43,583 nt of DNA. Origin: a phage. The position numbers and the translations under genes are program-made. This document shows, one piece after another, positions 1-43,583 of the stretch. Where the stretch lies: NCBI GenBank assembly GCA_012646105.1, contig GCA_012646105.1_4328.1; one strand, written 5' to 3'. How positions within the stretch are numbered: position 1 is the first letter of the stretch; every line of letters begins with the position of its first letter. The notes under the pieces were generated by a model. It ran no database searches. It saw only the letters and a program-made list of their open reading frames with translations, and was not told the origin of the DNA.

Positions 1-1063
1 ACGTTGCTGCCCGCATGGTAGTAATCTTTGATTCCTGATCAGCAACAGAAATACCACGTGCCCCAGGTTCGTCATAAACAGCGTACCCAAGTACCGCAGC
101 ATGGTCGGTAGTGTTCGTAATAAATGTCGTAAGGTCTGTTGTTGCCGCCGGGCTCTCTGTACCAAGAAAAACACCTAAACCAGCTGTGTAAGCATTGTTA
201 AGTAGTTTAGCCACTGTACCTGCTGAGTCTGTAGTACCATTGTTATCAAAGTAGCAGTAGTGGTTAATCGCATTAAATCCCAGAGATTTTATGTAAAGTA
301 ACTCGGCTAAATCATAGGCTGACTCTACGTAGCATATTCTTAGTTTCTCCGATGCTGTAACCCGTACATACGATGTAGCTGGAGTCTCCCCTAGCGCGTA
401 GCGAGAGGTATTAAGAATAAAATCTCCTGCTATCTTTTGACCACTGGAGTTTAAGATCTTACTTACCCCATAAACCTTACCTTTAACCCCTATGATATCT
501 TTGCCTGTATCCAATGCTGCCTGAATGGCGTCTGACCAGTCATCGCCCACCACAAGATTCGCGTAATCTTCGATGTAAGCAAACGAATCTGAGCGAACCT
601 GCAACCCATCAACTTGCGTCTGTTTCGCGGCCCCCGCCACCAAATCAACACCTTTTCCAGGCGCCGAAGACGCCAGTTCTTCACGAAGATTAGGGTCAGT
701 CTGTGGCTTCCAGTCTGCATTGCCGACAGGGTTAAATCCGGCAGGAACCGTAACAGGCAACGTACCCGCGTATGAATACCACGTTTTACTTACGGGGTCG
801 TACACCACTTTATCGCGGTCAGTTGCTGTTAAAGTTCCGCCGGTTGAGAAATCCCATGACACTGGAGAAAAACCAGCGTCCCTCAAAACCTCGGGAAGAG
901 TTTTCTGTGTCTGCCCTGTAACCTGGTTAGTGGCGTAATCAATATCAGCACCACCGGCAACGCCGCCTTGTTTACCGGTGATAACTTCAGCTTCAAAAAT
1001 CTGGTGCTTCTTTGCGGTTTGTAAATCCGCCAGGCTTAAAACGTCACTGCATCCGCTTGACAT
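1..1063 (-). CDS. tailspike / receptor-binding protein, N-terminal 354 codons (3' end lies beyond the window start)
   Basis: ATG at 1063-1061 (MSSGCSDVLSLADLQTAKKHQIFEAEV...); hand translation shows the frame open to base 1; last position of the late operon after the central fibre; glycosidase-like stretch LGYAVYDEPG. Confidence 0.55.
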   Translation of the reverse strand, partial: MSSGCSDVLSLADLQTAKKHQIFEAEVITGKQGGVAGGADIDYATNQVTGQTQKTLPEVLRDAGFSPVSWDFSTGGTLTATDRDKVVYDPVSKTWYSYAGTLPVTVPAGFNPVGNADWKPQTDPNLREELASSAPGKGVDLVAGAAKQTQVDGLQVRSDSFAYIEDYANLVVGDDWSDAIQAALDTGKDIIGVKGKVYGVSKILNSSGQKIAGDFILNTSRYALGETPATSYVRVTASEKLRICYVESAYDLAELLYIKSLGFNAINHYCYFDNNGTTDSAGTVAKLLNNAYTAGLGVFLGTESPAATTDLTTFITNTTDHAAVLGYAVYDEPGARGISVADQESKITTMRAAT

Positions 1064-1075
1064 ATAGAGTCCTCT

Positions 1076-3706
1076 TTAACTAAAACCGTTGCTGAATCCG
1101 TCGGAGAAACCGCGACCGAAAGGTGCGACGCCGTCGTATTTGTAGAAATCTGCTTCGTAGTTAACCCCGGTAATCTTAACTGTTCTGTCATCTCCCGGGT
1201 CAACTGTAGAAACAAGAATCATCTGAGCATTATGCCTTGCTTCGTTACCGAATGAAAACTCAGTTTTTAGCGCACTATTCCCTGTGTAAATTGCTTCTTG
1301 AGGCGCGGATAACATAACCACTTCTCGGTCGTGGCTTCCCTTGATAACAGAGATACTTTGCACCGAGCCGTCGCGCTTCTTGAGAATGAGTGAATGGTCA
1401 TCTCCGGGGGTAAATGTAACTGGCTGTGATAGTGTCAGGGTAAGCCCATTAACGGCAACGACATAACCATCTTGAGGTGCTACTCGCGAGCCTTTAACTA
1501 CGCTTATTGCCCGTCCTGGAAGCACAAAAACCCCTTCTTCTGTCGCCGTGAATGATACCGTAACTTTTTTCAACAAGTTCTTCTGATACCGGCGGTACGC
1601 GGCCCAATATGCTTGCCGGTAGTTGCGGATACCTTTAGAGTCATACGTTTCAGTATTAACGCCGCCCTCGGCTGGAATGCTAATAGTCTCTTTTACGTTG
1701 GTATCAGTGTCGATGTAGGAGAACTTAAGGCTATCGTATACCTGAGAGTCGTTAAATGTGCGTGTCCATTTTTCCGAAGCTGTTGTCTTGCTGCGGTGGG
1801 TGAACACCATCTCTGGCCCCATACGTGGACGTTCGAAATCCAGTAATATGTCCTGTCCTTTACGATATGGAGTGCAGAAAATAGCATCAGCTATTGTGCT
1901 GATGATATCCTGCATGGTCGTTTTATAATCGTCAAAGGTGTAGCAGAATTGTCCTGCATCAACGTTACCGAAATAGTTTTCTATCTCGGTTTGAGTTGCT
2001 AGCAATTTATCCATATTAGATGTTGTGAGGTTGAGATTCCCTACAACCGGGTCGCGGGCCAGACGGATTAAGGACTGAACCGCCTGCGTATTCGGCGTCA
2101 TTACGGTGTCAAACACACCATTACCCAGGTATTTATAAACCATCTCAGTCGCCACCATACGTAGTTGAGGCTGCTTAATCTCTGCGGCCCGAGGCGTCTG
2201 CTTACGTGCGGAGTGTACGGTAGTACGATTGCCGTAATGGGGTGTAGTGTCACGAACCTGCCCATAAAGGTTGATGTAGGAAACCTCGTCTACCACGGTA
2301 CCCTCGAAATCAAGGTCCAGGTTGGTAACACGACGGGCGCGCACCCGAACTTTAGACCTCACGGGCAAGTCGGCGTAAATAGTAACTCCAGTGTAATCCG
2401 CCGAACGCCCTGATAAAGTGGCCTGTTTCGAGTAAATATCTCCGTATGGCATGCCAGTTTCATCAAGTAGCTGATACTGAAGCTCGACAGTTACCGCCGT
2501 TCGCAATTTGCTGCCGTTATCCTTGTACATACCATTAGCGGCCGCGATGTTGGCTACTACGCGTTCAACTTCCAGGCGGTTTAAGATAGTCCAGTCGGTT
2601 AGTGTTTTTTCATAGGTGTCCACCGGCCCCACCCACGTGTCACTTCTCTGGGAAAGTGAATAGGCTGTTGAACCTAAAGCTGCCCAGTTAGACGCGCCGC
2701 CGGTGTCGACTCGCAGCTCGAAGTTATCAACATAAAGAACGCGGAAGTTGCCGTTGGTGTTTGTCACGCCCGGAACGTCGAAGTTATTGAACGACGCGGT
2801 GTCCCCTACCGATAATATTTCAGCAAAACCAGAATCCCCCGTGTCATCATACAGGTATCCAATTTTTGTAGCGGAGTCATACCTCACACGGCCAGTGTCG
2901 CTTGGGTTGACCCGAATATCGTTCTGCGCTTTAAGAACAGCACCGTCTACTTCATTAGAAGCGATAGTTATATAAAGATTCTGATTGATAGGCTCCCCTA
3001 CCAGAAGATGAGGGGTATTTGTATTGTTGGGGGATGTAAACGGCGCGTACACCGCGACAGAGGTCCCTGTAATCTCCTGTACTTTAGTATCACCGTCAGT
3101 AATGTCTTCTGCTTTGATATCAAGGTACCCGCGACCGGCGTCGTAGTATCCGTACTCAATAATGCGACCAGATTCATCGAATATCTTATACGTAGTCATG
3201 AGGTCGTTAGGGATAGTCTGGACCCTGCCGCAAATATCATACGACCGTTCATACGGACGCGGTTTATTGTTTCGGTCCGTCAGGCTGTTGTTGGGCGACT
3301 CCGCCTGCTGATTCGCTAAACTCGTTTTAGGTGTTTTCTGTGACGGAGAAATAAGTTTAGTGACAAACTTAAGTACGCCCAATGGGTCAAGCAATTTCCC
3401 GAGAAACCCACCGCCACCGCCTGCGCCTTCGATAATATGGAAAACATCATCTTCTTTCAGCGCTTCGAAGTTTTCCGTTACGTCGGTGTCCTCACCAATC
3501 TCGCCACGGTAAATACGTACTGGTACCCCGTCTGGGATGTTGGCGACAACATATTCCATAGGGGGTACGTTATGCCGTTTGTGGTCGAAAGTACCGCCTT
3601 CATTACGGGTGTAATGTATTATTAGCGCCAAAATTCTATCTCCGCATAAGTTTCGCGCAAGTCTTCCAGACGGTCTAACCGTACCTGGCGACTCGCGAGT
3701 TCGCAA
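1076..3706 (-). CDS. central tail fibre / tail-tip host-specificity protein (876 aa ORF; alternative ATG at 3559)
   Basis: six-frame ORF; size and position after minor tail genes; Gly-rich linker GGGGGF; no good RBS at either start so coupling to upstream gene likely. Confidence 0.6.
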   Translation of the reverse strand: MRTRESPGTVRPSGRLARNLCGDRILALIIHYTRNEGGTFDHKRHNVPPMEYVVANIPDGVPVRIYRGEIGEDTDVTENFEALKEDDVFHIIEGAGGGGGFLGKLLDPLGVLKFVTKLISPSQKTPKTSLANQQAESPNNSLTDRNNKPRPYERSYDICGRVQTIPNDLMTTYKIFDESGRIIEYGYYDAGRGYLDIKAEDITDGDTKVQEITGTSVAVYAPFTSPNNTNTPHLLVGEPINQNLYITIASNEVDGAVLKAQNDIRVNPSDTGRVRYDSATKIGYLYDDTGDSGFAEILSVGDTASFNNFDVPGVTNTNGNFRVLYVDNFELRVDTGGASNWAALGSTAYSLSQRSDTWVGPVDTYEKTLTDWTILNRLEVERVVANIAAANGMYKDNGSKLRTAVTVELQYQLLDETGMPYGDIYSKQATLSGRSADYTGVTIYADLPVRSKVRVRARRVTNLDLDFEGTVVDEVSYINLYGQVRDTTPHYGNRTTVHSARKQTPRAAEIKQPQLRMVATEMVYKYLGNGVFDTVMTPNTQAVQSLIRLARDPVVGNLNLTTSNMDKLLATQTEIENYFGNVDAGQFCYTFDDYKTTMQDIISTIADAIFCTPYRKGQDILLDFERPRMGPEMVFTHRSKTTASEKWTRTFNDSQVYDSLKFSYIDTDTNVKETISIPAEGGVNTETYDSKGIRNYRQAYWAAYRRYQKNLLKKVTVSFTATEEGVFVLPGRAISVVKGSRVAPQDGYVVAVNGLTLTLSQPVTFTPGDDHSLILKKRDGSVQSISVIKGSHDREVVMLSAPQEAIYTGNSALKTEFSFGNEARHNAQMILVSTVDPGDDRTVKITGVNYEADFYKYDGVAPFGRGFSDGFSNGFS

Positions 3707-3987
3707 TGACTGACCATACCGTCATAGTATACTCCAGCGTGCCAGATTACACGGTTTCTGTGTCGTGTTGCCATAAGAACGGCATCGAAGTTTTGCGGGG
3801 TTTCCGTGCGTACAAGACCTTTAGTGTCTTTATGACCTTCTTCAAATGCATCATTAATCTGTGTTGGCGAAGCGACGTTAAACTCAGGCGTGGCGAGGCC
3901 TGCGTCCGCACGGACGTTACGCACATGGTGCCAGCAATTACGACGGCGAAAATCGTACGGTAGCCCTGTATAAGAATTAATATTCAT
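3622..3987 (-). CDS. minor tail protein (121 aa)
   Basis: six-frame ORF, ATGA-type overlap with upstream gene, position in tail-tip module. Confidence 0.5.
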   Translation of the reverse strand: MNINSYTGLPYDFRRRNCWHHVRNVRADAGLATPEFNVASPTQINDAFEEGHKDTKGLVRTETPQNFDAVLMATRHRNRVIWHAGVYYDGMVSHCELASRQVRLDRLEDLRETYAEIEFWR

Positions 3988-4499
3988 GTAGACAAAACAC
4001 CACGTAACAATGGGATTACTGAAGGGGTCATTAACTCGCCAGTGGCTCTTTGGTTCAACATAGGAACGCCCACATCAGCCGTGAATACCCCTTTTTCCTG
4101 ATTGATTGTCTGTAGCTCATAAACCACCGGCCCGTCCGCCGGGTAGGTTAAGTCTGTGCTGACGAAACGGCGGAATATAAACTTAGGCAACACCGTATTG
4201 TCTGGCGGGATGCGGTCCATCTCATCGTCTAACTGGTTACCGATGTCAGGTAGCGCAAACGACGCCCTCTGGTCCATATCGTTATTGTTCGCAGCCCCTT
4301 TAGCCTCCATAGGCGTAGCCTCAAACGTAACGACTTCGCCCGTCTCTAACGTTGCCGTCAGGTCGGAAGTTCCGCGCACAAGTAAATACCGCTTCGAAAG
4401 AAGCGGGTGAACTATCTCTAATGTAGTGTAATCAATCTCACCGTCTGGGTTTGAGGCCAGCTTACGGCGGTAGGCTGCTTCTACAGATTCCTGGCTCAT
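3984..4499 (-). CDS. minor tail protein (171 aa)
   Basis: six-frame ORF in tail-tip module downstream of tape measure. Confidence 0.5.
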   Translation of the reverse strand: MSQESVEAAYRRKLASNPDGEIDYTTLEIVHPLLSKRYLLVRGTSDLTATLETGEVVTFEATPMEAKGAANNNDMDQRASFALPDIGNQLDDEMDRIPPDNTVLPKFIFRRFVSTDLTYPADGPVVYELQTINQEKGVFTADVGVPMLNQRATGELMTPSVIPLLRGVLST

Positions 4500-4502
4500 A
4501 AA

Positions 4503-5915
4503 TTAACCGTCCACATTAAAATCAATACGAGTGATATATTTACTGCCCCACGCAGAATCCGCTTGGGGGATAGTCGCGTAACCGTCAACAGCCTGAACGT
4601 TTACCACAGAGCTGTCGGAGTATGTAATGTCGATGCTTGTTGCGCCGTTCATTGCTACTTTTGCCGATGCCATAGGGCGTGCGGATGGTGATGCGTCAGT
4701 TACTATCGGCGACGTGGAGAATTCTGACTTTTCAACTTGTGAGTGTGCTACTAAAATGCCGCGAACGCCATCCCCTGTAAATGGGGCGAGTCTTGTAGAT
4801 GAAGGAGACGCCGCGGGAGATATTATGAATTGTCTATTTACCGACATATCACCGGTCGTGATGCATGTCATAGCGCAGTAATACCATCCATTTCCTAGCG
4901 GGTGTATTAATTTATTACTAGCGGTACCCGCCGACACGACCCCGTTCATTAAGTCAAAATTGGCGTACACATCAGAGATTCCGGTTGTAGACCCGAAGTA
5001 CAAAATTTGTAAAGTAGACGTGCCGTCAGCTTTAGCTATAACCGAGCACGTTAACTCTGTACCTAAAGGAACCGTAGATATATCACCGCCCATGTAGTGT
5101 GCCCCGGTCGCTGTAGTAGCTATAAGAAGGCTCGATGCGATTCCATTAAATAGCATATCAGGGTTTGACGATACAGTGACTCTACTGCGTAACGACCAAT
5201 TACCCCCGGTCAAGTCTTGACCGTATGGTAGCATATTAGTTGACGCCGCTTCAGGAGGCACACGACCAACAGCAGCACCGTCAATAAACGTAAGAGGCCA
5301 TTCGTTGGCGGCGGACCGCACAAGATTGCCGTTTCTGTCAATGTAGTAAACCTGTGGGCCGTCGTAAACTATACGGCTATCCAGCGTGGACGCCAGAAGG
5401 TTAATCGGCGGGTATCCCGCGGACCCTTCATTGCTCCAGATGCGCGGGAACGTCGTCTCGTAGTTCGCGTATATCTTCAGGAAACTGCCCAGGCAATCCC
5501 CGTAACAGCCATACAAATCTGGCAGATTCTTAGTAAGGCAAGTGTCTTCCTGAATTGCTGTGCGCTCGGCGGTAGCGGTAAACGTAATCACCCAATTCTT
5601 TCCATCGTCTGTGCTGTCACTAATGTCCGACGCAATAAGCACCTGATGGTCTTCGATACCTAACCCTGTATCATGCGGCATGATAAACGAAGACGCGCCG
5701 CCGTCTATGTTATTCAGGAAGCTATAAAAAGCCTGGCGACCGAGCGACGATACGACGAGCGTCACGCTAATCGGCACCGGTTCGAAGTATGTATCACGCC
5801 CCTGTCGAGGCACACCACCCTGAACTTCTGTACGCCAGATATTACTCCCTCGCGTTTGGGAGTACCCCTTCGACACTATAGGCCGAAGGGACATTGGGAA
5901 TCTCAAATCACTCAT
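4503..5915 (-). CDS. minor tail / distal tail protein (470 aa)
   Basis: six-frame ORF immediately downstream of tape measure gene. Confidence 0.5.
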   Translation of the reverse strand: MSDLRFPMSLRPIVSKGYSQTRGSNIWRTEVQGGVPRQGRDTYFEPVPISVTLVVSSLGRQAFYSFLNNIDGGASSFIMPHDTGLGIEDHQVLIASDISDSTDDGKNWVITFTATAERTAIQEDTCLTKNLPDLYGCYGDCLGSFLKIYANYETTFPRIWSNEGSAGYPPINLLASTLDSRIVYDGPQVYYIDRNGNLVRSAANEWPLTFIDGAAVGRVPPEAASTNMLPYGQDLTGGNWSLRSRVTVSSNPDMLFNGIASSLLIATTATGAHYMGGDISTVPLGTELTCSVIAKADGTSTLQILYFGSTTGISDVYANFDLMNGVVSAGTASNKLIHPLGNGWYYCAMTCITTGDMSVNRQFIISPAASPSSTRLAPFTGDGVRGILVAHSQVEKSEFSTSPIVTDASPSARPMASAKVAMNGATSIDITYSDSSVVNVQAVDGYATIPQADSAWGSKYITRIDFNVDG

Positions 5916-5918
5916 TGG

Positions 5919-8255
5919 TTAATACCCCGGCTGATTTCGTGTAGCCCGGCGGGACTTGGAGATTGCACTGTTGCTGTCTTGTAACGCCGCCGATACTGTT
6001 TCGCTGATGATAACACGTAACCGCCCTTCGTCGTCACGCTCTGTAACGGCAGAATCGACACGTCCGGTGGTGTTGTTGACGATTGTCACGCTGTCACCGC
6101 CTGACTTGTTGCCGTTCTCACCCATAATCTGGCGCATCTGTTCCGCGGTACGTACGCGTGACGCCCCCGCAGGCATAATAACTTCCGGCTTGTTACGTTC
6201 GGCGATAGTGGATAGCTGGCCTGCGGCTAAGTTACCGCCCTGCTCACGGGCCGAACGAATTTTGCCTATGTTTGCAAGACCCGCAGCTACCGCTGCGGCT
6301 GCCGCTACAGGCCCAAGTACCCAGCCGACAATAGGAATAGCGGACGCTGATTTATAAGCCTCAATAGCGGAGGTGTATGTGGCGATGGTGGCCTGAGCAA
6401 TGGCAAACGCTTTGTACGCAGTAGACGCTTCGCCAAGCGACGATTTAATGTTATCTGCCATCATTCCGAAAGCGTTACCTGTAGCATTGGCGCGCTTCAA
6501 AGCATACTGGTCGTTTATAGCATTAACCGCGGCCTGGTACTGTTCCTCGTTAATCAGATTCTGTTCGCGGTATCGGTCCGCAACGTCCAGTTTTTGTTGT
6601 TCCTGAATTTCCAGAAGCTCAAGCTCGGCGGCATTCTGGCCCATAATCTGTGCCATGAAGTCTTCACCTTTCTGGTTCTTCTCCTGCCGCTCTTTCTCGC
6701 GCTTAGCGAGTTCTTCCTGACGTGCGGTGTCCGCCTCTAGCATAATCTGCGTCTTGGCGTTTTCGTATTGCTGGTCGCTAAGAAGCTGATTGCCGTAAAA
6801 CTCCTGTAGCTTGGTTAACTGCTGTTCCTGGTTGGCTTCTATTTTCTGGAATACATCATCATTGAGATGAATAGACTGGTAGTAGAAATCCTCAGCGGCT
6901 TTCTTCTGGCGCTCGAATGCATCCGCAGCTTTCTTAGCGGCTTTTGCGCCAGCGCTACCATCTTCAGACCCGCCGCCGATACCAGTTACCTTAAATTTAC
7001 TAAGCCCTTCTTCCTTAGCGGCTTCTTTGTCGATGTCATATGCCGCGCGTTTAAGCGCGACGATATTTTGCTGAGCCTCCACCTGTTCGCGGAAACTTTT
7101 ACGTGTCAGGTCCGCAACATCGCGCTGAGTATCCAGTGCCATCCCCAGCTGGAAGTTAATATTTTTTGCTACGTCTACGGATTCCCCTGGTGTGAAGGCG
7201 GCCTTAACCAGCCGACCGGCATCCTGCGCCCCTTCAACCATATCCTCAAAGAAGCGCTCCATCGCGGTAAATTCTTCCGCGATGAAATCGAGCGCATCGG
7301 CGGCTGATTCCGCTATGGTTGTCGCCGTTTGTTCGCCGCTATCCGTGATACTTTTGCTACTAAAATCCCAAAGCTCATTTAGCCCGTTTATCGCATCACC
7401 AACGAAGCCAAACGCAGCGTCGAACGACATCTCTATAGCGCTTCCTACTTCTGACGCGATGTCGCCCCACATACGCATCTCAGCGGCAAGCTCACCAGAC
7501 GCTACCTGTGCGTTAAGTTCCTGGATTAAATCATCGATGTACCGGATAGGTTCAGCAAGAGCACCAACATCAAGGCTGGTAGCCAGTGTCATTTTTAACT
7601 GCGACCAAGAATCGCTTGCACTGGCTATAGCCCCGTTGAGTGTGTTGGCCTGGTCCGCCATAGCCCCCGCGAAGTTTACGTTACCAATATTGAGCAGGTA
7701 TTGCTCAATATCGGCAGCGCTCTTCTTAACCACCGTAGTAGTGCCCTGGAACGTGAATTCAACATCGTTTTTGTTCTGCTTGGCCTTGATACCAAATTCT
7801 TTAAGACGCTCGAATTCAAACGTACTGGCGTCCGCAACGGCCTCAATCATCTGATTCAGGTCTTTACCCATAGCAGCGGCGGTGTTTCCGTAGGAACGCA
7901 ACGCTTCTTCTGACGGTGTAAGACCAAGCGCCACAAGTTTACGGAATCCCTCTACCGCCTGTTCAAGGCCATACGGAGTGTCGCGCGCGAAGTCTTGCAG
8001 GATGCTTAACGCCTGTCTTGCACCCTGCGTGCTTCCGGTTAGTGTTTTCAGGCTGGCGGACATCTTGTCCAGTTGCCGTTGGGATTCTACCAGTTCCTGT
8101 GCGGCCTTGTACGCGGTAGCGGCGACGATGGAAGCGAGGCCCGCTACCGCAGCTCCGGCTACTTTTGCGGACTTGGAAAGGTTATCAAGACGGTCTGATG
8201 TAGCTTTCGCGCCTTGCTCTGATACTTTTACAACTAAACTAGCCACATCAGCCAT
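5919..8255 (-). CDS. tail length tape measure protein (778 aa)
   Basis: long alpha-helical/coiled-coil protein with Ala/Gln/Glu-rich repeats, N-terminal region typical of tape measure proteins, preceded by chaperone pair. Confidence 0.85.
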   Translation of the reverse strand: MADVASLVVKVSEQGAKATSDRLDNLSKSAKVAGAAVAGLASIVAATAYKAAQELVESQRQLDKMSASLKTLTGSTQGARQALSILQDFARDTPYGLEQAVEGFRKLVALGLTPSEEALRSYGNTAAAMGKDLNQMIEAVADASTFEFERLKEFGIKAKQNKNDVEFTFQGTTTVVKKSAADIEQYLLNIGNVNFAGAMADQANTLNGAIASASDSWSQLKMTLATSLDVGALAEPIRYIDDLIQELNAQVASGELAAEMRMWGDIASEVGSAIEMSFDAAFGFVGDAINGLNELWDFSSKSITDSGEQTATTIAESAADALDFIAEEFTAMERFFEDMVEGAQDAGRLVKAAFTPGESVDVAKNINFQLGMALDTQRDVADLTRKSFREQVEAQQNIVALKRAAYDIDKEAAKEEGLSKFKVTGIGGGSEDGSAGAKAAKKAADAFERQKKAAEDFYYQSIHLNDDVFQKIEANQEQQLTKLQEFYGNQLLSDQQYENAKTQIMLEADTARQEELAKREKERQEKNQKGEDFMAQIMGQNAAELELLEIQEQQKLDVADRYREQNLINEEQYQAAVNAINDQYALKRANATGNAFGMMADNIKSSLGEASTAYKAFAIAQATIATYTSAIEAYKSASAIPIVGWVLGPVAAAAAVAAGLANIGKIRSAREQGGNLAAGQLSTIAERNKPEVIMPAGASRVRTAEQMRQIMGENGNKSGGDSVTIVNNTTGRVDSAVTERDDEGRLRVIISETVSAALQDSNSAISKSRRATRNQPGY

Positions 8256-8607
8256 CGTTTCTACCCTCGAAAATAGCGTCTAAGCTCATGATGATGTCGG
8301 ATTCAAACATGCCTATATTCTGGCCTGAAACGGCGCTGTACGCCACTAAATCCGACCATCTTAACTGTTCGCGCGGGTACATCTTGATGCCATCATCGTC
8401 CACTCGGCGGGTGAATTTGATTTCCCTGTACTTCTCGAAGGTGGTTAATAGCTCAGGGGGGCATTCTGGCCCGGTGTCCTGCGTTGCTTCCGGCGCGTCT
8501 TGCATAACCCCCATAGCAATTAGCGCGGCTTTATGCCCGTCGGCGATACTGTCAAACTCCCGCCGTTTGTGGCGGGTTATGAAGTTCCAACGGGCAAACT
8601 GGAGCAA
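8248..8607 (-). CDS. tail assembly chaperone, second ORF (gpT-like; TTG start or -1 frameshift extension of upstream ORF)
   Basis: ORF in -1 frame relative to 8613..9029, begins at its stop codon, overlaps tape measure start by 8 nt. Confidence 0.5.
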   Translation of the reverse strand: MLQFARWNFITRHKRREFDSIADGHKAALIAMGVMQDAPEATQDTGPECPPELLTTFEKYREIKFTRRVDDDGIKMYPREQLRWSDLVAYSAVSGQNIGMFESDIIMSLDAIFEGRNDG

Positions 8608-8612
8608 CGCGT

Positions 8613-9029
8613 CTACTTTTCCTGCAATTGGCGAAGCTGTTCGTTATGGAAAACAACAACATGTTCAGCTAGACGTTTATATTGAGAGAAAAGAGTATTC
8701 AGGTTCTCTTTATTAAATTCATCGTCGAGACTCCAACCGTTAACCAGTTCAAGTGCTAACTGGCGGTTAAGGTCCGTCGCGGCGTCTTCCATCTTAATGT
8801 TGTATTCCGAGAAATCTTTCAGTTCCTCGCATTTATCACGAAGCGGTTTCAATTTACCTAATGCTGCTCGGTACGCCAGGGTAAACGCCCTCATAGCTTT
8901 AACGGCAACGTCGGCATCGGGGGAGACAACGTTAAGCCATTCTCCTGAATCGGTGCCGTCTTTCAGCGGGATTGGCATACGGGCGCCTTTTTCGGCCTCA
9001 GCTTCGTAATAAAAATCAGAAAGTTTCAT
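8613..9029 (-). CDS. tail assembly chaperone (gpG-like, 138 aa)
   Basis: acidic small protein directly upstream of the second chaperone ORF and tape measure; conserved G/GT position. Confidence 0.55.
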   Translation of the reverse strand: MKLSDFYYEAEAEKGARMPIPLKDGTDSGEWLNVVSPDADVAVKAMRAFTLAYRAALGKLKPLRDKCEELKDFSEYNIKMEDAATDLNRQLALELVNGWSLDDEFNKENLNTLFSQYKRLAEHVVVFHNEQLRQLQEK

Positions 9030-9136
9030 TATTTAATCCTTTGGTTAAGAGGTTACTGGTTAAGGTTAATGCGCCAGGCGGGAACCACCCGCTTTTCGTG
9101 TGCGACACTAGGCGCAAAATAATTCTAACACATTAC

Positions 9137-9165
9137 TTGCGCACCCCAACATAATAGGATACTAT
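9137..9165 (+). promoter_or_regulatory. sigma70-like promoter TTGCGC-N17-TACTAT with embedded AATAG-N4-CTATT operator-like palindrome
   Basis: -35 at 9137-9142, -10 at 9160-9165, 40 nt upstream of ATG 9206; near-identical copies at 18181, 28837 and 29836. Confidence 0.5.
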
Positions 9166-9205
9166 TCACTTACACCAACGATGTTATCTTAAACGGGGCT
9201 ATATC

Positions 9206-9397
9206 ATGACAAGCATTACTATGTTCTTCTTAATCATTATTGTTTTAGTTTATTTTATTCCGTTTCTCGTGGCGCATATGCGCAACCATAAAGCTAAATT
9301 AGCGATATTCATGGCTAATCTGTTTCTCGGTTGGGTTCTGCTGCCGTGGGTATTTATTTTAATCTGGGCGTGCAACTCGAATGTCAAAGAGAAGTGA
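9206..9397 (+). CDS. small inner-membrane protein resembling superinfection-immunity family proteins (63 aa, 2 TM)
   Basis: two hydrophobic helices; motif VAHMRNH...AIFMANLFLGWVLLPW matches my recollection of the Imm_superinfect family; opposite strand to flanking tail genes. Confidence 0.55.
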   Translation: MTSITMFFLIIIVLVYFIPFLVAHMRNHKAKLAIFMANLFLGWVLLPWVFILIWACNSNVKEK

Positions 9398-9435
9398 GCT
9401 AGTATAGGACAAATCCTAAACACGAGGAAGTAAGC

Positions 9436-10566
9436 ATGGCCCAGAAGAAAATAACCGACGAACAGTTGCAGGAAGAATTGAACGCCGGGATGAAGAATAT
9501 CGACATCGCCCGTAAATACGGCATCTCAGACCGCGTTATTCGTATTCGTAAAGCAAAACTAGCTAAGAAAGGCGTAGGCCACGGGCGTGACGTCAGTCAC
9601 CTTGTGCCAGACGGCTACAAGATTAAAGGCACGTCGTCACTGGTGGACGAGTTCGGCAACACTAAGTTGCAATGGGTTAAGACCGACACTGACGCCGAAC
9701 GTCAGGTCGAGTTGATGAAAGCCGTAATCGAGGGCATGAAGTCAGAGATTAAACCGGTTGCGCCTGTTAAAGCGGCCCGAGCCAAACGTGACGATAAACT
9801 ACTCAATCTTTACACTGTATCTGATTTCCATCTCGGTATGCTGGCCTGGGCTGACGAGAGCGGCGACGACTGGGACATGAGGATTGCGGAAGACCTGTTC
9901 TCCCTCTGGTTCGATGCGGCGTTTCAGAAAGCGCCAGATGCAGGAACAGGGGTTATTAACCTGCTGGGCGACCTTGCGCACTTCGATAGTCTGGATGCCG
10001 TTACCCCAGCGAGCGGTCATATTCTTGACGCTGACACGCGCTACCAGAAACTGGTCCGCTACATGATTCGTATGGTCCGCCGTGTTGTCGATATGGCCCT
10101 CGTTAAGCATAAAAATGTTCGCCTGCTTATCGTGCAAGGGAACCACGACGAAAGTGGAATGATTTGGTTAGCTGAGATGTTCAGTACGCTGTACGACAAT
10201 GAGCCTCGTGTGTTCGTCGATACGTCACCGGATGTTTACAAGATGGTGCAACACGGCAAAACTACGCTGTTCTTCCATCACGGGCATAAAGCACGATTCG
10301 ACGCTATTGAACCGGTTATGATTGCCAAGTTCCGCAAAGCGTTCGGCGAAAGCGAGTACAGCTACGCCCATGTAGGGCACCTGCACCATCAGAAGATTGT
10401 AGAAAGCCGTAACATGATTGTTGAACAACACCGCACATTAGCGGCAAAAGATGCCTACGCCTCCCGCGGCGGATGGATGTCGGGCCGTAGCGCAAACGTA
10501 ATTACTTATAGCGCCGAATATGGCGAGATCGCACGTTTAACGATTTCACCGGAGATGCTGGGATGA
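9436..10566 (+). CDS. N-terminal HTH fused to calcineurin-like metallophosphoesterase (376 aa)
   Basis: HTH-like segment aa 18-45; phosphoesterase motifs D130-x-H132, G178-D179, G235-N-H-D238, H281-H-G-H284, G314-H-L-H317; RBS AGGAAG upstream. Confidence 0.7.
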   Translation: MAQKKITDEQLQEELNAGMKNIDIARKYGISDRVIRIRKAKLAKKGVGHGRDVSHLVPDGYKIKGTSSLVDEFGNTKLQWVKTDTDAERQVELMKAVIEGMKSEIKPVAPVKAARAKRDDKLLNLYTVSDFHLGMLAWADESGDDWDMRIAEDLFSLWFDAAFQKAPDAGTGVINLLGDLAHFDSLDAVTPASGHILDADTRYQKLVRYMIRMVRRVVDMALVKHKNVRLLIVQGNHDESGMIWLAEMFSTLYDNEPRVFVDTSPDVYKMVQHGKTTLFFHHGHKARFDAIEPVMIAKFRKAFGESEYSYAHVGHLHHQKIVESRNMIVEQHRTLAAKDAYASRGGWMSGRSANVITYSAEYGEIARLTISPEMLG

Positions 10567-10793
10567 CTTCAAAATACAACCGCACAATGACAAACACTCA
10601 CGGAAGCACTATGACCGTAGACGTTTATGATGTGCTACGTGCCTTCGACATCCGTGACCCTGCGCTACAGCATGCATTGAAGAAACTATTGTGCATGGGC
10701 TTGCGGGGGCACAAAGACACCGGAACCGACTTAGCGGAAGCAATTGAAAGTCTGGAGAAGTTACGGGAGTACCGGAGTAACATTGATGAGTGA
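10563..10793 (+). CDS. hypothetical protein (76 aa), translationally coupled to phosphoesterase gene
   Basis: ATGA start/stop overlap with 9436..10566. Confidence 0.5.
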   Translation: MTSKYNRTMTNTHGSTMTVDVYDVLRAFDIRDPALQHALKKLLCMGLRGHKDTGTDLAEAIESLEKLREYRSNIDE

Positions 10794-10800
10794 GGCTGTA

Positions 10801-10962
10801 ATGAAAACAATATACGTAATCCGTGTATATGATGAAGAATGGGACGAGTGGGTTGATATTTATGCCGTAGGTAGTAAGGAAGAGGCCTCTAAAGAGATGG
10901 CAGAACGGAGTGACCGAGGTCAGTTAACTAACTTCTACGAAATGCCATTTAAAAGTGAGTAA
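10801..10962 (+). CDS. small acidic hypothetical protein (53 aa; alternative ATG at 10786)
   Basis: GAGG 5 nt upstream of ATG 10801; acidic stretch DEEWDEWVD; followed by terminator hairpin. Confidence 0.45.
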   Translation: MKTIYVIRVYDEEWDEWVDIYAVGSKEEASKEMAERSDRGQLTNFYEMPFKSE

Positions 10963-10965
10963 GAA

Positions 10966-10985
10966 AAGGCCCCGAAAGGGACCTT
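10966..10985. terminator. bidirectional stem-loop terminator between plus-strand cassette and major tail gene
   Basis: AAGGCCCC-GAAA-GGGACCTT hairpin (G-U wobble on minus-strand RNA) flanked by T-rich runs on both strands. Confidence 0.5.
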
Positions 10986-10989
10986 AGTT

Positions 10990-12162
10990 TTATGCGTAGG
11001 TGATACGCTGGATAACGATAGACGACTGGTACTGATTGCCTGTGGACTGCCCTTCTATACTCTGGGTTATTGATTCCGGGCCAGATATTTCTGGGGTGAC
11101 CGCCGTAAGCTCTGCGCGTTTCAGACTAAAAGACATGGCCCCATTTACCCCCGCCAGAATAGAGTTAATCTCCACCTGCTGCTCGTTGATAAACTTCTGA
11201 ATCATCACCATGTCGTACAGCTTGCCGGAGATGGAGAAGGTATTAGCCGCGCGACCACGTTCCACGAACGCAACGCTACTGTTGCCTAGTTCGAACTGAG
11301 CAGATGCGCCGTTGTCGTTGGTGATGGTCAGAGTATCGCAACGCAACGGCGTAGAACCGTCGAACACAGACACATCTACAGATGAGAACGGCTCGTCAGT
11401 GAACGTAACCCGGGAGAAGTCGGAACCTGCTGGCGGCTCGGTGAGAATTTCCTGACTCAGACCGATGAACGGGAAGCTGCCTGTCACCATCGCGTTCACG
11501 GCCTGCTCGATAGTAAAACCGGAGATTTCCACGCCTTTGGTCAACATGTACGCGCTAGGGTTCCCGCACTGTCCTTTGAACCATGTCAGGATAGAGAACG
11601 TCTTACATGCGTTACCTGTTTCCAGTTTATCCCCGGTCTTAGCCTTACTGGTTTTTGTCTCTGTCGTCAGCGTGTGCTGAATGCCAGCGCCTGTTACTAC
11701 GAGCGCCTCGACCGCGGTCACGATAAACGGTTTTGCGTTGTCGCCGGTTAAGTCGGTGAATGCAATCAGGTCGCCAACCTCTACACCGTCAGCAATGAAG
11801 CTACCGGCAGCGCGGGTGAATGTTTTACCTGCTGGAGCGACCGTAATTTCAGCACCCGTAATCTCTACCCCATCCTGCCACGTAGAAGTCATAGCACCCG
11901 CAAGGAAATCATCCTGGCTACGTGAGCTAAGTTCGATGGCGTACTCCCCGCTAACCTGTTTGTTACCGGTGCGGATGGATGTGGTTTCTCTGCTGCCGTC
12001 GAGTTCGTTGGAAGTCAGCGCATCACGGGTTACCGCGGGAACACCGCCGGTGTTACGCAACGGCGACCATACCGGGTTACTTGGTGTTACGCCCGGGGTA
12101 ACTTCCGCCACATAGAATTGCGCGGTATTCGCGCCCTTAAAAGGAGTTGTAGCCATATTCAC
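10990..12162 (-). CDS. major tail (tube) protein (390 aa)
   Basis: size, Thr/Ser/Gly-rich beta-type composition, position upstream of chaperones, terminator directly downstream. Confidence 0.6.
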   Translation of the reverse strand: MNMATTPFKGANTAQFYVAEVTPGVTPSNPVWSPLRNTGGVPAVTRDALTSNELDGSRETTSIRTGNKQVSGEYAIELSSRSQDDFLAGAMTSTWQDGVEITGAEITVAPAGKTFTRAAGSFIADGVEVGDLIAFTDLTGDNAKPFIVTAVEALVVTGAGIQHTLTTETKTSKAKTGDKLETGNACKTFSILTWFKGQCGNPSAYMLTKGVEISGFTIEQAVNAMVTGSFPFIGLSQEILTEPPAGSDFSRVTFTDEPFSSVDVSVFDGSTPLRCDTLTITNDNGASAQFELGNSSVAFVERGRAANTFSISGKLYDMVMIQKFINEQQVEINSILAGVNGAMSFSLKRAELTAVTPEISGPESITQSIEGQSTGNQYQSSIVIQRITYA

Positions 12163-12575
12163 AGCCTCTTGGTGAATGCAATAAAGTTAATTGACAACGG
12201 CCGTTTGGCCCATCCGTTTTCTACAATCAGCGGCCCCAGGCTAACCGATTGAACCTCGGCGCAGATGTCGTTACGTGAAAATGACTTACCTGCTTTAAAC
12301 GCCGTGTTAAGTAAGTCTGCCATTTTATTGATTGGCGCGCTACCTTTCACCGATGCGTAGTTAATGTCGACCTGATAAACACCTGAGCGTTGTTCTGTGA
12401 AGAACAAATCCGCCTGTTCTGTATCCGCAAGTAACATGTAACTTGCCAGATACGGCGTGTCGGTTGACGTCGGCGCGTCGATGTTTTCAAGCGAGACCTT
12501 GATGCCGTTGGTTGTTCCGAAGGCTACCAGCGGCACATCAAATGCTTTGGTTAAGTCCTCAAAGTAGCCCATCAT
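12159..12575 (-). CDS. tail terminator / tail completion protein (position-based)
   Basis: 138 aa ORF immediately upstream of major tail gene, 4 nt overlap. Confidence 0.45.
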   Translation of the reverse strand: MMGYFEDLTKAFDVPLVAFGTTNGIKVSLENIDAPTSTDTPYLASYMLLADTEQADLFFTEQRSGVYQVDINYASVKGSAPINKMADLLNTAFKAGKSFSRNDICAEVQSVSLGPLIVENGWAKRPLSINFIAFTKRL

Positions 12576-12967
12576 TTCACCTTGTTGGCTTCTTCGTTAA
12601 TGAGTTGCTGGAAGCGGGACACATTCACCCGGACAAATCCTTGTGGCGCTTGCTGCGACCAGCCATACTCCAGCCGTTGTGCATACGGCAGATTATTTGT
12701 CAGCGTGAACTCGTGCCAGTCTGCGGCTTTCAGTACGAAACTTGTAGCGTTTCCGGTTGCCGTGTTTCCTGATTTATCGGTGGCGTCCGTAATCCCGGAA
12801 GCAGAAGTACCACCAGACGCCATCCAGTTCATACGAAAGCGGCCGGTGTCCACTGGACTAGCCTTTATGATAGCGGAAAACAGCTTGATAGACACCTGAC
12901 GCATCACCTTCTCAGGATTCTTCTTCGCCTTTTCCACGAACTTAGAGACATCAAGCGCGAAACTCAT
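12572..12967 (-). CDS. neck protein, HK97 gp10-like head-tail joining family (by recollection)
   Basis: 131 aa ORF in connector block; coupled overlaps on both sides. Confidence 0.45.
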   Translation of the reverse strand: MSFALDVSKFVEKAKKNPEKVMRQVSIKLFSAIIKASPVDTGRFRMNWMASGGTSASGITDATDKSGNTATGNATSFVLKAADWHEFTLTNNLPYAQRLEYGWSQQAPQGFVRVNVSRFQQLINEEANKVK

Positions 12968-13323
12968 TTTCTCACCTGAATAAAGTAGGCCACGACATCA
13001 TTGTTAACCATCTTCTTCTCGATAGCTACGACAGACCATTGCTCGCCGCCGAATTGCACCTTGTCTTCCATTTTCGGGACGACACTGCAATCCGCTTTAA
13101 CAATCATGTCGCCCGCCTGAATCGTCGTACCGTTCACCAGTCCTGCGTTAACAGGAACCGGAACAGCTTTCAACGGCAGCACTTCATCCGCGGACCGGAC
13201 ATACTCACCGAGAACTTCATCCCACACTTTCGAGCCAGCACGAACCAGAGATACCGTGCTACCGAATTTGGTTAGCAGACGTGTACCCACGCCTTGCATA
13301 CGTTTACTGAAAGCGGTGCTCAT
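12964..13323 (-). CDS. head-tail connector (head closure) protein, start refined to internal ATG
   Basis: ATG at 13323 has RBS AAGAGGTG 6 nt upstream; ORF-track start 13404 has no RBS. Confidence 0.45.
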   Translation of the reverse strand: MSTAFSKRMQGVGTRLLTKFGSTVSLVRAGSKVWDEVLGEYVRSADEVLPLKAVPVPVNAGLVNGTTIQAGDMIVKADCSVVPKMEDKVQFGGEQWSVVAIEKKMVNNDVVAYFIQVRK

Positions 13324-13417
13324 TTTAACACCTCTTGCAGCGTCAAAAGAACACCGTAACTGTGCAAGACTACCGCGGTAAGAAAACCAAAAACTAAACC
13401 ACATGCGAACTTATTCA

Positions 13418-14008
13418 TCAAGCGGCCTCCAGTCTCGAGATAACCAGTAGCGCCGACGGTGCCGTACCCCATGAGGTTACTGTAGCCGCTTGTGGGTATA
13501 CACCGCCGAAGTTGGCCCCGGCGCTATCCCGCATAATCTGAACGGCAAACGTCTGGCCTGCGGTTGGGTTAATAACGACGCGGGACTCAATAGGAATTGT
13601 TATGTCGACGCTGACTATTTTTGTGGCAGCGGGAGAGCCGTACTGAGCACCGTTGATGAGGATGCGCGATAACAGGATAGATGTACCGCTCGCTCCAGTG
13701 CGCCCCGCCTGTAACTTGATGCGGACGGCATAATTACCCGCAGCATTAAGCATTACCGGGTCAGATGCGCTACCCTGAGCAGAGCCGAAAGTTAACTGCA
13801 ATGCTGTATCTACTGCGGCGGGCGCTTGCGCTACTGTTGACGCTGCGCGGAGAACTTCAACCTCTTTAACACCGGGAGTGGCGTAAATAGGTGAGTCCGC
13901 CATCTGGGTTAATACCCCGCGCAGCTTCGCTGGCGTGATAAGTCCGGTCGTGTTGTCTGGTAGCTCGGAACCGATTAGCGTGAATATCTCTGTTTTAGTA
14001 TTCGCCAT
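13418..14008 (-). CDS. structural protein of unknown role (196 aa)
   Basis: six-frame ORF within connector block. Confidence 0.45.
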   Translation of the reverse strand: MANTKTEIFTLIGSELPDNTTGLITPAKLRGVLTQMADSPIYATPGVKEVEVLRAASTVAQAPAAVDTALQLTFGSAQGSASDPVMLNAAGNYAVRIKLQAGRTGASGTSILLSRILINGAQYGSPAATKIVSVDITIPIESRVVINPTAGQTFAVQIMRDSAGANFGGVYPQAATVTSWGTAPSALLVISRLEAA

Positions 14009-14010
14009 TT

Positions 14011-14523
14011 TTAACCCCGGTACACGTTAAACGAGAAGCCATTGTTAAGACCGCCGCACAGTAACGGGCGTAAGGCGTCGTCCGCAGCCGTAATCGCGGT
14101 CGTAGCGCCACTGTTGCCGTTGTTGAAGTAGGTCACTGTCACTGCACCCTCGACACGCTCAGTCTGCACGGAACGGCCGTCTGAGTTAGCCCGCACTTCG
14201 GTGCCTGCGCCATACGTAACTGCGGCGATTACCTGCGCAAGAATTATCTGTTTCGGGATAACACTGTTCGCTACAGGGAAGCCATTTAACGTTACGCCGG
14301 TGCGAGGATACGCAAGAGACTGTTCTGCCGACACGCGTCTACCGCACATCTGCGGTTCTGCAAGCCCGACATAAGTAGCACCGTTGCGCAGGGCCACCTC
14401 TGCGGCGGTATCATCTGCCGGTAACTCAAGGCCATAATTAGCCGCTAACGCGCGGGCGTCAGCCAGGCTAATGTAACTGTCAGCGCCAGGTACTATTGAC
14501 CCATCTTCCACGATTAGCGGCAT
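14011..14523 (-). CDS. head-tail adaptor (gp6-like connector, position and N-terminus MPLIVEDGS...)
   Basis: 170 aa ORF downstream of capsid genes. Confidence 0.45.
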   Translation of the reverse strand: MPLIVEDGSIVPGADSYISLADARALAANYGLELPADDTAAEVALRNGATYVGLAEPQMCGRRVSAEQSLAYPRTGVTLNGFPVANSVIPKQIILAQVIAAVTYGAGTEVRANSDGRSVQTERVEGAVTVTYFNNGNSGATTAITAADDALRPLLCGGLNNGFSFNVYRG

Positions 14524-14526
14524 AAA

Positions 14527-14706
14527 TTATTCCTCTGACTTACGGCGGCGACGCTTAGTACCACCACCGTTGTTGTGCGCTTCTTCGCTGTCCGGTTGAA
14601 CCGCTACCAGTTCATCCGCTTCTACCGCACCGCGAACAGGCATCACCTGACCGTCAACAATATCAACGTGGGTGTACTTTTCACGGATTACATAATTATC
14701 TGCCAT
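14527..14706 (-). CDS. small hypothetical protein (59 aa, MADNYVIREKYTHVDIVDG...)
   Basis: below ORF-track size cut-off; hand translated; RBS AAGGAAAGG 6-8 nt upstream; fills gap between annotated genes. Confidence 0.4.
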   Translation of the reverse strand: MADNYVIREKYTHVDIVDGQVMPVRGAVEADELVAVQPDSEEAHNNGGGTKRRRRKSEE

Positions 14707-14720
14707 GACCTTTCCTTATT

Positions 14721-14738
14721 ACGGCCCCGAAGGGCCGT
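14721..14738 (-). other. intergenic stem-loop ACGGCCC-CGAA-GGGCCGT
   Basis: perfect 7 bp stem with tetraloop between decoration gene and 59 aa ORF; possible attenuator or processing site. Confidence 0.35.
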
Positions 14739-14742
14739 TGCA

Positions 14743-15087
14743 TTAAGACACAGTTGCTACGGTGCTACTGGAGATAATATTACCATATACATCGTGAACA
14801 ACCACTTTATACGTGCCGGAGTCGGCAGACGCGACAGTGGTGGCTTTGGTGTAGGTAGCCGCAGTAGCGCCCGCGATAGCGTTGTTGTTCTTGTACCACT
14901 GGTAAGTGTACGGAGCCAGACCGCCAGTTACGGTTACAGTAAGGGTTAGCGCGCCAGGTGAGCTTACTGCGGTAGTCGCCGCGAGTGGGGCGGAAAAAGA
15001 TGCAGGGGCGATATTCGCCATATCGATTTTAGCGCCTACGGTATCGGCGGACACACCGGTAATACGACGTTTGATTACATCAACCAT
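14743..15087 (-). CDS. Ig-like domain protein (probable capsid decoration, 114 aa)
   Basis: I-set-like pattern PYTYQWYKNN...SGTYKVVVHD. Confidence 0.55.
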   Translation of the reverse strand: MVDVIKRRITGVSADTVGAKIDMANIAPASFSAPLAATTAVSSPGALTLTVTVTGGLAPYTYQWYKNNNAIAGATAATYTKATTVASADSGTYKVVVHDVYGNIISSSTVATVS

Positions 15088-15098
15088 TTTTAAGCTCC

Positions 15099-15470
15099 TC
15101 AGGATGCGATGATTTTAGCGGCACGAAGTTGTGCCAGTAAGGCGTTAAGTTGAGTGCCTACCGCGTTAACCGCAGTCTGTGCGGACGTAGCAACCGCGGC
15201 AGCCTCTTCACCCGTAACGGTCTGCGTGCCGACGTCTGTAACCGCAGCACCCTGAACGAACTTATTTCCCGCCATCGCGGTAGTCGAAGTTGTTCCGATC
15301 GCAAGGCTTGACGTACCTGCACCAATAGCGGTACGTGCCGCCTCTTGGGTCGCCCCCTCGGCGATTACCGCCGGTTTACCTGTTACTTCTTCCCAGCCTA
15401 CGCTGATATCCAAGTCGCCGAAGTCAACATTCTGAAGGCTGCGCGGCAAGCCTTTTCCGGTCTTAGCCAT
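15099..15470 (-). CDS. Ala/Thr-rich head decoration or fibre-like protein (123 aa)
   Basis: low-complexity Ala/Thr/Gly-rich ORF directly downstream of major capsid gene. Confidence 0.45.
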   Translation of the reverse strand: MAKTGKGLPRSLQNVDFGDLDISVGWEEVTGKPAVIAEGATQEAARTAIGAGTSSLAIGTTSTTAMAGNKFVQGAAVTDVGTQTVTGEEAAAVATSAQTAVNAVGTQLNALLAQLRAAKIIAS

Positions 15471-15493
15471 AAATTACCTCTTAGTAAATGAAA

Positions 15494-15513
15494 AGAGGGA
15501 CCGAAGTCCCTCT
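15494..15513 (-). terminator. rho-independent terminator after major capsid gene
   Basis: AGAGGGAC-CGAA-GTCCCTCT perfect 8 bp stem followed by T-run on minus strand. Confidence 0.55.
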
Positions 15514-15529
15514 CGATTATATATTAACC

Positions 15530-16579
15530 TTAAGCACCGACACCAGTTACCAGAAATGCAATCGGTACATGCTTACGATCAACAACGCGGTTCCAGTTGG
15601 AGGCGTTCGCCAGGTCCTGCCAGGAGGCAGAACGTGCGACAGTCTCGGTGCCGTTGCCGGTGATTACCGCGCTTGTGAAGCTGTAACCAAACGGGTGCAG
15701 CAGCCAGGTCTTACGAGTCCACAGGGTTTCGACGCCACCACCGTTACCGCGAGACGCTTCGCGTTCGTATTCCAGCGGGTTGGACGGATTGCCTTCACCG
15801 TAACCGATAGCACCGTTGCCGAAGATGATAGAAATGAACTTACGGCTATCGCCAGTACCAACTACGGTCATGCTGTCGTCAACAATCACACGGTAGCCCT
15901 GGTAGGCGGCGAACAAGGTGTCGTTGTCGGCATCTTTGATGAAGTCGATAAGCTGCTGCTTACGCGCCTGCGCATAAACGAAGCTGTGCATCGCGATAGC
16001 GCCCAGCACTTCACCGCCGTTGCCCATCAGCGCATCACCCATAGTCTGGGTAGCGTCGATGAATGCGCCCGCGTCGAAGCCCAGAGAAGCAGACACGTCG
16101 ATAACCATATCGTTCTGCGTATGGTATTCATCGGTAGCGGCTACGTTGTCGTTGTACAGACCGAGCGCGGTAGCAATCAGACGGCGTTGCGCCTGGCGCT
16201 GCCAGAAGTTATCCAGACGGGCCGCTACGGAGCGCAGCGGCTGCTGGCTGGTCAGTTCGACGGTCAAATCCGCCTGGCCGAAACCTTCGTTCAGGTAAGC
16301 TACACGAACATCCATCTCACCGGTCTGCACGTTACGCGGGGTAGCGATGTCCTGGTATACGTCGTTCGAGTAGTTCGGCTCGATAGAGGTGTCAATCGCT
16401 TTCCAGTACGGCAGAACCGCTTTGTTGGACGGGCCGTTAGCGATAGCAGCGGCGTACGGAGTCTGGGTCAGAATACCGGACTGGAAGAACGCGGTTTTTT
16501 CTACCGGGTCCTCGGTCATGTAAGACAGAATTACCGATTCTTTACCAGTTACGATATCGCCAATAGTAGTAATTGCCAT
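15530..16579 (-). CDS. major capsid protein (349 aa)
   Basis: size and position after scaffold, terminator immediately downstream. Confidence 0.75.
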   Translation of the reverse strand: MAITTIGDIVTGKESVILSYMTEDPVEKTAFFQSGILTQTPYAAAIANGPSNKAVLPYWKAIDTSIEPNYSNDVYQDIATPRNVQTGEMDVRVAYLNEGFGQADLTVELTSQQPLRSVAARLDNFWQRQAQRRLIATALGLYNDNVAATDEYHTQNDMVIDVSASLGFDAGAFIDATQTMGDALMGNGGEVLGAIAMHSFVYAQARKQQLIDFIKDADNDTLFAAYQGYRVIVDDSMTVVGTGDSRKFISIIFGNGAIGYGEGNPSNPLEYEREASRGNGGGVETLWTRKTWLLHPFGYSFTSAVITGNGTETVARSASWQDLANASNWNRVVDRKHVPIAFLVTGVGA

Positions 16580-17283
16580 TATTTTTTCCTCAGGGCTTTA
16601 AGTTGCCGTTCAAATTCGGCAGGGTTCGATTCGTACAGAGCGATACGCTCCGCTTCACTCATGTCTTTAAACGCTGGTGCGGCCCCGCCGCCTTTGCCGC
16701 CGGAAGCCCCGCCGCCGGAAGCTGCATTTGCTTTAATCAAATGCGAAAACGCTTTGTGTTCACGCAGATATTTGCGGAACTGTTCCGGGTCAGTCGTGAT
16801 TACGTTGCCGTCTGCACCAACAAACTTAGTAACCACATCATCGCCTTCGAACTCAGTCTTAACGAACGGTGCAAGAATGTCCACTGCTTCAGGGGTGATA
16901 AAGTCGCCCGCGAAAGAGCCTAACACCGCTTTACGTTCGCTGCCGAGGATGCGCTCTGCCATTCTGGAGATGCGACCATCTTTCTCGGCTAACACCGGGT
17001 CATACTGGCTACGAATCGTCTTTTCGAACTCGTCCATCTTACCGGCGGCTTTTAACGCCTCCTGGTGTGCGCGCTGTCGTTCTTCTTCGGCCTCTTTTGC
17101 TTTACGGGCGGCTTCTTTCTTCTCCGCCAGCAATGCTTCCTGATTAGCCTTAAGCCCGGCCACTTCTTTCTCAATCAGCGCCTGAACTTCTTCAGCGGTG
17201 AACATTTTTGGCGCATCACCGCCACCAGCTTTATCTTCTGCCCCAGCTTCTTCCTGGAACGGATAACGTAAAAAACGATTCAT
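16579..17283 (-). CDS. scaffolding protein (start at ATG 17283; ORF-track start 17337 is TTG)
   Basis: charged coiled-coil-type sequence (EEVQALIEKEVAGLKANQEALLAEKKEAARKAKEAEEERQRAHQEALKAAGKMDE) directly upstream of capsid gene. Confidence 0.65.
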   Translation of the reverse strand: MNRFLRYPFQEEAGAEDKAGGGDAPKMFTAEEVQALIEKEVAGLKANQEALLAEKKEAARKAKEAEEERQRAHQEALKAAGKMDEFEKTIRSQYDPVLAEKDGRISRMAERILGSERKAVLGSFAGDFITPEAVDILAPFVKTEFEGDDVVTKFVGADGNVITTDPEQFRKYLREHKAFSHLIKANAASGGGASGGKGGGAAPAFKDMSEAERIALYESNPAEFERQLKALRKK

Positions 17284-17365
17284 AGTCAGTATGTCCCCTG
17301 GACGTTGGAACCCGGGCCACCCGGATTTACATGTCAAGAATAAATTATTCCAACATGCAAGGCAA

Positions 17366-17629
17366 CTATTCCAGAATATTCCTTACATAATCCTGCAGCA
17401 TGAACACCTTCAGGCGCAGTTGCCGTACACATTCGGCATTCTGAACATCGATAGCCAAATCCTCGTCGGCGTCGCTACTTGGCGTGGCCAGTTTGCACGG
17501 CGGCTGCATCATCGTCGTATCCGGGAATGGAATTGGCGTTTGCGACGGCGCGGGACTTGAGCAGGACGCGAGCATCATCGAAAGTGCACACGCTGCGGCC
17601 AGGCGTTCTAATGTACTTAACGACTTCAC
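17366..17629 (-). CDS. Rz1-like outer-membrane spanin lipoprotein (87 aa)
   Basis: signal peptide ending in lipobox LASC, Pro-rich mature region; ORF starts inside the i-spanin gene in another frame. Confidence 0.6.
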   Translation of the reverse strand: MKSLSTLERLAAACALSMMLASCSSPAPSQTPIPFPDTTMMQPPCKLATPSSDADEDLAIDVQNAECVRQLRLKVFMLQDYVRNILE

Positions 17630-17861
17630 GGGTAATCACCTCTGATTTCGTCTTGCCTTCGTTGTCAGCGGCGGCTGCCTTTGATTCGTCCTGCTGCTGC
17701 CGTTGTGTTTTCTTCGCTAACTCGGCCTGCGCTTCTTGCTGTTGCTGTGAAACGAGATTCGCCCGGCCTTCGTTCCAGCCGCTGCGGTATTGAAAGTAGC
17801 CGTGTGCGTAAGCCAGGATGATGAAACATGCTCCAGCTACGACAGTTGCTTTAAGATTCAT
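17475..17861 (-). CDS. Rz-like inner-membrane spanin (128 aa)
   Basis: N-terminal TMD (VVAGACFIILAYAHGYF), Gln/Glu/Ala-rich coiled coil, overlapping o-spanin ORF. Confidence 0.65.
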   Translation of the reverse strand: MNLKATVVAGACFIILAYAHGYFQYRSGWNEGRANLVSQQQQEAQAELAKKTQRQQQDESKAAAADNEGKTKSEVITREVVKYIRTPGRSVCTFDDARVLLKSRAVANANSIPGYDDDAAAVQTGHAK

Positions 17862-17885
17862 GTTTCTCCTTTCTCGATAAGTAAA

Positions 17886-17905
17886 GCCCCGCCTTAAAGC
17901 GGGGC
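17886..17905 (-). other. stem-loop GCCCCGC-CTTAAA-GCGGGGC about 25 nt upstream of spanin start
   Basis: 7 bp GC stem followed by T-rich tract on minus strand; putative attenuator or terminator. Confidence 0.35.
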
Positions 17906-18180
17906 GCTAGTCCTTATCATTTAAACACAGAAACGGCGTAATCTCAGTAAATCAGTTACTTTTTACACAAGCAATAGAGTATGGCCCTTCCGGACGCGTC
18001 AGCGTAACTACACTCAGGACTTACGTCCAGCTCCGTTACCTGCCCGCGACGCGGTCGCTTGTTCATACTTCACAAGCTCAGGTGGAGCTTAGCATATTTT
18101 TAGTGAAAAGTCAACTATTCGAATAGTTTATTCCAACATTTACAATTGAGTGGAATAACTGGAATGCGTAAACAAATAGT

Positions 18181-18209
18181 TTGCATACTCCAATATAATA
18201 GGGTACTAT
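18181..18209 (+). promoter_or_regulatory. promoter TTGCAT-N17-TACTAT with embedded operator-like palindrome
   Basis: -35 at 18181-18186, -10 at 18204-18209, RBS AGGAG at 18224-18228, ATG 18237. Confidence 0.5.
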
Positions 18210-18236
18210 TCAGTTAACTTAAACAGGAGATGAGAA

Positions 18237-18758
18237 ATGGTTACTACGGTAATTACTTTCCCTGCGTATGTAGGGGCGAAAATCTGCAGGGCTAAAAACG
18301 ATGTGCGCTACTATTTGAACGCTTTTTACATAGAACCTGAGGGGTTGATAGTGTCTACGGATGGGCATAGATTGTTCTGCGACAATGTGAAGACAAACGT
18401 TGAGAAAGGGGTTCTCATTGATATCAAAGGGAGAGAGCCTTCTAAATTTAACTACGCAGAGGTAGACCACGACAACGGCAGTGTTTCTTTCTATGACGAT
18501 AGTCGCGCGCTTATATGTACACTTCCGGTAGATGTTGTAGAAGGAAACTTTCCTGACTGGAGACGCGTGGCGCACATCACACCGGGTGTTGTCGATAGTA
18601 TAGGGTTCACTCTGCGTTATTTGGCAGACGCGTACAAGATTTCTAAGGCGTACAAAAATGAAATTTCTCGTTTCGATTTCCAGGACCAAACCAGAGGATG
18701 CAAAATATCATTTTCAAACACGGCCTTTATGGTGTTAATGCCCGCGCGATTTAAATAA
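18237..18758 (+). CDS. hypothetical protein (173 aa), counter-oriented insertion in head module
   Basis: strong RBS, own promoter and terminator; no motif recognised. Confidence 0.6.
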   Translation: MVTTVITFPAYVGAKICRAKNDVRYYLNAFYIEPEGLIVSTDGHRLFCDNVKTNVEKGVLIDIKGREPSKFNYAEVDHDNGSVSFYDDSRALICTLPVDVVEGNFPDWRRVAHITPGVVDSIGFTLRYLADAYKISKAYKNEISRFDFQDQTRGCKISFSNTAFMVLMPARFK

Positions 18759-18762
18759 AACT

Positions 18763-18783
18763 AAGGCCCCGTTAAGGGGCCTT
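18763..18783. terminator. bidirectional rho-independent terminator
   Basis: AAGGCCCC-GTTAA-GGGGCCTT perfect 8 bp stem, A/T runs on both sides. Confidence 0.6.
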
Positions 18784-18786
18784 ATA

Positions 18787-19248
18787 TCATTCTGGTTTGG
18801 TGACCTTCGCCGCTTTACTGACGGCCTCTACACCATCGGCATCAGTAACTTTAACGAAGTATTCACCCACCGCGTTAACCGTCAGAGACAAAGCCTCTTC
18901 CGGGGCGTTTACTACTTCCTTACCATCTTTGTACCAGGTCAGAACATACGGCGCTTTGCCTGCCTTAACTTCGACAGTGATAGTTGCGCTGCCGTCTACC
19001 AATTCAGTGTCTTTCGGTTGCATAGAGAAATACACATCGCCAGCATCGGCCAGATACGGAATCTCGTAAAGCATGCCCGCCGCTGGCAGCGCAATACCGG
19101 TTTTATCCGCAAACGGCATCTCGTCTACAGGCGAACCTAGTACACTTTCGTCCTCAATAAATACCACGTTCTCGCCGGAGCCAGACACACGGGCGTACTG
19201 GACTACGCGACGTGACGGCACATCAGTTACTTTGAAAAAGCCCATCAT
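18787..19248 (-). CDS. structural protein with C-terminal Ig-like domain (153 aa)
   Basis: PYVLTWYKDGKEV...GEYFVKVTDADG I-set-like pattern. Confidence 0.5.
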   Translation of the reverse strand: MMGFFKVTDVPSRRVVQYARVSGSGENVVFIEDESVLGSPVDEMPFADKTGIALPAAGMLYEIPYLADAGDVYFSMQPKDTELVDGSATITVEVKAGKAPYVLTWYKDGKEVVNAPEEALSLTVNAVGEYFVKVTDADGVEAVSKAAKVTKPE

Positions 19249-20324
19249 TATTCCCCTTTCAGATAATCAGCAACACGTTTATCGAGTTCCGCCATCTGCT
19301 TAAGCGTCAGCGGATTCCCGAAACCATCTACAGATATTACGCGAAACTCTTCCGGTGATATACCGCTGTTGCGGAAAATCTTACCGCGTGTCGGCCCGAG
19401 TGCTTCATCCTGAAACCATGCCGGTTGTTGTTTCAGGAACTCGTAATAGGTGGTGTCAGCGCTTACCTGAGTACCACCGTCCGCACCTTTAGCCACGCGT
19501 TTTGCGCCCTTATCGAGGAAGTCGAGCTCCGAACTGATTACAGGCGCAGTGGTGCTTCTGCACCCAAAATGGGCCGGTGGCATCGGCCCCTTACCGATTT
19601 CCCACGTCATTCCGTCTCTGGCTCTGCAAATCGTGCTGGTGCGGCTGTCCAGCGTCGACACCCACTCGTACTTCTCGATGATGTCGTCGTTCTGACGGTA
19701 CGTCTCGTTACGGGCTTCGTTGGATACGTGAGATAGCGCGGTGCGGATTACGGTGGCCGCGTTACGTTCAGAGATGTCAGCCAGTCCGCCAGCGCCTACG
19801 ACATTCTTAACAATCTGCCGTGTTGTCTGGCCCTGTACAAAGCCCATCTTAACGCCGGTTACGAGGCGCGCGACTTCGGTTTCACCCCAACCTGACATCA
19901 GCTTAGTGAAATCAACAGGCTTGTCGTTCAACGCCAGAGGTTGAAACTCGGCGGCGGCCCACACCTGTTCGACGGTAGGCGTAACAAATTCCGCGTTAAC
20001 GTTAGCGGTCAGTGTCTTTACGTTCCACTCGGCCTCATACGCCGCCAGTTCCTTAAGGTCTTCTGTCAGCTTTGTTTGCCAGTCACCTGTAAGTCCCGCC
20101 AGTGCTTCTTCGAGGTCACGTAACAGTTTATTCAGTCGCGCAGTGCTGCGACCGTCGTCACCGAATAGCAGAACCTGCCGTTTGATTTCGTCTCGCATCT
20201 CCTGAATAAACGGCGTAAGGTCTTTCACTTCGCCGGATGCGGTGCGTTGCAGCCATATCTGGTGGCTGATTAGAGATGTAAGTAAGCTCATAGATAAACC
20301 CTGTGGTGCTAAAGTTAATAGCAT
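19248..20324 (-). CDS. head morphogenesis / minor capsid protein (358 aa)
   Basis: position directly downstream of portal gene, size. Confidence 0.6.
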   Translation of the reverse strand: MLLTLAPQGLSMSLLTSLISHQIWLQRTASGEVKDLTPFIQEMRDEIKRQVLLFGDDGRSTARLNKLLRDLEEALAGLTGDWQTKLTEDLKELAAYEAEWNVKTLTANVNAEFVTPTVEQVWAAAEFQPLALNDKPVDFTKLMSGWGETEVARLVTGVKMGFVQGQTTRQIVKNVVGAGGLADISERNAATVIRTALSHVSNEARNETYRQNDDIIEKYEWVSTLDSRTSTICRARDGMTWEIGKGPMPPAHFGCRSTTAPVISSELDFLDKGAKRVAKGADGGTQVSADTTYYEFLKQQPAWFQDEALGPTRGKIFRNSGISPEEFRVISVDGFGNPLTLKQMAELDKRVADYLKGE

Positions 20325-20360
20325 ACTATAAGAAAGCCCCTTTCGGGGCTATATGCGAAC

Positions 20361-21842
20361 TTACGGTTGAGCGGTATCTTGTGGTTGCGCCGACTGCGGA
20401 ATCTCTCCTGCTACCCGAGCAACAGCACCTACCGGCAGCGGAGCGTCCTCGATAGCGTTCTGAATGTCCTCGTCGGTCCAGTCAGTTACACCGGCCTTAC
20501 GCAACGCAGCATAATAAGCGGTGGCGGGCAGCAAGCCAGCGTTAATATCCGCCATCCACTGAGAACGGTCCTGAGCTGTCATCGGTTGCAGGAAGAACTC
20601 CATATTCAGCTTGAACTCAATCTCTGTGCCTTCACGCAGCCCTAGCATCGCAGCCACCCAGCGCAATGCATCGGTGTACGCCATGCTTACGTTACGTGCG
20701 ATTGTCGCCATAACAGACGTATCCGCTCCGCGTTGCAGGCGGGCCGATTCCGCGGTGATTTGCTGCGTCGGGGTGATAAGCTGCGCCCCAATCTGGATGG
20801 CCTGATTCTCTTTATCGAGCATGTTCTGTTTGGCAAGGTTGTTCTCCCCAGCCTGGACCAGAAACGCATTGCCGCCGTAACCGATGTTATGGCCCGAACG
20901 CGACCCCATGCGCACGCCGTGTGGGTTAGCCTCTTTCCACTGTTCCATGCTCATGTTCTCGCCGGGGGCGATAAACAGCGTGGGCTGGCCTACAACGAAG
21001 CTCGACTCCTCATTGTCCGCGCTGTTGCGGAAATGCCCAATATTAAGCTCAGCCAACGGCAGCAAAGGCGCGTCGTCAATGGTTGCGTCGTTGTTGCTCG
21101 CCCCAATGAACGTGAAGGGGATTTTGCCGCGCAACTGTTCGCCGAGTTCCGGGAAGATTTCGATTACTTCATCCTGGGCGCCACCTTCGGCATCGAAGCG
21201 GTAAATGCGCTGGCGGTAGCGCCCGTCAATCAAATCGAGAACACGGTATTGTTCTCCGAACTTGGTTTCGAACTCTGTTCCAGGTTCAGAGTATTCCCAT
21301 ACTTCGCGCAACACGACCATTGTCACACGGTTAACTGAGCCAACACGGGTAAGTCGCCAGTTGATGATGTTCTCCGCAGTGTAGAATGCGATTACCGGGT
21401 TTAATAATCCTGCGTTCTGCTCTGCCGCCGTTGCCGCGGCGGTCTCCGGGGCGTCAACCAGCAACCCGCCACGGCCAACCGAGTCAATCTCCATAAGCGT
21501 ATCCTGCGCGTGCTGCCACAGCCCGACACCGGAACCGTCGGCATTACGTAGCAGATATTCCATCTCAGGCGGGATAATCTGCTCGGGGTCTTTGCGCATC
21601 ACGGACCCGACCATCCCGGCCAGGGTACGTTTAGTGAAGTTGTAGCAGATAGCTCCGTTCTCGTATTCTTCCTGGCGCTGCGCTGCGTAGGTAGGGTCCG
21701 GCTCGTTCTTCCCAACGTTGCGCAGATAGCGAATAAGGTCGCCTTCCAGTGCGTGGCGTACCTTCTGCCATTTATCGAAGTGATGCAGCCATTCCAGGTG
21801 TTTAGTCTTAACACCCTGATTCTGACCGTTCATAGTTAACAT
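20361..21842 (-). CDS. portal protein (493 aa)
   Basis: size, position downstream of terminase large subunit. Confidence 0.8.
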   Translation of the reverse strand: MLTMNGQNQGVKTKHLEWLHHFDKWQKVRHALEGDLIRYLRNVGKNEPDPTYAAQRQEEYENGAICYNFTKRTLAGMVGSVMRKDPEQIIPPEMEYLLRNADGSGVGLWQHAQDTLMEIDSVGRGGLLVDAPETAAATAAEQNAGLLNPVIAFYTAENIINWRLTRVGSVNRVTMVVLREVWEYSEPGTEFETKFGEQYRVLDLIDGRYRQRIYRFDAEGGAQDEVIEIFPELGEQLRGKIPFTFIGASNNDATIDDAPLLPLAELNIGHFRNSADNEESSFVVGQPTLFIAPGENMSMEQWKEANPHGVRMGSRSGHNIGYGGNAFLVQAGENNLAKQNMLDKENQAIQIGAQLITPTQQITAESARLQRGADTSVMATIARNVSMAYTDALRWVAAMLGLREGTEIEFKLNMEFFLQPMTAQDRSQWMADINAGLLPATAYYAALRKAGVTDWTDEDIQNAIEDAPLPVGAVARVAGEIPQSAQPQDTAQP

Positions 21843-21854
21843 TGAATAATCCTC

Positions 21855-23105
21855 TTAAAGTGCGAAAGTCACCGGGATGTTGATTACTGGTTTAACCACC
21901 GGCATCTCGTAAACTACAGGATAGCCGAGCGCATCTGCCATATGGTCGATGATGCCATCTTTAGCTGGCTCTCCGTTATCGTCGTAAGCCTGCTGCTCCA
22001 GCGTCTTCGCTATCTCGGGGCATAAGTGGTCGTTAACCCACAGCTTACCTTTTTCCAGCGCGGTATTCACGGCTAAAACACGGTCTTTAACCGGGGGGTT
22101 GGCGGATTTAGCGCGAACATCGAAACCGGCCTGCTGGAGTAATGCAATATCTGAGATTGACGCCGAGTTGGTCTTGCGGTTCTTGCCGCTGGCGTCGGGG
22201 TAAACGACGATGCGGTGGCCCTGCGACTTCCACTTCTCAGTAATTACGCGCACGGTGTCTGGCGTGTCAAACAAGCCTTTCAGTTCTGCCACCGCGTGCC
22301 AGCCATCCTTACGCTGCACATACACGGCGCTGGCGTTCTTTGTAACGTTGAAGTCCTGCCCGATGTACAGCGTGTCGCCTGGTTGAATTGTCTCTTTGCT
22401 GCGGTGCTTACGGCGATCGTAGGCGTAATACACGCTGCCGGAGGTAAGGTTGACGAACTCACCATTCAGATACGCGTTAATCAACTGCGCAGGGTAAGTC
22501 TCGGTCAGTGAGCTAATGTAGTCAGGCGGCAGGAATCGCGCGTTCTCGTGTGTAGAAGCCTGAACCATTGAGTAACTCGGCGTCGGGTTCTCTTTGAACT
22601 TGGCGTATACGAACTTGAACCCTTCCGGCGTCGTGGTGACGGAGATGTGGTTAATTACCCCCGGAATAACAAGACGCATACGGGCTACGATTTTGTTCCA
22701 CGCCATCTCGGCTTTCTCGCGGCTCAGTACATCGAGCTCATCCACGACAGCAGCCGCGATTTTGAAGCCGACTATCGAGCCGGGGTTATCCATCGAACGG
22801 CAGATAACGGTCCCGAGCACCGTCTTACCGCGGGTAACCACGACTTCTTTGTCGCCGGATTTAACCAGCACATCAAGGCCAAGCAGGTTAGCCGCTTCCT
22901 CGAATGTTGGGTAGAAGATGTCACGGATAGCCGGGTATGTCGGGCCGAAGTAGCCCAGGCGCGTACCGGGGTGTTTGAGCATGAACGTAAGCAGGTCGAG
23001 GCAACCAACAAATGTCTTGCCGCTTCCGAAGCCGCCGACATAGGCTTTGTATTTGTTATCGCAATTCAGGAACAGAGCCTGTGGTGCGGATAGCTGAATA
23101 CTCAT
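21855..23105 (-). CDS. terminase large subunit (416 aa)
   Basis: Walker A-like GGFGSGKT near N-terminus, acidic nuclease-type C-terminal half, position. Confidence 0.85.
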   Translation of the reverse strand: MSIQLSAPQALFLNCDNKYKAYVGGFGSGKTFVGCLDLLTFMLKHPGTRLGYFGPTYPAIRDIFYPTFEEAANLLGLDVLVKSGDKEVVVTRGKTVLGTVICRSMDNPGSIVGFKIAAAVVDELDVLSREKAEMAWNKIVARMRLVIPGVINHISVTTTPEGFKFVYAKFKENPTPSYSMVQASTHENARFLPPDYISSLTETYPAQLINAYLNGEFVNLTSGSVYYAYDRRKHRSKETIQPGDTLYIGQDFNVTKNASAVYVQRKDGWHAVAELKGLFDTPDTVRVITEKWKSQGHRIVVYPDASGKNRKTNSASISDIALLQQAGFDVRAKSANPPVKDRVLAVNTALEKGKLWVNDHLCPEIAKTLEQQAYDDNGEPAKDGIIDHMADALGYPVVYEMPVVKPVINIPVTFAL

Positions 23106-23686
23106 TCCTCTACCTCGCCCATATTAGTTGTTACGATTTTACCTACAGGCTCTGCGACACTGAAAACAATCTCCGTCGGTGCTGTTTCTTCGGTGGGTTC
23201 AACCGGTTTCTCTTTGCTAAGGCCCAGCTTCGCGGCGGCAAACGTAGCGGAGATGCCAGCGGCCCCGGTCTCAGTGAAATAGGCCTCTTCCAGCGCCTGT
23301 GCTGTTTCATATGCTTCTGCAAATGCAGGAATCTCGCGCAGCCACAGCTTAATAATCGGGATAGTGACGCCGATGTGTAAGGCGAAGCGGGCCAGTGACG
23401 GTGGTTTATCCTGAATCAGCGGGCGTTCGTCACCCTTGGACGTAGGCACAAGTTCCCACGACGTGCGGTCGAAGAACTCGATTAACGCGTCGCAATAGTC
23501 CGGGTCCCACAACGCGGCGGAATTACGGGATGATTGATAAAGGCTCTGTTTACTGCGCGGTCGTTCACGGCGACGGTTTGCGCTAACAGCTTCTTCATGT
23601 GCAGCTTGCACCACCTCTGGCGATGGCTGCTTAAGTTTCAGCTTCATAGAATCCCCTTGCATATGCGTCTGACCATCAGAGCGCAC
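23102..23686 (-). CDS. terminase small subunit (position-based; GTG start)
   Basis: 194 aa ORF overlapping large subunit start (ATGA), basic N-terminal region. Confidence 0.5.
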   Translation of the reverse strand: MRSDGQTHMQGDSMKLKLKQPSPEVVQAAHEEAVSANRRRERPRSKQSLYQSSRNSAALWDPDYCDALIEFFDRTSWELVPTSKGDERPLIQDKPPSLARFALHIGVTIPIIKLWLREIPAFAEAYETAQALEEAYFTETGAAGISATFAAAKLGLSKEKPVEPTEETAPTEIVFSVAEPVGKIVTTNMGEVEE

Positions 23687-23713
23687 CAGACGCGCCCTAC
23701 GCGTCTAAAGGGA

Positions 23714-23742
23714 TTATATAAGTGGATTGGGCGGGATGTACA
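23714..23742 (-). promoter_or_regulatory. candidate late-operon promoter TGTACA-N17-TATAAT
   Basis: perfect -10 TATAAT on minus strand downstream of terminator 23745-23766 and upstream of terminase small gene. Confidence 0.35.
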
Positions 23743-23744
23743 GA

Positions 23745-23766
23745 AAAGCCCTCCGTAGAGGGCTTT
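23745..23766. terminator. bidirectional terminator separating early-left operon from late operon
   Basis: AAAGCCCTC-CGTA-GAGGGCTTT 9 bp stem with flanking A and T runs. Confidence 0.6.
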
Positions 23767-23866
23767 TCTCAGTTATATAGGCCGTGTCGTGGTGCTCTTT
23801 TACCATCGCCGCCGTAATGGTCGTTAGCTGCGGGAATGGCCCATGCGTTCGGGATGATTAGTAGTC

Positions 23867-24046
23867 TCATTTTAAGAATCTCAACAGGGCATCAGCGATA
23901 CCAGACATAACTAGCCCAAAAAACATAGGCCACCAGATATACCGTGGCAGATTGGTGAATGTTTCTGGCTTAGCCCAAAAAGCCATTAAAAACGCGAACC
24001 AAAACACCAAATAACTAATGTTGCTAAGTAATTCTAAAATATTCAT
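23867..24046 (-). CDS. small membrane protein (59 aa, 2 predicted TM)
   Basis: hand translated (MNILELLSNISYLVFWFAFLMAFW...); ATGA overlap with stop of 24043..24279. Confidence 0.4.
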   Translation of the reverse strand: MNILELLSNISYLVFWFAFLMAFWAKPETFTNLPRYIWWPMFFGLVMSGIADALLRFLK

Positions 24047-24279
24047 TCCCCACTCTCCTCTTTAGCAATACGTTGCTCTGTTTTAGTGATACCACGGCGT
24101 GTGAATAACACCGGGCTGGTCTTAACGTGCGTCATTAGACGGTTGTTATAAATTACATGGCGCTCGCATTTCACGTCTTTGCTGTACTTCGCAATCGTCA
24201 TTTCGTTGAGGCCAGTTTGCCGGCACGTCTCCGCCATCGTGCCGAATTCTTTAATCAGGTTCGGAATGCTGGTAATCAT
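24043..24279 (-). CDS. hypothetical early protein (78 aa, possible HTH)
   Basis: six-frame ORF, coupled overlaps. Confidence 0.5.
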   Translation of the reverse strand: MITSIPNLIKEFGTMAETCRQTGLNEMTIAKYSKDVKCERHVIYNNRLMTHVKTSPVLFTRRGITKTEQRIAKEESGE

Positions 24280-24473
24280 TTACCCTCCGGGTTTACATCT
24301 AAATCGTAACGTTCCTGCAATTCGGCGTACTTATCCATGTAATCAAGTAACATCCGATACGCCTGTAACTGGAACTCTTCGTTCAGTGTCATACCAAGCC
24401 CGAACTCTGGATTACCTTTAGACGCCAGGTGGCCTATCTGTTGGCGCAACGTCTCTTTACATACTCTACTCAT
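24276..24473 (-). CDS. hypothetical early protein (65 aa), paralog-like to 24812..25060
   Basis: shared motif EEFQLQAYRMLLDYM versus GEFQLEAFKLLLERM. Confidence 0.5.
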   Translation of the reverse strand: MSRVCKETLRQQIGHLASKGNPEFGLGMTLNEEFQLQAYRMLLDYMDKYAELQERYDLDVNPEGK

Positions 24474-24640
24474 TTCTTAAACCCTCTCGTTGTCCACATC
24501 GCATTCGGATATTTGTTATCGCGGTCCTGTACTACGGCAATCATGTTACCGCGTTGTACCAGGCAGAAGTGCCGTTGCTGCTCGCCGTTGTAACGACGCC
24601 AGATTGCTTCTTCGATTGCCGCGTTGATGTCACTGAACAT
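24470..24640 (-). CDS. hypothetical early protein (start refined to ATG 24640)
   Basis: GGAG 5 nt upstream of ATG 24640; ORF-track start 24670 overlaps upstream gene. Confidence 0.45.
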   Translation of the reverse strand: MFSDINAAIEEAIWRRYNGEQQRHFCLVQRGNMIAVVQDRDNKYPNAMWTTRGFKK

Positions 24641-24642
24641 AA

Positions 24643-24825
24643 TCACTCCACTATCTCGTCGCCAAGCCAAGCCGTTTCTCGTATATCATCGACCACACAG
24701 GCGGCGTGCTCACGGCTAATCGCAAAAATGTAGAAGCTGAACTTCTTCCCGTCGGCGTCGATGTGGTTAACCGAGTAGGGTTTCCACAGGACGCCATCGA
24801 TAACTACTGGTTCAGGTGCGCCCAT
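24643..24825 (-). CDS. hypothetical early protein (60 aa)
   Basis: six-frame ORF. Confidence 0.45.
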   Translation of the reverse strand: MGAPEPVVIDGVLWKPYSVNHIDADGKKFSFYIFAISREHAACVVDDIRETAWLGDEIVE

Positions 24826-25060
24826 ACACTTTACCGCATTTCAGGCATGTGATACGTCGAGACCCGCCAACAACACGTATGTAGTAATCGTGCTCGCAAG
24901 GCTTTTCGTCCGCTTTCATGCGCTCAAGCAACAACTTAAACGCCTCCAGTTGAAACTCACCGTTAATCGACAGTTGCCCACCTAACGTCTGTTTCTCTGA
25001 CTCGAGCACCAGAATACGGCGCTCAAGTGATGCGATTGTGATTTTAGGCATTAGTGTCAC
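24812..25060 (-). CDS. hypothetical early protein with C-terminal Cys pairs (zinc-ribbon-like)
   Basis: CEHDYY...CLKCG; shares EFQL motif with 24276..24473. Confidence 0.5.
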   Translation of the reverse strand: MTLMPKITIASLERRILVLESEKQTLGGQLSINGEFQLEAFKLLLERMKADEKPCEHDYYIRVVGGSRRITCLKCGKVYGRT

Positions 25061-25229
25061 CTTTGTTCAGGTTGAAGCGATTAATCAGTTCACGGCGCGT
25101 CTCGTAAAGTGACTCAACCATTTGCTCGGCTACCGCGATTTTAGTATTCAGGACGTGCATCACGTGACCGATGTCTACGCCACTGTTAACGGCCTCTACC
25201 ATCATCTTTTCATATTCACGGTCAGTCAT
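25044..25229 (-). CDS. hypothetical early protein (61 aa)
   Basis: six-frame ORF. Confidence 0.45.
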   Translation of the reverse strand: MTDREYEKMMVEAVNSGVDIGHVMHVLNTKIAVAEQMVESLYETRRELINRFNLNKGDTNA

Positions 25230-25383
25230 TTTTACGCTCTCCCCACATGCGATTGAGATACTTGTTCTTGTCCGGCCCCGGGAAACTGTTACGTTTCATC
25301 AGTTCCTCACGTGTCGGGAACGGGGTGTGACTGACTTTACGGCCTACTCGTAAGGGTTGACTTACTTGACCTTGTTCGCTCAT
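25222..25383 (-). CDS. small hypothetical protein (53 aa, MSEQGQVSQPLRVGRK...)
   Basis: hand translated; RBS AGGAG 9 nt upstream; ATGA overlap with upstream ORF. Confidence 0.45.
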   Translation of the reverse strand: MSEQGQVSQPLRVGRKVSHTPFPTREELMKRNSFPGPDKNKYLNRMWGERKND

Positions 25384-25529
25384 TTCTTCTCTCCTGCATA
25401 AGCTGCTTTAAGTGTCTGCATTGCGGCGAACCAGAACGCGTCAGCCGGAATGCTGTTGCTCAGGTTACTAACGGCGATGCGCGCCATAAGTTGTGCGTCT
25501 TTGAATGCTTCGATATCTGTGATTTTCAT
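25380..25529 (-). CDS. small hypothetical protein (49 aa, MKITDIEAFKDAQLMARIAV...)
   Basis: hand translated; RBS GGAG; ATGA overlaps on both sides. Confidence 0.45.
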   Translation of the reverse strand: MKITDIEAFKDAQLMARIAVSNLSNSIPADAFWFAAMQTLKAAYAGEKK

Positions 25530-25714
25530 TTATCATCTCCGTAAAAAGCCGCCACTTGCCCAACAATAGTCATAAAATCATCCATACTCACGCTAACACT
25601 AACTGATTCGTCGGTATCTCCGTCTGTACAAATTATAAGTAATGTCCCGTCACGGCATTTCTCTATCTCCATGAAATCACCCCAGTTATCGGTATGCTTA
25701 ATCTTAGTCATCAT
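25526..25714 (-). CDS. hypothetical early protein (62 aa, acidic)
   Basis: six-frame ORF, first gene after promoter 25749-25777. Confidence 0.5.
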   Translation of the reverse strand: MMTKIKHTDNWGDFMEIEKCRDGTLLIICTDGDTDESVSVSVSMDDFMTIVGQVAAFYGDDK

Positions 25715-25748
25715 TTCTCTCTACCCCGTTCTCGTTGTCGATGGAGTA

Positions 25749-25777
25749 AATATAATAGGGTCGACGGTAATAGTCAA
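25749..25777 (-). promoter_or_regulatory. promoter TTGACT-N17-TATATT (minus strand) with operator half-site
   Basis: -35 at 25777-25772, -10 at 25754-25749, upstream of gene starting 25714. Confidence 0.4.
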
Positions 25778-25805
25778 CTAGTCATTGCAGAAATAGATAA
25801 AAAAA

Positions 25806-25830
25806 ATCCCGGCTGGGTCAGGGCCGGGAT
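25806..25830 (-). terminator. rho-independent terminator ending the lysis transcription unit
   Basis: ATCCCGGC / GCCGGGAT stem with 9 nt loop, followed by T8 run on minus strand. Confidence 0.5.
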
Positions 25831-26061
25831 AAAACTGGAGAGCAGAGGGATGGAACAGGAGGTGATTTAAGTATCGTCGGATTAGTCTCAGGTGTCAATT
25901 GGTAAAATAAAACCCGGATTCGCGGTCCGGGTTTCTGTCATAAGCCCCTGAACCCTACGCAGTCTCCACCGCTTGGGCTGCTGCTTCGGGTTTACCGGGG
26001 CTTAGTATGCGGGCACAAACAGCGTGGATGTAAGTTTACTAAACGCCTTCGTATTCGTCCA

Positions 26062-26598
26062 TCATTTAACAGCCCTCCCAATAGCCTCAGCCTCTTGCCA
26101 CGGTTTACCGTCGAACAGCGCCAGACGCCCGGCTGTACGGCGACGCAGGCCAAGTAGTGGTTTGCCGTTCTGGTTGATGAACAGTGCCAGCTTAGCCCGC
26201 AGTGTTGCAGTATCACCAGAACGCAGTGCCTTGCCTGTGCCCGTAGTAGACGCAATCACGCCAGCACCTGCGTTATACACCAGGTCACACACTGCATCGA
26301 ACTGCGACTGTGTCAGTGAATGGTGTGCTACTGCATCAACCGCAGCTACGGCCTTAGCCATATCGCGATTCAGTAACAGGAGGCCTTGCCCCTTCGTAAT
26401 CTTCTGCCCTTCATACACATGAGGGCCATAGCTTCCGTAGCCTATGGTTAAGTATTTTTCCGAAGGTGTCGCGCGGTATGCGGTCCCGCGGAAATCTTCC
26501 CACGCAGCGGTAAAATGCAATCCGTTATCTGAAATGTTTCGAGACACGCTTATGTCCTCCGTATGACAGCCACGCCTGACGAATCTGGCGCAGCGCAA
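26062..26598 (-). CDS. endolysin, T4-lysozyme-like (likely GTG start at 26547 preceded by GGAGGA)
   Basis: catalytic-region pattern NGLHFTAAWEDFRGTAYRA...LTIGYG. Confidence 0.8.
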   Translation of the reverse strand: MRCARFVRRGCHTEDISVSRNISDNGLHFTAAWEDFRGTAYRATPSEKYLTIGYGSYGPHVYEGQKITKGQGLLLLNRDMAKAVAAVDAVAHHSLTQSQFDAVCDLVYNAGAGVIASTTGTGKALRSGDTATLRAKLALFINQNGKPLLGLRRRTAGRLALFDGKPWQEAEAIGRAVK

Positions 26599-26797
26599 CT
26601 AATGTGATTAATGTCTCGGGTAGCGTAGGCGACATGCTGCCCTGTAACAGGTGGATACATCCGGCGGCGCAGACGATGGCGGTCAGAATATAGAGCACCC
26701 TGCCAAATAACCCGTCGTCCACGCGTTCATTATACACGTTGAACAAGGACGAAGCGCCCATCGCCAGCATTACGACAAACCAGAATAGCTCAGTCAT
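26525..26797 (-). CDS. second lysis membrane protein (2 TM; antiholin or pinholin candidate)
   Basis: ATG 26797 with RBS GGGAGG; two hydrophobic helices; between holin and endolysin. Confidence 0.5.
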   Translation of the reverse strand: MTELFWFVVMLAMGASSLFNVYNERVDDGLFGRVLYILTAIVCAAGCIHLLQGSMSPTLPETLITLVALRQIRQAWLSYGGHKRVSKHFR

Positions 26798-27098
26798 GCG
26801 GTCCTCCCGGGCGGGCAATATCACCGCCCGATACGATGCCAGAAAGGCGGGAATAGATAGGCATCCAGAGAATGGCAATGATGAATCCGAGGCCAGCTAT
26901 CTCGCGCTCACCGGTAATACCGAACCATTGAGCGGCAAGAGGTGCGCCGAAAATAGCACACGCGAAGCCGGTTAGAAGAAATACCAGTCCGTCGACTGGA
27001 CCGGATATAGACTTTTTATGTTGTCTTAGTCCGACCAATCCACCGACCAGTGCGGCAGCGAGAAGCCAGCCTGTCACTGTTTCAGTAAATTTATCCAA
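26790..27098 (-). CDS. holin (102 aa, three predicted TM, TTG start with GGAGGA RBS)
   Basis: three hydrophobic segments, charged C-terminus, upstream of endolysin. Confidence 0.6.
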   Translation of the reverse strand: MDKFTETVTGWLLAAALVGGLVGLRQHKKSISGPVDGLVFLLTGFACAIFGAPLAAQWFGITGEREIAGLGFIIAILWMPIYSRLSGIVSGGDIARPGGPHD

Positions 27099-27119
27099 GA
27101 TAAATCCTCCAGGTGCGTA

Positions 27120-27608
27120 TTAAGTATGCAGTAACTGGAGGATAGCACGGTTAGGAATTATCCTAATAGTTGTTTGGTAATAATCTTGCCGCCTGTGTTG
27201 GTGTCGAACTTCGATGCAACGGCTACGCCGCCATGCGCCGCCATGCGCCGAATATCCGCACTCCATAGCGGCTAATGCATATGGCGAGCCAGACCCCACG
27301 GCGGCGTACACATCAGCAACCGGAATAACTGAACTAAGCGCACAATCCCATGATTTATAGAACGCGACTTTGTACACCTTTTCTGTGTCTTTCACGAACA
27401 CCAGGGCTTCGAAATCGAAGTCATAGTGCTGTGGCCGAAGAATACCAGGGCAATCGATAAGCATAGTGCCAACTCCTGCGTCGCCAGCCACACCAATAAC
27501 AGCAAAATCATTCTCATATATCTTTGTGTCTGTGTTGTAGCAGTTACTTCCGCACACAACACGGGTGTCACAACCCATTGTCTTTCCGTCAAATGCGATA
27601 GTAGTCAT
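27120..27608 (-). CDS. HslV-like Ntn-hydrolase peptidase homolog, C-terminus possibly frameshifted by a 10 bp duplication
   Basis: MTTIAFDGK N-terminus, NDFAVIGVAGDAG and AVGSGSPYALAAM blocks resemble HslV; tandem CCATGCGCCG x2 at 27231-27250. Confidence 0.5.
   Translation of the reverse strand: MTTIAFDGKTMGCDTRVVCGSNCYNTDTKIYENDFAVIGVAGDAGVGTMLIDCPGILRPQHYDFDFEALVFVKDTEKVYKVAFYKSWDCALSSVIPVADVYAAVGSGSPYALAAMECGYSAHGGAWRRSRCIEVRHQHRRQDYYQTTIRIIPNRAILQLLHT
27231..27250. repeat. perfect 10 bp tandem duplication CCATGCGCCG-CCATGCGCCG inside coding sequence
   Basis: seen directly in sequence. Confidence 0.9.
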
Positions 27609-27901
27609 TTATGTCTCCAGATGTATTGTCGTCTCTGTGGTTTCGTCGGAGTATCATCGTATCCCAGCGATTTCCAGTAATTAAATAGCCGATTAGCGAT
27701 AGCCGCGCGTTCCTGTGTTTTAAACTCACCGAGATTCACCGCCTTCCCGTTCTGGAACCCGCAGGCGCGGACAGCTTTTCGTCTGGCCTGAATCTCAGGG
27801 TACAGCGCGTTACGGTGGCGCTTGTGTATACGCGTCTTAGCTCTCGGTGACAGCGGCGCAAGACCGCTTCGTTTCAGGATGTCAGTTGCAAGAGACATCA
27901 C
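27605..27901 (-). CDS. hypothetical early protein (98 aa, basic)
   Basis: six-frame ORF, ATGA coupling. Confidence 0.45.
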   Translation of the reverse strand: MMSLATDILKRSGLAPLSPRAKTRIHKRHRNALYPEIQARRKAVRACGFQNGKAVNLGEFKTQERAAIANRLFNYWKSLGYDDTPTKPQRRQYIWRHK

Positions 27902-28101
27902 TTCTCCTGTTTACCAAGCCGCTTAGGTGAGCAGATAGCGCGTACCTCTGAATCGTTAGGCTTGTCGGCCTGAAACAGGAAGTGCGCGTTCTCTGCGGCG
28001 CGTGCCGCTGACTGGCACGCCTCCATCGAGTAAAACGTTTCTGATGCCGCCAGTTGCATCTGGCCCGCGGACAATACCCAGATAAATAAGATGCTGGTCA
28101 T
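27898..28101 (-). CDS. small secreted-type protein (signal-peptide-like N-terminus MTSILFIWVLSAGQMQLAA)
   Basis: start refined to ATG 28101; hydrophobic N-terminus; two Cys. Confidence 0.4.
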   Translation of the reverse strand: MTSILFIWVLSAGQMQLAASETFYSMEACQSAARAAENAHFLFQADKPNDSEVRAICSPKRLGKQEK

Positions 28102-28421
28102 TTGGTCGCTCCACAATTAATACATACGGCGGGAGCCTTACCATTAACGAATCGCCAGTTATGGTGGCATTCCTGGATATCGTCCTTACGGCAACCAGAT
28201 TGCTCCCGTGCGCGGATAAGTTTGTACGCCTCTACATCACCCGTAGCTTTGACCAGAGCCAGATGCAACTCCTTAATCCGCGCCGACGCATCACGTAACT
28301 GATTCTTAAGTGACTGCACCTCATGCGCCAGGTCTTCGCACTGCTGCTTGTATGGGTTGCTGTTTACTTGCTGCCGTAGTTGGTCGATCAGGTACTCGAA
28401 TACTTCGTTTTTGTTACTCAT
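28098..28421 (-). CDS. hypothetical protein with coiled coil and C-terminal zinc-ribbon-like CHHNW...CINCG (alternative start 28466)
   Basis: six-frame ORF. Confidence 0.45.
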   Translation of the reverse strand: MSNKNEVFEYLIDQLRQQVNSNPYKQQCEDLAHEVQSLKNQLRDASARIKELHLALVKATGDVEAYKLIRAREQSGCRKDDIQECHHNWRFVNGKAPAVCINCGATK

Positions 28422-28641
28422 CAGTTTCTCCCAACACCGACTCAATAATGTAAGTATGGACCGCATGGGTTAATGTGTCGCCGTATGACACGCCTGGCGT
28501 ACCAGGGATACCCGCCATCCAACGCATATCACCTTTCGACTGGCGACCTATCATGTGGATGCCGTATCTCTCTACAAGGATGTCCACCTCATCGAGAATC
28601 CCCTTGCGGCGTAACAGCGCACGTGCTTTTGCGGGGGTCAT
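28414..28641 (-). CDS. hypothetical early protein (75 aa)
   Basis: six-frame ORF. Confidence 0.45.
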   Translation of the reverse strand: MTPAKARALLRRKGILDEVDILVERYGIHMIGRQSKGDMRWMAGIPGTPGVSYGDTLTHAVHTYIIESVLGETDE

Positions 28642-28805
28642 TGCGCAACCTCATACAAAGTTTCCGGGTAACCCCATGTTGCTTTAGCAACAAGATTATT
28701 ATCACTATCAACGTATATAGACTCTGGCGTACCTGCATTAATAACCATGTGATACATAAGACCTTCTACTGTGCTGAAAAACTCATCTTTAGTTACTGCT
28801 TTCAT
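28638..28805 (-). CDS. small hypothetical protein (55 aa, MKAVTKDEFFSTVEGLMYHM...)
   Basis: hand translated; RBS AGGAG about 10 nt upstream; first gene after promoter 28837-28865. Confidence 0.45.
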   Translation of the reverse strand: MKAVTKDEFFSTVEGLMYHMVINAGTPESIYVDSDNNLVAKATWGYPETLYEVAQ

Positions 28806-28836
28806 CTTCTGTCTCTCCTCTCGTTTGTGTAAATGA

Positions 28837-28865
28837 ATAGTAGCCTATTCTATCTTAGTGTGCAA
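28837..28865 (-). promoter_or_regulatory. promoter TTGCAC-N17-TACTAT (minus strand) overlapping GAATAG-N4-CTATTC palindrome
   Basis: -35 at 28865-28860, -10 at 28842-28837. Confidence 0.5.
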
Positions 28866-28872
28866 GTAAATT

Positions 28873-29043
28873 TTATTGGTGTTTTAAATATAATCGTTCA
28901 CTGCGAATCCAGTAGTACCTCGGGCGTCGTACCCACTGACGCCATCGCATAACACGGTACTTGTTGCCGTCTGACGCAACAATAAGCCCGAATCGCTTTT
29001 CTCCGTTTCTACCGGTCCAGGTTACGATGTCATTCAGTTTCAT
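28873..29043 (-). CDS. hypothetical early protein (start refined to ATG 29043 with AGGAG RBS)
   Basis: ORF-track start 29067 is GTG without RBS. Confidence 0.45.
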   Translation of the reverse strand: MKLNDIVTWTGRNGEKRFGLIVASDGNKYRVMRWRQWVRRPRYYWIRSERLYLKHQ

Positions 29044-29114
29044 TGTTGCATCTCCTGCAATAGTCACTTCGATTGTTGCGTTTGGTGAAATAGAACAAAA
29101 ATGAGAAAAATGAT

Positions 29115-29134
29115 ACGCTGCTGTGTAGCAGCGT
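29115..29134 (-). terminator. rho-independent terminator (minus strand)
   Basis: ACGCTGCT-GTGT-AGCAGCGT 8 bp stem followed by T-rich tract on minus strand. Confidence 0.45.
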
Positions 29135-29157
29135 AAGTCACTCAGTAAAATCCCAAA

Positions 29158-29319
29158 CTATTGACCTGTTACACCACCTGTCATACCGGCACGATATTGC
29201 ACACCAGCTTTCCACGCCCGCCACGCGAGACGCGTCTTAACGTTCAGGTACTCTTTCTTCGAACCCTTGTTAACTGGCAGACCCTCGACGACGGCCCACC
29301 GTTCGAATGCTTCTCTCAT
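29158..29319 (-). CDS. small hypothetical protein (53 aa)
   Basis: hand translated (MREAFERWAVVEGLPVNKGSKKEY...); weak G-rich RBS. Confidence 0.35.
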   Translation of the reverse strand: MREAFERWAVVEGLPVNKGSKKEYLNVKTRLAWRAWKAGVQYRAGMTGGVTGQ

Positions 29320-29370
29320 ACCAACCCCCACAACGCGTGCGCCACATAAATAGCGCTGACAATTAAAATG

Positions 29371-29613
29371 TTATTCACGGCAACCTCCCTCAGAGTCGTC
29401 GGCACAAGCATCACGATTCGATGCCGCTGTGAATGAGGCTTTCAGTCCGCCATCGAATACCCCATATTCGCCGTCGCCGAACTGGTCAACTACCAACTCG
29501 CACCCTGTTTCATCTATTACATAATCGTAATCAGGTGTTGAATAACCGCTGTATGATCTTCCCGGCTTGAACCCCGATAATTTACTTTTCACGCAAATTA
29601 ATTCTTCCATCAC
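29371..29613 (-). CDS. hypothetical early protein (80 aa, acidic, Cys-containing)
   Basis: six-frame ORF, ATGA coupling. Confidence 0.5.
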   Translation of the reverse strand: MMEELICVKSKLSGFKPGRSYSGYSTPDYDYVIDETGCELVVDQFGDGEYGVFDGGLKASFTAASNRDACADDSEGGCRE

Positions 29614-29810
29614 TTCACCCCTTTGAATTTAAAATTGTTGCCAATTAATTCCAGATTATCGCGTAAGGCGAACCCGGGTTTCTTTCTTACCAGGCTCCAT
29701 ACGTCGACTATATTATCCTCGTCATACTCGTTCTCGTCCTGCAACACTATTACGTACTGCCCACCGCGTTCCGTTTTCACCAACTGACCACGTTTAAACA
29801 TAACCCTCAC
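29610..29810 (-). CDS. hypothetical early protein (66 aa; ATG at 29801 or GTG at 29810)
   Basis: first gene after promoter 29836-29864. Confidence 0.5.
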   Translation of the reverse strand: MRVMFKRGQLVKTERGGQYVIVLQDENEYDEDNIVDVWSLVRKKPGFALRDNLELIGNNFKFKGVK

Positions 29811-29835
29811 TCCTCTGTCTCGTTTCGATAAGTGA

Positions 29836-29864
29836 ATAGTAACCTATTATGTTGGGGTGTGCAA
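29836..29864 (-). promoter_or_regulatory. promoter TTGCAC-N17-TACTAT (minus strand) with embedded operator palindrome
   Basis: spacer ACCCCAACATAATAGG is almost identical to that of the 9137 promoter. Confidence 0.5.
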
Positions 29865-30296
29865 GAAAATAGTTACGTTGCCGTTGTGATTCTTTGGGGA
29901 AGGTTGTGCCTTTATTCTTATTACTTGGTAACTAAAGGGCAGGCCTTAAGCCTGCCCAATAATCGTTACATTTTTACGGTTGCGAATCTACGGCATATTA
30001 AGAAAATCAGATACTTAAGAGATATGCTGCCGATGTGAATAGAGCTTGCCCAGGGCAACCGGAGATACTTAGGAAGGAAAGTTACGATAATTCATATGTT
30101 CAGTAAGCCTGCTGCTTAACCCTTTGCTTAACGCACGGGTTAAGCATTCTTACAAGGTGAACAGGAATCAAAGTAACTAAGATATAGAAGCACCTTAAAC
30201 GAAGATTTTCATAATGTCAATAGGTGCGATTATGTTTTATTTCCCATTATTCGCAATGTATACTTGGTTTCGTTAACTGATAATGAGGGTTTGAGA

Positions 30297-30467
30297 ATGA
30301 CGCAGAATGAGGTAGCTGAGCGTATCGGGGTTACTCGTCGCACGCTGAATAACTGGTTAAAGAGTGGGAAGTTCCCTGATTGTTGTATTCGCATTATGGG
30401 CCGCCGTCAGCCAGGTACGTTCGACCCGGAGAAAGTGGAAGCGTGGATTAAGGAGAACGTGAAATGA
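30297..30467 (+). CDS. AlpA/Xis-like HTH transcriptional regulator (57 aa)
   Basis: MTQNEVAERIGVTRRTLNNWLKSGKFPD...WIKEN pattern; RBS GAGGG. Confidence 0.6.
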   Translation: MTQNEVAERIGVTRRTLNNWLKSGKFPDCCIRIMGRRQPGTFDPEKVEAWIKENVK

Positions 30468-30697
30468 CAGAGTTCCAGTCACGCGTATTTACGGCAGTCG
30501 TTTCGTTAACACGTAAAAAAGGTTCGTGCAGCGTTATCGACTTGCGCCGTAGTTATTTTAAGTACTATAGTTCAGCCATTATTGAAGGGTCGTTACGCGT
30601 GCTGGTTAAATCCGGTGTCGTGAAAAATGTTGGCGGGAAATATAGCGCCGTTGCTGAAGTGCGCGGAATGACCGCTACTTTAGAAGACCTGGAATAA
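30464..30697 (+). CDS. hypothetical protein (77 aa)
   Basis: six-frame ORF, ATGA coupling. Confidence 0.5.
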   Translation: MTEFQSRVFTAVVSLTRKKGSCSVIDLRRSYFKYYSSAIIEGSLRVLVKSGVVKNVGGKYSAVAEVRGMTATLEDLE

Positions 30698-30756
30698 AAG
30701 AAAGCCCCGACGCGGTGAACGCCGAGGCTAAATTACTTGCTGAAGGAATATACAAC

Positions 30757-32997
30757 ATGTCCGATGTAATTTTATCCTACTCGTGGTCTCGTCGCAACGC
30801 GCGGGCGGAGAAAAAGGATATAAACGTCAGAACCACACACACGGCAACACTGGACGACCTGAAAGAGTTAATCCAGCCGCTCGATGCCGTTCGCGATGGG
30901 GTTAACCTGAAGACCGCGCCCGGCTATATCACGGCCGCGTGTGACTCTACGCACAGCACCGTAAAAGACCCGGAAACAGGTGACTTTAAGCAAGCTCGTA
31001 AAGGCTTCTTCTATCGCTGTGACGCGTCTGTAAGCAAATCGTCGCTGGCATATCTGGACTTCGACAGCGCAACGCCGGAAGAGTATCAGGAAGCTGTGCG
31101 CCTGGTTAAGCGCAGCCGTAAAGCCATGTGCCTTTACACCACGGCATCACATACCGATGAGTCCCCACGCTTTCGCGTCGTCATGCCGCTGGCCCGCCCG
31201 GTCGAAGGCGGCGACATCATCCGTGTTCGCCACGGGTTGCTGGAGCATTTCTTTAAGGGCATGGGTGCTGACCGCAGCGGGTTCACTCTGTCCCAGCCTA
31301 TGTACCTGCCGCCGGTCGGCTCGCAGGTTATCTGGTCGCGTCGCAATGACCCGATTGACCCGGACGAGTTACTGGAAGGCATCCCGGATTACGAGGTGAG
31401 CAGCGCATCTGACTACCAGATACCGGAAGAACTGCGCACAGCGTTTACGGACGCGTTTGAGGCACTGGCGTTCGAGTACGGCGGCATCATGACGCCACGC
31501 GGCCTTAAGATGCCCGCCACACTAGAACACGCAGAAAACTACAGCGACCCGACGCCGCGTCCTGACGACTTCCTGCTGTGTTTCCCGCGTGAAGGATATG
31601 AAGCGCCGAACGTAACCATGATTCACGACACCGACATTACGGCAACCGAAGGCATGTCGCCGAAAGAGGTGTGGAAGTACGCGTGTGATGCTACAGGGCT
31701 TCCGTTCAGTGAAGTTGCAGAGGCTATCGGCTGGGGTGCGCGTGAATCTGTTTCATGCAGCCTCGACGACCTGGAAGACGACGATGACTCAGAGGAGGAC
31801 GAGCTACCAGAACCAGTAAAGGCTGATTTCGTCGTTGAAGGGTACATGCCGTCGGATTGCATCTGGGACATCGTCGGGGAGTCTGGTACGTATAAATCCT
31901 TCTATACGCTGGGGATGATGTACCTGAGCGCCGCCGGATACCGGTTTGCAGGGGCAGACACCCAGCGTTGCCATCACTTCTATATCGACGGTGAAGGCGG
32001 CGCAGCTACCCGCACCCGTATCGATGCGCTCACGGCTAAATATGGCGAGGAAGGTAAAGATTATGTGCATGTCATAGATATGGGCGAAGTCGGCAAGCTG
32101 AAAAACCTGATTAAGTTGATGCGTGAAACTGCTGGCGACGAGCCAATTGGCATGGTCGCGTTCGACACTCTCAACCAGACACTGGCCCTGACGATTGATA
32201 AGTTCGACGAGAACAGTTCATCAACGGCAATCGGCATGGGTAAAGTTATCGCCATCCTGAAAGAAGTACGTGACGCAACTAAAGCCGCGGTGGGCGTCGT
32301 CCACCATACACCGAAGGGCGGAAAGAAAGCCCGTGGCAGCGGGGCGCTGTATGCGGGTGTCGATGTGGAACTGACAATAGAACGTGCAACCGACCGTCAG
32401 ATAAACGTATACCACTCGAAATTTAAGCACGGGCCTCAACAGAAAACGGTTGGTATGGTGCTCGAGTCTGTACAGTTCCGTGAAGCACCACCGCCGAAAG
32501 AGTACCGTGCTGTTGAGTTCTTGGGCAGCACAGAGGAATACGGCACAATCGTAAACCTCGACCTGCCGGAACCACACAAGGCGCTTGTTCTGATGCCGTG
32601 GGGCTTCGAGCCGTTCAAAACTGACGAGGAGAAAGAGCGGGAAGAAGGGTTAACTAACGAAGGTAAACAAAAAGTAAAGGAAGAAGTTAAACGCGGCAGG
32701 GATGAAGTAAGGAAGGAGTCGATACTTTCGGCACTGGAAGACCTGCAACAGTCAGATGACACAGGTCGCGGTTTTACTCAGCAGCAGATAGTGGCCCGTT
32801 CCGGTGACTTTTCTGTGACTAACACCCATCTTGATAAAATGCTGAAAGATGGTGAACTAATGCTAGGCTGTGATGCTAATGGCGAAGTAGTACCGAGAAC
32901 GTATCGTATACCTGAAAGAATAGGGGATAGACTAAGACCGAAGACAATATACGAACCGAATGAAATGCTGGTAGTGACAGAAGAGGATTTGGAATAG
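30757..32997 (+). CDS. DNA primase / replicative helicase fusion (alternative GTG start 30715)
   Basis: C-terminal Walker A GESGTYKS and Walker B VAFDTL, N-terminal primase-like region; RBS GAAGGA. Confidence 0.7.
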   Translation: MSDVILSYSWSRRNARAEKKDINVRTTHTATLDDLKELIQPLDAVRDGVNLKTAPGYITAACDSTHSTVKDPETGDFKQARKGFFYRCDASVSKSSLAYLDFDSATPEEYQEAVRLVKRSRKAMCLYTTASHTDESPRFRVVMPLARPVEGGDIIRVRHGLLEHFFKGMGADRSGFTLSQPMYLPPVGSQVIWSRRNDPIDPDELLEGIPDYEVSSASDYQIPEELRTAFTDAFEALAFEYGGIMTPRGLKMPATLEHAENYSDPTPRPDDFLLCFPREGYEAPNVTMIHDTDITATEGMSPKEVWKYACDATGLPFSEVAEAIGWGARESVSCSLDDLEDDDDSEEDELPEPVKADFVVEGYMPSDCIWDIVGESGTYKSFYTLGMMYLSAAGYRFAGADTQRCHHFYIDGEGGAATRTRIDALTAKYGEEGKDYVHVIDMGEVGKLKNLIKLMRETAGDEPIGMVAFDTLNQTLALTIDKFDENSSSTAIGMGKVIAILKEVRDATKAAVGVVHHTPKGGKKARGSGALYAGVDVELTIERATDRQINVYHSKFKHGPQQKTVGMVLESVQFREAPPPKEYRAVEFLGSTEEYGTIVNLDLPEPHKALVLMPWGFEPFKTDEEKEREEGLTNEGKQKVKEEVKRGRDEVRKESILSALEDLQQSDDTGRGFTQQQIVARSGDFSVTNTHLDKMLKDGELMLGCDANGEVVPRTYRIPERIGDRLRPKTIYEPNEMLVVTEEDLE

Positions 32998-33016
32998 GTA
33001 AAAAAAGAAAGGGGCG

Positions 33017-33232
33017 TTAAGCCCCTTCACCGAACGCCAGCCACTTGGCGTCTACTTGCAGAACTTCCGCCAGTTTAAACAGCGTCGCCGGGCGGACGTC
33101 CTGAGTTACCCCAAGTGCAAGCTGGTTAATCGCGCCCTGGGAAACGCCGGCCAGGACAGCCAGACGGCGCTGGGAGATGCCGAGTTCTTTACGGCGTTGT
33201 TCTACACGGATGCCTAGTTCAGATGGTTGCAT
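33017..33232 (-). CDS. XRE/Cro-type HTH regulator (71 aa)
   Basis: LGISQRRLAVLAGVSQGAINQL helix-turn-helix; perfect RBS AAGGAG; divergent from plus operon. Confidence 0.7.
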   Translation of the reverse strand: MQPSELGIRVEQRRKELGISQRRLAVLAGVSQGAINQLALGVTQDVRPATLFKLAEVLQVDAKWLAFGEGA

Positions 33233-33252
33233 GTCAATTACTCCTTAGTCAG

Positions 33253-33325
33253 TTGATATGTGAATAGTACCATATTAATTATTTTAGAAAAGCCCATTGA
33301 CATGTGAATAGTTCGCTATTATAGT
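33253..33325. promoter_or_regulatory. divergent promoter/operator region with two operator palindromes
   Basis: TTGATA-N17-TAATTA and TTGACA-N17-TATAGT, each spacer containing TGTGAATAGT; leftward -10 TACTAT at 33269-33264. Confidence 0.5.
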
Positions 33326-33357
33326 TAGCCCATACCAAACGAGAGGAGAGAAACAAA

Positions 33358-33534
33358 ATGGCTAAACGTAAAGATTATGATGCTAACTGGAAAGTGTGGT
33401 TTCCCAACGTCATCCTAGAAGGACGTGGGAATGTTGAAGGTATGATTACTCAGGCATTCCGTTTCTTACCCGAAAACATGCAGAAAGACATTCTTAAAGA
33501 ACTTAACAATATCGCCGAACAGGAGAACAAATAA
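33358..33534 (+). CDS. small hypothetical protein (58 aa, MAKRKDYDANWKVWFPN...)
   Basis: hand translated; RBS AGGAG 9 nt upstream; TAATG coupling to next gene. Confidence 0.5.
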   Translation: MAKRKDYDANWKVWFPNVILEGRGNVEGMITQAFRFLPENMQKDILKELNNIAEQENK

Positions 33535-34061
33535 TGTTAGAGAAATTCTTAGTATTACTGGAACGTTTCGTAGTTGCGCATGAACTGATTGCTGCGAACA
33601 GTGTGAAACAACCGACTAATAAATCTGTAGGTGAATTGACTGTTGACGTCGCGGTAACGGGGGTAGAGACAGTTAAAAAAGAACTGGCTAAAGCACTTGA
33701 AGAAGTCGAGAAGGCGAAAGAAATCCCGGTTGAAGGTGAAGACGTCGTTGACACTAAACCGGCAGAAGATGAGAAGCCGAAACGCAAGCCTGGCAAATCA
33801 AAACCAGCCCCTAAACCTGTAGAGGAACAAACACCGGAGCCGGAAGAAGAAGTCGATTACCAGTCTCTGCGTGACCAGATTCAGGCTATCGACGATGCGA
33901 TTAACGAAGGTCCGAGCGATGCCGCGTGCGACGATTCCGATGAACTACTGGAAGAGTTCACCGGTAAGAAAATGAAGATTGCCGCGATTAAAGACGAAGA
34001 CCTGGCTGAATATCTGGAACGCCTCACGGCAATCAAGAACAAGTATTTCGAAGAAGAATAA
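33534..34061 (+). CDS. acidic hypothetical protein (175 aa)
   Basis: six-frame ORF; Glu/Asp/Pro/Lys-rich central region. Confidence 0.5.
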   Translation: MLEKFLVLLERFVVAHELIAANSVKQPTNKSVGELTVDVAVTGVETVKKELAKALEEVEKAKEIPVEGEDVVDTKPAEDEKPKRKPGKSKPAPKPVEEQTPEPEEEVDYQSLRDQIQAIDDAINEGPSDAACDDSDELLEEFTGKKMKIAAIKDEDLAEYLERLTAIKNKYFEEE

Positions 34062-34074
34062 CTACTTAACTTAT

Positions 34075-34098
34075 GGTGCCCTCGCTATTGAGGGCACC
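34075..34098 (+). other. perfect 9 bp stem-loop GGTGCCCTC-GCTATT-GAGGGCACC
   Basis: no T-run follows; possible attenuator or RNA processing site. Confidence 0.4.
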
Positions 34099-34116
34099 AA
34101 ACTGAGGGTCAGAATT

Positions 34117-34389
34117 ATGATTTACCAACTCTACCGAGCCGTAGACAGGCGGGATAGCACAGAGGCGTTATGGCTGTTGCGCGCTCCGTCCGGTGCGCAC
34201 CAGATGGAAGAGATGGCGTACTTAGGCAAAGTACCACGGCCTAAAGATATAGGCCGTCACGTGTCGCAGATTAAGCGCACGACTTTCGCCAAACCTGACT
34301 TTTATGTCTTCGAGTCGATGTATGGATGGGCGATGCATTGCCACCACCAGACACGACATTTAATTGACCAGTGGGAGAGCAGAGTATGA
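34117..34389 (+). CDS. hypothetical protein (90 aa)
   Basis: ATG 34117 with RBS GAGGG; ORF-track start 33979 overlaps upstream gene. Confidence 0.5.
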   Translation: MIYQLYRAVDRRDSTEALWLLRAPSGAHQMEEMAYLGKVPRPKDIGRHVSQIKRTTFAKPDFYVFESMYGWAMHCHHQTRHLIDQWESRV

Positions 34390-34883
34390 ATTGGCATGAA
34401 GTTTTTGACTATGACCCTGATACCGGTAAATTATTTTGGAAAATAAGTCCGTCAAAATCTGTAAAAATAGGGCAAGAAGCTGGCAGTACGAGGGAGGACA
34501 ACGACGGGAGTGAATTTAAAATACTACGTTTTAACGGGACTACTAAACTTATCCACCACGTAGTTTGGGAGATGTTTAACGGGCCGATAGCGCCGGGGGA
34601 AGTAATTCGTCATAAAAATAAAGATAGAACTGATAACAGAATAGAAAATCTTATAAAAATGCGCCGAGGTAGTATCGCACACGGCACCAACATACGGACG
34701 GACAATACTTCAGGGGTTAAAGGTGTTGGGTTTCATAAACGCTACGGTAAGTGGGTCGCGAGAATTTATGTAGACGGCAGGCCGATTTATTTAGGGGCCT
34801 ACGATAAGTTAGAGAACGCGGCTAAGGCTCGTAGGCAAGCCGAGATTAAATATGGGTTTACAGTTAACGGGGCTGAGAAATGA
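34386..34883 (+). CDS. HNH endonuclease with AP2-type DNA-binding domain (free-standing homing endonuclease)
   Basis: HHVVWEMFNGPIAPGEVIRHKNKDRTDNRIENL HNH motif; GVKGVGFHKRYGKWVARIYVDGRPIYLGAY AP2-like. Confidence 0.75.
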   Translation: MNWHEVFDYDPDTGKLFWKISPSKSVKIGQEAGSTREDNDGSEFKILRFNGTTKLIHHVVWEMFNGPIAPGEVIRHKNKDRTDNRIENLIKMRRGSIAHGTNIRTDNTSGVKGVGFHKRYGKWVARIYVDGRPIYLGAYDKLENAAKARRQAEIKYGFTVNGAEK

Positions 34884-36121
34884 TTCTAAAAGAACGCGGT
34901 GGCAATAACGATGTGCACGCCTTATTATCGCCGTCAGGTGCTAAGAAGTGGCTGACGTGCAGTGCATCACTGGCCTGTGAAAAAGATATTCCTAACACGT
35001 CTGGTAAAGCTGCCGTTACAGGGACCGCGTGTCACACCATAGCCGAGGTCCATTTAAATCAGTACATCAAAGGTACTGCGTTGCCGTTAGAGCGTGAAGT
35101 CGGTGCTTATGTGCTGGATGAGGGTAAAGGCCAGATTAAGGCGCTAATCAGTCCGATGAAAGGCGCGGTACTGATTACGGCTGATATGATTGAGCAGGTA
35201 CGCAAGTATACCGACTACTGCAAAGCGATTATCGATGTAGCGACTTACGCCAAGCTGGAAATGCGTGTCAATCTTACTGAGGTATTGCATCCCGGTTACG
35301 AAGGCGTTGGGACATTCGGAACTGCTGACCTTGTTGCCGTTCAGGAACTGGCGAACACAGACGAGCACATGCTCATTATCGGAGACCTGAAAACCGGACG
35401 GCACCGTGTCGAAGCGAAAGAAAACAAGCAGCTTATGCTTTACGCTCTCGGAGTTTATCGCCGACTCAAGAGACGTTATAACGTCACAGTTGTCCGTCTG
35501 GTCATCTTCCAGCCGTATGCTGGCGGTGCGTCAGAGTGGGATATCTCTGTTGAAGGCCTGGAACTGTTCGCTAAGTTCGCGCAGAAACGTGCGCTGTTAG
35601 CGTTAGATGCCTATTCCCGTGGCAAGAAGAACCTGAAAGCGTCAGACTTCAAGCCGTCTGTCGATGGTTGCCAGTGGTGCCGGTTCTCGGAACAATGCGC
35701 CGCACGTACAAAAACCGTTAACGCAGTACTGGTGGAAGAACTGGAAGACGACTTTGCGCTGGAACTTACGCCTGAGCAACTCGTGGCTGAGTATGAGAAG
35801 TTGCCGTTGTTGCGCCAGCACATCGATAAGGTCGAAAAAGCTATGGCTGCTGCGTTGCATTCCGGTAAGAAAGTGCCAGGGTACAAGCTGGTCGAGGGTC
35901 GTCCTGGTAATCGTGCGTGGAAAGATGCAGAGAAAGTAGCAGAACTCTACGGCGACAAGCTGACTAAAGACGTGCTCATGACGCCGACCGAAGCTGTTAA
36001 AGTAATACCGGAAGAAGAACTGAAAGACTTCATTACTCGTAAGCCAGGCGCGCCATGCGTCGCAACGGCGGACGACAAACGGCCTGAATGGAATCAGGTT
36101 AGTGAAGAAGATTTAGAATAA
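34880..36121 (+). CDS. Cas4/RecB-like PD-(D/E)xK exonuclease with Fe-S cysteines (DUF2800-like)
   Basis: GTADLV, IGDLKTGR, QLMLYA motifs; CQWCRFSEQC cysteine cluster. Confidence 0.7.
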   Translation: MILKERGGNNDVHALLSPSGAKKWLTCSASLACEKDIPNTSGKAAVTGTACHTIAEVHLNQYIKGTALPLEREVGAYVLDEGKGQIKALISPMKGAVLITADMIEQVRKYTDYCKAIIDVATYAKLEMRVNLTEVLHPGYEGVGTFGTADLVAVQELANTDEHMLIIGDLKTGRHRVEAKENKQLMLYALGVYRRLKRRYNVTVVRLVIFQPYAGGASEWDISVEGLELFAKFAQKRALLALDAYSRGKKNLKASDFKPSVDGCQWCRFSEQCAARTKTVNAVLVEELEDDFALELTPEQLVAEYEKLPLLRQHIDKVEKAMAAALHSGKKVPGYKLVEGRPGNRAWKDAEKVAELYGDKLTKDVLMTPTEAVKVIPEEELKDFITRKPGAPCVATADDKRPEWNQVSEEDLE

Positions 36122-36125
36122 AGTG

Positions 36126-36154
36126 TTGACACCTGAATAGTTAGCTATTATATT
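36126..36154 (+). promoter_or_regulatory. promoter TTGACA-N17-TATATT with TGAATAG-N4-CTATTAT operator in spacer
   Basis: consensus -35, upstream of 36208 gene. Confidence 0.5.
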
Positions 36155-36207
36155 TCTAATCACTGGCCGGGCAGCTTCCCGGAGTAAACTTAAAAGCGAG
36201 AAATCAA

Positions 36208-36837
36208 ATGGGTATTAAACTGAATCTGCGTAAAGTAAACACTGCATGGGTTAACGTATTCGAACGTGCTGCCGACTCTGAGGACAAGAAAACAGGTAAA
36301 CTGATTAAGGGTAAATACCAAGTTACGGTTCTTATGCAGCCTGACCATCCTCAAATTGATGCGCTTTATGATACCGCGCTGGAAGTTGTAACCGAGGCAA
36401 TCGGGGCCGCTGCTGCCGAGAAATGGATGAAAGCCAACTATGGCGTCGACCACCACGCGGACAAGTGCTGTGTACGTGACCTGGCAATGCGAGACAATCC
36501 TATTGAGGATTTTGAAGAAGGTCTGTATTTCCGGGCCACTAACAACCGTCAACCGGTGATTATGACATCGGCTAAAGGTGAAAAACAAACCGAGCCTGAT
36601 TTCAACATCGACGGGAAAGAAATCGAAGGCGAGCAGGTATATAGCGGATGTGTCGCAAACGTATCTGTAGAATTATGGTGGCACAAAGATTGGAAAAACC
36701 TGTGCGCTACCATCCTCGGCATCAAGTATATGGGCGAAGGTAAACGCTTCGGAGGCTCCAGTGTAGTAGCGAGCACCGATGACCTGGAAGACGACGAAGA
36801 AGATGAAGCACCGCGCCGCGAACGTCGTCGCCGTTAA
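36208..36837 (+). CDS. DUF2815-like putative ssDNA-binding protein (209 aa)
   Basis: position between Cas4-like nuclease and DNA polymerase; acidic C-terminal tail. Confidence 0.55.
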   Translation: MGIKLNLRKVNTAWVNVFERAADSEDKKTGKLIKGKYQVTVLMQPDHPQIDALYDTALEVVTEAIGAAAAEKWMKANYGVDHHADKCCVRDLAMRDNPIEDFEEGLYFRATNNRQPVIMTSAKGEKQTEPDFNIDGKEIEGEQVYSGCVANVSVELWWHKDWKNLCATILGIKYMGEGKRFGGSSVVASTDDLEDDEEDEAPRRERRRR

Positions 36838-36856
36838 TATCTGAATCAATTTAACT

Positions 36857-36882
36857 AAGGCCCTTCATTGGGCCTTTTTATT
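36857..36882 (+). terminator. rho-independent terminator
   Basis: AAGGCCC-TTCATT-GGGCCTT stem followed by TTTATT. Confidence 0.6.
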
Positions 36883-36896
36883 AAGGGTCGAAAATA

Positions 36897-37052
36897 ATGA
36901 TTTTCTGTAAGCACGTATACCGCTATATAAAACCGCTTCCGTGGTACGCAGATGAGTACCGGGCCGGGTACAGGCATGTGTGGATTTGCCGCGATTGTAT
37001 GAAAATAAGATTAAGCGAAACGAAGGTACTGGATTTAAGGAAAAAGAAATGA
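36897..37052 (+). CDS. small zinc-ribbon-like protein (51 aa) coupled to polymerase
   Basis: hand translated (MIFCKHVYRY...ICRDCMK); RBS AAGGG; ATGA overlap with polymerase start. Confidence 0.4.
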   Translation: MIFCKHVYRYIKPLPWYADEYRAGYRHVWICRDCMKIRLSETKVLDLRKKK

Positions 37053-39298
37053 GCTATTTATACCTGGACTTTGAAACATTCTCCGAAGCCGATTTAAAGA
37101 AAGTCGGTTCCTACGCTTACGCCGAACACCCAACTACAGAAGTGCTTATCTGTACGTATGCTTTTGACGACGAGCCTGTACAGGTATGGGATTGCACCGA
37201 CGGCAGCGACATGCCGGGAGATTTGCACCGCGCCTTGCGCCGCCTGGTTAAGCCAAACAGCCGCACCAAGATGGTGTGGCACAACGGCTCAATGTTCGAT
37301 AGGCTCGTCATGAAGCACTGCTGGGGTTTTGATATTCCCGTAAGCAACACCATTGATACGATGATTTGGGCGTTTCGCCACGCGTTGCCTGGTTCACTTG
37401 ATGCGTTGTGCGAAGTGCTGGGCGTATCCGCAGACAACGCGAAAGACAAACGAGGCAAGGCGCTGATTCAGCGTTTTTCTAAACCTACACCGAAGAACTA
37501 CAAAATCCGCCGATACACCGCCGAAACGCACCCGGATGAGTGGGCGCTGTTCATCAAGTACGCCGTGAGCGACATCACTGCGATGCGTGAAGTGTTCCAC
37601 AAGCTGCCGCGTTGGGGTAACTCAGAGTTCGAGGACCGTGTACTGGAACTGGACCAGTTAATCAACGACCGCGGGTTTAAGGTTGACGTCGCACTGGCGG
37701 AAGCCGCAATTGAAGCAGTAGAGAAACACAAAGCGCAGTTACAGGAAGAAGCACAGCGCAAATACGGCGGCTCGCTTACGGGTAAAGACTTCCTACCGAT
37801 TCTGCGTGAACTTGCACCAGCTCACCGCATCCACAATGCGCAGAAGTCGACGCTTAACGACCTGCTGGCAGATGATGATTTGCCCGACGACGCCCGAACG
37901 ATTATCGAGATGCGCCTCGGAGCCGCGTCCACCGCTTCGACGAAATATAACCCGCTGCTGTTAGGTCGCTCGTCTGACGACCGTCGCCGTGGTTGCATTC
38001 AGTATGGCGGGGCAAAGCGTACATTACGGTTTGCGGGTAAAGGCTTCCAGCCACAGAACCTCGCACGCGGGTACTATCACGACGACCCGAAGAATAAAAA
38101 GAAGAAAGTACGTTATGACTGGATGTCAGAGAAGGACTGGTGGAGAGTAACGCACCCATTGTCCTACGGAATTGACCTGCTGTTTAAAGGCCGTGCGCAT
38201 CGCCGTTTTGATGTGGCAAAACTGACAGCATCTACGGTGCGTAGCTGCATCATACCGGAAGTGGGGCATAAGTTTGTCGTCGCTGATTACTCTAACGTCG
38301 AAGGCCGCGGGTTGGCATGGCTGGCGGGAGAAGAAACCGCTCTCGATACGTTCCGTGCGGGATTGGATATTTACTGCGTAACCGCGGGTAAGATGTTCGG
38401 CATGGATCCTGATTACATTCTCGAAAGCCGTAGTGACCTGCGCCAGATTGGTAAAGCCTGCGAACTTGGCCTCGGCTACGCAGGCGGTGTCGGAGCTTTC
38501 GTTCAGTTTGCTAAGAACCTCGGCTTAAACCTGGTTGATATGGCAAAAACAATGGACGGGACTTTCCCTGACCACATCTGGGCCGCTACCGCACGTGGGT
38601 ATGAGTGGGCACGTATTCAGGAAGCCAAGAGACCGCCACGTCCTGGTGAAAAAGATGACCGACCATCATATATTCTTGATAAGAAAGTGTGGCGCACCTG
38701 CGACGCTATCAAGCGCATGTGGCGCGAGTCTCACCCGGAAACAGTAGCTTTCTGGCGAGATATTGAAGATGCAGCTATGGCGGCTATCCGTAATCCCGGT
38801 AAAGAGTTCACTGCGGGGCCGCGCGGCGTTAAGTTTTCGCGCAGCGTAGAGACAGACAACAACGGCAACAAAGTCGCTGGTTGGTGGTTGCGCATGACGT
38901 TGCCGTCGGGTCGCGTTATGTCCTACCCTGGCGTAGGGTTAAGTGTGTCGAAAGAGACCGACGAAGACGGAAAGGTATCTACTAACGTGCGCATCAAGTA
39001 CCAGGGCGAAAATCAGTTAACACGACAGTGGGGCTTCCAGTACACCTACTCCGGTAAACTGGTGGAAAACTGCACTCAGGCGCTGTGCCGTGATTTGCTG
39101 GCGAATGCGCTGCTGAACGTAGAAGCAAACGGCTACCCGATTGTACTTCACGTACACGATGAGATTATCTGCGAGACACCCGATTTACCGGAATACAATG
39201 TAGCTGAACTGGAAAAATTAATGTGCGCGTTGCCTGAGTGGGCTGAAGGGTTCCCTCTTGTAGCAGAAGGTCAGGAGTTAAAACGCTATGCCAAGTAA
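37049..39298 (+). CDS. DNA polymerase, family A, with 3'-5' exonuclease domain
   Basis: exo motif YLDFETFS, motif B RQIGKACELGLGYAGG, motif C HVHDEI; ATG 37049 with AAGGA RBS (ORF-track start 36980 is GTG). Confidence 0.85.
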   Translation: MSYLYLDFETFSEADLKKVGSYAYAEHPTTEVLICTYAFDDEPVQVWDCTDGSDMPGDLHRALRRLVKPNSRTKMVWHNGSMFDRLVMKHCWGFDIPVSNTIDTMIWAFRHALPGSLDALCEVLGVSADNAKDKRGKALIQRFSKPTPKNYKIRRYTAETHPDEWALFIKYAVSDITAMREVFHKLPRWGNSEFEDRVLELDQLINDRGFKVDVALAEAAIEAVEKHKAQLQEEAQRKYGGSLTGKDFLPILRELAPAHRIHNAQKSTLNDLLADDDLPDDARTIIEMRLGAASTASTKYNPLLLGRSSDDRRRGCIQYGGAKRTLRFAGKGFQPQNLARGYYHDDPKNKKKKVRYDWMSEKDWWRVTHPLSYGIDLLFKGRAHRRFDVAKLTASTVRSCIIPEVGHKFVVADYSNVEGRGLAWLAGEETALDTFRAGLDIYCVTAGKMFGMDPDYILESRSDLRQIGKACELGLGYAGGVGAFVQFAKNLGLNLVDMAKTMDGTFPDHIWAATARGYEWARIQEAKRPPRPGEKDDRPSYILDKKVWRTCDAIKRMWRESHPETVAFWRDIEDAAMAAIRNPGKEFTAGPRGVKFSRSVETDNNGNKVAGWWLRMTLPSGRVMSYPGVGLSVSKETDEDGKVSTNVRIKYQGENQLTRQWGFQYTYSGKLVENCTQALCRDLLANALLNVEANGYPIVLHVHDEIICETPDLPEYNVAELEKLMCALPEWAEGFPLVAEGQELKRYAK

Positions 39299-39416
39299 AC
39301 TGATTATTGCGGTACTGGCGGGATTCGCCGCCGGTGTCTACTGTCACGAGAGTCAATACAGCATGATGGTTGCCGTATTGGGCATGTTCATCGCAATTTA
39401 TCTGTGGGTGATGGAG
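39288..39416 (+). CDS. small membrane peptide (42 aa)
   Basis: hand translated (MPSKLIIAVLAGFAAGVYC...); RBS AGGAG; overlaps polymerase 3' end. Confidence 0.3.
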
Positions 39417-39578
39417 TGAAAATTTATTGGTTCTACGAAGAAGACTGTCGAATCTGTCCGCGCTGCGGGATTGAGCATACGAAACGTGAGGGGTGCATAT
39501 TATGACAATGCTTACCGTTATTATGGTAATCGTAGCCGTGTTTTTAGGTGTCGCCGTTTTGTGTAAGGTAACGGACTG

Positions 39579-39863
39579 ATGACCCCGGAAGGAAAGATTC
39601 AGAAATACGCAAAAGAGCAATTCGAGGCCATTGGCGGCCTCGTTCGTAAGATGGCATTTGAAGGTCGGCGGGCCGCCATGGACCTCCTGGTAATTCTCCC
39701 CGGCGGCATCGTCTGGTTCGTCGAGGTTAAGAAAGACGAAAACACGAAGCCAGACCCGCACCAACTACGGGAACATGAGAGATTTCGAAAACGTGGCGCT
39801 AATGTTTTTGTCGTTGGTTCGTTTAAACAGGTTGACGACCTAATAGCGAACTATTATAGTTAG
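39579..39863 (+). CDS. VRR-NUC domain nuclease (94 aa)
   Basis: DLLVILPGGIVWFVEVK PD-(D/E)xK-type core. Confidence 0.6.
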   Translation: MTPEGKIQKYAKEQFEAIGGLVRKMAFEGRRAAMDLLVILPGGIVWFVEVKKDENTKPDPHQLREHERFRKRGANVFVVGSFKQVDDLIANYYS

Positions 39864-39893
39864 TCCCACACCAACAATATAAGGAATTGAGAA

Positions 39894-40064
39894 ATGAAAC
39901 ACGAATATGACCGCAAACCAGCACGTGACATCGTACCGGGCGACATGATTTTCAACGTTAAGACACGTCGTCCTGTTGCCGTTGATACGGTGTTCGTCGA
40001 GTCGAACGGTAAACTGGTTATCGAAGATGTAACCGGTAACGTTACGGCGTTCGGGCGTAAATAG
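39894..40064 (+). CDS. small hypothetical protein (56 aa)
   Basis: hand translated (MKHEYDRKPARDIVPGDMIF...); RBS AAGGA. Confidence 0.45.
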   Translation: MKHEYDRKPARDIVPGDMIFNVKTRRPVAVDTVFVESNGKLVIEDVTGNVTAFGRK

Positions 40065-40081
40065 CTGGTGCTGGTGGCGAA

Positions 40082-40915
40082 ATGAGTAAATTTGATGTGA
40101 TTATTGGTGACTGTAGGCGCACCGTACGCGGCATCGCAGCTAATAGCGTTGATACCATCATAACTAGCCCACCGTATTTCAATCTAAGAGACTATGGCAA
40201 CGACTTACAGATAGGTAGGGAAAAACAATTAGATGACTATATAGCATCGCTGGTATCAGTATTCAACCGTGCTAAACGCGCGCTTAAGCCAGACGGAACA
40301 TTATGGATTAACATCGGCGACTCTTACGGGAAAGGAAAACAACTGTTAGGTGTACCGTGGAAACTTGCGTTTGCGCTTCAGGATGCTGGATGGATTCTAC
40401 GCCAGGACATAATCTGGAGTAAGCCAAACCCTATGCCGGAAAGCGTTAAAGACCGATGCACACGAGCGCATGAATACATATTTCTTTTTAGTAAATCAGA
40501 GAAATATTATTTCGACTATAACGCGATAAAAGAGCCAGCCGTTAGTGCGCCACGTAAGCGAGAGAAGAACAACGGCGAAAGTGCGGTAGATACTAAGTTA
40601 CGAGGCAACAGTGGTTGTTGTGGTGTTACTAGCGAATTTCGTAATAAACGCGATGTATGGAGCGTTTCTACCAAATCATATCCTGGTGCGCATTTCGCTA
40701 CATTTCCGCCAGATTTGATAATTCCGTGCGTTCTGGCTGGAAGTAGAGAAAGCGGCGTAGTTCTTGATGTTTTTGGCGGTTCGGGTACAACGGCGGGAGT
40801 GGCCAATGCATTAGGACGAGACGCGATCATTTGCGAACTAAACGAAGATTACGCCGCGCTGATACCAGATAGAGTGGAAAGCATAATCGCTAAATACGGG
40901 AGTAGAAATGTCTAA
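40082..40915 (+). CDS. DNA methyltransferase, beta-class amino-MTase (N6-adenine or N4-cytosine)
   Basis: motif IV SPPY near N-terminus before motif I FGGSGTT; no cognate endonuclease found. Confidence 0.8.
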   Translation: MSKFDVIIGDCRRTVRGIAANSVDTIITSPPYFNLRDYGNDLQIGREKQLDDYIASLVSVFNRAKRALKPDGTLWINIGDSYGKGKQLLGVPWKLAFALQDAGWILRQDIIWSKPNPMPESVKDRCTRAHEYIFLFSKSEKYYFDYNAIKEPAVSAPRKREKNNGESAVDTKLRGNSGCCGVTSEFRNKRDVWSVSTKSYPGAHFATFPPDLIIPCVLAGSRESGVVLDVFGGSGTTAGVANALGRDAIICELNEDYAALIPDRVESIIAKYGSRNV

Positions 40916-42332
40916 GTTTCAAAGGCGCGAGTACCAGAAGCTAATGACTTCGTTCATGTTGCAGCACCATCGCTGCAACATATGGGCAAGCATGGGTGCC
41001 GGGAAGACTGGCAGCGTACTGTGGGCTTTAAACCGCTTGTTCCGCAACGGTCAGCTTACGGAAGAGGACCGCGTGTTAATCCTCGCCCCGTTACGCGTTG
41101 CATCGGGTACATGGCCCGCAGAACAAGAGAAATGGAACTTCCCGTGTCTGCGTGTCGTAGACGCGACCGGTTCAGAGAAGCGCCGCATCGCGGCGCTGGA
41201 GTCGGACGCTAACGTGGTATGCACCAACTACGAAGTTATCGAGTGGCTGATTGACTACTACGGCAAAGACGACTGGCCTTTTACGGTTATCGTTGCCGAT
41301 GAGAGCACGAAGCTGAAATCTTTCCGTAGCCGTTCAGGGGGCAGCAAGCGGGCAAAGGCGCTTAGTAAAGTGGCATTCGGTAAGGTTAAGCGTTTCATCA
41401 ACCTTACCGGTACGCCATCACCAAATGGCCTCAAAGACCTGTGGGGCCAGAACTGGTTTATCGACGCTGGCGAGCGCCTCGGTTCTTCATACACGGCATT
41501 CACCGACCGATGGTTTAACTCTGTCCAGAAAGGTAAGTCGGCGATGGCGCGAGAGTATCATGCGCGCCCGGGGGCGGATAATGAGATTCACCAGAAGATG
41601 AAGGACATTAGTCTCACGATTGACGCTGCCGAGTGGTTTGGCTGCGAAGCGCCGATTATTGTACCGGTTGAAATCGACCTGCCGAAGAAAGCGCGTCAGG
41701 CGTACATCGATATGGAGGAGAAGTTATTCGCGGAACTGGAGAGCGGAGAAGTTGAAGCTGCTAACGCCGCGGCGAAGACATCTAAGTGTCTGCAGATTGC
41801 ATCCGGTGCCGTATATGTGTCGGGGCCAGATGGTGAAGCAACGAAAGACTGGGAGAAAGTGCACGACACGAAACTGGATGCGCTGGAGTCGATTGTTGAG
41901 GAGTTACAGGGTGCGCCGCTGCTTGTGGCCTATCAGTTTAAGCACGAACTGGAGCGCATCCTTAAGCGATTCCCGCAGGCTCAGGCGTTTGCCAAAGGCG
42001 CTAAGGGTAATAAGCAGATGGAAGCGTGGAACCGAGGTGAGATACCTATGCTCTTGATACACCCAGCCTCAGCAGGCCACGGACTGTCGCTACAACACGG
42101 CGGGCACCACATGGCCTTTATGAGCCAGGGGTGGAACCTGGAACATTATCTGCAGGTTATCGAGCGTATAGGCCCAGTAAGGCAGATGCAATCCGGATAC
42201 AAACGGTCTGTATTCATTTATCAAATAATAGCACGAGATACTCTTGATGAAGTTGTCGCCTCTCGTACAGACGAGAAAAGGTCTGTGCAGGATGAACTAC
42301 TTAATTATATGAAGCGCAGAGGTAAGAAATGA
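40908..42332 (+). CDS. SNF2/DEAD-like superfamily 2 helicase (474 aa)
   Basis: Walker A ASMGAGKT, DEST box VADESTKLK, C-terminal helicase domain; overlaps MTase by 8 nt. Confidence 0.7.
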   Translation: MSKFQRREYQKLMTSFMLQHHRCNIWASMGAGKTGSVLWALNRLFRNGQLTEEDRVLILAPLRVASGTWPAEQEKWNFPCLRVVDATGSEKRRIAALESDANVVCTNYEVIEWLIDYYGKDDWPFTVIVADESTKLKSFRSRSGGSKRAKALSKVAFGKVKRFINLTGTPSPNGLKDLWGQNWFIDAGERLGSSYTAFTDRWFNSVQKGKSAMAREYHARPGADNEIHQKMKDISLTIDAAEWFGCEAPIIVPVEIDLPKKARQAYIDMEEKLFAELESGEVEAANAAAKTSKCLQIASGAVYVSGPDGEATKDWEKVHDTKLDALESIVEELQGAPLLVAYQFKHELERILKRFPQAQAFAKGAKGNKQMEAWNRGEIPMLLIHPASAGHGLSLQHGGHHMAFMSQGWNLEHYLQVIERIGPVRQMQSGYKRSVFIYQIIARDTLDEVVASRTDEKRSVQDELLNYMKRRGKK

Positions 42333-42514
42333 AACTTAATGTTGGCGATGAAATATACAGCGTTCACTCATTCAATACTTTCACCGTCGAGTACATATCA
42401 AAAGACGGCAACAGCTTCGTTTTGGTAAGCTCAGATGGTAGATATGAAAAGTCATGGTGCTACACGCTACCAGATATAAAGCGCAGTTTTAAGAAAAGCG
42501 AAGGTAAGAAATGA
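42329..42514 (+). CDS. hypothetical protein (61 aa)
   Basis: six-frame ORF, ATGA coupling. Confidence 0.45.
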   Translation: MKLNVGDEIYSVHSFNTFTVEYISKDGNSFVLVSSDGRYEKSWCYTLPDIKRSFKKSEGKK

Positions 42515-42645
42515 ACATCATAGCCCCAATTCCAGCATTGCAAAAACGTATCAAGGAACTCGAAGAGGAGGTTCTACGACTACGGCAGAAAAGAGACGCC
42601 GCTAATGCGCAACTGGCGTTTGTACTGGAGAAGTTATCAGAATAG
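42511..42645 (+). CDS. small coiled-coil protein (44 aa)
   Basis: hand translated (MNIIAPIPALQKRIKELEEEVLRLRQ...); ATGA coupling. Confidence 0.4.
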   Translation: MNIIAPIPALQKRIKELEEEVLRLRQKRDAANAQLAFVLEKLSE

Positions 42646-42652
42646 TAGAGAA

Positions 42653-42672
42653 AAGGCCCCATTCGGGGCCTT
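42653..42672. terminator. bidirectional rho-independent terminator
   Basis: AAGGCCCC-ATTC-GGGGCCTT perfect 8 bp stem, T-run after, A-run before. Confidence 0.65.
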
Positions 42673-42676
42673 ATTC

Positions 42677-43583
42677 TTACCAGTCAGTGTAAACGATTAA
42701 TCCACGCATTAAGTTTCTATATATTGTTGTGGTGCTGGAAGGAAAGTTGAATTGTATTGTAGACATTTTACCTTTTACAGGTGATGCAATAGCACTCTTC
42801 ATCCCAAACTTAAATGGCGCTGCCGAAGTGATAGCGGTATAAGTTACGTCCTCTCCGAAGTATCCATCCTCTGTAGCCCCCATTAAGACTGCACCATTTA
42901 TAGATGCACCACCATTCAGTGCGATCATCTGAACCCAAGCGCTAAAGCCTTTCCTATACCTGATAGTGGTAGCAAAAGCTGACGATGCACCTTTGAATGC
43001 AATACCAGACACTTTTACATCGGTTTGCGTGGTTGTATGGTCACTATTGGCAGAAGCCGTAATTATACGGGTAGGCCATGCATTATTGGTAATCAAACCA
43101 TCGCTACTATTTGGGTCTTTAGGCATAGCCTTTTGGAGTAAACCACCTAAACTCCAATGAGTTCCTGATGTACGCCCACCTCCAAATAGATAAGCCTCAG
43201 TAACGAGGGGTTTAACATAGGTTTTCGCAGCGAGTCCTTGTACCAGTTCCCTAAACCTTTGTGTATCTCGTATTCTTGCTGTGATCCCAGCATCACCGAC
43301 ACCATCCCATACAAAAGCACCAAATTCACCATTGCCGGCTTGTCCGAAGATATCACCAGCTTTTTGCATCTGCTCTACGGTGCCAAAGTTTGCACCTGAA
43401 AAGGCTGCTACTACAGGGATAACACGCGTAGTATTAAGCATCTGCATTAAGCCGCCATAGTCTAAGCGCATATGAATCAAGTCCTCTTCTACTGCCTCGT
43501 CAGTAGTAACACCATCCCGTGCTAATGAGTATGAGTTACACAGGACTATGTCATATTTGGTTGAGTAGCACTGTTCGAATGGA
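42677..43583 (-). CDS. 5'-truncated ORF (at least 302 codons), possible C-terminal part of tailspike or other tail protein
   Basis: frame open to the window end with no stop; ORF-track start 43480 is only the first TTG; ends at bidirectional terminator. Confidence 0.45.
   Translation of the reverse strand, partial: PFEQCYSTKYDIVLCNSYSLARDGVTTDEAVEEDLIHMRLDYGGLMQMLNTTRVIPVVAAFSGANFGTVEQMQKAGDIFGQAGNGEFGAFVWDGVGDAGITARIRDTQRFRELVQGLAAKTYVKPLVTEAYLFGGGRTSGTHWSLGGLLQKAMPKDPNSSDGLITNNAWPTRIITASANSDHTTTQTDVKVSGIAFKGASSAFATTIRYRKGFSAWVQMIALNGGASINGAVLMGATEDGYFGEDVTYTAITSAAPFKFGMKSAIASPVKGKMSTIQFNFPSSTTTIYRNLMRGLIVYTDW

Follow-up and report, generated by a model that had tools for sequence, protein, structure and literature searches.

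Two Ig-like domain proteins in the head-gene block of a Kagunavirus genome differ in their linkage to the major capsid protein

The window examined here, a stretch of DNA of ~43.6 kb, is the genome of a Kagunavirus-type E. coli phage (Kagunavirus, Guernseyvirinae), and its head-gene block carries two real, conserved genes on the minus strand, each coding for a small protein with a single Ig-like domain. ORF-A (14743..15087, 114 aa) has a short conserved stretch at its N-terminus and then a pb10-type Ig-like domain, and ORF-B (18787..19248, 153 aa) has a lineage-restricted N-terminal domain of ~70 aa ahead of its Ig-like domain. The two genes are not equivalent, as ORF-A travels with the type of capsid protein and ORF-B is independent of it. 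On balance, we lean towards regarding both products as small and probably non-essential accessory proteins of the virion surface, built of an N-terminal anchor and a C-terminal Ig display domain and differing in their attachment, with ORF-A on the shell and ORF-B elsewhere, the best guess being a portal-proximal or neck position. As Ig-domain proteins they are nothing new in kind, for their relatives already carry the decoration annotation: proteins 82-97% identical to them are annotated as capsid decoration proteins, e.g., in phage Snoke.

The initial annotation, made from the sequence, had read I-set-like patterns in both proteins and had placed them in the head module, a placement that is borne out by the gene order. 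The strings that it quoted are present, YTYQWYKNNNAIAGATAATYTKATTVASADSGTYKVVVHD in ORF-A and VLTWYKDGKEVVNAPEEALSLTVNAVGEYFVKVTD within the C-terminal half of ORF-B, and the presence of one Ig-like domain per protein is upheld by sequence, profile and predicted fold. "I-set-like" is fair as a description but does not extend to formal Pfam membership, since neither protein reaches the gathering cut-off of the Ig_3, Ig_2 or I-set model. Domain searches against PHROG, PDB sequences and family profiles returned Ig-type matches for each, AlphaFold2 and Foldseek support an Ig-like fold for each, so that the lack of such a predicted fold, which the annotation had named as refuting it, did not occur, and the similarities place the Ig-like assignment far beyond chance. 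When the entire window is translated in all six frames, each of the two Ig domains matches the other (E ~6e-6) and nothing else.

ORF-A belongs to phrog_4069 (8e-48), and its homologues were found in 458 phage records, every one of them Guernseyvirinae-type. Among PDB sequences it matches Sf14 gp20 (9c2d_S, E=1.6e-24) and T5 pb10 (8zvi/5lxk, E=4e-15 and 6e-14), and the family profile recovers 9ncf_S (8e-32), Sf14 gp20 (4e-28), pb10 (1.7e-16) and N4 gp17 (7.5e-07), and its Ig domain is a close homologue of those of pb10 and the Hoc-like Sf14 gp20. The domain spans residues 28-114 (14746..15006, minus strand), on the evidence of the profile matches to PDB, AlphaFold2 and Foldseek; the model has strands at residues 46-50, 61-66, 78-82, 91-98 and 104-113, with block pLDDT values of 63-88 over residues ~45-114. 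ORF-B belongs to phrog_3945 (5e-86), with homologues in 489 phage records. Its matches among PDB sequences are to a titin Ig domain (E=8e-10) and pb10 (E=0.006), and the best match of its family profile is again pb10 (E=4e-4); its Ig domain is a more distant relative of the pb10 and Sf14 gp20 domains than that of ORF-A. It occupies residues 73-153 (18790..19032, minus strand), AlphaFold2 modelling residues 71-153 as a beta-sandwich with block pLDDT values of 69-92, and Foldseek aligned it with Ig domains of Axl, Robo and titin and with the N4 and Moo19 decoration proteins in the PDB (probability 1.00), as well as with Hoc, outer-capsid, decoration and tail proteins in BFVD.

In both families, the N-terminal part is better conserved than the Ig part and is modelled by AlphaFold2 with low confidence. 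The putative anchor of ORF-A is a conserved peptide of residues 1-27 (15007..15087, minus strand), delimited by the pb10 alignment, which begins at residue 28, equivalent to pb10 residue 72 at the start of the pb10 Ig domain. Many of its positions are invariant, and across 120 homologues the columns of residues 1-30 have a mean entropy of 0.33 bit vs 0.47 bit for those of the Ig part; the peptide is too short for a globular capsid-binding domain. The putative anchor of ORF-B, residues 1-72 (19033..19248, minus strand; pLDDT <50), has an entropy of 0.41 bit vs 0.62 bit for the Ig part. It had no match in Pfam or the PDB, and a set of 1.84 billion representative proteins gave only 11. Those judged genuine comprise proteins of ~129-154 aa, of which three out of four share its architecture, together with shorter fragments. 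The remaining matches were discounted as repeats or chimeras.

Comparison with known systems shows where the likeness ends. T5 pb10 (PDB 5LXK, 8ZVI) is, like the window proteins, small and composed of an N-terminal non-Ig part and one C-terminal Ig-like domain, and its motif ALTLSVTATGGTGPYTYAW..DAGSYKVTVTD parallels ALTLTVTVTGGLAPYTYQW..DSGTYKVVVHD of ORF-A. However, the N-terminal capsid-binding domain of pb10 has no detectable homologue in ORF-A or ORF-B: ORF-A has only ~27 residues ahead of its Ig domain, and the 70-residue N-terminal domain of ORF-B is lineage-restricted. Hoc-like proteins (T4 Hoc, Shigella phage Sf14 gp20 in 9C2D chain S, 9NCF chain S) have Ig-like domains from the same sequence family, but these stand in tandem, three in T4 Hoc and Sf14 gp20 and four in 9ncf_S, in addition to a globular capsid-binding domain, where each window protein has one Ig-like domain. 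Sf14 gp20 is a Hoc-like protein located at hexamer centres; in such proteins the capsid-binding domain is N-terminal, with the exception of T4 Hoc, where it is C-terminal, and they are proposed to act in surface adhesion or in sensing the environment, not in stabilising the capsid (PMC11821841). Among phage structures, the best matches to both AlphaFold2 models, and the best PDB matches overall for ORF-A, are N4 gp17 ("32 kDa protein", PDB 9E99/9LBZ) and the Ig-like decoration protein of Moo19 (9D7Z), with Foldseek probability 1.00, query-normalised TM-scores of 0.42-0.51 and 22-38% identity over ~80-97 aligned columns. These proteins are larger (279 and 273 aa) and come from podophages with T=9 capsids, and the Ig part alone matches.

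The genomic setting of ORF-A ties it to the capsid gene. The order is major capsid protein (349 aa, 15530..16579, minus strand; phrog_247, 2.6e-115), a fibre-like "head fiber" gene (123 aa, 15099..15470, minus strand; phrog_1954, 6.9e-46, and phrog_5711 "head fiber", 6e-07), ORF-A and then the head-tail adaptor, and the Shine-Dalgarno sequence of ORF-A, GAGGAG (15095..15100, minus strand), shares bases with the stop codon that ends the fibre-like gene. A terminator-like hairpin (15493..15514, minus strand), annotated as a terminator at the same place in Snoke, separates the capsid gene from the fibre-like and ORF-A genes and is probably an attenuator. The fibre-like gene is mosaic, with only its first 16-30 aa conserved in most relatives, and ORF-A does not need it as a neighbour, since it is missing from four of 43 loci in which ORF-A is nonetheless present and comes straight after the capsid gene. 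Of 57 related loci, 43 encode the window-type capsid protein and 14 encode other types; ORF-A is present in 42 of the former and none of the latter (counts uncorrected for phylogeny). Because it occurs only with the window-type major capsid protein, ORF-A looks like a capsid-shell decoration; it would be part of the capsid-protein module, most likely held on the shell of the 349-aa protein by its conserved peptide of ~27 residues. The capsid gene and ORF-A lie within ~450 nt of each other, and co-inheritance could be mere physical linkage.

ORF-B behaves differently. It comes after the gene of a MuF / SPP1 gp7-type head morphogenesis protein in all relatives examined, and the synteny is the same in Snoke, EcoPhCCP1, T102, TS33 and Eta. 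In the window, this MuF gene (19248..20324, minus strand; Pfam PF04233, 1.2e-12; phrog_241, 7.5e-155) lies directly upstream, its stop codon sharing one base with the ORF-B start in a TAATG overlap (19246..19250, minus strand) that suggests translational coupling; the same junction is found in Hafnia phage TS33 and in one further locus (L018). Directly 3' of ORF-B, a Rho-independent terminator (18762..18784, minus strand), shared with a convergent plus-strand gene and with a counterpart at this position in Snoke and phage Eta, ends the terminase-portal-MuF-ORF-B gene run. In six loci, the capsid protein is a TS33-like one of 322 aa that is distantly homologous to the window type, falls in its PHROG (phrog_247), shares 27% identity with it over 197 aa (E=0.003, BLASTP) and is missed by tblastn, and ORF-B there is still 92-97% identical. 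As ORF-B is nearly unchanged across this capsid swap, its N-terminal domain probably docks elsewhere than on the variable exterior of the capsid protein, and it may be anchored near the portal or neck. The alternative capsid protein being still a remote homologue, the partner of ORF-B could also be some structural feature that the shell conserves.

The main alternative is that both proteins are classical shell decorations of the pb10/Hoc type, with the N-terminal part on the capsid lattice, e.g., at hexamer centres, and one Ig-like domain pointing outward. Both PHROG families are named "Hoc-like head decoration", Snoke and other records label both proteins as capsid decoration proteins, the nearest solved relatives of the Ig domains (pb10, Sf14 gp20 and N4 gp17, by their PDB molecule names) are such proteins, ORF-B shares size and layout with pb10 (164 aa), and the divergent capsid proteins remain within one PHROG. 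For ORF-A shell decoration is well founded; for ORF-B it is made doubtful by its constancy across the capsid swap, by alignments to pb10 that span the Ig part only and by a gene that ends the terminase-portal-MuF run, apart from the scaffold and capsid genes. A weak further point is that the 16.6-kDa ORF-B homologue of phage Eta is not among the identified gel bands, all of at least 38 kDa, although the 12-copy portal protein is. Extended to both proteins, the shell reading seems rather unlikely to us.

A location of one or both proteins on the neck or tail appears less probable still. Many GenBank records name the homologues "neck whiskers", "fibritin" or "tail protein", and the independence of ORF-B from capsid type would fit a neck protein. 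The same Ig family also occurs on tail-tube proteins, as in Sf11 gp24 (PDB 9OCC, residues ~155-225; ORF-A E=1.5e-05, ORF-B E=6e-04) and other members of phrog_290 and phrog_158, so that an Ig domain alone is uninformative on location. There, however, the tail-tube protein itself carries the Ig domain as a fusion, whereas the window encodes separate small proteins in the head block; ORF-A matches phrog_290 at positions 332-398, and the tail-tube protein of the window (10990..12162) stops at profile position 329, without an Ig domain. The record names are unreliable, having been transferred from Ig-domain similarity: the chain to which the PDB gives the label "neck whiskers protein gp24" is the tail-tube protein of Sf11, and the "tail protein" chain of 9C2D sits in the Sf14 virion-capsid entry, where the only Ig-domain protein described is the capsid decoration gp20. 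Fibritin is matched by neither protein, as all their hits in Pfam, PHROG and the PDB are of Ig type and the AlphaFold2 models are beta-rich, and the ORF-A gene lies inside the head block before the adaptor and occurs with one capsid-protein type only.

Direct evidence of virion location was found in the literature for neither protein, and a 2026 paper describes the Guernseyvirinae as structurally uncharacterised. Presence in the virion is suggested by gene position and by one unspecific proteomic data set. For Jerseyvirus T102 purified on CsCl, peptides are reported from every function-annotated ORF but 5, 45 and 54, a set that includes ORF17 and ORF22, the homologues of ORF-B and ORF-A, which were by implication detected; the endolysin was detected as well, so these data do not discriminate virion proteins from contaminants. 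That the two are instead assembly factors or accessory genes containing an Ig-like domain is very improbable, for although specific virion proteomics or structures were found for neither and the MuF overlap suggests co-translation of ORF-B with a morphogenesis gene, single phage Ig-like domains of this sequence family have so far been found on structural proteins, both genes are strictly syntenic within the structural module across hundreds of genomes, and peptides of both homologues were, by implication, reported from purified T102.

That such domains may bind carbohydrates weakly and so affect adsorption or persistence, as the initial annotation suggested, is a general notion about Ig-like domains of phages. 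On our preferred reading of two surface accessory proteins with different attachment sites, the exposed Ig-like domains would adhere weakly and multivalently to glycans, for instance those of the host O-antigen, capsule or mucus. The Guernseyvirinae rely on surface glycans as their receptors (PMC11990801), and such adhesion, if real, would let phages of this group encounter their hosts at a higher rate.

The two proteins in which the initial annotation had seen I-set-like patterns are encoded by ORF-A (14743..15087, minus strand; 114 aa) and ORF-B (18787..19248, minus strand; 153 aa), and both reading frames, together with the two motifs quoted from them, were found where it had placed them. 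The presence of an Ig-like domain in each is borne out by sequence and profile matches, by the fold modelled with AlphaFold2 and by Foldseek. Three models of the Pfam Ig clan were tested, I-set (PF07679), Ig_3 (PF13927) and Ig_2 (PF13895), with the gathering cut-off as the criterion. ORF-A scored 26.1 bits with Ig_3 (cut-off 30), 23.8 with Ig_2 (27) and 17.3 with I-set (23.7), and ORF-B scored 20.7 with Ig_3 (30) and 13.6 with I-set (23.7), all of them below the cut-off; the short SprB repeat is the only Pfam model that ORF-A passes (31 against a cut-off of 28), and the precomputed Pfam matches of close homologues do include PF13927, PF13895 and PF07679. Among the PHROG families, residues 1-114 of ORF-A match positions 1-116 of 116 of phrog_4069 (8.2e-48) and residues 2-153 of ORF-B match positions 1-152 of 152 of phrog_3945 (5.3e-86), the name of both families, 'Hoc-like head decoration', being a bioinformatic label and not a tested function.

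Against the PDB, the Ig domain of the single ORF-A sequence matched those of 9ncf_S (7.7e-27), Sf14 gp20 (9c2d_S, 1.6e-24) and T5 pb10 (4e-15), and a profile of 14 family members matched 9ncf_S (8e-32), Sf14 gp20 (4e-28), pb10 (1.7e-16) and N4 gp17 (7.5e-07); the domain is a member of the pb10/Sf14-gp20 Ig family. The C-terminal half of ORF-B matched titin Ig domains (8e-10) and pb10 (0.006), and for the ORF-B profile pb10 was the best match, a weak one (4e-4), with every match confined to profile positions 72-144. AlphaFold2, run on shallow alignments, modelled residues 71-153 of ORF-B confidently as a beta-sandwich (block pLDDT 69-92) and residues ~45-114 of ORF-A with moderate confidence (63-88), the N-terminal parts of both remaining below 50. 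In Foldseek searches of the PDB, both models reached a probability of 1.00 to Ig domains of Axl, Robo, titin, MALT1 and CD22 as well as to phage decoration proteins, with the N4 and Moo19 capsid decoration proteins on top among the phage matches and superpositions of 1.9-3.5 A rmsd over ~80-95 columns; a viral library returned mostly Hoc, outer-capsid, decoration and tail proteins. The strand C tryptophan and the 'D-x-G-x-Y' pattern before strand F are recognizable in both families, W64, D89, G91 and Y93 being invariant in that of ORF-A and W105, G128 and Y130 in that of ORF-B. Neither protein contains a cysteine, and hence neither has the B-F disulphide, the lack of which is usual in phage and bacterial Ig-like domains. 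Within the window the two Ig domains match only each other (E ~6e-6; 43% over 30 residues in BLASTP), and a six-frame search of the window revealed no further Ig-like domain of this family, for example on the tail tube. The match of the tail tube protein (10990..12162, minus strand) to phrog_290 ends at profile position 329 of 411, and it is positions 332-398 of this profile that match the ORF-A Ig domain; the tail tube of some family members therefore bears this Ig domain; that of the window lacks it.

Outside their Ig domains the two proteins differ from the decoration proteins they resemble. T4 Hoc consists of several tandem Ig-like domains followed by a C-terminal capsid-binding domain (PMC11821841), unlike ORF-A and ORF-B, which each have one Ig-like domain and an N-terminal non-Ig part. 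Full-length pb10 (8zvi_a, 164 aa) was searched, and only its residues 72-154 (with ORF-A) and 87-155 (with ORF-B) aligned; its N-terminal capsid-binding domain has no homologue at the sequence level in either protein. In ORF-A the alignment starts at residue 28, which pairs with residue 72 of pb10, where the Ig domain of pb10 begins, so that the Ig domain of ORF-A directly follows ~27 N-terminal residues and leaves no globular capsid-binding domain. For the N-terminal domain of ORF-B, sequence and profile searches found no relative in Pfam, NCBIfam or the PDB, and an exhaustive search of 1.84 billion representative proteins gave 11 matches. The genuine ones are proteins of ~129-154 aa, 3/4 of them with the same architecture, plus shorter fragments; P0248 (a repeat protein), P0251 (low-complexity) and P0250 (a chimeric assembly) were rejected as relatives. 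One homologue, P0048, is a recombinant in which a Kagunavirus-type N-terminal domain is joined to a Jerseyvirus-type Ig domain. Mean entropy per column, over ~120 homologues each, is lower in the N-terminal than in the Ig part, both for ORF-A (0.33 vs 0.47 bit) and for ORF-B (0.41 vs 0.62 bit), and this pattern is the expected one if the N-terminal part is an anchor under constraint and the Ig domain is exposed and freer to vary. ORF-A and ORF-B are putative Ig-display accessory proteins of the pb10/Hoc class.

The window (43,583 bp) looks like the complete genome of a siphophage of Kagunavirus type (Guernseyvirinae), and its DNA between 14000 and 20400 is 90-94% identical to that of Escherichia phages fFiEco02, EcoPhCCP1, Snoke and many more, 485 phage records, nearly all from Salmonella or Escherichia phages, matching this segment. 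The structural genes lie on the minus strand and begin with the large terminase (21855..23105), the portal (20361..21842), the MuF/SPP1-gp7-type head morphogenesis protein (19248..20324) and ORF-B; beyond a convergent clamp-like gene (18237..18758, plus strand) they continue with the spanins (17366..17861), the scaffold (16579..17337), the major capsid protein (15530..16579), a fibre-like gene (15099..15470), ORF-A, a 59-aa gene, the head-tail adaptor (14011..14523), a 196-aa neck-region protein (13418..14008) and more connector genes, and the tail tube gene lies at 10990..12162. The clamp-like gene encodes a half-size beta-clamp-like protein of 173 aa and has a bidirectional terminator in common with ORF-B. 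The labels given to it disagree, phrog_3007 being a 'RusA-like resolvase' (7.8e-37) and phrog_947 a 'DNA polymerase processivity factor' (2e-08); Pfam gives a weak match to DNA_pol3_beta_2, the annotation of Snoke has a sliding clamp, and that of EcoPhCCP1 has no such gene at this place. The i-spanin (128 aa; phrog_2536, 1.5e-54) is embedded in the head-gene block between the scaffold gene and ORF-B, and the counterpart of the lipobox-containing o-spanin annotated in Snoke is an overlapping ORF (17366..17629) read in a different frame. In the tail-gene block, a 376-aa 'DNA repair exonuclease' gene (9436..10566, plus strand; phrog_704, 4.8e-167) lies on the opposite strand, flanked by the tail tube and tape-measure genes. 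A 551-aa open frame (15488..17143, plus strand) covers the capsid gene and some of the scaffold gene on the opposite strand; since its phase matches that of the capsid codons, it is probably a by-product of TTA, CTA and TCA being avoided in a highly expressed gene and not a real gene. Several relatives carry mobile insertions that the window lacks: a 273-residue intein inside the MuF gene of Snoke (L002 6679..8538), an amidase gene separating MuF from portal in EcoPhCCP1 (L001 7559..8212) and an HNH endonuclease in the head block of fFiEco02 and others.

Phage records with ORF-B number 489 and those with ORF-A 458, of Guernseyvirinae type throughout, and ORF-B is additionally found in a handful of phages of Serratia, Hafnia and Enterobacter. 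The relation of the two genes to the capsid protein was followed in 63 IMG/VR loci encoding ORF-B relatives and in the phages T102, TS33 and Eta, each neighbour gene being scored against the window; since the loci were chosen via ORF-B, its presence in all of them carries no weight, and only its degree of change does. Among the 57 loci that span ORF-B through the adaptor gene, ORF-A accompanies the window-type capsid protein (349 aa; at least 80% identical) in 42 of 43 cases, and it is found in none of the five loci with an Eta-like capsid protein (37% identical) and in none of the nine with a TS33-like one (no tblastn hit), an association with p=2e-12 in a Fisher test that counts loci without correction for relatedness. 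The sole window-type locus without a full ORF-A (L034) has a match to 56% of the protein and an unusually long gap of 597 nt between the capsid gene and ORF-A, possibly owing to truncation or insertion. In the TS33-like variants, a small gene and then the adaptor come immediately after the capsid gene, with the fibre gene and ORF-A absent.

ORF-B behaves differently. It is 92-97% identical to that of the window in six Kagunavirus-like loci (L013, L014, L018, L026, L028 and L042) in which the scaffold and capsid genes have been swapped for a TS33-like pair (e.g., L018 11329..12981) and which have neither the fibre-like gene nor ORF-A. In these loci, which are otherwise close relatives of the window, MuF, ORF-B and adaptor are 91-98% identical to those of the window, the portal is 81-83% and the scaffold ~57-61% identical. 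The 322-aa TS33-like capsid protein shares 27% identity over 197 residues with that of the window (E=0.003; tblastn blank), and it is not a non-homologous protein but a distant member of phrog_247 (1.4e-62), the PHROG of the window-type protein too; this weakens the argument from the capsid swap. Conversely, two loci (L059 and L061) combine a divergent ORF-B (58-64% in the N-terminal domain) with a window-type capsid protein (85-86%) and ORF-A, and Salmonella phage SETP13 (L033 4845..5300) carries a Kagunavirus-type ORF-B (93-95%) amid a Jerseyvirus backbone; ORF-B can also be transferred by itself.

Three features of ORF-B speak against specific docking on the capsid protein's variable exterior and in favour of a conserved site such as the portal vertex or the neck: it closes the terminase-portal-MuF run, its ATG overlaps the MuF stop codon (TAATG), and it is indifferent to capsid type. 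This overlap suggests translational coupling to MuF, and a strong bidirectional terminator directly follows the ORF-B stop codon. It is possible that ORF-B docks instead on a conserved feature of the HK97-type lattice; its indifference to capsid type speaks, weakly, against a position at hexamer centres. A single co-evolving partner of the N-terminal domain was also considered and rejected: identity in this domain correlates about equally with that of portal, MuF and adaptor (Spearman 0.74-0.77, vs 0.47 with the capsid protein), and since ORF-B has also been exchanged alone, as in SETP13, no partner can be named.

ORF-A behaves as part of the capsid-protein module, and on the most economical reading it would decorate the shell by means of its conserved N-terminal peptide and display a pb10-type Ig domain. 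Anchoring by the fibre-like protein, the product of the gene directly upstream, is out, because four of the 43 window-type loci lack the fibre gene and have ORF-A 65 nt after the capsid gene, which makes ORF-A independent of that protein, and because most relatives replace the fibre gene past its first 16-30 residues, yet ORF-A stays. A fusion of the two by frameshifting is likewise rejected, as the ORF-A frame is open for just 13 nt upstream of the fibre stop codon, no canonical slippery heptamer was seen, ORF-A has its own Shine-Dalgarno sequence (GAGGAG) and the same four relatives do without the fibre gene. A terminator-like hairpin lies 3' of the capsid gene, upstream of ORF-A, and the Snoke annotation has a terminator at the same place. 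The fibre-like gene itself (15099..15470, minus strand) is a mosaic, of which the match in Snoke comprises 24 residues; its residues ~18-80 resemble 'head fiber' proteins of Bxz1-group Mycobacterium phages and proteins of Gordonia and Klebsiella phages.

In its fullest form, the proposal is that ORF-B would be a portal-proximal or neck Ig-display protein rather than a lattice decoration, with an undescribed 70-residue N-terminal anchor that is universal in Guernseyvirinae/Sarkviridae-type siphophages whatever their capsid protein, and that, together with the ORF-A peptide (~27 residues) on one capsid type and the mosaic head-fibre gene, it would make up three separately exchangeable display modules; we put this forward tentatively, as a rather doubtful possibility.

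Data on virions bear on these readings only indirectly, as neither a Guernseyvirinae capsid cryo-EM structure nor specific virion proteomics was found in the literature, and a 2026 paper describes the subfamily as structurally uncharacterised. In CsCl-purified Jerseyvirus T102, peptides were obtained for all function-annotated ORFs but 5, 45 and 54, from which we infer that ORF17 ('neck whiskers protein'), the ORF-B homologue (68% identity), and ORF22 ('putative Hoc protein'), the ORF-A homologue (63% identity), were detected in the purified particles; because the endolysin is also present, these data do not separate virion proteins from contaminants. For Serratia phage Eta, only bands of at least 38 kDa were identified, including the 12-copy portal protein, and the ORF-B homologue gp44 (16.6 kDa) is not among these bands, which speaks, weakly, against ORF-B being present in many copies. 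The coat protein was the only virion protein identified in the JSSK01 study.

Database names offer little help with location. In GenBank the homologues appear as tail protein, tailspike, major tail protein, fibritin, neck whiskers, Hoc-like head decoration and Ig-like domain-containing protein. The curated Snoke record (2019) calls both homologues 'capsid decoration protein', citing pb10 and RB49 Hoc as the basis, Pharokka-type annotations use 'Hoc-like head decoration protein' for both, and proteins 82-97% identical to ORF-A and ORF-B already carry a capsid decoration annotation. The 'putative neck whiskers protein gp24' of 9OCC, matched by both proteins, is the Sf11 tail tube protein with its C-terminal part unmodelled, and chain 9c2d_S, labelled 'tail protein', is part of the Sf14 virion-capsid model (PDB 9C2D), for which gp20, a Hoc-like capsid decoration, is the one Ig-domain protein described (PMC11821841). 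Ig-domain similarity alone therefore carries no information on virion location, and the names, which spread through such similarity, are not to be taken as locations. As to fibritin, no such family is found among the Pfam, PHROG and PDB matches of ORF-A and ORF-B, and both AlphaFold2 models are beta-rich, with long helices absent.

Phage structural proteins frequently carry Ig-like domains, as has been well described; the observation made here holds, is an ordinary one and, as far as annotation goes, was known before. In T4 Hoc and similar proteins, the exposed Ig-like domains confer weak adhesion to glycans, which aids host finding or persistence in mucus. The glycan binding proposed by the initial annotation would fit a phage group with O-antigen or capsule as its receptor (PMC11990801), by analogy with such proteins. 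The importance of the result goes little past correct annotation; what it adds is a contrast between one Ig protein tied to the capsid type (ORF-A) and another independent of it (ORF-B), and caution over names that imply a location. Kagunavirus phages are in use as small synthetic-biology chassis (PMC11990801), and, if both proteins are dispensable, the anchor-plus-Ig layout could serve surface display on them. The contrast between ORF-A and ORF-B also predicts concretely what the first Guernseyvirinae virion solved by cryo-EM should show.

Follow-up and report, generated by a model that had tools for sequence, protein, structure and literature searches.

Two overlapping open reading frames on the minus strand, predicted to encode an i-spanin and an o-spanin, lie among the head genes of the phage DNA analysed here, 8.2 kb away from the lysis genes proper: at least 19 genes are found between the i-spanin start (17861) and the endolysin stop (26062). 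The features of both loci are collected in Table 1. The window, i.e. the whole stretch of 43,583 bases, is probably a near-complete genome of a Kagunavirus (Guernseyvirinae), since its size is about that of Kagunavirus genomes (41–45 kb). The 6-kb region around the spanins is 90–92% identical across 90–100% of its length to many Escherichia Kagunavirus phages, among them fFiEco02, fEg-Eco19, Snoke and K1ind-type phages, and several hundred Salmonella Jersey-like phages match it at lower identity. Both loci belong to a minus-strand arm that runs from ~29810 to 1076. It begins with small genes, an HslV-like peptidase gene, the holin, a second holin-like protein, the endolysin and further small genes and continues with terS, terL, portal, head morphogenesis, Hoc-like decoration, spanins, scaffold, major capsid, connector and tail genes. 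The replication genes occupy the plus strand from ~30264, divergent from this arm.

A canonical contiguous holin-endolysin-spanin cassette is thus not what this genome carries. An earlier note on this DNA, made from the sequence, had put the spanins in the head module about 8.5 kb from holin and endolysin, which is borne out by the measured distance. The note had further located them between the head morphogenesis gene and the scaffold; this is the right slot, but the pair does not directly follow the head-morphogenesis gene: a Hoc-like gene, a bidirectional terminator, a clamp-like gene on the plus strand and a promoter/leader region of 300 nt intervene.

Table 1. Predicted features of the spanin locus and of the holin-endolysin locus (positions in the window)
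Feature	Position	Strand	Details
o-spanin gene	17366–17629	minus	87 aa, mature lipoprotein ~65 aa; GTG start, lipobox LAS/C, Pro-rich N-terminal part
Two-frame region	17475–17629	minus	155 nt; i-spanin C-terminus together with o-spanin signal peptide and N-terminus
i-spanin gene	17475–17861	minus	128 aa; N-terminal transmembrane domain (TMD), long periplasmic helix, conserved Cys92; basis: open reading frame and PHROG match
GC-rich hairpin	17886–17905	minus	8 bp, -17.2 kcal/mol, then UUUACUUAU; the i-spanin Shine-Dalgarno sequence follows 15 nt downstream
Untranslated leader, ~170–200 nt	17906–18078	minus	
Sigma-70-type promoter-like site	18086–18114	minus	TTGACT, 17-nt spacer, extended -10 TGcTAAGCT
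Palindrome, operator-like	18128–18158	both	TTATTCCA-N14-TGGAATAA, just upstream of the -35 hexamer
Clamp-like gene	18237–18758	plus	
Bidirectional terminator	18762–18784		-17.5 kcal/mol, z -4.0
Hoc-like decoration gene	18787–19248		
Intrinsic terminator	25901–25935	minus	10-bp stem, UUUUAUUUU; -14.6 kcal/mol, z -3.3; ~125 nt past the endolysin stop
Endolysin (glycoside hydrolase, phage lysozyme family)	26062–26598 (maximal ORF)	minus	PF00959, E 2.3e-24; PHROG 7, 33703
Second holin-like membrane protein (holin/antiholin class II)	26525–26878	minus	PHROG 2508, E 2.4e-34, aligned from residue 28
Holin, class I-like	26790–27098	minus	PHROG 2359, E 3.8e-32

The spanin genes and their family

The i-spanin gene starts with ATG, and AGGAG at 17866–17870 can serve as its Shine-Dalgarno sequence. 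Residues ~5–23 of the product are hydrophobic (Kyte-Doolittle maximum of 1.65 over 19 residues), and its one periplasmic cysteine is found at position 92. A single-sequence AlphaFold2 model shows residues 3–84 as a helix (block pLDDT 78–91 up to about residue 60) and residues 94–107 as a second helix of low confidence; confidence is low past residue 60 altogether. The model fits a TMD that would continue into a periplasmic helix, and for the Snoke orthologue (91% identical) the GenBank entry carries a TMHMM note with N-in/C-out topology. The protein matches PHROG 2536 ‘Rz-like spanin’ with an E-value of 1.5e-54. Its amino acid identity is 92% to the ‘putative spanin’ of K1ind3, 90–96% to Kagunavirus i-spanins in general and 61–76% to Jerseyvirus i-spanins. 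Using tblastn we found i-spanin homologues in 554 phage records; Cys92 is kept in seven of eight aligned homologues.

The GTG start of the o-spanin is preceded by GAGGTG 7 nt upstream. Its signal peptide reads MKSLSTLERLAAACALSMMLAS/CSS, with the lipobox L-A-S-C and a serine at position +2, and the protein contains 8 prolines as well as Cys45 and Cys67. E-values of 2.5e-30 and 3.1e-17 were obtained against PHROG 5672 and PHROG 1267, respectively, both of which are labelled ‘Rz-like spanin’ as well. The eight homologues aligned, which represent several phage genera and reach down to 36–44% identity, retain the N-terminal TMD, the lipobox cysteine (8 of 8) and the pattern P-C-K...D-x-D-E-D...C, in which P44, C45, K46, D-x-D-E-D and C67 are invariant. 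The o-spanin frame is +1 relative to that of the i-spanin and extends 109 nt beyond the i-spanin stop; the architecture is therefore overlapped, not embedded. An i-spanin with a TMD and an o-spanin with the lipobox LASC, the latter starting within the i-spanin gene and passing its stop, had been described in the earlier note. Both open reading frames are present at these positions, hydropathy and signal agree with the description, and the 155-nt overlap and the 109 nt beyond it confirm the layout. Together, the predicted N-terminal TMD of the i-spanin, the putative SPII lipobox with a residue other than Asp at +2, the gene overlap and the periplasmic cysteines, which are candidates for disulfide bonds, are the hallmarks by which a spanin pair would be recognized.

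Kongari et al. (2018, BMC Bioinformatics 19:326) described a ‘Jersey’ family of 27 overlapped i-/o-spanins that includes K1G, K1H and K1ind1-3. In phage Jersey the overlap is 155 bp, conserved cysteines are located at o-spanin positions 45 and 67, and for the periplasmic domain of the i-spanins of this family two helices were predicted, with beta strands in the linker. The spanins studied here appear to be direct members of the Jersey families (e.g. K1ind2/K1ind3, K1G, Jersey, SETP3, SE2; PHROG 2536 and 5672), with which they share the length of the overlap, the position of the lipobox, Cys45/Cys67 and the genomic slot upstream of the scaffold gene. They differ from other members by a few amino acid substitutions, and the clamp-like gene is a differing insert upstream of the leader. 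Judged by sequence, the pair is an i-spanin/o-spanin pair of the Jersey families and distinct from the lambda Rz/Rz1 families.

Neither spanin reached the gathering score of PF03245 (Rz) or PF06085 (Rz1). A Pfam scan with E-values up to 0.1 yielded no hit for the o-spanin and, for the i-spanin, only sub-threshold hits to DUF2514 and Nucleoside_tran, and NCBIfam and PDB sequence searches with both proteins gave no meaningful match. We did not count these missing matches against a spanin assignment, because spanin families are numerous and poorly covered. ‘Rz/Rz1’, as the pair had been called in the earlier note, is appropriate as a functional label, but not as a family name. As in lambda Rz/Rz1, a type II inner-membrane protein would be paired with a lipoprotein of the outer membrane, the o-spanin is read in the +1 frame of the i-spanin gene, and a membrane-fusion mechanism gated by peptidoglycan removal is presumably common to both. 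Unlike lambda Rz/Rz1, the genes are overlapped rather than embedded and lie apart from holin and endolysin, and no family relationship to the lambda proteins was detected.

We also considered whether the two genes could encode small head-assembly or membrane proteins that have a hydrophobic N-terminus and a lipobox by chance. They do sit among head genes, Pfam, NCBIfam and PDB hold no match for them, and in the literature searched we found no experiment on any Jersey-family spanin, so that the function assigned to them rests on signals, homology and context. A chance origin is nevertheless hard to reconcile with a TMD protein and a lipobox protein as partners, a +1-frame overlap and periplasmic cysteines that are kept in eight homologues down to 36–44% identity, and the window contains no other candidate for disruption of the outer membrane. 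Further, in Klebsiella phage KpnBHU6 (PV189480) homologues of the two proteins fill the place of the spanins in a canonical lysis cassette. This phage carries an overlapped pair whose members belong to PHROG 2536 and 5672 (the i-spanin is 41% identical by tblastn), but there the pair is placed directly after holin (PHROG 20) and endolysin (PHROG 7) and before terS/terL, in a lambda-like cassette. Its position lends contextual support to a lysis role, independently of the head-module location seen here. We regard a non-spanin function as highly improbable.

The earlier note would have been contradicted by the lack of a lipoprotein signal or by a second spanin pair next to the endolysin. The signal is present, and neither a second pair nor a unimolecular spanin is found next to the endolysin gene. 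A window-wide lipobox scan of all ORF starts gave no second credible lipoprotein or spanin candidate; its remaining matches were antisense ORFs and a transmembrane segment within the second holin-like protein. An ORF within the endolysin gene (25992–26255) was considered as a second o-spanin and rejected, as it has neither signal peptide nor lipobox. The two frames thus very probably encode a two-component, overlapped Jersey-family spanin, a standard component of Guernseyvirinae within the head module, as signals and homology of the predicted products indicate.

The holin-endolysin cluster and the position of the spanins in related phages

A holin, a second membrane protein and an endolysin had been reported at 26062–27098, and the matches to PHROG 2359, PHROG 2508 and PF00959 agree with this. 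The Snoke orthologue of the holin is annotated as holin/antiholin class I with 3 TMDs, that of the second holin-like protein as a protein of 93 aa with 2 TMDs. The true starts of both the second holin-like protein and the endolysin are probably located downstream of the respective maximal ORF starts. This cluster had been described as an operon with a promoter and a terminator of its own. The terminator is found as expected, and one is also annotated downstream of the Snoke endolysin gene, but directly in front of the holin gene, which begins 21 nt after the HslV-like peptidase gene, we found no promoter. Beyond the endolysin terminator there are two good sigma-70 promoter-like sites at 25870–25898 and 25749–25777, with a second terminator-like hairpin between them.

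The spanin slot between head-morphogenesis and scaffold genes is kept in four genera: Kagunavirus (e.g. Snoke, K1ind3 and ORH_001), Jerseyvirus (Jersey UPWr_S1, VSt10), Cornellvirus (Shemara and FSL SP-031, where the spanin architecture is ‘separated’) and Dhillonvirus (SSL-2009a), a genus apart from the others. By the genomes compared, the arrangement is the standard Guernseyvirinae layout, with the spanins always in the head module and not beside holin and endolysin. GenBank entries already name the genes at this slot: K1ind3 has a ‘putative spanin; overlapping gene’, and in Snoke i-spanin and o-spanin are annotated with TMHMM and lipobox notes. In the Golestan entry the spanins are ORF7/8 and the holins and endolysin ORF66-68. 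The genome announcement of Schulenberg calls holin/antiholin and endolysin “genetically separate” from the overlapping spanins, and the separation is also described in the fBC-Eco01 paper. What the earlier note describes, an overlapped spanin pair at a distance from holin and endolysin, is therefore correct and already published. A precedent is known from T4, in which the spanin genes PseT.3/PseT.2 are far from holin (t) and endolysin (e) (Kongari et al. 2018); these differ from the pair described here in their ‘separated’ architecture, in sequence family and in lying outside the head-gene module.

Promoter, leader and transcription unit of the spanins

Upstream of the i-spanin gene we found a sigma-70-type promoter-like site whose pattern is unique in the window, and next to it an operator-like palindrome that occurs at one site in the window against an expectation of 0.02. 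In 33 relatives the two hexamers, the TG of the extended -10 element and the palindrome arms are nearly invariant, and most changes affect the spacer and the centre of the palindrome, which can also be recognised in Jersey and FSL SP-031. A shared operator that would link the spanin promoter to the lysis cluster was not found: the palindrome TTATTCC...GGAATA occurs once in the window, and its 8-mer half-site is not clearly enriched there.

The leader that would lie downstream of this promoter is followed by a GC-rich hairpin, which may be terminator-like or a leader structure. Two relatives show a compensatory change from C-G to U-A in its stem; Jersey and FSL SP-031 have a hairpin of different sequence at the same place. 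In the GenBank entry of fBC-Eco01 a ‘host promoter1’ (PHIRE) and an ARNold terminator are annotated at the matching places of promoter and hairpin. If the hairpin acts as a terminator, spanin expression from the proposed promoter could require read-through. An Rfam search of 17300–18300 with E-values up to 1 gave no match. A leader ORF of 36 codons (18066–17956) was rejected as a gene: it is frameshifted, truncated or startless in ~8 of the 33 relatives, so the constraint on the leader is not a constraint on a protein.

The 304-nt promoter/leader segment (17862–18165) shows 95–98% nucleotide identity in 175 phage records, 65 of them Salmonella phages. We compared the locus with that of VSt10, a Salmonella Jerseyvirus. 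Identity is 94.3% for palindrome and promoter, 95.4% for the leader and 100% for hairpin and ribosome binding site, and drops sharply at the i-spanin ATG: it is 74.7% for the non-overlapping part of the i-spanin gene, 70.6% for the overlap region and 75.2% for the part that encodes only the o-spanin. For scaffold and major capsid genes we found 81.6% and 81.8%, respectively.

Such a profile could mean that spanins and leader were lodged as a mobile cassette at a recombination-prone junction of the head module, instead of being integral to a late operon and co-adapted with it. A leader 94–100% identical next to flanking genes at 71–82%, with the break at the i-spanin ATG, looks like a recent exchange, and GGAATAA-type boxes are present on both sides of the spanin genes. 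What lies between the leader and the Hoc-like gene varies: the plus-strand clamp-like gene is found here and in Snoke, the slot is empty in K1ind3 and ORH_001, and other opposite-strand genes occupy it in Cornellvirus and fBC-Eco01, while Dhillonvirus has two opposite-strand genes after the spanins. The same spanin families also occur in the canonical cassette of KpnBHU6. Against this stands the position of the spanins, which is the same across four genera, so that any insertion must be ancient; moreover, the high conservation of the leader could equally reflect purifying selection. We consider a mobile cassette a real possibility, yet one that falls somewhat short of being probable.

The divergent control region of Snoke contains a 78-nt stretch that is paralogous (91% identical) to the promoter plus the 5′ leader part and faces the operon with holin and endolysin at its end. 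In the window, the leader at ~29925–30225 and the spanin leader gave a weak local alignment with a score of 24, which was matched by 10 of 500 shuffles. Both of these leaders carry an exact AAGTAnCTGATTTnCT box 56–59 nt before a GC hairpin; a scan of IMG/VR with this 14-base box returned mostly unrelated contigs. Paralogy of the leaders is clear only in Snoke.

Downstream of the spanins no terminator was found between o-spanin and scaffold genes, and a strong one follows the capsid gene (15493–15514), from which we infer that spanins, scaffold and capsid form one transcription unit. The site at 18086–18114 is presumed to be the promoter of this unit. The three Guernseyvirinae genera examined all have a conserved GGAATAA box and a covarying hairpin in the gap that separates the scaffold start from the o-spanin stop. 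The earlier note had assigned the spanins to the late operon; this assignment does not hold in that form, as they are separated from the terminase, portal and head morphogenesis genes by a terminator and a gene on the opposite strand and have a promoter-like site of their own.

Parts from which a cis-regulatory RNA/DNA switch could be built, for example a terminator/antiterminator or a processing element, are present: the operator-like palindrome, the promoter with its extended -10, ~200 nt of untranslated leader and the GC hairpin. The 304-nt segment would then be such a device and not a plain promoter, more conserved than the surrounding genes and exchanged between E. coli Kagunaviruses and Salmonella Jerseyviruses. 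We think this unlikely; if true, relatives such as Snoke would control both lysis loci, as well as scaffold and capsid, through a single regulatory device.

Timing and proposed action of the spanins

An ‘early-type’ operon for holin and endolysin, and thus lysis units of different timing, had been read in the earlier note from gene position only. According to this proposal, holin and endolysin would be expressed from an early or middle host-promoter operon and the spanins late, with the head proteins, so that the capacity for outer-membrane disruption would be timed apart from wall degradation. Several features are in line with it. Small genes form a run that leads from the divergent control region at ~30000–30260 to a strong terminator, and the lysis cluster makes up its distal part; in Snoke the cluster has small genes on either side, with NinH-/NinZ-like genes downstream, which is typical of lambdoid delayed-early regions; and the promoter-like site of the spanins differs, with a palindrome that occurs nowhere else in the window. 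Other observations point the opposite way. Lysis genes upstream of terS/terL on the same strand are the layout of the lambda late operon, too, and early synthesis of a holin would tend toward premature lysis. The 91%-identical promoter/leader paralogue at the head of the holin/endolysin operon in Snoke hints at shared control. RNA-seq of Kagunavirus vB_Eco_K1B4, the only Kagunavirus transcriptome that we found, places lysozyme, NinH-like, Mu-F-like head and capsid genes in one ‘middle’ class, which at the coarse resolution of this data set (time points from 5 to 120 min) comprises 42 of 57 genes. The spanins are not mentioned in that study, and its supplements hold annotation and network tables only. 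Taken together, we find split timing of the two loci rather unlikely.

For the mode of action we infer membrane fusion and disulfide formation by analogy to lambda, following the summary of that paradigm by Kongari et al. (2018). As in lambda Rz/Rz1, the i-spanin would be anchored in the inner membrane via its N-terminal helix. The o-spanin would be lipoylated at Cys23 and, with serine at +2, sorted to the outer membrane. The C-termini of both proteins would bind each other across the periplasm, where the conserved cysteines may form intermolecular disulfides. The peptidoglycan mesh would hold the spanin complexes apart and allow them to accumulate without harm. Once the holin has triggered and the endolysin has destroyed the wall, the complexes could fuse inner and outer membranes and finish lysis. 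As spanin activity would be gated post-translationally, by holin and wall degradation, no linkage to the holin and endolysin genes would be needed. Enough spanin expression before lysis would suffice; it is probably supplied by the conserved sigma-70-type promoter of the spanins themselves, from which the unit would run on through the scaffold and major capsid genes to the terminator at 15493–15514.

The value of the locus as a discovery is small, since pair, architecture and separation have been catalogued (Kongari et al. 2018) and stated in genome announcements of close relatives. Its value for annotation is more practical: in many GenBank entries of relatives the spanins are called ‘hypothetical protein’ or the o-spanin is cut short at 47 aa, and the GTG start and the lipobox of the o-spanin should be called correctly. 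The arrangement also illustrates an established biological point: peptidoglycan removal gates the spanins, so their genes may reside anywhere in the genome where they are expressed before lysis. In addition, the conserved features of the leader suggest that a regulatory device may control the spanin-scaffold-capsid unit.

Conserved non-coding segments around the spanin genes

The non-coding segment directly 5′ of the i-spanin gene (17862-18165, minus strand), which comprises the presumed promoter and the leader of the spanin genes, is more conserved than the genes that flank it, and we found it at 95–98% identity across 175 phage records. In a comparison with the Salmonella phage VSt10 the segment is 94–100% identical and identity drops sharply at the i-spanin ATG: the spanin genes of VSt10 share 71–75% identity with those of the window, and the scaffold and capsid genes ∼82%. 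A 36-codon ORF is embedded in this leader and was found disrupted in about 8 of 33 relatives. An Rfam search of 17300-18300 (E up to 1), spanin leader included, returned no match.

A second conserved block is located between the o-spanin stop and the scaffold start. It was found in Kagunavirus, Jerseyvirus and Cornellvirus, and the base pairs of its CCGGGTGGCCCGG hairpin covary in Jersey and FSL SP-031. In Cornellvirus a gene on the opposite strand parts the block from the o-spanin gene.

Coordinates of features identified in the window
Feature	Position	Strand	Details
Conserved block between o-spanin stop and scaffold start	17284-17365	minus	GGAATAGTTGCCTT-N8-TGGAATAATTTATTCTTGACA, then CCGGGTGGCCCGG hairpin, then scaffold RBS
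Promoter, ∼250-nt leader and GC hairpin with T-run	29925-30225	minus	hairpin 29937-29957
Stop-free ORF, 551 codons	15488-17143	plus	antisense to major capsid and scaffold genes
Terminator, first pair	about 25901-25935	minus	downstream of endolysin
Promoter-like site, first pair	25870-25898	minus	TTGACA-17-GATACT
Hairpin plus T8, second pair	about 25800-25830	minus	terminator-like
Promoter-like site, second pair	25749-25777	minus	TTGACT-17-TATATT
HslV-family peptidase-like gene	27120-27608	minus	PHROG 1040, E 6.7e-26
Clamp-like gene against head-module direction	18237-18758	plus	PHROG 3007 match; bidirectional terminator 18762-18784

The holin–endolysin run and its boundaries

Another promoter/leader module heads a leftward series of small genes, the last of which encode holin and endolysin. 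The leader of this module has an exact AAGTAnCTGATTTnCT box in common with the spanin leader, located 56–59 nt 5′ of the hairpin. Within the window the similarity between the spanin leader and this module is only marginal, and the equivalent site of phage Snoke (27682-27758) is clearly paralogous to the spanin promoter/leader (78 nt, 91%). The HslV-family peptidase-like gene lies directly 5′ of the holin gene with a gap of 21 nt; it is kept in relatives and carries the label ‘protease’ in Snoke. On the 3′ side of the endolysin gene we observed two terminator-then-promoter pairs in tandem (25749-25935, minus strand), which come ahead of the small genes running to terS.

Opposite-strand reading frames in the head module

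The product of the clamp-like gene matches a PHROG labelled RusA-like and shows weak similarity to DNA polymerase III beta; its Snoke counterpart is annotated as ‘sliding clamp’. The slot of this gene differs among relatives: it is empty in K1ind3 and ORH_001, and in fBC-Eco01 and Cornellvirus it contains different genes on the opposite strand. The long ORF antisense to capsid and scaffold looks like a gene-calling artefact and not a gene; in the GenBank record of ORH_001 (PV656001) its equivalent is annotated as a CDS that replaces capsid and scaffold.

A canonical lysis cassette in Klebsiella phage KpnBHU6

The unannotated record of the Klebsiella phage KpnBHU6 holds at 2754-3963 a holin, an endolysin and an overlapped spanin pair, which together make up a canonical cassette. 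The endolysin has a hydrophobic N-terminal segment that appears SAR-like by eye, and the spanins belong to PHROGs identical to those of the window's pair. The N-terminus of the KpnBHU6 i-spanin (MSRLTAIISAVVILLLSCFFSW) appears similar to that of lambda Rz, a likeness that, if true, would suggest mosaicism.

What the first reader, a model, noticed from the sequence alone, without database searches (positions are those of the whole stretch)
17862..18180. About 320 bp non-coding region with palindromes and repeats between spanins and the inserted gene
In a genome with mostly overlapping genes this gap stands out. It contains a GC stem-loop (17886-17905), the palindromic octamer GACGCGTC, a perfect 12 bp palindrome CTATTCGAATAG built from the operator half-sites in reversed arrangement (around 18112-18123), and the motif TTATTCCAACAT, which also occurs at about 17345-17356 upstream of the scaffold gene. 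Candidate functions: packaging site, late-promoter control region, or a small RNA.
Basis: seen in the sequence. Interest (0 to 1): 0.45.

Follow-up and report, generated by a model that had tools for sequence, protein, structure and literature searches.

The report
Promoter and structured leader RNA before spanins
The gap upstream of the spanin genes of this K1G-like coliphage holds a conserved leftward promoter and a roughly 200-base folded RNA, absent from Rfam and found at the same place in about 500 related phage genomes, that probably controls expression of the capsid and tail operon.

Summary
The window is a complete Kagunavirus (Guernseyvirinae) genome. The gap is real and runs 17862-18236 (375 bp).

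On the minus strand the gap reads as one unit:
- a cluster of GGAATA/TATTCC repeats;
- an extended -10 promoter (TTGACT, 17 bp, TGn-TAAGCT);
- an RNA domain of about 110 nt, made of a short hairpin next to a long irregular hairpin;
- an A/U-rich linker;
- a GC hairpin about 13 nt before the Rz ribosome-binding site.

In an alignment of 34 distinct copies, 99% of pair cells are paired and 9 of 26 pairs show compensatory changes. There are 40 G-U against 4 A-C cells, which identifies the minus strand as the folded one.

Two main alleles sit at this site in 450 of 496 relatives. Many genomes carry a second copy at the head of the early operon.

Rfam, tRNA and HK022 put tests were negative, and 5,426 E. 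coli genomes hold no copy.

Best reading: late-operon promoter plus a cis-acting structured leader, possibly an antiterminator. A free small RNA is the main rival. Function is inferred, not shown.

The parts
18121..18165 (-). Upstream repeat cluster. It contains ATTCC and TTATTCCA (18165-18151), the inverted partner TGGAATAA (18135-18128) and ACTATTC. The inverted repeat is centred about 64 bp upstream of the predicted start. It includes the 12-mer ATGTTGGAATAA, which recurs at 17356-17345.
   Evidence: Read from the sequence. Conserved in the type A, Jersey and Cornellvirus alleles. Absent upstream of the early-region paralogues. GGAATAANNTATTC matches with 0 mismatches only at 18121-18134 and 17338-17351.
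18113..18128 (.). Perfect 16-bp palindrome AACTATTCGAATAGTT. It overlaps the -35 hexamer by 2 bp. It is specific to this allele.
   Evidence: Not present in the Jersey or SP-031 alleles.
18086..18114 (-). Sigma-70 extended -10 promoter. The parts are -35 TTGACT (18114-18109), a 17-bp spacer, TG (18094-18093) and -10 TAAGCT (18091-18086). The predicted start is near 18079.
   Evidence: Sequence. TTGACT and TGn-TAAGCT are invariant in types A, B and C. Jersey has TTGACT or TAGACT with TGtTACGCT, and SP-031 has TGaTAACCT. The depositors of phage phi135 annotated a promoter at the same place. The start site is inferred, not mapped.
17971..18085 (-). Structured 5' domain of the RNA. It consists of hairpin P1, a 2-nt spacer, and a long irregular hairpin with the apical hairpin GGAC-GUAA-GUCC at 18028-17017 region (18028-18017). 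The palindromic octamer GACGCGTC lies in its 3' strand.
   Evidence: RNAalifold. Pair counts. Covariance model R1 scores 137 bits here and finds the 60%-identical Jersey allele at E about 1e-11.
17906..17970 (-). A/U-rich linker. It begins with the conserved motif CUCUAUUGC and contains a small hairpin, AGUAA-CUGAU-UUACU.
   Evidence: The related motif GCU(C/A)UAUU also occurs in the Jersey allele and in the unrelated early leader at 30038-30044.
17877..17905 (-). GC hairpin GCCCCGC-UUUAA-GGCGGGGC followed by UUUACUUAU. In this allele it is a weak intrinsic terminator. It ends about 13 nt before the Rz ribosome-binding site.
   Evidence: The other alleles keep a GC hairpin but have no U-tract.
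17859..17873 (-). Ribosome-binding site (AAAGGAG) and ATG of the i-spanin Rz. This is the first gene fed by transcripts that pass the hairpin.
17956..18066 (-). A 36-codon ORF annotated as a hypothetical protein in some records. It is judged non-coding.
   Evidence: There are 1-nt indels in copies that are 95% identical (L008, L015, L021, L010) and an early stop in paralogues. Different ORFs are annotated in different alleles.
18181..18216 (+). Promoter-like repeat of the plus-strand gene cassette, TTGCAT (18181-18186), 17 bp, TACTAT (18204-18209). It contains the AATAG-N4-CTATT palindrome. It is not part of the core element.
   Evidence: Copies at 9137-9172, 28814-28865 and 29829-29864. It is missing, together with the cassette, in ER11 and Jersey.
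17338..17371 (-). Second GGAATA repeat cluster (three GGAATA, including ATGTTGGAATAA) upstream of the scaffold gene.
   Evidence: Conserved across Kagunavirus, Jerseyvirus and Cornellvirus.

Best explanation
The gap is the promoter-leader module of the second half of the late operon (spanins, scaffold, capsid, head completion, tail).

Transcripts coming from the terminase-to-Hoc genes stop at the strong terminator at 18784-18762. A host sigma-70 extended -10 promoter (18114-18086, minus strand) then restarts transcription. This promoter is flanked upstream by GGAATA/TATTCC repeats that are probably bound by a regulator.

The first 110 nt or so of the transcript fold into two adjacent stem-loops. 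An A/U-rich linker follows, then a GC hairpin 13 nt before the Rz ribosome-binding site. Every Rz mRNA must therefore carry this leader.

I propose that the folded domain acts in cis on expression of the operon. The most likely mode is that it lets RNA polymerase read through the leader hairpin and the internal terminators at 15514-15493 and 10985-10966. It could do this either by binding the polymerase that made it, as HK022 put RNA does, or by recruiting a factor. Transcripts that stop at the hairpin would accumulate as an RNA of about 200 nt.

Shown here: the conserved promoter sequence, the RNA structure, which strand folds, the conserved position, and the paralogues at the early operon head.

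Inferred: the transcription start, the leader role, and the effect on elongation. That last, mechanistic step alone I rate at about 0.3.
For: Structure. 97.8% of pair cells are paired and 4 pairs show double changes among 22 type A/B/C cores. With the Jersey alleles added, 99.1% are paired and 9 of 26 pairs show double changes, against 23-42% paired in the slid controls. There are 40 G-U cells against 4 A-C.

Promoter. It is conserved in every allele.

Only source of transcripts. There is a strong terminator upstream (18784-18762 here, and directly after Hoc in Jersey), and no room for a promoter between the hairpin and the Rz ribosome-binding site.

The hairpin is unlikely to be a dedicated RNA 3' end. 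It lacks a U-tract in the Jersey, B/C and Cornellvirus alleles.

Position. The RNA sits at the same place in 181 + 269 of 496 relatives, and in diverged form in Cornellvirus and Serratia phage Tsm2.

Paralogues. Copies with the same promoter and 5' domain sit at the head of the early operon, co-directional with it. In Schulenburg this copy is at 37895-38023. So the element goes with operon heads, not with a particular downstream gene.

Internal terminators lie in the operon (also annotated in Schulenburg).

No Q- or N-like protein is annotated in Schulenburg.
Against: There is no transcript, start-site or termination data of any kind. In this allele the hairpin does look like a terminator, so a free RNA is plausible. 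No alternative antiterminator pairing was found. Covariance model R1 finds nothing in the HK022 put region (at most 5.9 bits), so there is no homology to the only well-studied RNA of this mechanism. Many phage late operons have internal terminators without any dedicated antitermination. The alignment that gives the best pair counts was fitted to the model.
Confidence: 0.5

Rival explanations
1. It is a free, trans-acting small RNA gene. The promoter and the hairpin terminator make a stable RNA of about 200 nt that binds a host or phage protein or mRNA. The Rz gene is expressed only by leakage through the terminator.
For: The module has its own promoter. In this allele the GC hairpin is followed by a U-rich tail. 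The 5' domain is strongly constrained, which suits a protein-binding RNA. Many genomes carry two copies. The type A allele is shared at 94-97% identity between E. coli and Salmonella phages, as expected if its target is a conserved host component.
Against: The Jersey, B/C and Cornellvirus alleles have no U-tract after the hairpin. All copies are co-directional with the genes immediately downstream and are the only visible promoter for them. No conserved single-stranded seed with an identified target was found.
Confidence: 0.25
2. It is a sensor leader, that is, a riboswitch or a protein-binding attenuator. The 5' domain would bind a metabolite or a phage or host protein and thereby set termination at the hairpin or translation of Rz.
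For: The conserved internal loops (CGG/UU, GAGUGUAGU, CGGAAGG) contrast with covarying helices. The 5' domain is more conserved than the 3' part between paralogues, which resembles an aptamer followed by an expression platform.
Against: No Rfam family matches, even at E up to 10. No mutually exclusive terminator and antiterminator pairing was seen, and the ribosome-binding site is free in the predicted folds. The apical half differs strongly between alleles. The hairpin is not a terminator in most alleles.
Confidence: 0.1
3. It is an RNA processing or stability element. The long irregular hairpin would be an RNase III-type site, like the sites between genes of phage T7, and the GC hairpin would protect the 5' end of the Rz-capsid mRNA.
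For: The hairpin is about 65 nt, with two helical segments around internal loops. In Jersey one segment is a perfect 10-bp helix. A GC hairpin sits at a fixed distance of about 25-28 nt before the Rz ATG in all alleles.
Against: The unpaired nucleotides are more conserved than a cleavage site needs. The paralogue at the early operon head has a different hairpin context.
Confidence: 0.08
4. It is a DNA-level element, either a packaging (pac) site or a replication origin.
For: It is a conspicuous non-coding region with palindromes and an A/T-rich stretch next to a promoter.
Against: The compensatory changes keep G-U pairs on one strand only, 40 against 4. Headful packaging is reported for a relative in the subfamily. 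The replication genes lie 12 kb away.
Confidence: 0.04
5. It is a small protein gene: the 36-aa ORF at 17956..18066, annotated as a hypothetical protein in several records.
For: Annotated in Schulenburg, fKuEco01 and others.
Against: There are frame-breaking 1-nt indels among near-identical copies and an early stop in paralogues. The ORFs annotated in other alleles are unrelated. There is no convincing ribosome-binding site.
Confidence: 0.02

Closest known systems
HK022 putL/putR antiterminator RNAs
   Same: Both are folded RNAs made of two adjacent stem-loops with bulges. Both are encoded immediately downstream of a sigma-70 promoter at the head of a long operon that contains terminators. Both occur as two copies per genome at two operon heads. 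In both cases no antiterminator protein is annotated (put features from PMC9378689; this element).
   Different: There is no sequence or structure match. This domain is larger, about 90-110 nt against about 70-74. The hosts are virulent siphoviruses rather than lambdoid temperate phages. Cis action and binding to the zinc-binding domain of the RNA polymerase beta' subunit are untested.
Lambda pR' - 6S RNA - tR' late control module (Q antitermination)
   Same: In both, a promoter is followed by a transcript of about 200 nt that ends at a terminator directly upstream of lysis and morphogenesis genes. Late expression therefore depends on read-through. This comparison rests on established knowledge of lambda.
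   Different: The lambda leader is not a conserved folded domain. Lambda needs the protein Q, which binds DNA within the promoter, and no Q-like gene is annotated here. Here the conserved DNA repeats lie upstream of -35, and the hairpin lacks a U-tract in most alleles.
int-alpA RNA motif (Rfam RF02996), present elsewhere in this window
   Same: It is also a small structured RNA placed right after a promoter-like repeat, at a point where the same strand's operon restarts after a reverse-strand cassette (9054-9118).
   Different: It is an unrelated sequence and fold, and its function is also unknown.

Membership tests
HK022 put RNA | Sequence and secondary-structure homology to putL/putR | tested here: not met
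   Covariance model R1 run with filters off over HK022 27600-30100 gives at most 5.9 bits, E at least 0.7.
HK022 put RNA | Two stem-loops encoded just downstream of a promoter at the head of a terminator-containing operon | tested here: met
   P1 plus a long hairpin begin within about 10 nt of the predicted start. Internal terminators lie at 15514-15493 and 10985-10966. A second copy sits at the early operon head.
HK022 put RNA | Acts in cis without protein factors by binding the zinc-binding domain of the RNA polymerase beta' subunit | not testable with these tools
   Needs in vitro transcription and rpoC mutants.
Lambda-type Q / pR' late module | A Q-family antiterminator gene and a Q-binding element within the promoter | not tested
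   No Q- or N-like product appears in the Schulenburg annotation, which used InterPro and HHpred. I ran no protein search of my own.
Sigma-70 extended -10 promoter | TGn directly upstream of a -10 hexamer with A at position 2 and T at position 6, plus a -35 hexamer at 17 bp | tested here: met
   TTGACT, 17 bp, TGcTAAGCT at 18114-18086. TGn and TAnnCT are kept in all alleles. Activity has not been measured.
Intrinsic (Rho-independent) terminator | GC-rich stem-loop followed directly by a U-tract | tested here: inconclusive
   Met in this allele: an 8-bp stem, then UUUACUUAU. Not met in the Jersey (UUAGCGUAU), B/C and SP-031 alleles.
Any Rfam 15 family (riboswitches, ribozymes, sRNAs, 6S, Y RNA-like) | Match to a curated covariance model | tested here: not met
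   Nothing relevant at the gathering score or at E up to 10 in the window. Nothing at E up to 1 in five other alleles.
tRNA / tmRNA | Cloverleaf detectable by ARAGORN | tested here: not met
   0 genes in the window and in the Jersey locus. The tRNA-Ser annotated in phage horsemountain lies on the other strand, over the Hoc terminator.
boxA (NusB/NusE site) | GCUCUUUA-like 8-mer with G2, C5 and U6 required | tested here: not met
   The conserved motif is N-UCUAUUG. G2 is A in type A. C5 is A in the Jersey allele and in part of the type D leaders. Requirements taken from PMC3177189.

The most novel reading that the evidence does not exclude
The folded 5' domain is a second, structurally unrelated class of polymerase-modifying antiterminator RNA. 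In this reading it would act like put RNA and need no protein. Virulent Guernseyvirinae would use it at each operon head to carry host RNA polymerase through terminators. The 5' domains would be interchangeable between the early and late heads, since the type B/C copies occupy the slot that holds the type D leader in other genomes.
Probability: 0.2. Interest if true: 0.8.

Novelty: new variant of a known kind. Interest (0 to 1): 0.55.

Why it matters
Guernseyvirinae (Jerseyvirus and Kagunavirus) include phages isolated and characterised for Salmonella biocontrol and for therapy of K1 and uropathogenic E. coli (titles and abstracts). I found no description of how they time late gene expression in the held literature.

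This analysis locates what looks like the main restart promoter of the capsid and tail operon. It also defines a covariation-supported RNA family that public annotations currently label as hypothetical small proteins or leave blank.

If the RNA acts on the transcribing polymerase, it would add a second example to a mechanism whose well-studied example is HK022 put. Even if it does not, it gives a concrete target for RNA-seq, reporter and deletion experiments. It is also a candidate new Rfam family and corrects annotation in several hundred genomes.

Tried and rejected
- Rfam at the gathering score and at lenient E-values: no match for the element in any allele tested.
- ARAGORN: no tRNA or tmRNA. 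The tRNA-Ser annotation in phage horsemountain is on the other strand and off the element.
- Host or plasmid origin. There is no match in 5,426 complete E. coli genomes. A motif scan of 185,579 species genomes returned a single match, in an unrelated Dehalococcoidia metagenome-assembled genome; the model scores that locus at only 10.4 bits, away from the motif match. One 'plasmid' hit has the size and the two RNA copies of a Kagunavirus genome, so I take it for a phage contig.
- Absolute ultraconservation. I rejected this after finding the Jersey allele, which is 62% identical to the window across the gap, less than the roughly 79% of the flanking genes. The 94-97% identity reflects one allele shared between genera.
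- boxA-like reading of CUCUAUU: the required positions are not kept.
- Pseudoknot or closing helix between the P1 loop AGUAUG and CAUACU in the 3' flank, which appears in the single-sequence fold: the paired C varies freely to G, U or A without compensation.
- Sigma-dependent pause element (a -10-like sequence in the P1 loop): not conserved in type C, L073 or Jersey.
- GGAATAANNTATTC as a general late-promoter motif: the other matches are a ribosome-binding-site context and coding sequence.
- Two IMG/VR scans aimed at more Jersey-type alleles returned only Jersey itself or collagen-like repeats.
- Literature searches for RNA-seq, promoters or non-coding RNA in these phages found nothing relevant.

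Full report
**What the window is.** The 43.6-kb window is a complete genome of a K1G-like siphovirus (Kagunavirus, subfamily Guernseyvirinae). The stretch 17300-18800 is 92-94% identical to about 15 annotated Escherichia phages. The fully annotated phage Schulenburg shows the gene order. One long transcription direction, the minus strand of the window, runs through small early genes, holin and endolysin, terminase, portal, head morphogenesis protein and a Hoc-like decoration protein. The finding lies next. After it come the i- and o-spanins, scaffold, major capsid protein, head completion proteins and the tail.

**Checking the observation.** The non-coding gap runs from 17862 to 18236 (375 bp). 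It lies between the ATG of Rz (minus strand) and the ATG of a plus-strand gene annotated as beta-clamp-like.
- The GC stem-loop at 17886-17905 is called a terminator on the minus strand only.
- GACGCGTC is at 17993-18000 and is not enriched.
- The palindrome is at 18115-18126 and extends to a perfect 16-mer at 18113-18128.
- TTATTCCAACAT is at 18128-18139 and 17345-17356.

**Conservation.** The gap alone matches 181 phage records at 92-97% identity, 65 of them Salmonella phages. In three such Salmonella phages the flanking capsid, scaffold and spanin genes are only 60-90% identical to the window, whereas 17836-18135 is 93-98% identical.

This is not absolute conservation. Phage Jersey and 268 other records carry a second allele at the same place. 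That allele is 62% identical to the window across the gap, less than the roughly 79% of the flanking genes. So there are at least two alleles, each 88-100% conserved within itself, and the type A allele has been exchanged between Kagunavirus and some Jerseyvirus genomes. Together the two alleles account for 450 of the 496 records that hold the scaffold-spanin block. Cornellvirus phages and Serratia phage Tsm2 have further diverged versions at the same position.

The rightmost part, 18166-18236, is not core. It travels with a variable plus-strand gene. That gene is clamp-like here, a methyltransferase in S106 and an endonuclease VII in SETP13, and it is absent in ER11 and Jersey.

**Anatomy on the minus strand.**
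- 18165-18121: repeats of TATTCC/GGAATA. They include an inverted pair, TTATTCCA and TGGAATAA, centred about 64 bp upstream of the predicted start.
- 18114-18109: TTGACT.
- 17-bp spacer ending in TGc.
- 18091-18086: TAAGCT.
- 18085-17971: a G+C-rich folded domain.
- 17970-17906: an A/U-rich linker.
- 17905-17886: a GC hairpin followed by UUUACUUAU.
- About 13 nt further on: the Rz ribosome-binding site.

The TTGACT and TGn-TAnnCT arrangement is kept in every allele. The depositors of phage phi135 independently annotated a promoter at this place.

**The RNA.** IMG/VR and metagenome scans plus an nhmmer search gave about 100 copies, of which 37 have distinct core sequences. They fall into two groups:
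- Type A lies upstream of Rz.
- Types B and C are paralogues in the early region.

RNAalifold on 22 distinct cores predicts a hairpin P1 and, 2 nt later, a long irregular hairpin. Pairs 38:97 (CG, UA, AU) and 48:86 (UA, AU, GC) covary, as does the apical hairpin (GGAC/GUCC, GUGC/GCAC, GGGC/GCCC).

The pair counts are:

| Alignment | Distinct copies | Pair cells paired | Pairs with changes on both sides | Control |
|---|---|---|---|---|
| A3, types A/B/C | 22 | 97.8% | 4 of 25 | 26-41% paired when partners are slid by 1-3 columns |
| A6, with Jersey alleles | 34 | 99.1% | 9 of 26 | 23-42% paired when slid; 0 of 500 shuffles reach the covariation score |

A covariance model built from the first alignment finds the 60%-identical Jersey alleles over their full length at E about 1e-11. 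The second alignment was fitted to that model, which favours the structure. P1 and the long helix are nevertheless also the minimum-free-energy fold of the Jersey sequence on its own (z = -4.0).

The paired cells include 40 G-U but only 4 A-C. The minus strand is therefore the strand that folds.

The 36-codon ORF inside the domain is broken by 1-nt indels among near-identical copies.

**Where else the RNA is.** No Rfam family matches. There is no tRNA or tmRNA. There is no copy in 5,426 complete E. coli genomes. A motif scan of species-representative genomes returned a single match, in an unrelated metagenome-assembled genome. The family appears confined to Guernseyvirinae phages.

**Leader or free RNA?** Four observations favour a cis-acting leader:
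1. A strong terminator ends upstream transcription (18784-18762 here, and directly after Hoc in Jersey). No promoter fits between the GC hairpin and the Rz ribosome-binding site. So Rz mRNA must start at this promoter and carry the folded domain.
2. The GC hairpin has a U-rich tail only in the type A allele. The Jersey, B/C and Cornellvirus alleles keep the hairpin without a U-tract.
3. The paralogues keep the same promoter and 5' domain but sit at the head of the early operon, co-directional with it. They lie next to a divergent AlpA-like HTH gene and the primase. In Schulenburg the copy is at 37895-38023, overlapping two small ORFs annotated on the opposite strand.
4. In the window that early slot holds a different leader of about 260 nt. 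It has the same kind of promoter (TTGACA, 17 bp, TAAGGT) and a similar 3' tail. The 5' domains therefore look interchangeable between operon heads.

The GGAATA repeats are present only at the late slot, and again upstream of the scaffold gene, where they are conserved across genera. That pattern fits a regulator that times the late copy.

The operon downstream contains internal terminators. Schulenburg has no annotated Q- or N-like protein.

This layout resembles HK022 putL/putR, which are two stem-loops just after early promoters that act in cis (PMC9378689). It also resembles the lambda pR'-6S-tR' module. Membership in the put family fails the homology test. The mechanistic step is inference only.

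**Rivals.** A free small RNA remains plausible, because in this allele the hairpin looks like a terminator. A riboswitch-like sensor, an RNase III processing site, a DNA-level pac site or origin, and a small protein gene are each less likely, for the reasons given in the rival list.

**Verdict.** The region encodes an RNA family that is absent from Rfam 15 and from the literature I could search. No experimental data bear on its function. The best-supported reading is a promoter plus a structured cis-acting leader for the late operon.

Noticed in passing
window 9054-9118 (minus strand), with 9137-9172: An Rfam int-alpA RNA hit (RF02996, 36.9 bits against a gathering score of 35.8) lies just downstream of a promoter-like repeat and upstream of the gene 8613..9029, whose Schulenburg counterpart is annotated as tail assembly chaperone. 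This is another point where the minus-strand operon restarts after a reverse-strand cassette, again with a promoter followed by a structured leader.
   Followed up: partly
window 29930-30220 (minus strand): A second non-coding leader ('type D') has promoter TTGACA-17-TAAGGT, about 260 nt of sequence, and the hairpin GGGCAGGC-UUAA-GGCCUGCCC followed by UUU. It matches 373 phage records, at about 77% identity in Salmonella phages, with a hairpin-like pattern of variation. It occupies the same slot as the B/C paralogues of the finding's RNA. It is probably another undescribed structured RNA.
   Followed up: partly
window 33297-33325, 36126-36154, 39832-39860 (plus strand); 25749-25777 (minus strand); 9137-9172, 18181-18216, 28814-28865, 29829-29864: A family of promoter-like elements shares the palindrome AATAG-N4-CTATT in the spacer and -10 region. 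Class I members have a consensus TTGACA. Class II members have TTGCAY-17-TACTAT and sit back-to-back with a ribosome-binding site. The palindrome is probably the operator of a phage regulator.
   Followed up: partly
window 18237-18758 (plus strand): The 173-aa gene annotated as beta-clamp-like in relatives sits in a variable cassette slot bounded by a bidirectional terminator (18762-18784). Relatives carry an adenine methyltransferase or an endonuclease VII there, or nothing.
   Followed up: partly
window 17281-17371 (minus strand): The 5' untranslated region of the scaffold gene contains three GGAATA repeats. It also has a hairpin, CCGGGTGGCCCGG, and a block AACGTCCAGGGGACATAYTGACTATG. The hairpin and the block are nearly invariant from Kagunavirus to Serratia phage Tsm2 and are more conserved than the coding flanks. 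The repeats are kept in Kagunavirus, Jerseyvirus and Cornellvirus but not in Tsm2. This may be a second regulatory RNA or DNA element.
   Followed up: no
PLSDB record CP088689.1 (44,086 bp, E. coli blood isolate): This record, filed as a non-mobilizable plasmid, carries the RNA at 96% identity in two places and has the size of a Kagunavirus genome. It is most likely a phage contig.
   Followed up: no
L081 (Schulenburg) 6328-6438, 37869-38012, 38040-38144; L123 (Jersey) 3831-4022; L130 (phi135) 755-874; L133 (fKuEco01) 2715-2825: Public records annotate unrelated small hypothetical proteins over the RNA copies, and on the wrong strand for the early copy in Schulenburg. These are probably annotation artefacts.
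   Followed up: partly
window 17786-18165 compared with L003, L004, L005: The type A allele, together with the first 70 bp or so of Rz, behaves as a recombination module shared between E. coli and Salmonella phages. Identity jumps from about 65-85% to 93-98% at its borders.
   Followed up: partly

Follow-up and report, generated by a model that had tools for sequence, protein, structure and literature searches.

The perfect inverted repeat beside the terminase small subunit gene, terS, is read here, with moderate confidence, as the first hairpin of a conserved and structured 5' leader RNA of the packaging and head mRNA, which would cap the 5' end of that message and is probably contacted by a factor. 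The structure and the distribution of this leader are solid, and its function we infer. The window, the whole 43,583-bp stretch of DNA that was analyzed, is a K1G-like Kagunavirus genome (Guernseyvirinae), and the genes around the palindrome lie on its minus strand. Matches to this region include Escherichia phage K1G and many records of Kagunavirus and Jerseyvirus, and 384 GenBank records matched the region carrying the terS leader. Read along the minus strand, the order of elements is terminator, promoter, hairpin 1, hairpin 2, Shine-Dalgarno sequence and the terS ATG at 23647 (Table 1). The probable start of the packaging-operon mRNA is identified, and a compact RNA element of about 44 nt is defined, with two hairpins and near-invariant GG loops, which is better conserved than the neighboring genes. 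Few candidates for phage therapy and biocontrol of E. coli and Salmonella are isolated as often as Guernseyvirinae and Dhillonvirus phages.

Table 1. Features of the terS region in the window, with the positions of the window
Feature	Position	Strand	Sequence or basis
terL	21855-23105	minus	Pfam Terminase_6N/6C
terS, terminase small subunit, 181 aa (predicted)	23102-23647	minus	PHROG 3064 'terminase'; ATG 23647
Shine-Dalgarno sequence of terS	23652-23658	minus	AAGGGGA; sequence; free in the centroid fold
Hairpin 2	23663-23686	minus	GUGCG-C-UCUGA-UGG-UCAGA-CGCAU; outer stem, 1-nt bulge, inner stem, UGG triloop
Start-like GTG (ATG in many relatives)	23684-23686	minus	In frame; paired at the foot of hairpin 2
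Hairpin 1 (palindrome)	23688-23706	minus	AGACGCG-UAGGG-CGCGUCU; folds as 8 bp with an AGG triloop
-10 element	23713-23718	minus	TATAAT; sequence and promoter scan
-35 element	23737-23742	minus	TGTACA; promoter scan; overlaps the end of the terminator U tract
Intrinsic terminator, end of the ninH-like small-gene unit	23742-23768	minus	GCCCUC-UACG-GAGGGC, then UUUUCU

Promoter, terminator and hairpins upstream of terS

As the initial annotation had described, the plus strand at 23688-23706 reads AGACGCGCCCTACGCGTCT, a perfect inverted repeat with 7-bp arms and a 5-nt spacer. A 7-bp palindrome is not significant by itself. The window contains 46 perfect inverted repeats with a stem of at least 7 bp and a loop of 3-8 nt, compared with 17 ± 4 expected from first-order Markov simulations; 26 of them have GC-rich stems, where 5 were expected, and most of the excess consists of terminators. 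This palindrome is considered non-random because it is conserved with covariation, lies at a fixed 6-9 nt after an invariant -10 element and occurs once per genome. A search of the window for a second copy of the element, using both a sequence pattern and a covariance model, gave chance-level matches only; the element is present in one copy per genome.

The promoter scan placed TGTACA and TATAAT, separated by an 18-nt spacer and with 10 of 12 matches, directly upstream of hairpin 1. A minus-strand TATAAT adjoining the palindrome had been listed at 23719-23714; the hexamer is present and conserved, and its position needed a correction of one base, to 23718-23713. TATAAT is invariant in seven lineages, and most Jerseyvirus phages have TACAAT. 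The -35 TGTACA is kept in Kagunavirus and Jerseyvirus, other Guernseyvirinae have TTGCCT at 17 nt, and in Dhillonvirus the -35 is replaced by an extended -10 (TGTTATAAT). A conserved TATAAT with a -35-like hexamer 16-18 nt upstream points to a sigma-70-type promoter. Relatives differ freely in the promoter spacer and in the 6-9 nt that separate the -10 from hairpin 1, and the latter stretch, CCCUUU in the window, changes in both sequence and length (CCCTTT, CCATTT, CCTTAAT, CACCTGA, CCACCTT and others). The seventh base after the -10 is the canonical sigma-70 start position. In the window this base is the A at 23706, the first base of hairpin 1, and transcription is predicted to start there on the basis of promoter geometry. 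The distance from the -10 to hairpin 1 is 6-9 nt in every lineage, so a transcript counted from the predicted +1 would have 0-2 unpaired nucleotides at its 5' end. The searchable literature holds no transcript maps for these phages.

Upstream of the promoter, the small genes 5' of terS, which include a NinH-like ORF, end at an intrinsic terminator (Table 1) with a GC-rich stem-loop, a U tract and compensatory stem changes among relatives (GCCCTC/GAGGGC, GCCCGC/GCGGGC, GCACTC/GAGTGC and GCCCACC/GGTGGGC). The annotation of phage Snoke marks a terminator at the homologous site. The window site was missing from the consensus terminator scan, probably because the T run is consumed by an A/T extension of the stem. 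Farther downstream, terminator-like hairpins lie on the same strand as terS at 20350-20335 and 18784-18762, and promoters of the AATAGT family are found on the minus strand at about 18212 and 9168. Therefore, the unit served by the terS promoter probably covers about 5 kb, from terS to the head-morphogenesis genes, and not all 22 kb of the structural block. The other strong promoters of the window form a separate family, with the palindrome TGAATAGT-N3-CTATTATA over the spacer and the -10, of which there are 10 copies versus 0.25 expected. The same motif has been reported as 'phage promoters' in Kagunavirus fBC-Eco01 (PMC9825357). The terS promoter does not carry the AATAGT-family motif and the promoters of that family do not carry a +1 hairpin, so the packaging unit looks to be under separate control.

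Folding of the window leader with RNAfold gave exactly hairpins 1 and 2, with a single unpaired G between them and with the Shine-Dalgarno sequence and AUG outside both. Hairpin 2 is followed by AUGC, the Shine-Dalgarno sequence, UUCU and the AUG. Three Gs of the Shine-Dalgarno sequence pair weakly with the downstream coding sequence in the 77-nt minimum-free-energy fold, and the sequence is free in the centroid fold and in the 65-nt fold. The window leader has a folding energy between -23 and -24 kcal/mol, for which z is modest (-1.3 to -2.0); over the leaders tested, the energy was only modestly better than that of shuffled sequences (z of -0.3 to -2.4). Hairpin 2, the upstream terminator and the start of hairpin 1 at the predicted transcription start were absent from the initial annotation.

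Several other kinds of element were considered for the two hairpins. Neither appeared in the terminator scan and neither has a U run directly 3' of it, as would be seen for an intrinsic terminator or attenuator; the bases after hairpin 1 are GGUG or GAUG, and those after hairpin 2 are AUAUGCAA or AUUUAAGA. A switch by alternative pairing between the 3' arm of hairpin 1 (GCGUCUG) and CAGACGC of hairpin 2 would be perfect in Kagunavirus and is broken in Jerseyvirus (CAUACGC), and it was rejected because the compensatory change at CAUACGC supports hairpin 2. A CsrA site was rejected since the loops have no GGA, and a sigma-70-dependent pause element was rejected since TATGAT at +27 in Jerseyvirus is TCTGAT in Kagunavirus and is, thus, not conserved. 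A permissive E-value scan of 23400-24000 against Rfam 15 returned only chance-level matches, the best with 22 bits compared with a gathering score of 47. Three of the matches near the element lie outside it, and the fourth, SpF51_sRNA (14.8 bits, E = 7.7, plus strand 23721-23768), overlaps the terminator and the -35.

Start codon of terS

The palindrome had been described as lying in the terS leader, just upstream of a GTG start codon. The location was right, and GTG 23686 does open the longest terS ORF, with the homologous ATG or GTG annotated as the terS start in many GenBank records. On comparison of the lineages, however, the start of terS is ATG 23647. A good Shine-Dalgarno sequence is found 4-7 nt from the downstream ATG in every lineage, though the sequences differ (the equivalents in relatives are AGAGAGGA, ACAGGAGA, GAGGUGA and AAAAGGGC), and the PHROG 3064 profile aligns from residue 1 of the 181-aa form of TerS. 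Between Kagunavirus and Jerseyvirus, the codons after ATG 23647 differ by synonymous changes (AAG CUG AAA CUU AAG versus AAA CUC AAA UUA AAA). Across the 13 upstream 'codons', 5 of 7 or 8 changes are non-synonymous and track the RNA stems, and the rest fall at bulge position 26. Dhillonvirus and the CCCC variants of the phiEap-2-like phages have the upstream start in another frame, PSDA-2 and VLCpiS11a have a stop after it, and the Serratia phages lack it, which makes five lineages in which it is out of frame, stopped or missing. This start codon, which is widely mis-annotated, is corrected here. With the start at ATG 23647, the palindrome does not occupy the place where a ribosome-binding site would be expected, as had been suggested, since the true Shine-Dalgarno sequence, AAGGGGA at 23658-23652, is 40 nt further downstream.

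Covariation and distribution of the two-hairpin leader

About 150 related loci from GenBank, IMG/VR and metagenomes were reduced to 23 distinct leader variants, from which the covariance model was built. Among these variants, 97.2% of the pair cells are standard pairs, which was equaled in 0 of 500 shuffles, and slid controls of the pairing gave 13-57%. Pair 7-13 goes from G-C to U-G to C-G, and pair 28-38 alternates between C-G and A-U; a few tip variants break pairs 1-19, 25-40 and 27-39 with A:C. With the distant lineages included, both partners had changed in six pairs, a number that 4 of 500 shuffles also reached, and the covariation score was 0.28 versus 0.15, in an alignment that was fitted to the model, so that its pair counts are biased toward the structure, and that consists of phylogenetically related sequences, with the covariation signal coming largely from a few deep splits between related clades.

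Nine leaders were also folded independently, and these gave the same two-hairpin architecture with the Shine-Dalgarno sequence outside both hairpins. In these folds, a stem of 7-8 bp carries an AGG or UGG triloop in hairpin 1. The outer stem of hairpin 2 is separated by a bulge or internal loop from an inner stem of 5 bp, on which an A-U pair closes a UGG triloop. The minimum-free-energy folds of PSDA-2 and Cornellvirus keep hairpin 2 and distort hairpin 1. The stems are largely rewritten among lineages and the loops are constant. Versions of the hairpin 1 arm include AGACGCG, AGAUGGC, GUGGCCC and AAGGCCC, with the loop YNGGG in all lineages; the inner stem of hairpin 2 is found as UCUGA/UCAGA, UAUGA/UCAUA, GCCGA/UCGGC and GCGUA/UACGC, with the UGG loop kept apart from a single UGA variant.

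The type of non-Watson-Crick pair depends on the strand that is read. There are 31 G-U cells on the sense strand versus 8 A:C cells, nearly all of the latter being single tip variants or the result of misalignment of the phiEap-2 outer stem by the model. The G-U pairs are fixed throughout clades, with G5-U15 and U7-G13 found in Jerseyvirus, U4-G16 shared by phiEap-2, PSDA-2 and Dhillonvirus, and G3-U17 by PSDA-2, L015 and SE126. Pairing of hairpin 1 is 97.2% when read as sense and 85.5% when read as antisense. A packaging (pac) site or a DNA operator would be expected to conserve the duplex sequence with no preference for a strand, which is not what these leaders do. The sense-strand G-U bias and the swapping of stems, therefore, favor a folded sense-strand RNA over a duplex recognition site.

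The two-hairpin leader was found in Kagunavirus, Jerseyvirus, Cornellvirus, four unclassified lineages of Guernseyvirinae and Dhillonvirus. The order of the elements is the same in Kagunavirus, Jerseyvirus, Cornellvirus, the phiEap-2-like phages, PSDA-2/SenTO17, VLCpiS11a, Serratia Otaku/Tsm2 and Dhillonvirus. Upstream of terS, the covariance model matched PSDA-2/SenTO17 with 56-59 bits and Cornellvirus PhiSTP1 with 46 bits, and it matched Dhillonvirus, VLCpiS11a and Serratia Otaku/Tsm2 more weakly (18-20 bits, E of about 1e-3); all of the matches lie at the same position relative to the -10 and terS. A 24-base pattern of invariant positions matched only Kagunavirus and phiEap-2-like phages among metagenome contigs. 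Among genome contigs it matched one Jerseyvirus-like contig in a Taishania assembly and no bacterial or prophage homologues. With a 15-base pattern in IMG/VR, about half of the matches were due to chance. In Pectobacterium phage Amona, whose TerS is 29% identical, the leader is AT-rich and the element is absent, and by this sequence comparison Amona sets an outer limit on the distribution.

The identity of the element to the window is 84% in Jerseyvirus, 83% in phiEap-2, 78% in PSDA-2 and 71% in Dhillonvirus. In the distant lineages, the identity of the flanks (promoter region, 3' leader and the opening 90 nt of terS) is only 51-59%, about the level of alignment noise, and the upstream region and coding start reach 73-78% in the closely related Jerseyvirus. 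The element was above its flanks in four of five comparisons. The exception was VLCpiS11a, with 57% for the element versus 65% upstream, where the covariance model misaligns hairpin 2 and thereby lowers the identity. In phiEap-2, TerS is 31% identical, with the first 46 residues unalignable, and the N-terminus of TerL is 38% identical. By these comparisons the leader is the best-conserved stretch near terS. Conservation sets in abruptly at the first base of hairpin 1, a footprint that fits a functional unit which would begin at the 5' end of the transcript, and it shows selection on more than generic hairpin stability.

Candidate functions of the leader

Under the preferred reading, a capping leader with a factor contact, transcription from upstream would stop at the intrinsic terminator (23768-23742), and host sigma-70 RNA polymerase would restart at the terS promoter to give a transcript that opens with hairpin 1. 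Hairpin 2 would follow one unpaired base later, and the Shine-Dalgarno sequence and ATG 23647 would be left single-stranded. The resulting mRNA would carry the packaging and head operon, namely terS, terL, portal and the following genes. The 5'-terminal stem-loop would shield the triphosphate end and block 5'-end-dependent attack by RppH and RNase E, hairpin 2 would bury the spurious upstream start codon, and the near-invariant GG triloops (AGG or UGG in hairpin 1 and UGG in hairpin 2) would be touched by a trans-acting factor. Protection of the 5' end is the most likely role of the leader, by analogy with what is known of RNA decay.

The hairpins hp1 and hp2 of the ompA 5' UTR and the T7 gene 10 leader are 5'-terminal stem-loops that stabilize mRNA. 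The terS leader resembles them in that a hairpin lies 0-2 nt from the predicted 5' end, followed by a second hairpin and a single-stranded ribosome-binding site, and in that it heads a highly expressed structural or late mRNA. A stabilizer hairpin of this type is expected no more than about 2-4 nt from the 5' end. Known stabilizers act through structure alone, and their sequences drift. In the terS leader, by contrast, the loops and much of the stems are constant across genera. A plain stabilizer does not explain the leader on its own, because such a hairpin needs no conserved loop or stem sequence. Since the sequence conservation is far above what stability needs, we propose that a trans-acting factor probably contacts the GG triloops. 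If the leader were only a 5' stabilizer, it would be ordinary biology.

The initial annotation had also offered an RNA hairpin that controls translation. The hairpin part of this proposal agrees with the covariation and the sense-only G-U pairs. Control by simple occlusion of the ribosome-binding site is unlikely on the predicted folds, as the Shine-Dalgarno sequence (23658-23652 in the window) pairs with neither hairpin and, together with ATG 23647, lies outside both in every lineage. In some minimum-free-energy folds the Shine-Dalgarno region pairs weakly with downstream sequence, and the only start codon that is paired is the spurious GTG.

A more tentative possibility is that the leader belongs to an undescribed cis-regulatory RNA family of the packaging operon of Guernseyvirinae and Dhillonvirus, in which the GG triloops would be read by a trans factor that switches or times the packaging genes. 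The reader may be host RNA polymerase, in the manner of put RNA, a phage RNA-binding protein, or TerS acting as an autoregulator. A description of this leader RNA was not found in the searchable literature, and Rfam has no family for it. If a factor does read the loops, the element would open a new way into late gene control for many phages of a large group and could become a part for engineering their small, synthetic-biology-friendly genomes.

Another explanation, which we consider unlikely, is that the leader is a cis-acting RNA that controls elongation, with the two hairpins binding RNA polymerase directly (put-like) or recruiting a phage or host protein (as boxB recruits N in nut) for read-through of terminators in the packaging and head block. 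In the put-like case, suppression of downstream terminators would be factor-independent and would act through the beta' zinc-binding domain of RNA polymerase. The put RNA of HK022 (putL and putR) is a cis-acting antiterminator that measures about 70 nt and has a triplex and long, irregular stems (PMC9378689). The position and topology of the terS leader are like those of putL, with two stem-loops directly after a sigma-70 promoter, and both have high sequence conservation and plausible downstream terminators to pass, which here would be the two same-strand hairpins at 20350-20335 and 18784-18762. The element is present as a single copy at the head of its unit, and the retention of its loops and stems across lineages whose proteins are 30-40% identical would fit a conserved partner, such as host RNA polymerase. 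The terS leader is only about 44 nt, however, with short regular stems and no triplex or bulged architecture. In the early region of HK022, searched from 20000 to 40751, the covariance model found no match, its best score being 7.6 bits (E > 1), and Rfam has no put family for comparison. The internal AATAGT promoters at about 18212 and 9168 mean that long-range antitermination is not obviously required. Like lambda nut, it is a leader transcribed early that has a short hairpin with a 5-nt loop and, in Kagunavirus, CGCUCU nearby. In contrast to nut, the order is reversed, the boxA-like string is paired and not conserved, and the loop is YNGGG and not GNRA-like as in boxB. A lambda-type nut site, with a CGCUCUUUA-like single-stranded boxA 5' of boxB, was rejected because CGCUCU is confined to Kagunavirus, where it follows hairpin 1 on the 3' side and forms part of the paired stem of hairpin 2. 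A protein like N was not identified.

It is similarly improbable that the conserved block is a duplex-DNA packaging signal, that is, all or part of a pac site at which TerS would bind and start headful packaging. The pac sites of the headful phages SPP1 (pacL and pacR), P22 and P1 lie near terS. As in these phages, the element is a unique conserved sequence directly 5' of terS in a phage that packages by the headful mechanism; PhageTerm calls pac in Shashou, Snoke and Kenya-K47, in papers that give no position. There is one element per genome, and it always travels with this TerS family. On the other hand, what is conserved is a folded sense strand, with pairing preserved through G-U on that strand only, stems swapped wholesale and loops constant, and repeated TerS-box motifs are absent. 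Between lineages in which the element stays 83% identical, the identity of TerS, with its predicted helix-turn-helix segment counted in, is about 31%. The sense-specific wobbles and this divergence speak against a duplex-DNA site, be it the packaging recognition site or the late-activator binding site that the initial annotation had suggested as candidates. In Kagunavirus fBC-Eco01, PhageTerm found no defined termini.

The ends of GenBank and IMG records were also considered, since several open or close at or inside the element, at positions equivalent to 23687, 23698 or 23657 of the window. These were rejected as physical pac ends, as they follow annotation conventions, the opening base being that of terS as annotated or of the ribosome-binding site assigned to it. 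The BASEL genomes are linearized at the first base of the annotated terS, the Snoke and Shashou records open at an annotated 'RBS' that is the AGG loop of hairpin 1, and others open at scattered offsets. In the Kenyan Jerseyvirus records the first base lies 10 nt before the ATG, which their paper does not explain.

A DNA operator, with a dimeric phage or host regulator bound to the 19-bp palindrome centered at about +10 to block or time the terS promoter, is very doubtful. A hyphenated dyad over +1 is the classic position for a repressor, and, because the other promoters have a palindrome of their own (AATAGT-N-ACTATT) and the terS promoter is unlike them, separate control is suggested. The half-sites, however, are asymmetrically conserved in Jerseyvirus (AGACGCT versus AGACACC), the stems are wholly different in VLCpiS11a and in the Serratia and Dhillonvirus phages, and it is the loop that is invariant and not the arms. 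An operator would also leave hairpin 2 unexplained.

The last alternative, that the AGG(G) loop of hairpin 1 serves as the Shine-Dalgarno sequence of an N-terminally extended TerS or a short upstream ORF starting at the GTG or ATG at 23686, is highly improbable given the frame, substitution and PHROG evidence above, even though AGGG lies 8 nt upstream of this codon, the Snoke annotators marked the AGG as an RBS and 23 of 23 Kagunavirus, Jerseyvirus and phiEap-2 variants have ATG or GTG there, an A/G variation that is equally explained by pairing with U44.

AATAGT-family promoters and their palindrome

A conserved palindrome, TGAATAGT-N3-CTATTATA, spans the spacer and the -10 element in a family of sigma-70-like promoters, here called the AATAGT family. 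Ten copies were found in the window, compared with 0.25 expected. The palindrome is the same motif as the PHIRE motif published for Kagunavirus fBC-Eco01 (PMC9825357), and a phage regulator probably uses it as its operator. The promoter of terS, the terminase small subunit gene, does not have this palindrome.

Repeats, stem-loops and other features of the window
Feature	Coordinates	Strand	Remark
AATAGT-family palindrome	33305-33323	+
AATAGT-family palindrome	36134-36152	+
AATAGT-family palindrome	39840-39858	+
AATAGT-family palindrome	33261-33279	+
AATAGT-family palindrome	28834-28852	+
AATAGT-family palindrome	29833-29851	+
AATAGT-family palindrome	18104-18122	+	weaker copy
AATAGT-family palindrome	18212-18194	-	perfect promoter motif
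AATAGT-family palindrome	9168-9150	-
AATAGT-family palindrome	25784-25766	-
Stem-loop	20350-20335	-
Stem-loop	18784-18762	-
Stem-loop	17905-17886	-
Stem-loop	15514-15493	-
Stem-loop	10985-10966	-
Non-coding gap	17906-18218	-	~300 bp
Variable slot	23765-24050
Hydrophobic ORF, 59 aa	23867-24046		in variable slot; PHROG 10956

Non-coding elements of the structural region

Inside the structural region lies a non-coding gap, in which no ORF was evident. It contains a single perfect AATAGT-family promoter motif as well as a weaker second copy. Intergenic gaps of the structural gene block, among them one 3' of the portal gene and one at ~15.5 kb, contain strong stem-loops that are rich in GC and have a short U tract. 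These stem-loops may set structural protein stoichiometry, acting either as partial terminators or as 3' stabilisers.

Start and N-terminus of terS

The annotated terS start differs among the GenBank records of the Guernseyvirinae (for example, L002, L003, L008, and L010 versus L006, L007, and L009; Snoke, L219). Some annotations give a gene of 546/585 nt from an upstream ATG/GTG, whereas others give 507/546 nt from the ATG of MKLKLK. Comparison among relatives favours the shorter form. In phiEap-2-like contigs, the stretch that separates the Shine-Dalgarno from the terS ATG varies in length by 1 nt (CCC or CCCC), as seen when L113, L118, L093, L167, L168, and L193 are compared with L004, L153, and L177. 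The CCCC form has a 20-codon ORF that begins at an upstream ATG and overlaps the terS start.

Near its N-terminus, at residues ~24-33, the TerS protein (window 23102-23647) carries an arginine-rich stretch, NRRRERPRSKQ, and the Jerseyvirus counterpart is RRRKRPRGKQ. The N-terminal 46 residues could not be aligned with phiEap-2 TerS.

Loci around the terS leader

Just upstream of the intrinsic terminator that precedes the terS promoter, the window and homologous loci have a variable slot. BLAST matches are interrupted there, and its small ORFs, a hydrophobic one in the window, differ from relative to relative. A Jerseyvirus-type terS leader (the two-hairpin 5' RNA element) with its flanks was also found at 4458-4497 of NZ_JACVEL010000022.1 (L198), a scaffold of a Taishania pollutisoli (Bacteroidota) assembly, where it most likely represents phage contamination rather than a prophage.

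Follow-up and report, generated by a model that had tools for sequence, protein, structure and literature searches.

An insulated operon of eleven small genes in a virulent Kagunavirus and its relationship to lambdoid nin and ea accessory regions

Genomic setting and gene map

The window analysed here (the whole 43,583 nucleotide stretch of contig GCA_012646105.1_4328.1) is a near-complete genome of a Kagunavirus (subfamily Guernseyvirinae), a virulent E. coli phage. On its minus strand, a small-gene operon (hereafter the cassette) lies between the endolysin gene (26062-26598) on one side and the small terminase gene terS (23102-23686) on the other, the latter being directly downstream on the same strand. 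An ORF at 27120-27608 encodes an HslV-like peptidase and not a lysin.

The original prediction placed eleven ORFs of 49-78 aa at positions 23867-25714. These ORFs are real, but the interval holds ten of them, all on the minus strand and 49-79 aa in length, so the count was off by one. An additional ORF within the interval that might explain a count of eleven was sought and rejected, as this strand of the interval has no more than ten ORFs of 49 aa or longer. An eleventh gene, O11 (23769-23870, 33 aa), overlaps O10 through an ATGA sequence just beyond that interval and is the last gene of the operon. In order of transcription, the others are O1 (25526-25714, 62 aa), O2 (25380-25529, 49 aa), O3 (25222-25383, 53 aa), O4 (25044-25229, 61 aa), O5 (24812-25051, 79 aa, or 82 aa if an upstream GTG is used), O6 (24643-24825, 60 aa), O7 (24470-24640, 56 aa from an ATG with a GGAG Shine-Dalgarno sequence, or 66 aa if an upstream TTG is used), O8 (24276-24473, 65 aa), O9 (24043-24279, 78 aa) and O10 (23867-24046, 59 aa). 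Five of the junctions from O1 to O10 are ATGA overlaps; of the other four, two overlap by 8 nt, one overlaps by 14 nt and one is a gap of 2 nt. Inclusion of O11 brings the ATGA overlaps to six and leaves the remaining junctions as they are. Stop and start codons thus overlap or abut along a single unit, an arrangement that is compatible with the translational coupling originally proposed. A clear Shine-Dalgarno sequence of the GGAG/GAGG type precedes nine of the ten starts from O1 to O10, the weak one being that of O6; the Shine-Dalgarno sequence of O11 is also weak.

Coding evidence

Coverage of positions 23867-25714 by ORFs of at least 49 aa is 100%, compared to a mean of 29% and a maximum of 75% in 1000 dinucleotide-preserving shuffles. 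When the cassette was compared with 37 related loci from two genera (E. coli Kagunavirus and Salmonella Jersey-type phages), purifying selection was evident in every well-sampled gene (pN/pS 0.06-0.33): the ratio is 0.06-0.15 in O2, O3, O4, O6, O7, O9 and O11 and 0.33 in O5. For O1, O8 and O10, each of which has few orthologues, it is 0.31-0.49. O11, despite its length, can be identified as a true coding gene from its substitution pattern: differences at third codon positions number 139, compared to 46 and 40 at the first and second positions (pN/pS 0.15), and in phage KMB36 an equally long ORF is annotated at the equivalent place.

Based on the tiling, the third-position excess and the purifying selection, the claim that these are small protein-coding genes is upheld. 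It is extremely unlikely that the interval is a non-coding spacer in which all the ORFs, or some of them, are open by chance. Such a reading could draw on the higher pN/pS values and scarce orthologues of O1, O8 and O10 and on the weak Shine-Dalgarno sequences of O6 and O11, but it is contradicted by a tiling far above that of shuffled sequence, by the excess of third-position substitutions, by matches to PHROG families with E-values of 1e-15 to 1e-40 and by the conservation of the genes in two genera. For the backbone genes defined below, it is effectively refuted.

Promoter and terminators

A predicted sigma-70 promoter, Pcas (25749..25777, minus strand; TTGACT-N17-TATATT, 10/12 in a consensus scan), precedes O1. 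Across the 37 related loci, including those of the Salmonella Jersey-type phages, the two hexamers never change, in contrast to the spacer, which does. An extended form of this sequence, TTGAC-N13-CTAT-TATA(T/G)T, is common to Pcas and the three promoters of the replication arm at 33297, 36126 and 39832. As Pcas is of a near-consensus sigma-70 type, it should be recognisable by host RNA polymerase without a phage activator.

Intrinsic terminators are predicted on both sides of the cassette. The upstream terminator, T2 (25799..25828, minus strand), consists of CCCGGCC-CTGACCC-AGCCGGG followed by T8; its RNA folds into a hairpin of 8 bp, a pattern search recovered it in 35 of the 37 loci, and Salmonella-type loci show the compensatory stem change CCCGGTAA..TTACCGGG. 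The downstream terminator, T3 (23740..23768, minus strand), consists of GCCCTCTACGGAGGGC followed by TTTTCT, and its stem abuts the O11 stop codon. MAFFT alignment of this region showed T3 to be kept in every one of the 37 loci; in those of the Salmonella type, its stem has compensatory changes (GCCCGC..GCGGGC). The proposed operon is therefore borne out as a discrete polycistronic unit, in that a promoter (Pcas) and a terminator (T3) of its own are both present and phylogenetically conserved. Because conserved terminators lie on both sides, the cassette is a unit separate from the upstream lysis genes and the downstream terminase genes.

Two further features were noted around the operon. Immediately upstream, positions 25799-25898 contain a conserved promoter, a leader of approximately 64 nt and a terminator, and conserved inverted repeats are found between T3 and terS. 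A scan of positions 23500-26200 against Rfam gave sub-threshold matches only.

Cassette proteins with lambdoid relatives

O9 is a distant homologue of the lambda protein NinH and, judging by its sequence, a helix-turn-helix protein. It matches NinH by BLASTP (E-value: 1e-8, 31% identity over 51 aa) in the helix-turn-helix region, it has a 20-residue C-terminal extension, and its match to the Pfam family PF06322 (Phage NinH) has a score of 20.8 bits (E-value: 3.8e-4), which is under the gathering score of 29.8. Lambda NinH is a Fis-like nucleoid-associated protein that bends DNA, and mutation of its residues N18, R30, T32, K35, H45, H55 and R56 impairs DNA binding (PMC7166090). O9 retains T32, K35, H45 and H55 (as T28, K31, H41 and H51), while the remaining three of the seven, R30, R56 and N18, correspond to E26, V52 and T14. 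O9 is a core gene found in 37 of 37 loci (pN/pS 0.09). A single-sequence AlphaFold2 model of this protein was unusable (pLDDT 57).

O3, a basic protein (pN/pS 0.10), belongs to PF10930 (DUF2737), with a score of 38.9 bits (E-value: 8.3e-10) against a gathering score of 25. It matches P22 orf56 (E-value: 4.6e-9), a gene that adjoins eaE, and homologues are found in Sf6, HK544 and Stx phages. O4 is helical, belongs to phrog_1402 (pN/pS 0.06) and may be NinZ-like: by position and length, its counterpart is SETP3 ORF59, which is annotated as "NinZ-like", and it has a weak match to P22 NinZ (56% over 23 aa) with an E-value of 0.005 in a small database. O4 occurs as two alleles that are approximately 50% identical to each other, and some copies have a C-terminal zinc ribbon.

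Other cassette proteins

O2 is also a core gene (37/37 loci; phrog_2180, E-value: 1.9e-26; pN/pS 0.12). O6 is acidic, belongs to phrog_10509 and is found in 32 of 37 loci, being core in E. coli Kagunavirus (pN/pS 0.10), while O7 (phrog_5407, pN/pS 0.15) and O11 are found in 28 and 27 of the 37, respectively. O1, which sits in a variable slot and is present in 5 of 37 loci, is a strongly acidic protein (pI 4.1, net charge -8) that had no match in PHROG or Pfam; its pN/pS of 0.31 is based on only two orthologues. O10, likewise in a variable slot (13/37 loci, 37-86% identical), has two hydrophobic segments and is probably a small membrane protein, as suggested by a GRAVY of 0.85 for the window copy and a maximum Kyte-Doolittle window score of 2.0 for the cluster representative.

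Mosaicism and relationship to nin and ea regions

Gene order in the 37 loci follows a conserved backbone interrupted by five variable slots, with approximately 50 gene families in all. The backbone is made up of O2, O3, O4, O5, O6, O7 and O9, and the slot occupants in this phage are O1, O8, O10 and O11. GC content is low in the slot genes O1 (0.40) and O10 (0.38) relative to the genome (0.50). The cassette is a recombination hot spot, and at its slots phages exchange small genes that are unrelated to one another. In this respect it resembles moron and plasticity regions, which also feature discrete slots, swapped small genes, low-GC insertions and their own promoter and terminator; morons, however, are single promoter-gene-terminator units, whereas the cassette is one multi-gene transcription unit.

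Four backbone families (O3, O4, O5/O8 and O9, the link being weak for O4) also occur in lambdoid phages, within their delayed-early accessory regions. Among the closest likenesses is the nin region (lambda ninB-ninI; P22 ninA-ninZ), which is also a run of small overlapping ORFs that are mostly dispensable; the cassette has a NinH-like protein (O9), a putative NinZ-like protein (O4) and a hairpin family with a member in a nin region (O5/O8, described below). The differences are nonetheless considerable. The nin region has replication genes (O/P or DnaB) on one side and the Q antiterminator on the other and is read through from pR, whereas the cassette lies between endolysin and terS and has its own promoter and flanking terminators; the cassette lacks NinB, NinG/Rap, NinI and other larger nin genes; and the phage that carries it is virulent, unlike the lambdoid carriers of nin. 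With the ea region of P22 (its early-left accessory genes), the cassette shares a single gene, O3 (orf56, DUF2737, adjoining eaE and abc2), and location and regulation differ; DUF551, a domain fused to some members of the hairpin family, is common in such regions.

The cassette is probably an operon of accessory genes, insulated from its neighbours, and we infer that it gives this virulent Kagunavirus the functional counterpart of a nin/ea region. One promoter precedes eleven small genes whose overlapping stop and start codons permit coupled translation. The proteins would be made from early in infection, alongside those of the replication genes, and would be dispensable but conditionally useful, binding DNA or host or phage proteins.

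Hundreds of Guernseyvirinae genomes already include the cluster in their annotation, its products being called hypothetical proteins. Because it consists of shuffled, partly nin/ea-related accessory genes found in hundreds of sequenced relatives, the cassette is largely ordinary. What is new is the operon map with its conserved promoter and terminators and the demonstration that the 33-aa gene is real. Phage engineering and therapy make use of Kagunavirus phages as small chassis, and the map indicates 2 kb that are likely dispensable, natural junctions for gene swapping and the small proteins to screen first.

Timing of expression and possible roles

Early expression of the cassette is plausible because Pcas matches the replication-arm promoters. 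Moreover, the ea and nin regions that house the lambdoid homologues of O3, O4, O5/O8 and O9 are delayed-early. On either side of the cassette, and in the same orientation, are the late modules for lysis and packaging, and this location allows for a different reading, in which the cassette is a middle or late operon for packaging or virion production: the NinH-like DNA bender and the products of the adjoining genes would aid terminase at a packaging site just downstream and would be co-expressed late, possibly through antitermination from the unit at 25799-25898, which could be an antitermination device feeding late transcription through the cassette. The position of terS directly downstream on the same strand, the conservation of the inverted repeats that precede it and the similarity in layout of the upstream promoter, leader and terminator to the annotated P22 P-late/t-late all fit with this reading. 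So does the only published Kagunavirus RNA-seq study, in which the NinH gene falls in the "middle" class with lysis and structural genes (PMC12645636). As that experiment was unsynchronised, with an "early" class that spans the entire 30-min latent period, it decides nothing on cassette timing (PMC12645636). We consider a middle or late operon unlikely. The cassette has a strong promoter of its own that is of the replication-arm class, terminators separate it from each neighbour, and its set of genes varies too much between loci for a conserved role in assembly. Its lambdoid homologues are located in early regions and are dispensable, as is known for the nin genes from the lambda nin deletion. 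Furthermore, neither the annotated genes of the relative EF2-1 nor a Pfam/PHROG scan of ten upstream ORFs revealed a Q-like antiterminator. Literature searches on DUF2737, Jerseyvirus RNA-seq, Jerseyvirinae and CM001 returned nothing functional.

The original prediction of host-takeover and anti-defence factors corresponds to a reading in which the cassette proteins block host immunity or machinery early in infection and the slots reflect an arms race. The genes are indeed small and strongly mosaic, with low-GC insertions and their own sigma-70 promoter, and O1 is very acidic, like DNA-mimic anti-restriction proteins. In addition, a 57-aa gene of phage EcoPhCCP1 at the O4 position is the seventh annotated CDS and, if the numbering is as we assume, may be "CDS 7", an anti-CRISPR candidate proposed from in-silico tools only (PMC12919940). 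Searches of PADLOC-DB, NCBIfam and PDB chains (the last including many solved anti-defence proteins) with ten or eleven of the cassette proteins produced only noise, however, and so lend the prediction no support. The backbone is highly conserved in two genera and is not diversifying (pN/pS 0.06-0.15), and the NinH, DUF2737 and NinZ-like members are not known anti-defence proteins. Kagunavirus phages are also reported to be highly sensitive to restriction-modification, and variably to Old, in phenotyping of the BASEL collection (PMC11990801). An anti-defence island is therefore improbable, and an accessory operon of the nin/ea kind is the preferred reading.

The O5/O8 pair and its hairpin family

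O5 and O8 had been described as a paralogous pair sharing the motif EFQLxA(Y/F)(R/K)(M/L)LL(D/E)xM. The motif is exactly as described and has no other occurrence in the six frames of the window. In pairwise alignment, the Smith-Waterman score of O5 and O8 is 58, compared to 23.5±4.6 for shuffled sequences (z of approximately 7.6, 0/20,000), whereas BLASTP at default settings returned no alignment. O5 matches phrog_9023 (E-value: 8.8e-40) and phrog_10200 (1.1e-21), and O8 matches the same two families (phrog_10200, 1.3e-14; phrog_9023, 1.6e-8). Homology is accepted despite the BLASTP result because the shuffle test and the independent PHROG profiles both indicate it. Duplication in situ is another matter, as O8 is closer to outside proteins than to O5. 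The two genes are in the same operon, approximately 340 bp apart, with a common motif and common PHROGs, as expected of a tandem duplication. They are only 33% identical, however, while the identity of O8 is 55-57% with 49-aa proteins of Salmonella Jerseyvirus, 60% with a DUF551 fusion, 52% with a protein from the nin region of a prophage and 64% with proteins that have the same C-terminal tail; these outside relatives (52-64%) are from Salmonella phages, uncultured contigs and a lambdoid prophage. Among the 37 loci, O8 is found only in the window and one other (L045), the slot being empty or otherwise filled in the remaining 35. A recent tandem duplication within this phage is thus very unlikely.

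The part shared by O5 and O8 is a helical hairpin of approximately 46 aa with interchangeable C-terminal modules. In O5, the hairpin (residues 1-46) is followed by a predicted CxH...CxxC zinc ribbon, and an AlphaFold2 model (pLDDT 84) has helices at 6-22 and 29-49 and three strands within 56-78; its N-terminal domain is nearly invariant among relatives while the tail is modular. O8 carries a second copy of the hairpin domain with a tail unlike that of O5. The family comprises 285 close relatives with an invariant N-terminal domain and at least five tail types, and 106 representatives at 50% clustering, DUF551 fusions among them. One member (P0181) lies in a Hafnia/E. coli prophage between DnaB/DUF4406 on one side and NinB on the other. 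Placing the supposed paralogues in this family, which is widespread and absent from Pfam and NCBIfam, with its fixed hairpin and swappable modules, is also new. The cluster names of ten members are all "hypothetical protein". Fold searches with the O5 model returned nothing at an E-value ≤ 0.001 from the PDB and only uncharacterised phage proteins, mostly from Kagunavirus relatives, from BFVD.

Judging by the pattern of conservation, the constant hairpin probably serves in oligomerisation or docking, and the interchangeable modules (zinc ribbon, acidic aromatic tails and others) may give each variant its own target. A more ambitious proposal is that the family provides enterobacterial phages with a modular adaptor system of a kind not previously described. 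The hairpin of approximately 46 residues would dock on one conserved partner or oligomerise, with O5-O8 heterodimers possible where both copies coexist; the tails, whether a CxH...CxxC zinc ribbon, an acidic aromatic tail, DUF551 or another, would steer the protein to different host or phage targets; and the conserved C/U-rich transcript of approximately 64 nt beside the cassette would act on translation as an anti-Shine-Dalgarno small RNA. We regard this combination as quite doubtful.

The DksA/TraR/lambda Orf73 and HP0958/CT398 families combine a coiled-coil hairpin with a zinc ribbon and dock on RNA polymerase or sigma factors. The predicted helical hairpin and small zinc ribbon of O5 are similar to these, although this is a resemblance only: the zinc finger of DksA/TraR (PF01258) is of the C4 type, while O5 has the ligand pattern CxH...CxxC and a much shorter hairpin, and O5 had no Pfam match to PF01258 or PF02591 at an E-value ≤ 1. 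Elsewhere in the window, a related ORF of 122 aa at 28098-28466 shows a weak match to CT398_CC.

Genome setting and gene content of the small-gene cassette

The 43.6-kb window represents an almost complete Kagunavirus genome (Guernseyvirinae; a K1G/Jersey-like virulent siphovirus). Positions 23700-25900 match 364 phage records, mostly from Escherichia and Salmonella phages, at 88-93% identity and with coverage of only 70-83%, which is a first sign of mosaicism. As the nearest deposited genomes are approximately 90% identical over 18 kb, the phage itself is absent from the collection. Annotated relatives have a common gene order on one strand (holins, endolysin, small "hypothetical" genes, small terminase, large terminase and portal), and this holin-to-portal layout is carried on the minus strand of the window, with the endolysin gene at 26062-26598 and the small terminase gene terS at 23102-23686.

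The minus strand from 23867 to 25714 is covered gap-free by ten ORFs, designated in 5' to 3' order O1 (25526-25714) to O10 (23867-24046). The original prediction counted eleven ORFs in this interval; the tiled small ORFs are real but number one fewer. A further ORF, the 33-aa O11 (23769-23870), lies beyond the interval, its start overlapping the O10 stop as ATGA and its stop abutting a terminator stem. As predicted, most of the ORFs are joined by ATGA or short overlaps: among the O1-O10 junctions there are five ATGA overlaps, two 8-nt overlaps, one 14-nt overlap and one 2-nt gap. A good Shine-Dalgarno sequence is present at nine of the ten starts. O5 most likely begins at ATG 25051 (preceded by AAGGTG) and O7 at ATG 24640 (preceded by GGAG). 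Across 1000 dinucleotide-preserving shuffles, ORFs of 49 aa or more covered a mean of 29% of the interval (maximum 75%), compared to the observed 100%, and numbered a mean of 3 (maximum 8), compared to the observed 10.

Fifty related loci were taken from IMG/VR via the terS protein, and the window copies were compared with same-length orthologues. The pN/pS values were 0.12 for O2, 0.10 for O3, 0.06 for O4, 0.33 for O5, 0.10 for O6, 0.15 for O7, 0.09 for O9 and 0.15 for O11, the last with 139 third-position differences versus 46 and 40. Because of these values and the substitution pattern, O11 and the backbone genes (O2-O7 and O9) are protein-coding. The values for O1 (0.31), O10 (0.36) and O8 (0.49) are each based on one or two orthologues only. 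Nine of the ten O1-O10 proteins have matches to functionally uncharacterised PHROG families (E-values 1e-15 to 1e-40).

When gene order was compared among the 37 related loci extending from endolysin to terS, five slots containing unrelated small genes were found to interrupt an O2-O3-O4-(O5)-O6-O7-O9 backbone. In the window, the slot before O2 is occupied by O1 (5/37 loci), the O7-O9 slot by O8 (2/37, the window and locus L045) and the O9-terS slot by O10 and O11 (13/37 and 27/37, respectively), while the O2-O3 and O6-O7 slots are empty. Approximately 50 distinct families, several tiny membrane proteins included, are found among the 37 loci. The GC contents of O1 (0.40) and O10 (0.38) are below that of the genome (0.504). 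Chimeras of neighbouring genes also occur in relatives: protein P0139 combines an O4-like N-terminus with a C-terminal part of the O5 type, and in P0040 O4 and O5 are fused. Two types of O6-O7 slot protein are missing from the window: a 76-aa protein (MFHELKILPEHFEPVLAGVKLAELRLNDRNF...) of L009, L011, L021, L027, L030 and L045, which by eye looks ASCH-like, and a membrane-anchored 82-86-aa coiled-coil protein of other relatives.

The O5/O8 hairpin family

O5 (24812-25051) and O8 (24276-24473) had been proposed as paralogues on the basis of a shared motif. This motif is present in both proteins and, in all six frames of the window, is confined to them. BLASTP at default settings reported no alignment of the pair; Smith-Waterman alignment over residues 1-46 of both gave a significant score of 58 (shuffles, 23.5±4.6), reached by none of 20,000 shuffles. 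O5 and O8 also both match phrog_10200 and phrog_9023. A search with O5 identified 285 close relatives, all on Kagunavirus-size contigs and all without a name or Pfam domain. Their N-terminal 46 residues are nearly invariant, while the C-terminus takes one of several distinct forms: a CxH...CxxC zinc ribbon (79 aa, the form of O5 in the window), DEEDWxHxLQDLWQY (61 aa), EEEQKLLLSPEFDYGVDDESA (67 aa), a further type (98 aa) or no C-terminal part (50 aa). When 1.8 billion representatives were searched with a profile, 106 families of relatives were identified, most of 47-100 aa, many with the same kind of zinc ribbon and some fused to DUF551. One member of 257 aa is encoded in a Hafnia/E. coli lambdoid prophage, within its nin region, with DnaB/DUF4406 on one side and NinB on the other. 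In the AlphaFold2 model of O5 (pLDDT 84), a helical hairpin (residues 6-22 and 29-49) is followed by a three-stranded zinc ribbon; a structure search of the PDB and BFVD with this model found no annotated relative.

A local duplication as the source of the pair was rejected. O8 is only 33% identical to O5, but 55-57% identical to 49-aa Salmonella Jerseyvirus proteins, 60% identical to a DUF551 fusion and 64% identical to proteins with the same tail. Because O8 is closer to these outside proteins and its slot is seldom occupied in other loci, the pair is interpreted as two lineages of one family joined by recombination. A 122-aa coiled-coil ORF at 28098-28466 (minus strand; phrog_6094), with a weak match to a CT398-like coiled-coil hairpin domain, ends in a CxH...CxxCG zinc ribbon that aligns with the O5 tail (BLASTP E-value: 7e-6). 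Given its presence on both O5 and this ORF, the ribbon appears to be a C-terminal module that moves between proteins; it is also found on some O4 alleles of other phages.

Putative functions of the cassette

O9 is related to lambda NinH (E-value: 1e-8, 31% identity over 51 residues), with a Pfam score below threshold. NinH forms a Fis-like dimer with DNA-binding and DNA-bending activity, and its overproduction is toxic (PMC7166090). In O9, the counterparts of NinH T32, K35, H45 and H55 are retained, and E, V and T stand in place of R30, R56 and N18; O9 is filed as NinH-like with putative DNA binding. O3 is a DUF2737 protein (Pfam, above threshold) matching P22 orf56, which lies beside eaE and abc2; its relatives include proteins of Sf6, HK544 and Stx phages. 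By position and length, O4 is the counterpart of the SETP3 gene annotated as "NinZ-like", and it matches P22 NinZ weakly. O10, with two hydrophobic segments, is probably a small membrane protein, and O1 is very acidic.

The best-supported reading is that the cassette (O1-O11) would be a nin/ea-like accessory set of small, dispensable, horizontally exchanged modulators that bind DNA or protein. The host-takeover and anti-defence role favoured in the original prediction is unsupported. The slot genes may encode anti-defence factors, but no positive evidence for this was found: searches of NCBIfam, PADLOC and all PDB chains with the cassette proteins gave no match, and high sensitivity to restriction-modification is reported for the Kagunavirus group (PMC11990801). 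Both the operon and the homology of the pair are real, and that observation was right in its essentials. The cluster represents a type of phage accessory region that has many members and has already been annotated. Only the modular hairpin family and a small promoter-terminator unit upstream of the cassette are mildly new.

Transcription of the cassette

The promoter and terminator coordinates originally proposed for the cassette are correct. Only eight sites in the genome score 10/12 or more, and the promoter-like site TTGACT-N17-TATATT (25777..25749) is among them. Both hexamers are invariant in 37/37 loci, including divergent Salmonella Jersey-type loci, while up to six positions of the 17-nt spacer differ, a conservation pattern that a functional sigma-70 promoter would be expected to show. 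Immediately upstream is a conserved intrinsic terminator, T2 (25799-25828), with compensatory stem changes in the Salmonella-type loci, and the downstream terminator, T3 (23740-23768), is kept in 37/37 loci, also with compensatory changes. Based on the conservation of all three elements, the cassette is predicted to be an insulated transcription unit. The T3-terS interval (23688-23742, minus strand) contains a conserved TGTACA-N18-TATAAT element and, after it, a perfect inverted repeat (AGACGCG-TAGGG-CGCGTCT) and a further repeat (GTCTG...CAGAC); candidate roles for these are a late promoter/operator, a leader structure and a packaging site.

Another conserved promoter, TTGACA-N17-GATACT (25870-25898, minus strand), lies a short distance upstream of the cassette promoter and is followed by approximately 64 nt and T2. 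The 5' part of the predicted ~64-nt transcript of this unit (25799-25898) is C/U-rich and unstructured (AUCACCUCCUGUUCCAUCCCUCU) and is similar to the anti-Shine-Dalgarno end of 16S rRNA. The hexamers, a CAUCCCUCU core and the terminator are kept in 36/37 loci, and in most relatives the -35 hexamer contains the endolysin stop codon. Rfam gave only a sub-threshold match (RF02278) for the unit. Its promoter-leader-terminator layout resembles that of the annotated P22 P-late/t-late unit; the unit may be either a small RNA or an antitermination unit of the P22 type. Between the endolysin stop and this promoter, the window has an extra insert of approximately 165 nt (25904-25934 and 25935-26061, minus strand) ending with an additional terminator (AAACCCGGACCGCGAATCCGGGTTTTATTTT) that is also present in four relatives (L015, L021, L030 and L037). 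The endolysin-to-T2 distance ranges from 72 to 409 nt among the loci.

The weakest part of the interpretation is the originally proposed early timing, which is plausible but unproven. Two points stand against it: the cassette is flanked by lysis genes on one side and packaging genes on the other, and the one Kagunavirus RNA-seq study (PMC12645636) places the NinH gene in a "middle" class. That study says little on timing, because its "early" class (5-30 min) spans the entire latent period and phage reads never exceeded 9%. In favour of early expression, terminators separate the cassette from both late neighbours, the cassette promoter needs no obvious activator, the lambdoid homologues of the cassette genes are delayed-early, and the promoter has an extended form, TTGAC-N13-CTAT-TATA(T/G)T, in common with three replication-arm promoters. 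We consider it rather probable that the cassette is active from early in infection, and late read-through may add to its own transcription. The three near-consensus replication-arm promoters (33297-33325, 36126-36154 and 39832-39860, plus strand; TTGAC(A/G)-N13-CTAT-TATA(G/T)T), which have similar spacers (..TGAATAGTTnGCTAT), precede the genes for exonuclease, polymerase and helicase, on the strand opposite to that of the cassette; the sequence likeness suggests a phage-specific promoter class that includes the cassette promoter. By position, a more obvious immediate-early candidate is a second packed run of approximately ten small ORFs (27120-29810, minus strand), upstream of the holins and adjoining a divergent control region; it contains an HslV-like peptidase ORF (27120-27608), and its remaining ORFs belong to PHROGs of unknown function or to none.

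Follow-up and report, generated by a model that had tools for sequence, protein, structure and literature searches.

The viral proteasome homologues of the PPH family have been described as proteins of ~140 residues encoded by tailed phages of proteobacteria and by their hosts, which possess no propeptide, miss helix H2 as well as the C-terminal S12/H5 elements and conserve the triad Thr1/Asp17/Lys33 together with Gly47 (Fuchs, Alva & Lupas 2021; PMC8665760). Apart from this description, almost nothing specific about phage HslV-like proteins has been found, and the literature located contains no biochemical characterisation of a PPH protein. The nucleophile of the known proteasome-beta/HslV superfamily members is the N-terminal Thr. 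The contribution of residues located further towards the C-terminus has been addressed in the proteasome itself, where Asp166 and Ser129 act as a proton shuttle to the Thr1 amine and where the exchange D166A abolishes autolysis and catalysis of the archaeal proteasome, while D166N cuts the activity of the yeast proteasome by about 60% (PMC4792962).

The window, that is the whole stretch of 43,583 nucleotides analysed here, represents a Kagunavirus-like (Guernseyvirinae) Escherichia coli siphophage which is ~90% identical to, for example, phage BUCT825 over the matching parts. It carries a PPH-type gene with a tandem duplication of 10 bp, which we regard with considerable confidence as a real, recent and ordinary slippage duplication that most likely inactivates a gene which the phage can dispense with and which belongs to a known phage protein family. 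The gene consists of the following parts:

27120..27608, minus strand: PPH-type mini proteasome-beta/HslV-like gene in its present frame, 162 codons plus a TAA stop at 27122-27120 (from the open reading frame list)
27237..27608, minus strand: native part of the gene, codons 1-124 (from family alignments A2 and A4; 90% identity to P0001)
27226..27250, minus strand: tandem repeat tract with two copies of CGGCGCATGG followed by CGGCG (from Tandem Repeats Finder and alignments to relatives)
27123..27236, minus strand: foreign Arg-rich tail AWRRSRCIEVRHQHRRQDYYQTTIRIIPNRAILQLLHT, codons 125-162, the product of a +1 shift (from translation)
27158..27226, minus strand: coding sequence of the ancestral C-terminus, no longer in frame, for VAVASKFDTNTGGKIITKQLLG plus a TAA at 27160-27158 (from tblastn, second segment in frame -2)

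Read on the minus strand, the site has the order TATT, CGGCGCATGG, CGGCGCATGG, CGGCG and TAGCC, which on the plus strand corresponds to two copies of CCATGCGCCG at 27231-27250, with the extra 10 bp being assignable equally to 27231-27240 or to 27241-27250. The preliminary description of this DNA had reported a perfect 10-bp tandem duplication at 27231-27250 in the open reading frame 27120-27608; this is borne out by the sequence and by Tandem Repeats Finder, in which the array 27226-27250 (period 10, 2.5 copies, 100% matches) is the top-scoring one of the 43.6-kb window. An equally long periodic run of any period from 4 to 30 was found in 1 of 200 mononucleotide shuffles of the window. Removal of one copy leads to a 146-aa protein ending in GGVAVASKFDTNTGGKIITKQLLG, with its stop at 27160-27158, where the preliminary description had placed it at about 27158. 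The 162-aa version and this repaired 146-aa version are the same up to residue 124, after which 38 foreign residues stand instead of the 22 native ones. A second, weak tandem repeat has been observed at window positions 36787-36808, with 2.4 copies of GAAGAAGAC and 84% matches, and falls within the counterpart of BUCT825 CDS 3305-3931, a gene with no more than 65% identity in the window.

Sequence profiles and a structural model place the protein in the proteasome-beta/HslV superfamily with its Ntn hydrolase fold. An exhaustive profile search collected 3777 cluster representatives at E<=0.001, most of them 135-160 aa long and aligned from residue 1, and in the PDB the family profile A4 matched T. 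maritima HslV (E = 3e-13), the proteasome subunit beta5i (E = 6e-13) and BPH (E = 9e-12). The repaired protein has been modelled with AF2 from an alignment of 122 sequences at a mean pLDDT of 95.1; an earlier model from 29 sequences of 80-95% identity, with a pLDDT of 32.6, was unusable and has been replaced by this alignment with its distant relatives. A Foldseek comparison of the model with the PDB gave 37 hits at E<=0.001, every one of them a proteasome or HslV chain, with beta5 and beta5i at the top (beta5, 6.6e-7; S. aureus HslV, 1.4e-6, TM 0.69/0.60), and a further search of predicted viral structures gave 37 hits at E<=0.001. The closest among these viral structures, BFVD A0A1W6DWU9, is 54% identical over 131 columns with a total length of 263 aa and may represent either a fused PPH gene or one wrongly annotated as too long. 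The Pfam model PF00227 (Proteasome) is matched at E<=0.01 by 75 of the 122 family members; the scores of 17.4 bits for the gene as it stands, 18.7 bits for the repaired protein and 19.1 bits for P0001 stay below its gathering threshold of 22.4 bits.

Within the superfamily, the repaired protein fits the PPH family by its published description on every feature compared. It has 146 aa with neither propeptide nor C-terminal extension, to be set beside the ~140 residues of the family, and the window and its relatives belong to Guernseyvirinae/Kagunavirus, in line with the occurrence of PPH in tailed phages and prophage regions. In the AF2 model, one short helix (46-51) precedes H3 (108-116) and H4 (121-131), as predicted for a fold that misses H2. 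The native part of the gene keeps Thr2, Asp14, Lys29, Gly42 and Ser106 as counterparts of Thr1, Asp17, Lys33, Gly47 and Ser129, respectively, and in the family alignment of 122 diverse members K29 and G42 are invariant and T2, D14, S106, D132 and G136 nearly invariant. The triad together with Gly47 is thereby present, including the conserved Thr at the nucleophile position. The start MTTIAF had already been related to the catalytic Thr of such hydrolases, a reading consistent with the near-invariance of T2, with removal of the N-terminal Met as a prediction. The likeness is one to the family as described and not to its representative WP_042125023.1, and the window copy differs from the family in being frameshifted after residue 124.

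The designation 'HslV-like', under which the gene had first been presented, holds with respect to the superfamily, as supported by the profile match to HslV and by Foldseek, but not with respect to HslV itself. The repaired protein scores 12.6 bits against the HslV equivalog TIGR03692 (cut-off 157.75) and 11.8 bits against NF003964 (cut-off 137), far below either cut-off, and an HslV orthologue has been rejected on these grounds. HslV (ClpQ) shares the superfamily, the fold, the N-terminal Thr and a GSG...YA motif with the window protein, which is, however, ~30 residues shorter, has no H2 and is equally close to 20S beta5/beta5i and BPH. No HslU-type ATPase is named among the 77 annotated genes of BUCT825. 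With 20S beta subunits and BPH, on the other hand, the profile match spans almost the entire length and takes in the C-terminal motif FD..TGG / RD..SGG, whereas the window protein has neither propeptide nor H2 and is ~50-60 residues shorter.

Alignment to relatives, which had been proposed as a check on the duplication, has identified no relative with a second copy. Each of the 34 GenBank phage records covering the site lacks exactly 10 bases, all 23 IMG/VR loci at the site are intact with an uninterrupted protein, and the extra 10 bases occur in none of these 57 related phage loci (34 GenBank records, 23 IMG/VR contigs). A 10-base gap opens in every relative aligned, namely M01, CR01, BUCT825, G AB-2017 and the loci L005, L006 and L033. 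The single-copy frame had been favoured from the beginning as the conserved one, and in agreement with this the best 120 protein homologues are nearly all 146 aa long and start with MTT, with none of them reaching 162 aa. An exact 25-mer of the tract had no match in IMG/VR; in genome and metagenome collections it was encountered at 23 loci, all unrelated and nearly all G+C-rich, which match 25-39 bases around the repeat, and the complete E. coli genomes searched with the region gave no match. In the public collections, the frameshifted protein is found only on the Logan contig SRR10990360_67 (43,656 bp), to which the window corresponds and in which the gene is identical to that of the window.

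When a near-identical sister genome was sought with the frameshifted protein and with the 97-aa protein encoded upstream, each matched the source contig alone, and the best match in this region is ~90-91% identical, with CR01 and M01 being closest; as none near-identical was found, the duplication is undatable against a sister genome. Its age can be approached by the remnant it has put out of frame, which in the window differs from six relatives at synonymous sites alone, with 0 non-synonymous differences, and which therefore points to a recent frameshift. The motif CGGCG-CATGG-CGGCG, perfect in CR01 and M01 and degenerate in BUCT825 and G AB-2017 (CGGTG, TGGTG), is, by comparison of these sequences, considered the ancestral state of the site.

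A 5-bp direct repeat spaced by 5 bp is a classic substrate for slipped-strand mispairing. The gene of this lineage would have carried two such direct repeats, 5 bp apart, in the form CGGCG-CATGG-CGGCG, and mispairing of the slipped strands between them during replication would have doubled the 10-bp unit, with the ten extra bases causing a +1 frameshift after codon 124. The locus has this in common with microhomology-mediated tandem duplication by replication slippage, that a pre-existing 5-bp direct repeat bounds the unit and that the copy is perfect and head-to-tail; nothing about it is unusual, with the mechanism read from the sequence.

Alternatively, library preparation, sequencing or assembly might have introduced the extra 10 bases artificially, in which case the gene of the phage would be intact with 146 codons. 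This is unlikely, even though the frameshifted protein is present on one contig of one run only, the contig is an automatic, uncurated assembly and an undecayed downstream remnant is equally expected from an artefact. Furthermore, the 1-bp indel that the GenBank relative M01 harbours in the same gene could itself be a sequencing error. On the other hand, Logan contigs are derived from a 31-mer de Bruijn graph from which k-mers seen once are discarded (PMC12424806). As the tract of 25 bases is shorter than k=31, the assembler cannot create it, and the 31-mers spanning it, as every 31-mer of the k=31 contig, need to be present at least twice in the reads; by the method of assembly, the duplication must thus be present in the reads. 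Among the 58 BUCT825 proteins that match the window, PPH alone is split between frames, so that errors are not a general feature of the assembly. Base-calling errors do not typically take the form of a perfect 10-bp tandem duplication either.

With a slippage duplication as the preferred explanation, the effect on the protein depends on what has been lost at the C-terminus. When both C-terminal versions are subjected to profile search, as the preliminary description had proposed, the repaired one wins: PHROG 1040 ('peptidase HslV family') is matched with 119.1 bits over residues 1-143 by the repaired protein and with 92.5 bits over residues 1-122 by the present frame. A distant-member profile, built solely from relatives of <=40% identity, gives 133.0 bits for the whole repaired protein versus 101.2 bits for the gene as it stands and, for the tail alone, 27.6 bits for the repaired and -2.0 bits for the shifted version. 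A comparison of 13 Kagunavirus genes without gaps yields a dN/dS of 0.12 for codons 125-146, next to 0.12-0.13 for codons 1-124, which indicates that the last 22 native residues are under purifying selection.

Past the shift point, the AF2 model of the repaired protein shows a helix (121-131) and a strand (139-143) with a pLDDT of 93-99. The profile alignment to proteasome beta5i positions FD..TGG opposite RDSYSGG, a segment which we take to contain Asp166, Ser169 and Gly170 by standard proteasome numbering. According to alignment and model, the out-of-frame segment encodes most of helix H4, the loop equivalent to Asp166/Ser169 (D132, T135 and G136) and the last beta-strand. The present product would retain the equivalents of Thr1, Asp17, Lys33, Gly47 and Ser129, lose this part of H4, the loop and the last core beta-strand, and gain 38 unrelated Arg-rich residues. 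Since the C-terminal 22 residues are constrained and include the counterparts of Asp166 and Ser169, the frameshifted product is probably inactive; the 162-aa protein, misfolded or catalytically dead, would thus represent a fresh pseudogene.

That the frameshifted protein is still a working enzyme, for which residues 1-124 are enough and the C-terminus is a replaceable appendage, appears very improbable. Thr2, Asp14, Lys29, Gly42 and Ser106 are all retained, and natural alleles cut off at residues 115-116 exist on assembled phage contigs. Against an active enzyme stand the constraint on the C-terminal 22 codons, which at a dN/dS of 0.12 equals that on the rest of the gene, the nearly invariant D132 and G136 in the lost part, the lost helix and core strand modelled at pLDDT >93 and the Asp166 equivalent, which is required for efficient catalysis in the proteasome (PMC4792962).

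The frameshift also alters the distance between the end of translation and the adjacent lysis gene, for which three further features on the minus strand are of relevance:

26790..27098, minus strand: holin gene, intact, with a TTG start at 27098-27096 (98% identical to the BUCT825 holin, in one segment)
27104..27143, minus strand: conserved hairpin with the 5' arm AUCCUCCAG at 27143-27135 and the 3' arm CUGGAGGAU at 27112-27104 (from folding)
27151..27166, minus strand: small hairpin UUAGGA-UAAU-UCCUAA, whose loop contains the ancestral stop codon (from folding; kept nearly unchanged in relatives without the gene)

The hairpin at 27104-27143 has a minimum free energy of -22.3 kcal/mol for a 91-nt stretch (z = -4.0), holds the holin Shine-Dalgarno sequence GGAGG in its 3' arm and possesses arms that are invariant in all Kagunavirus-type loci. 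In 10 more divergent loci with a 144-aa protein (L051, L053-L060; ~1075-1110), a hairpin of other sequence but identical layout is found, with a U-run and a GTG start behind it. As a joint alignment and fold of the Kagunavirus-type and the divergent hairpins misaligned the arms and predicted no pairs, the sequences have been folded singly. The presence of hairpins ahead of non-ATG holin starts suggests a conserved translational or termination control of the holin. Rfam as well as terminator and promoter scans detected nothing at the locus. Elsewhere in the window, at 9054-9118 on the minus strand, the Rfam int-alpA RNA (RF02996) was observed with 36.9 bits versus a gathering threshold of 35.8 bits (E = 3.8e-4).

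In the ancestral frame, 14 nt separate the PPH stop from the 5' arm of the hairpin at 27104-27143, and in each of the 31 relatives whose sequence has been read here, the gene preceding the holin has its stop ahead of the hairpin. The frameshifted open reading frame crosses the 5' arm and stops at 27122-27120 in the loop, 22 nt before the holin TTG; as it reads through the 5' arm, ribosomes could, judged from this geometry, unmask the holin ribosome-binding site. The repeat might accordingly be regarded as a functional switch, either as a programmed frameshift or phase-variable site or as an adaptive mutation that couples holin translation to the upstream open reading frame and changes lysis timing. 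The new stop in the loop of a stable, conserved hairpin holding the holin GGAGG, the end of upstream translation ahead of the hairpin in all 31 relatives read and the two other alleles that truncate the protein at codons 116 and 117 speak for such a switch, which is nevertheless highly unlikely. With the second copy absent from all 57 loci, none of which has more than 1.5 copies, and with the repeat mostly degenerate, the copy number is invariable; the shifted tail has no homologue, and the nonsense alleles, with their stops a long way ahead of the hairpin, do not entail the proposed coupling. In particular, it is very doubtful that the duplication is a selected change in lysis control, in which an open reading frame through the 5' arm would tie translation of the holin to the PPH frame and make the latent period shorter. 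A phase-variable (contingency) repeat has been rejected on the copy number in the 57 loci and a programmed ribosomal frameshift on the unconserved second copy, the score of the shifted tail against the distant-member profile and a direct reading of the sequence downstream of the repeat, which contains no slippery heptamer. Of the three origins initially considered, a recent frameshift is hence favoured, regulated slippage is largely excluded for the reasons just given and an assembly slip is largely excluded by the relation of the 25-base tract to the k=31 graph.

All relatives examined that carry the PPH gene have it directly upstream of the holin. The initial view that a phage HslV homologue beside the lysis cassette is uncommon does not hold, considering this constant position, the existence of PHROG 1040, the 37 predicted viral structures and the 3777 cluster representatives. 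The gene is present in 34 of 117 matching phage records, and about two thirds of the Kagunavirus records do not have it. An identical holin protein is encoded on 11 contigs, which differ in whether they carry the PPH gene. On gene-less contigs (L034, L035 and L039), the stop region of the upstream gene joins directly to TTATTAGGATAATTCC with a clean boundary, and the boundaries of presence and absence are situated at window positions 27605-27620 and 27158-27175 on the minus strand. The small hairpin at 27151-27166 (minus strand) marks the deletion/insertion boundary in relatives without the gene. The PPH gene is thus accessory and dispensable within the genus, and because of this dispensability the phage would tolerate the damage caused by the frameshift.

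Further along the lysis region, BUCT825 has, between its lysozyme and its second holin-like gene, a small open reading frame together with a gene annotated as an endonuclease (L007:14727-15238). At window positions 26528-26541 both of these are absent, and the sole endonuclease match of the window, at 34548-34850, is 30% identical.

Damaged alleles of the PPH gene have equally been encountered in relatives. Phage M01 (OR061069.1; L001:1643-2090) carries an independent 1-bp insertion at about nt 183, by which CCATACG becomes CCATTACG, and its damaged gene has been annotated only as a truncated CDS; vB_Eco_AMO_3701M, with the same record length and match coordinates, probably shares this insertion. 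Nonsense codons interrupt the gene at codon 117 in L005:262-612 (TTA to TGA) and at codon 116 in L006:1501-1848 (GAA to TAA), two metagenomic or Logan contigs with different allele types. These nonsense codons are adjacent and located just upstream of the duplication site; their clustering may be a matter of detection bias, as any shorter truncations would have fallen outside the hits listed. As a separate observation, two sharply different alleles after ...YALAAM, ECGYSAHGGVAVASK and YLGHTATRAITVASQ, occur side by side in genes that otherwise resemble each other (window 27161-27260, minus strand; A2 columns 121-135), which suggests recombination within the gene.

For the annotation of the window, the open reading frame 27120-27608 should be labelled as a frameshifted PPH-type proteasome homologue (probable pseudogene) and not as a 162-aa HslV peptidase. 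Beyond annotation, the significance of the duplication is small, and for work on lysis timing the conserved hairpin over the holin ribosome-binding site is a better lead than the duplication. Together with the gene-less relatives, the four independently damaged alleles, to which this case belongs, add to the evidence that PPH is dispensable for growth of Kagunavirus, which is useful background for finding the role of this viral proteasome homologue.
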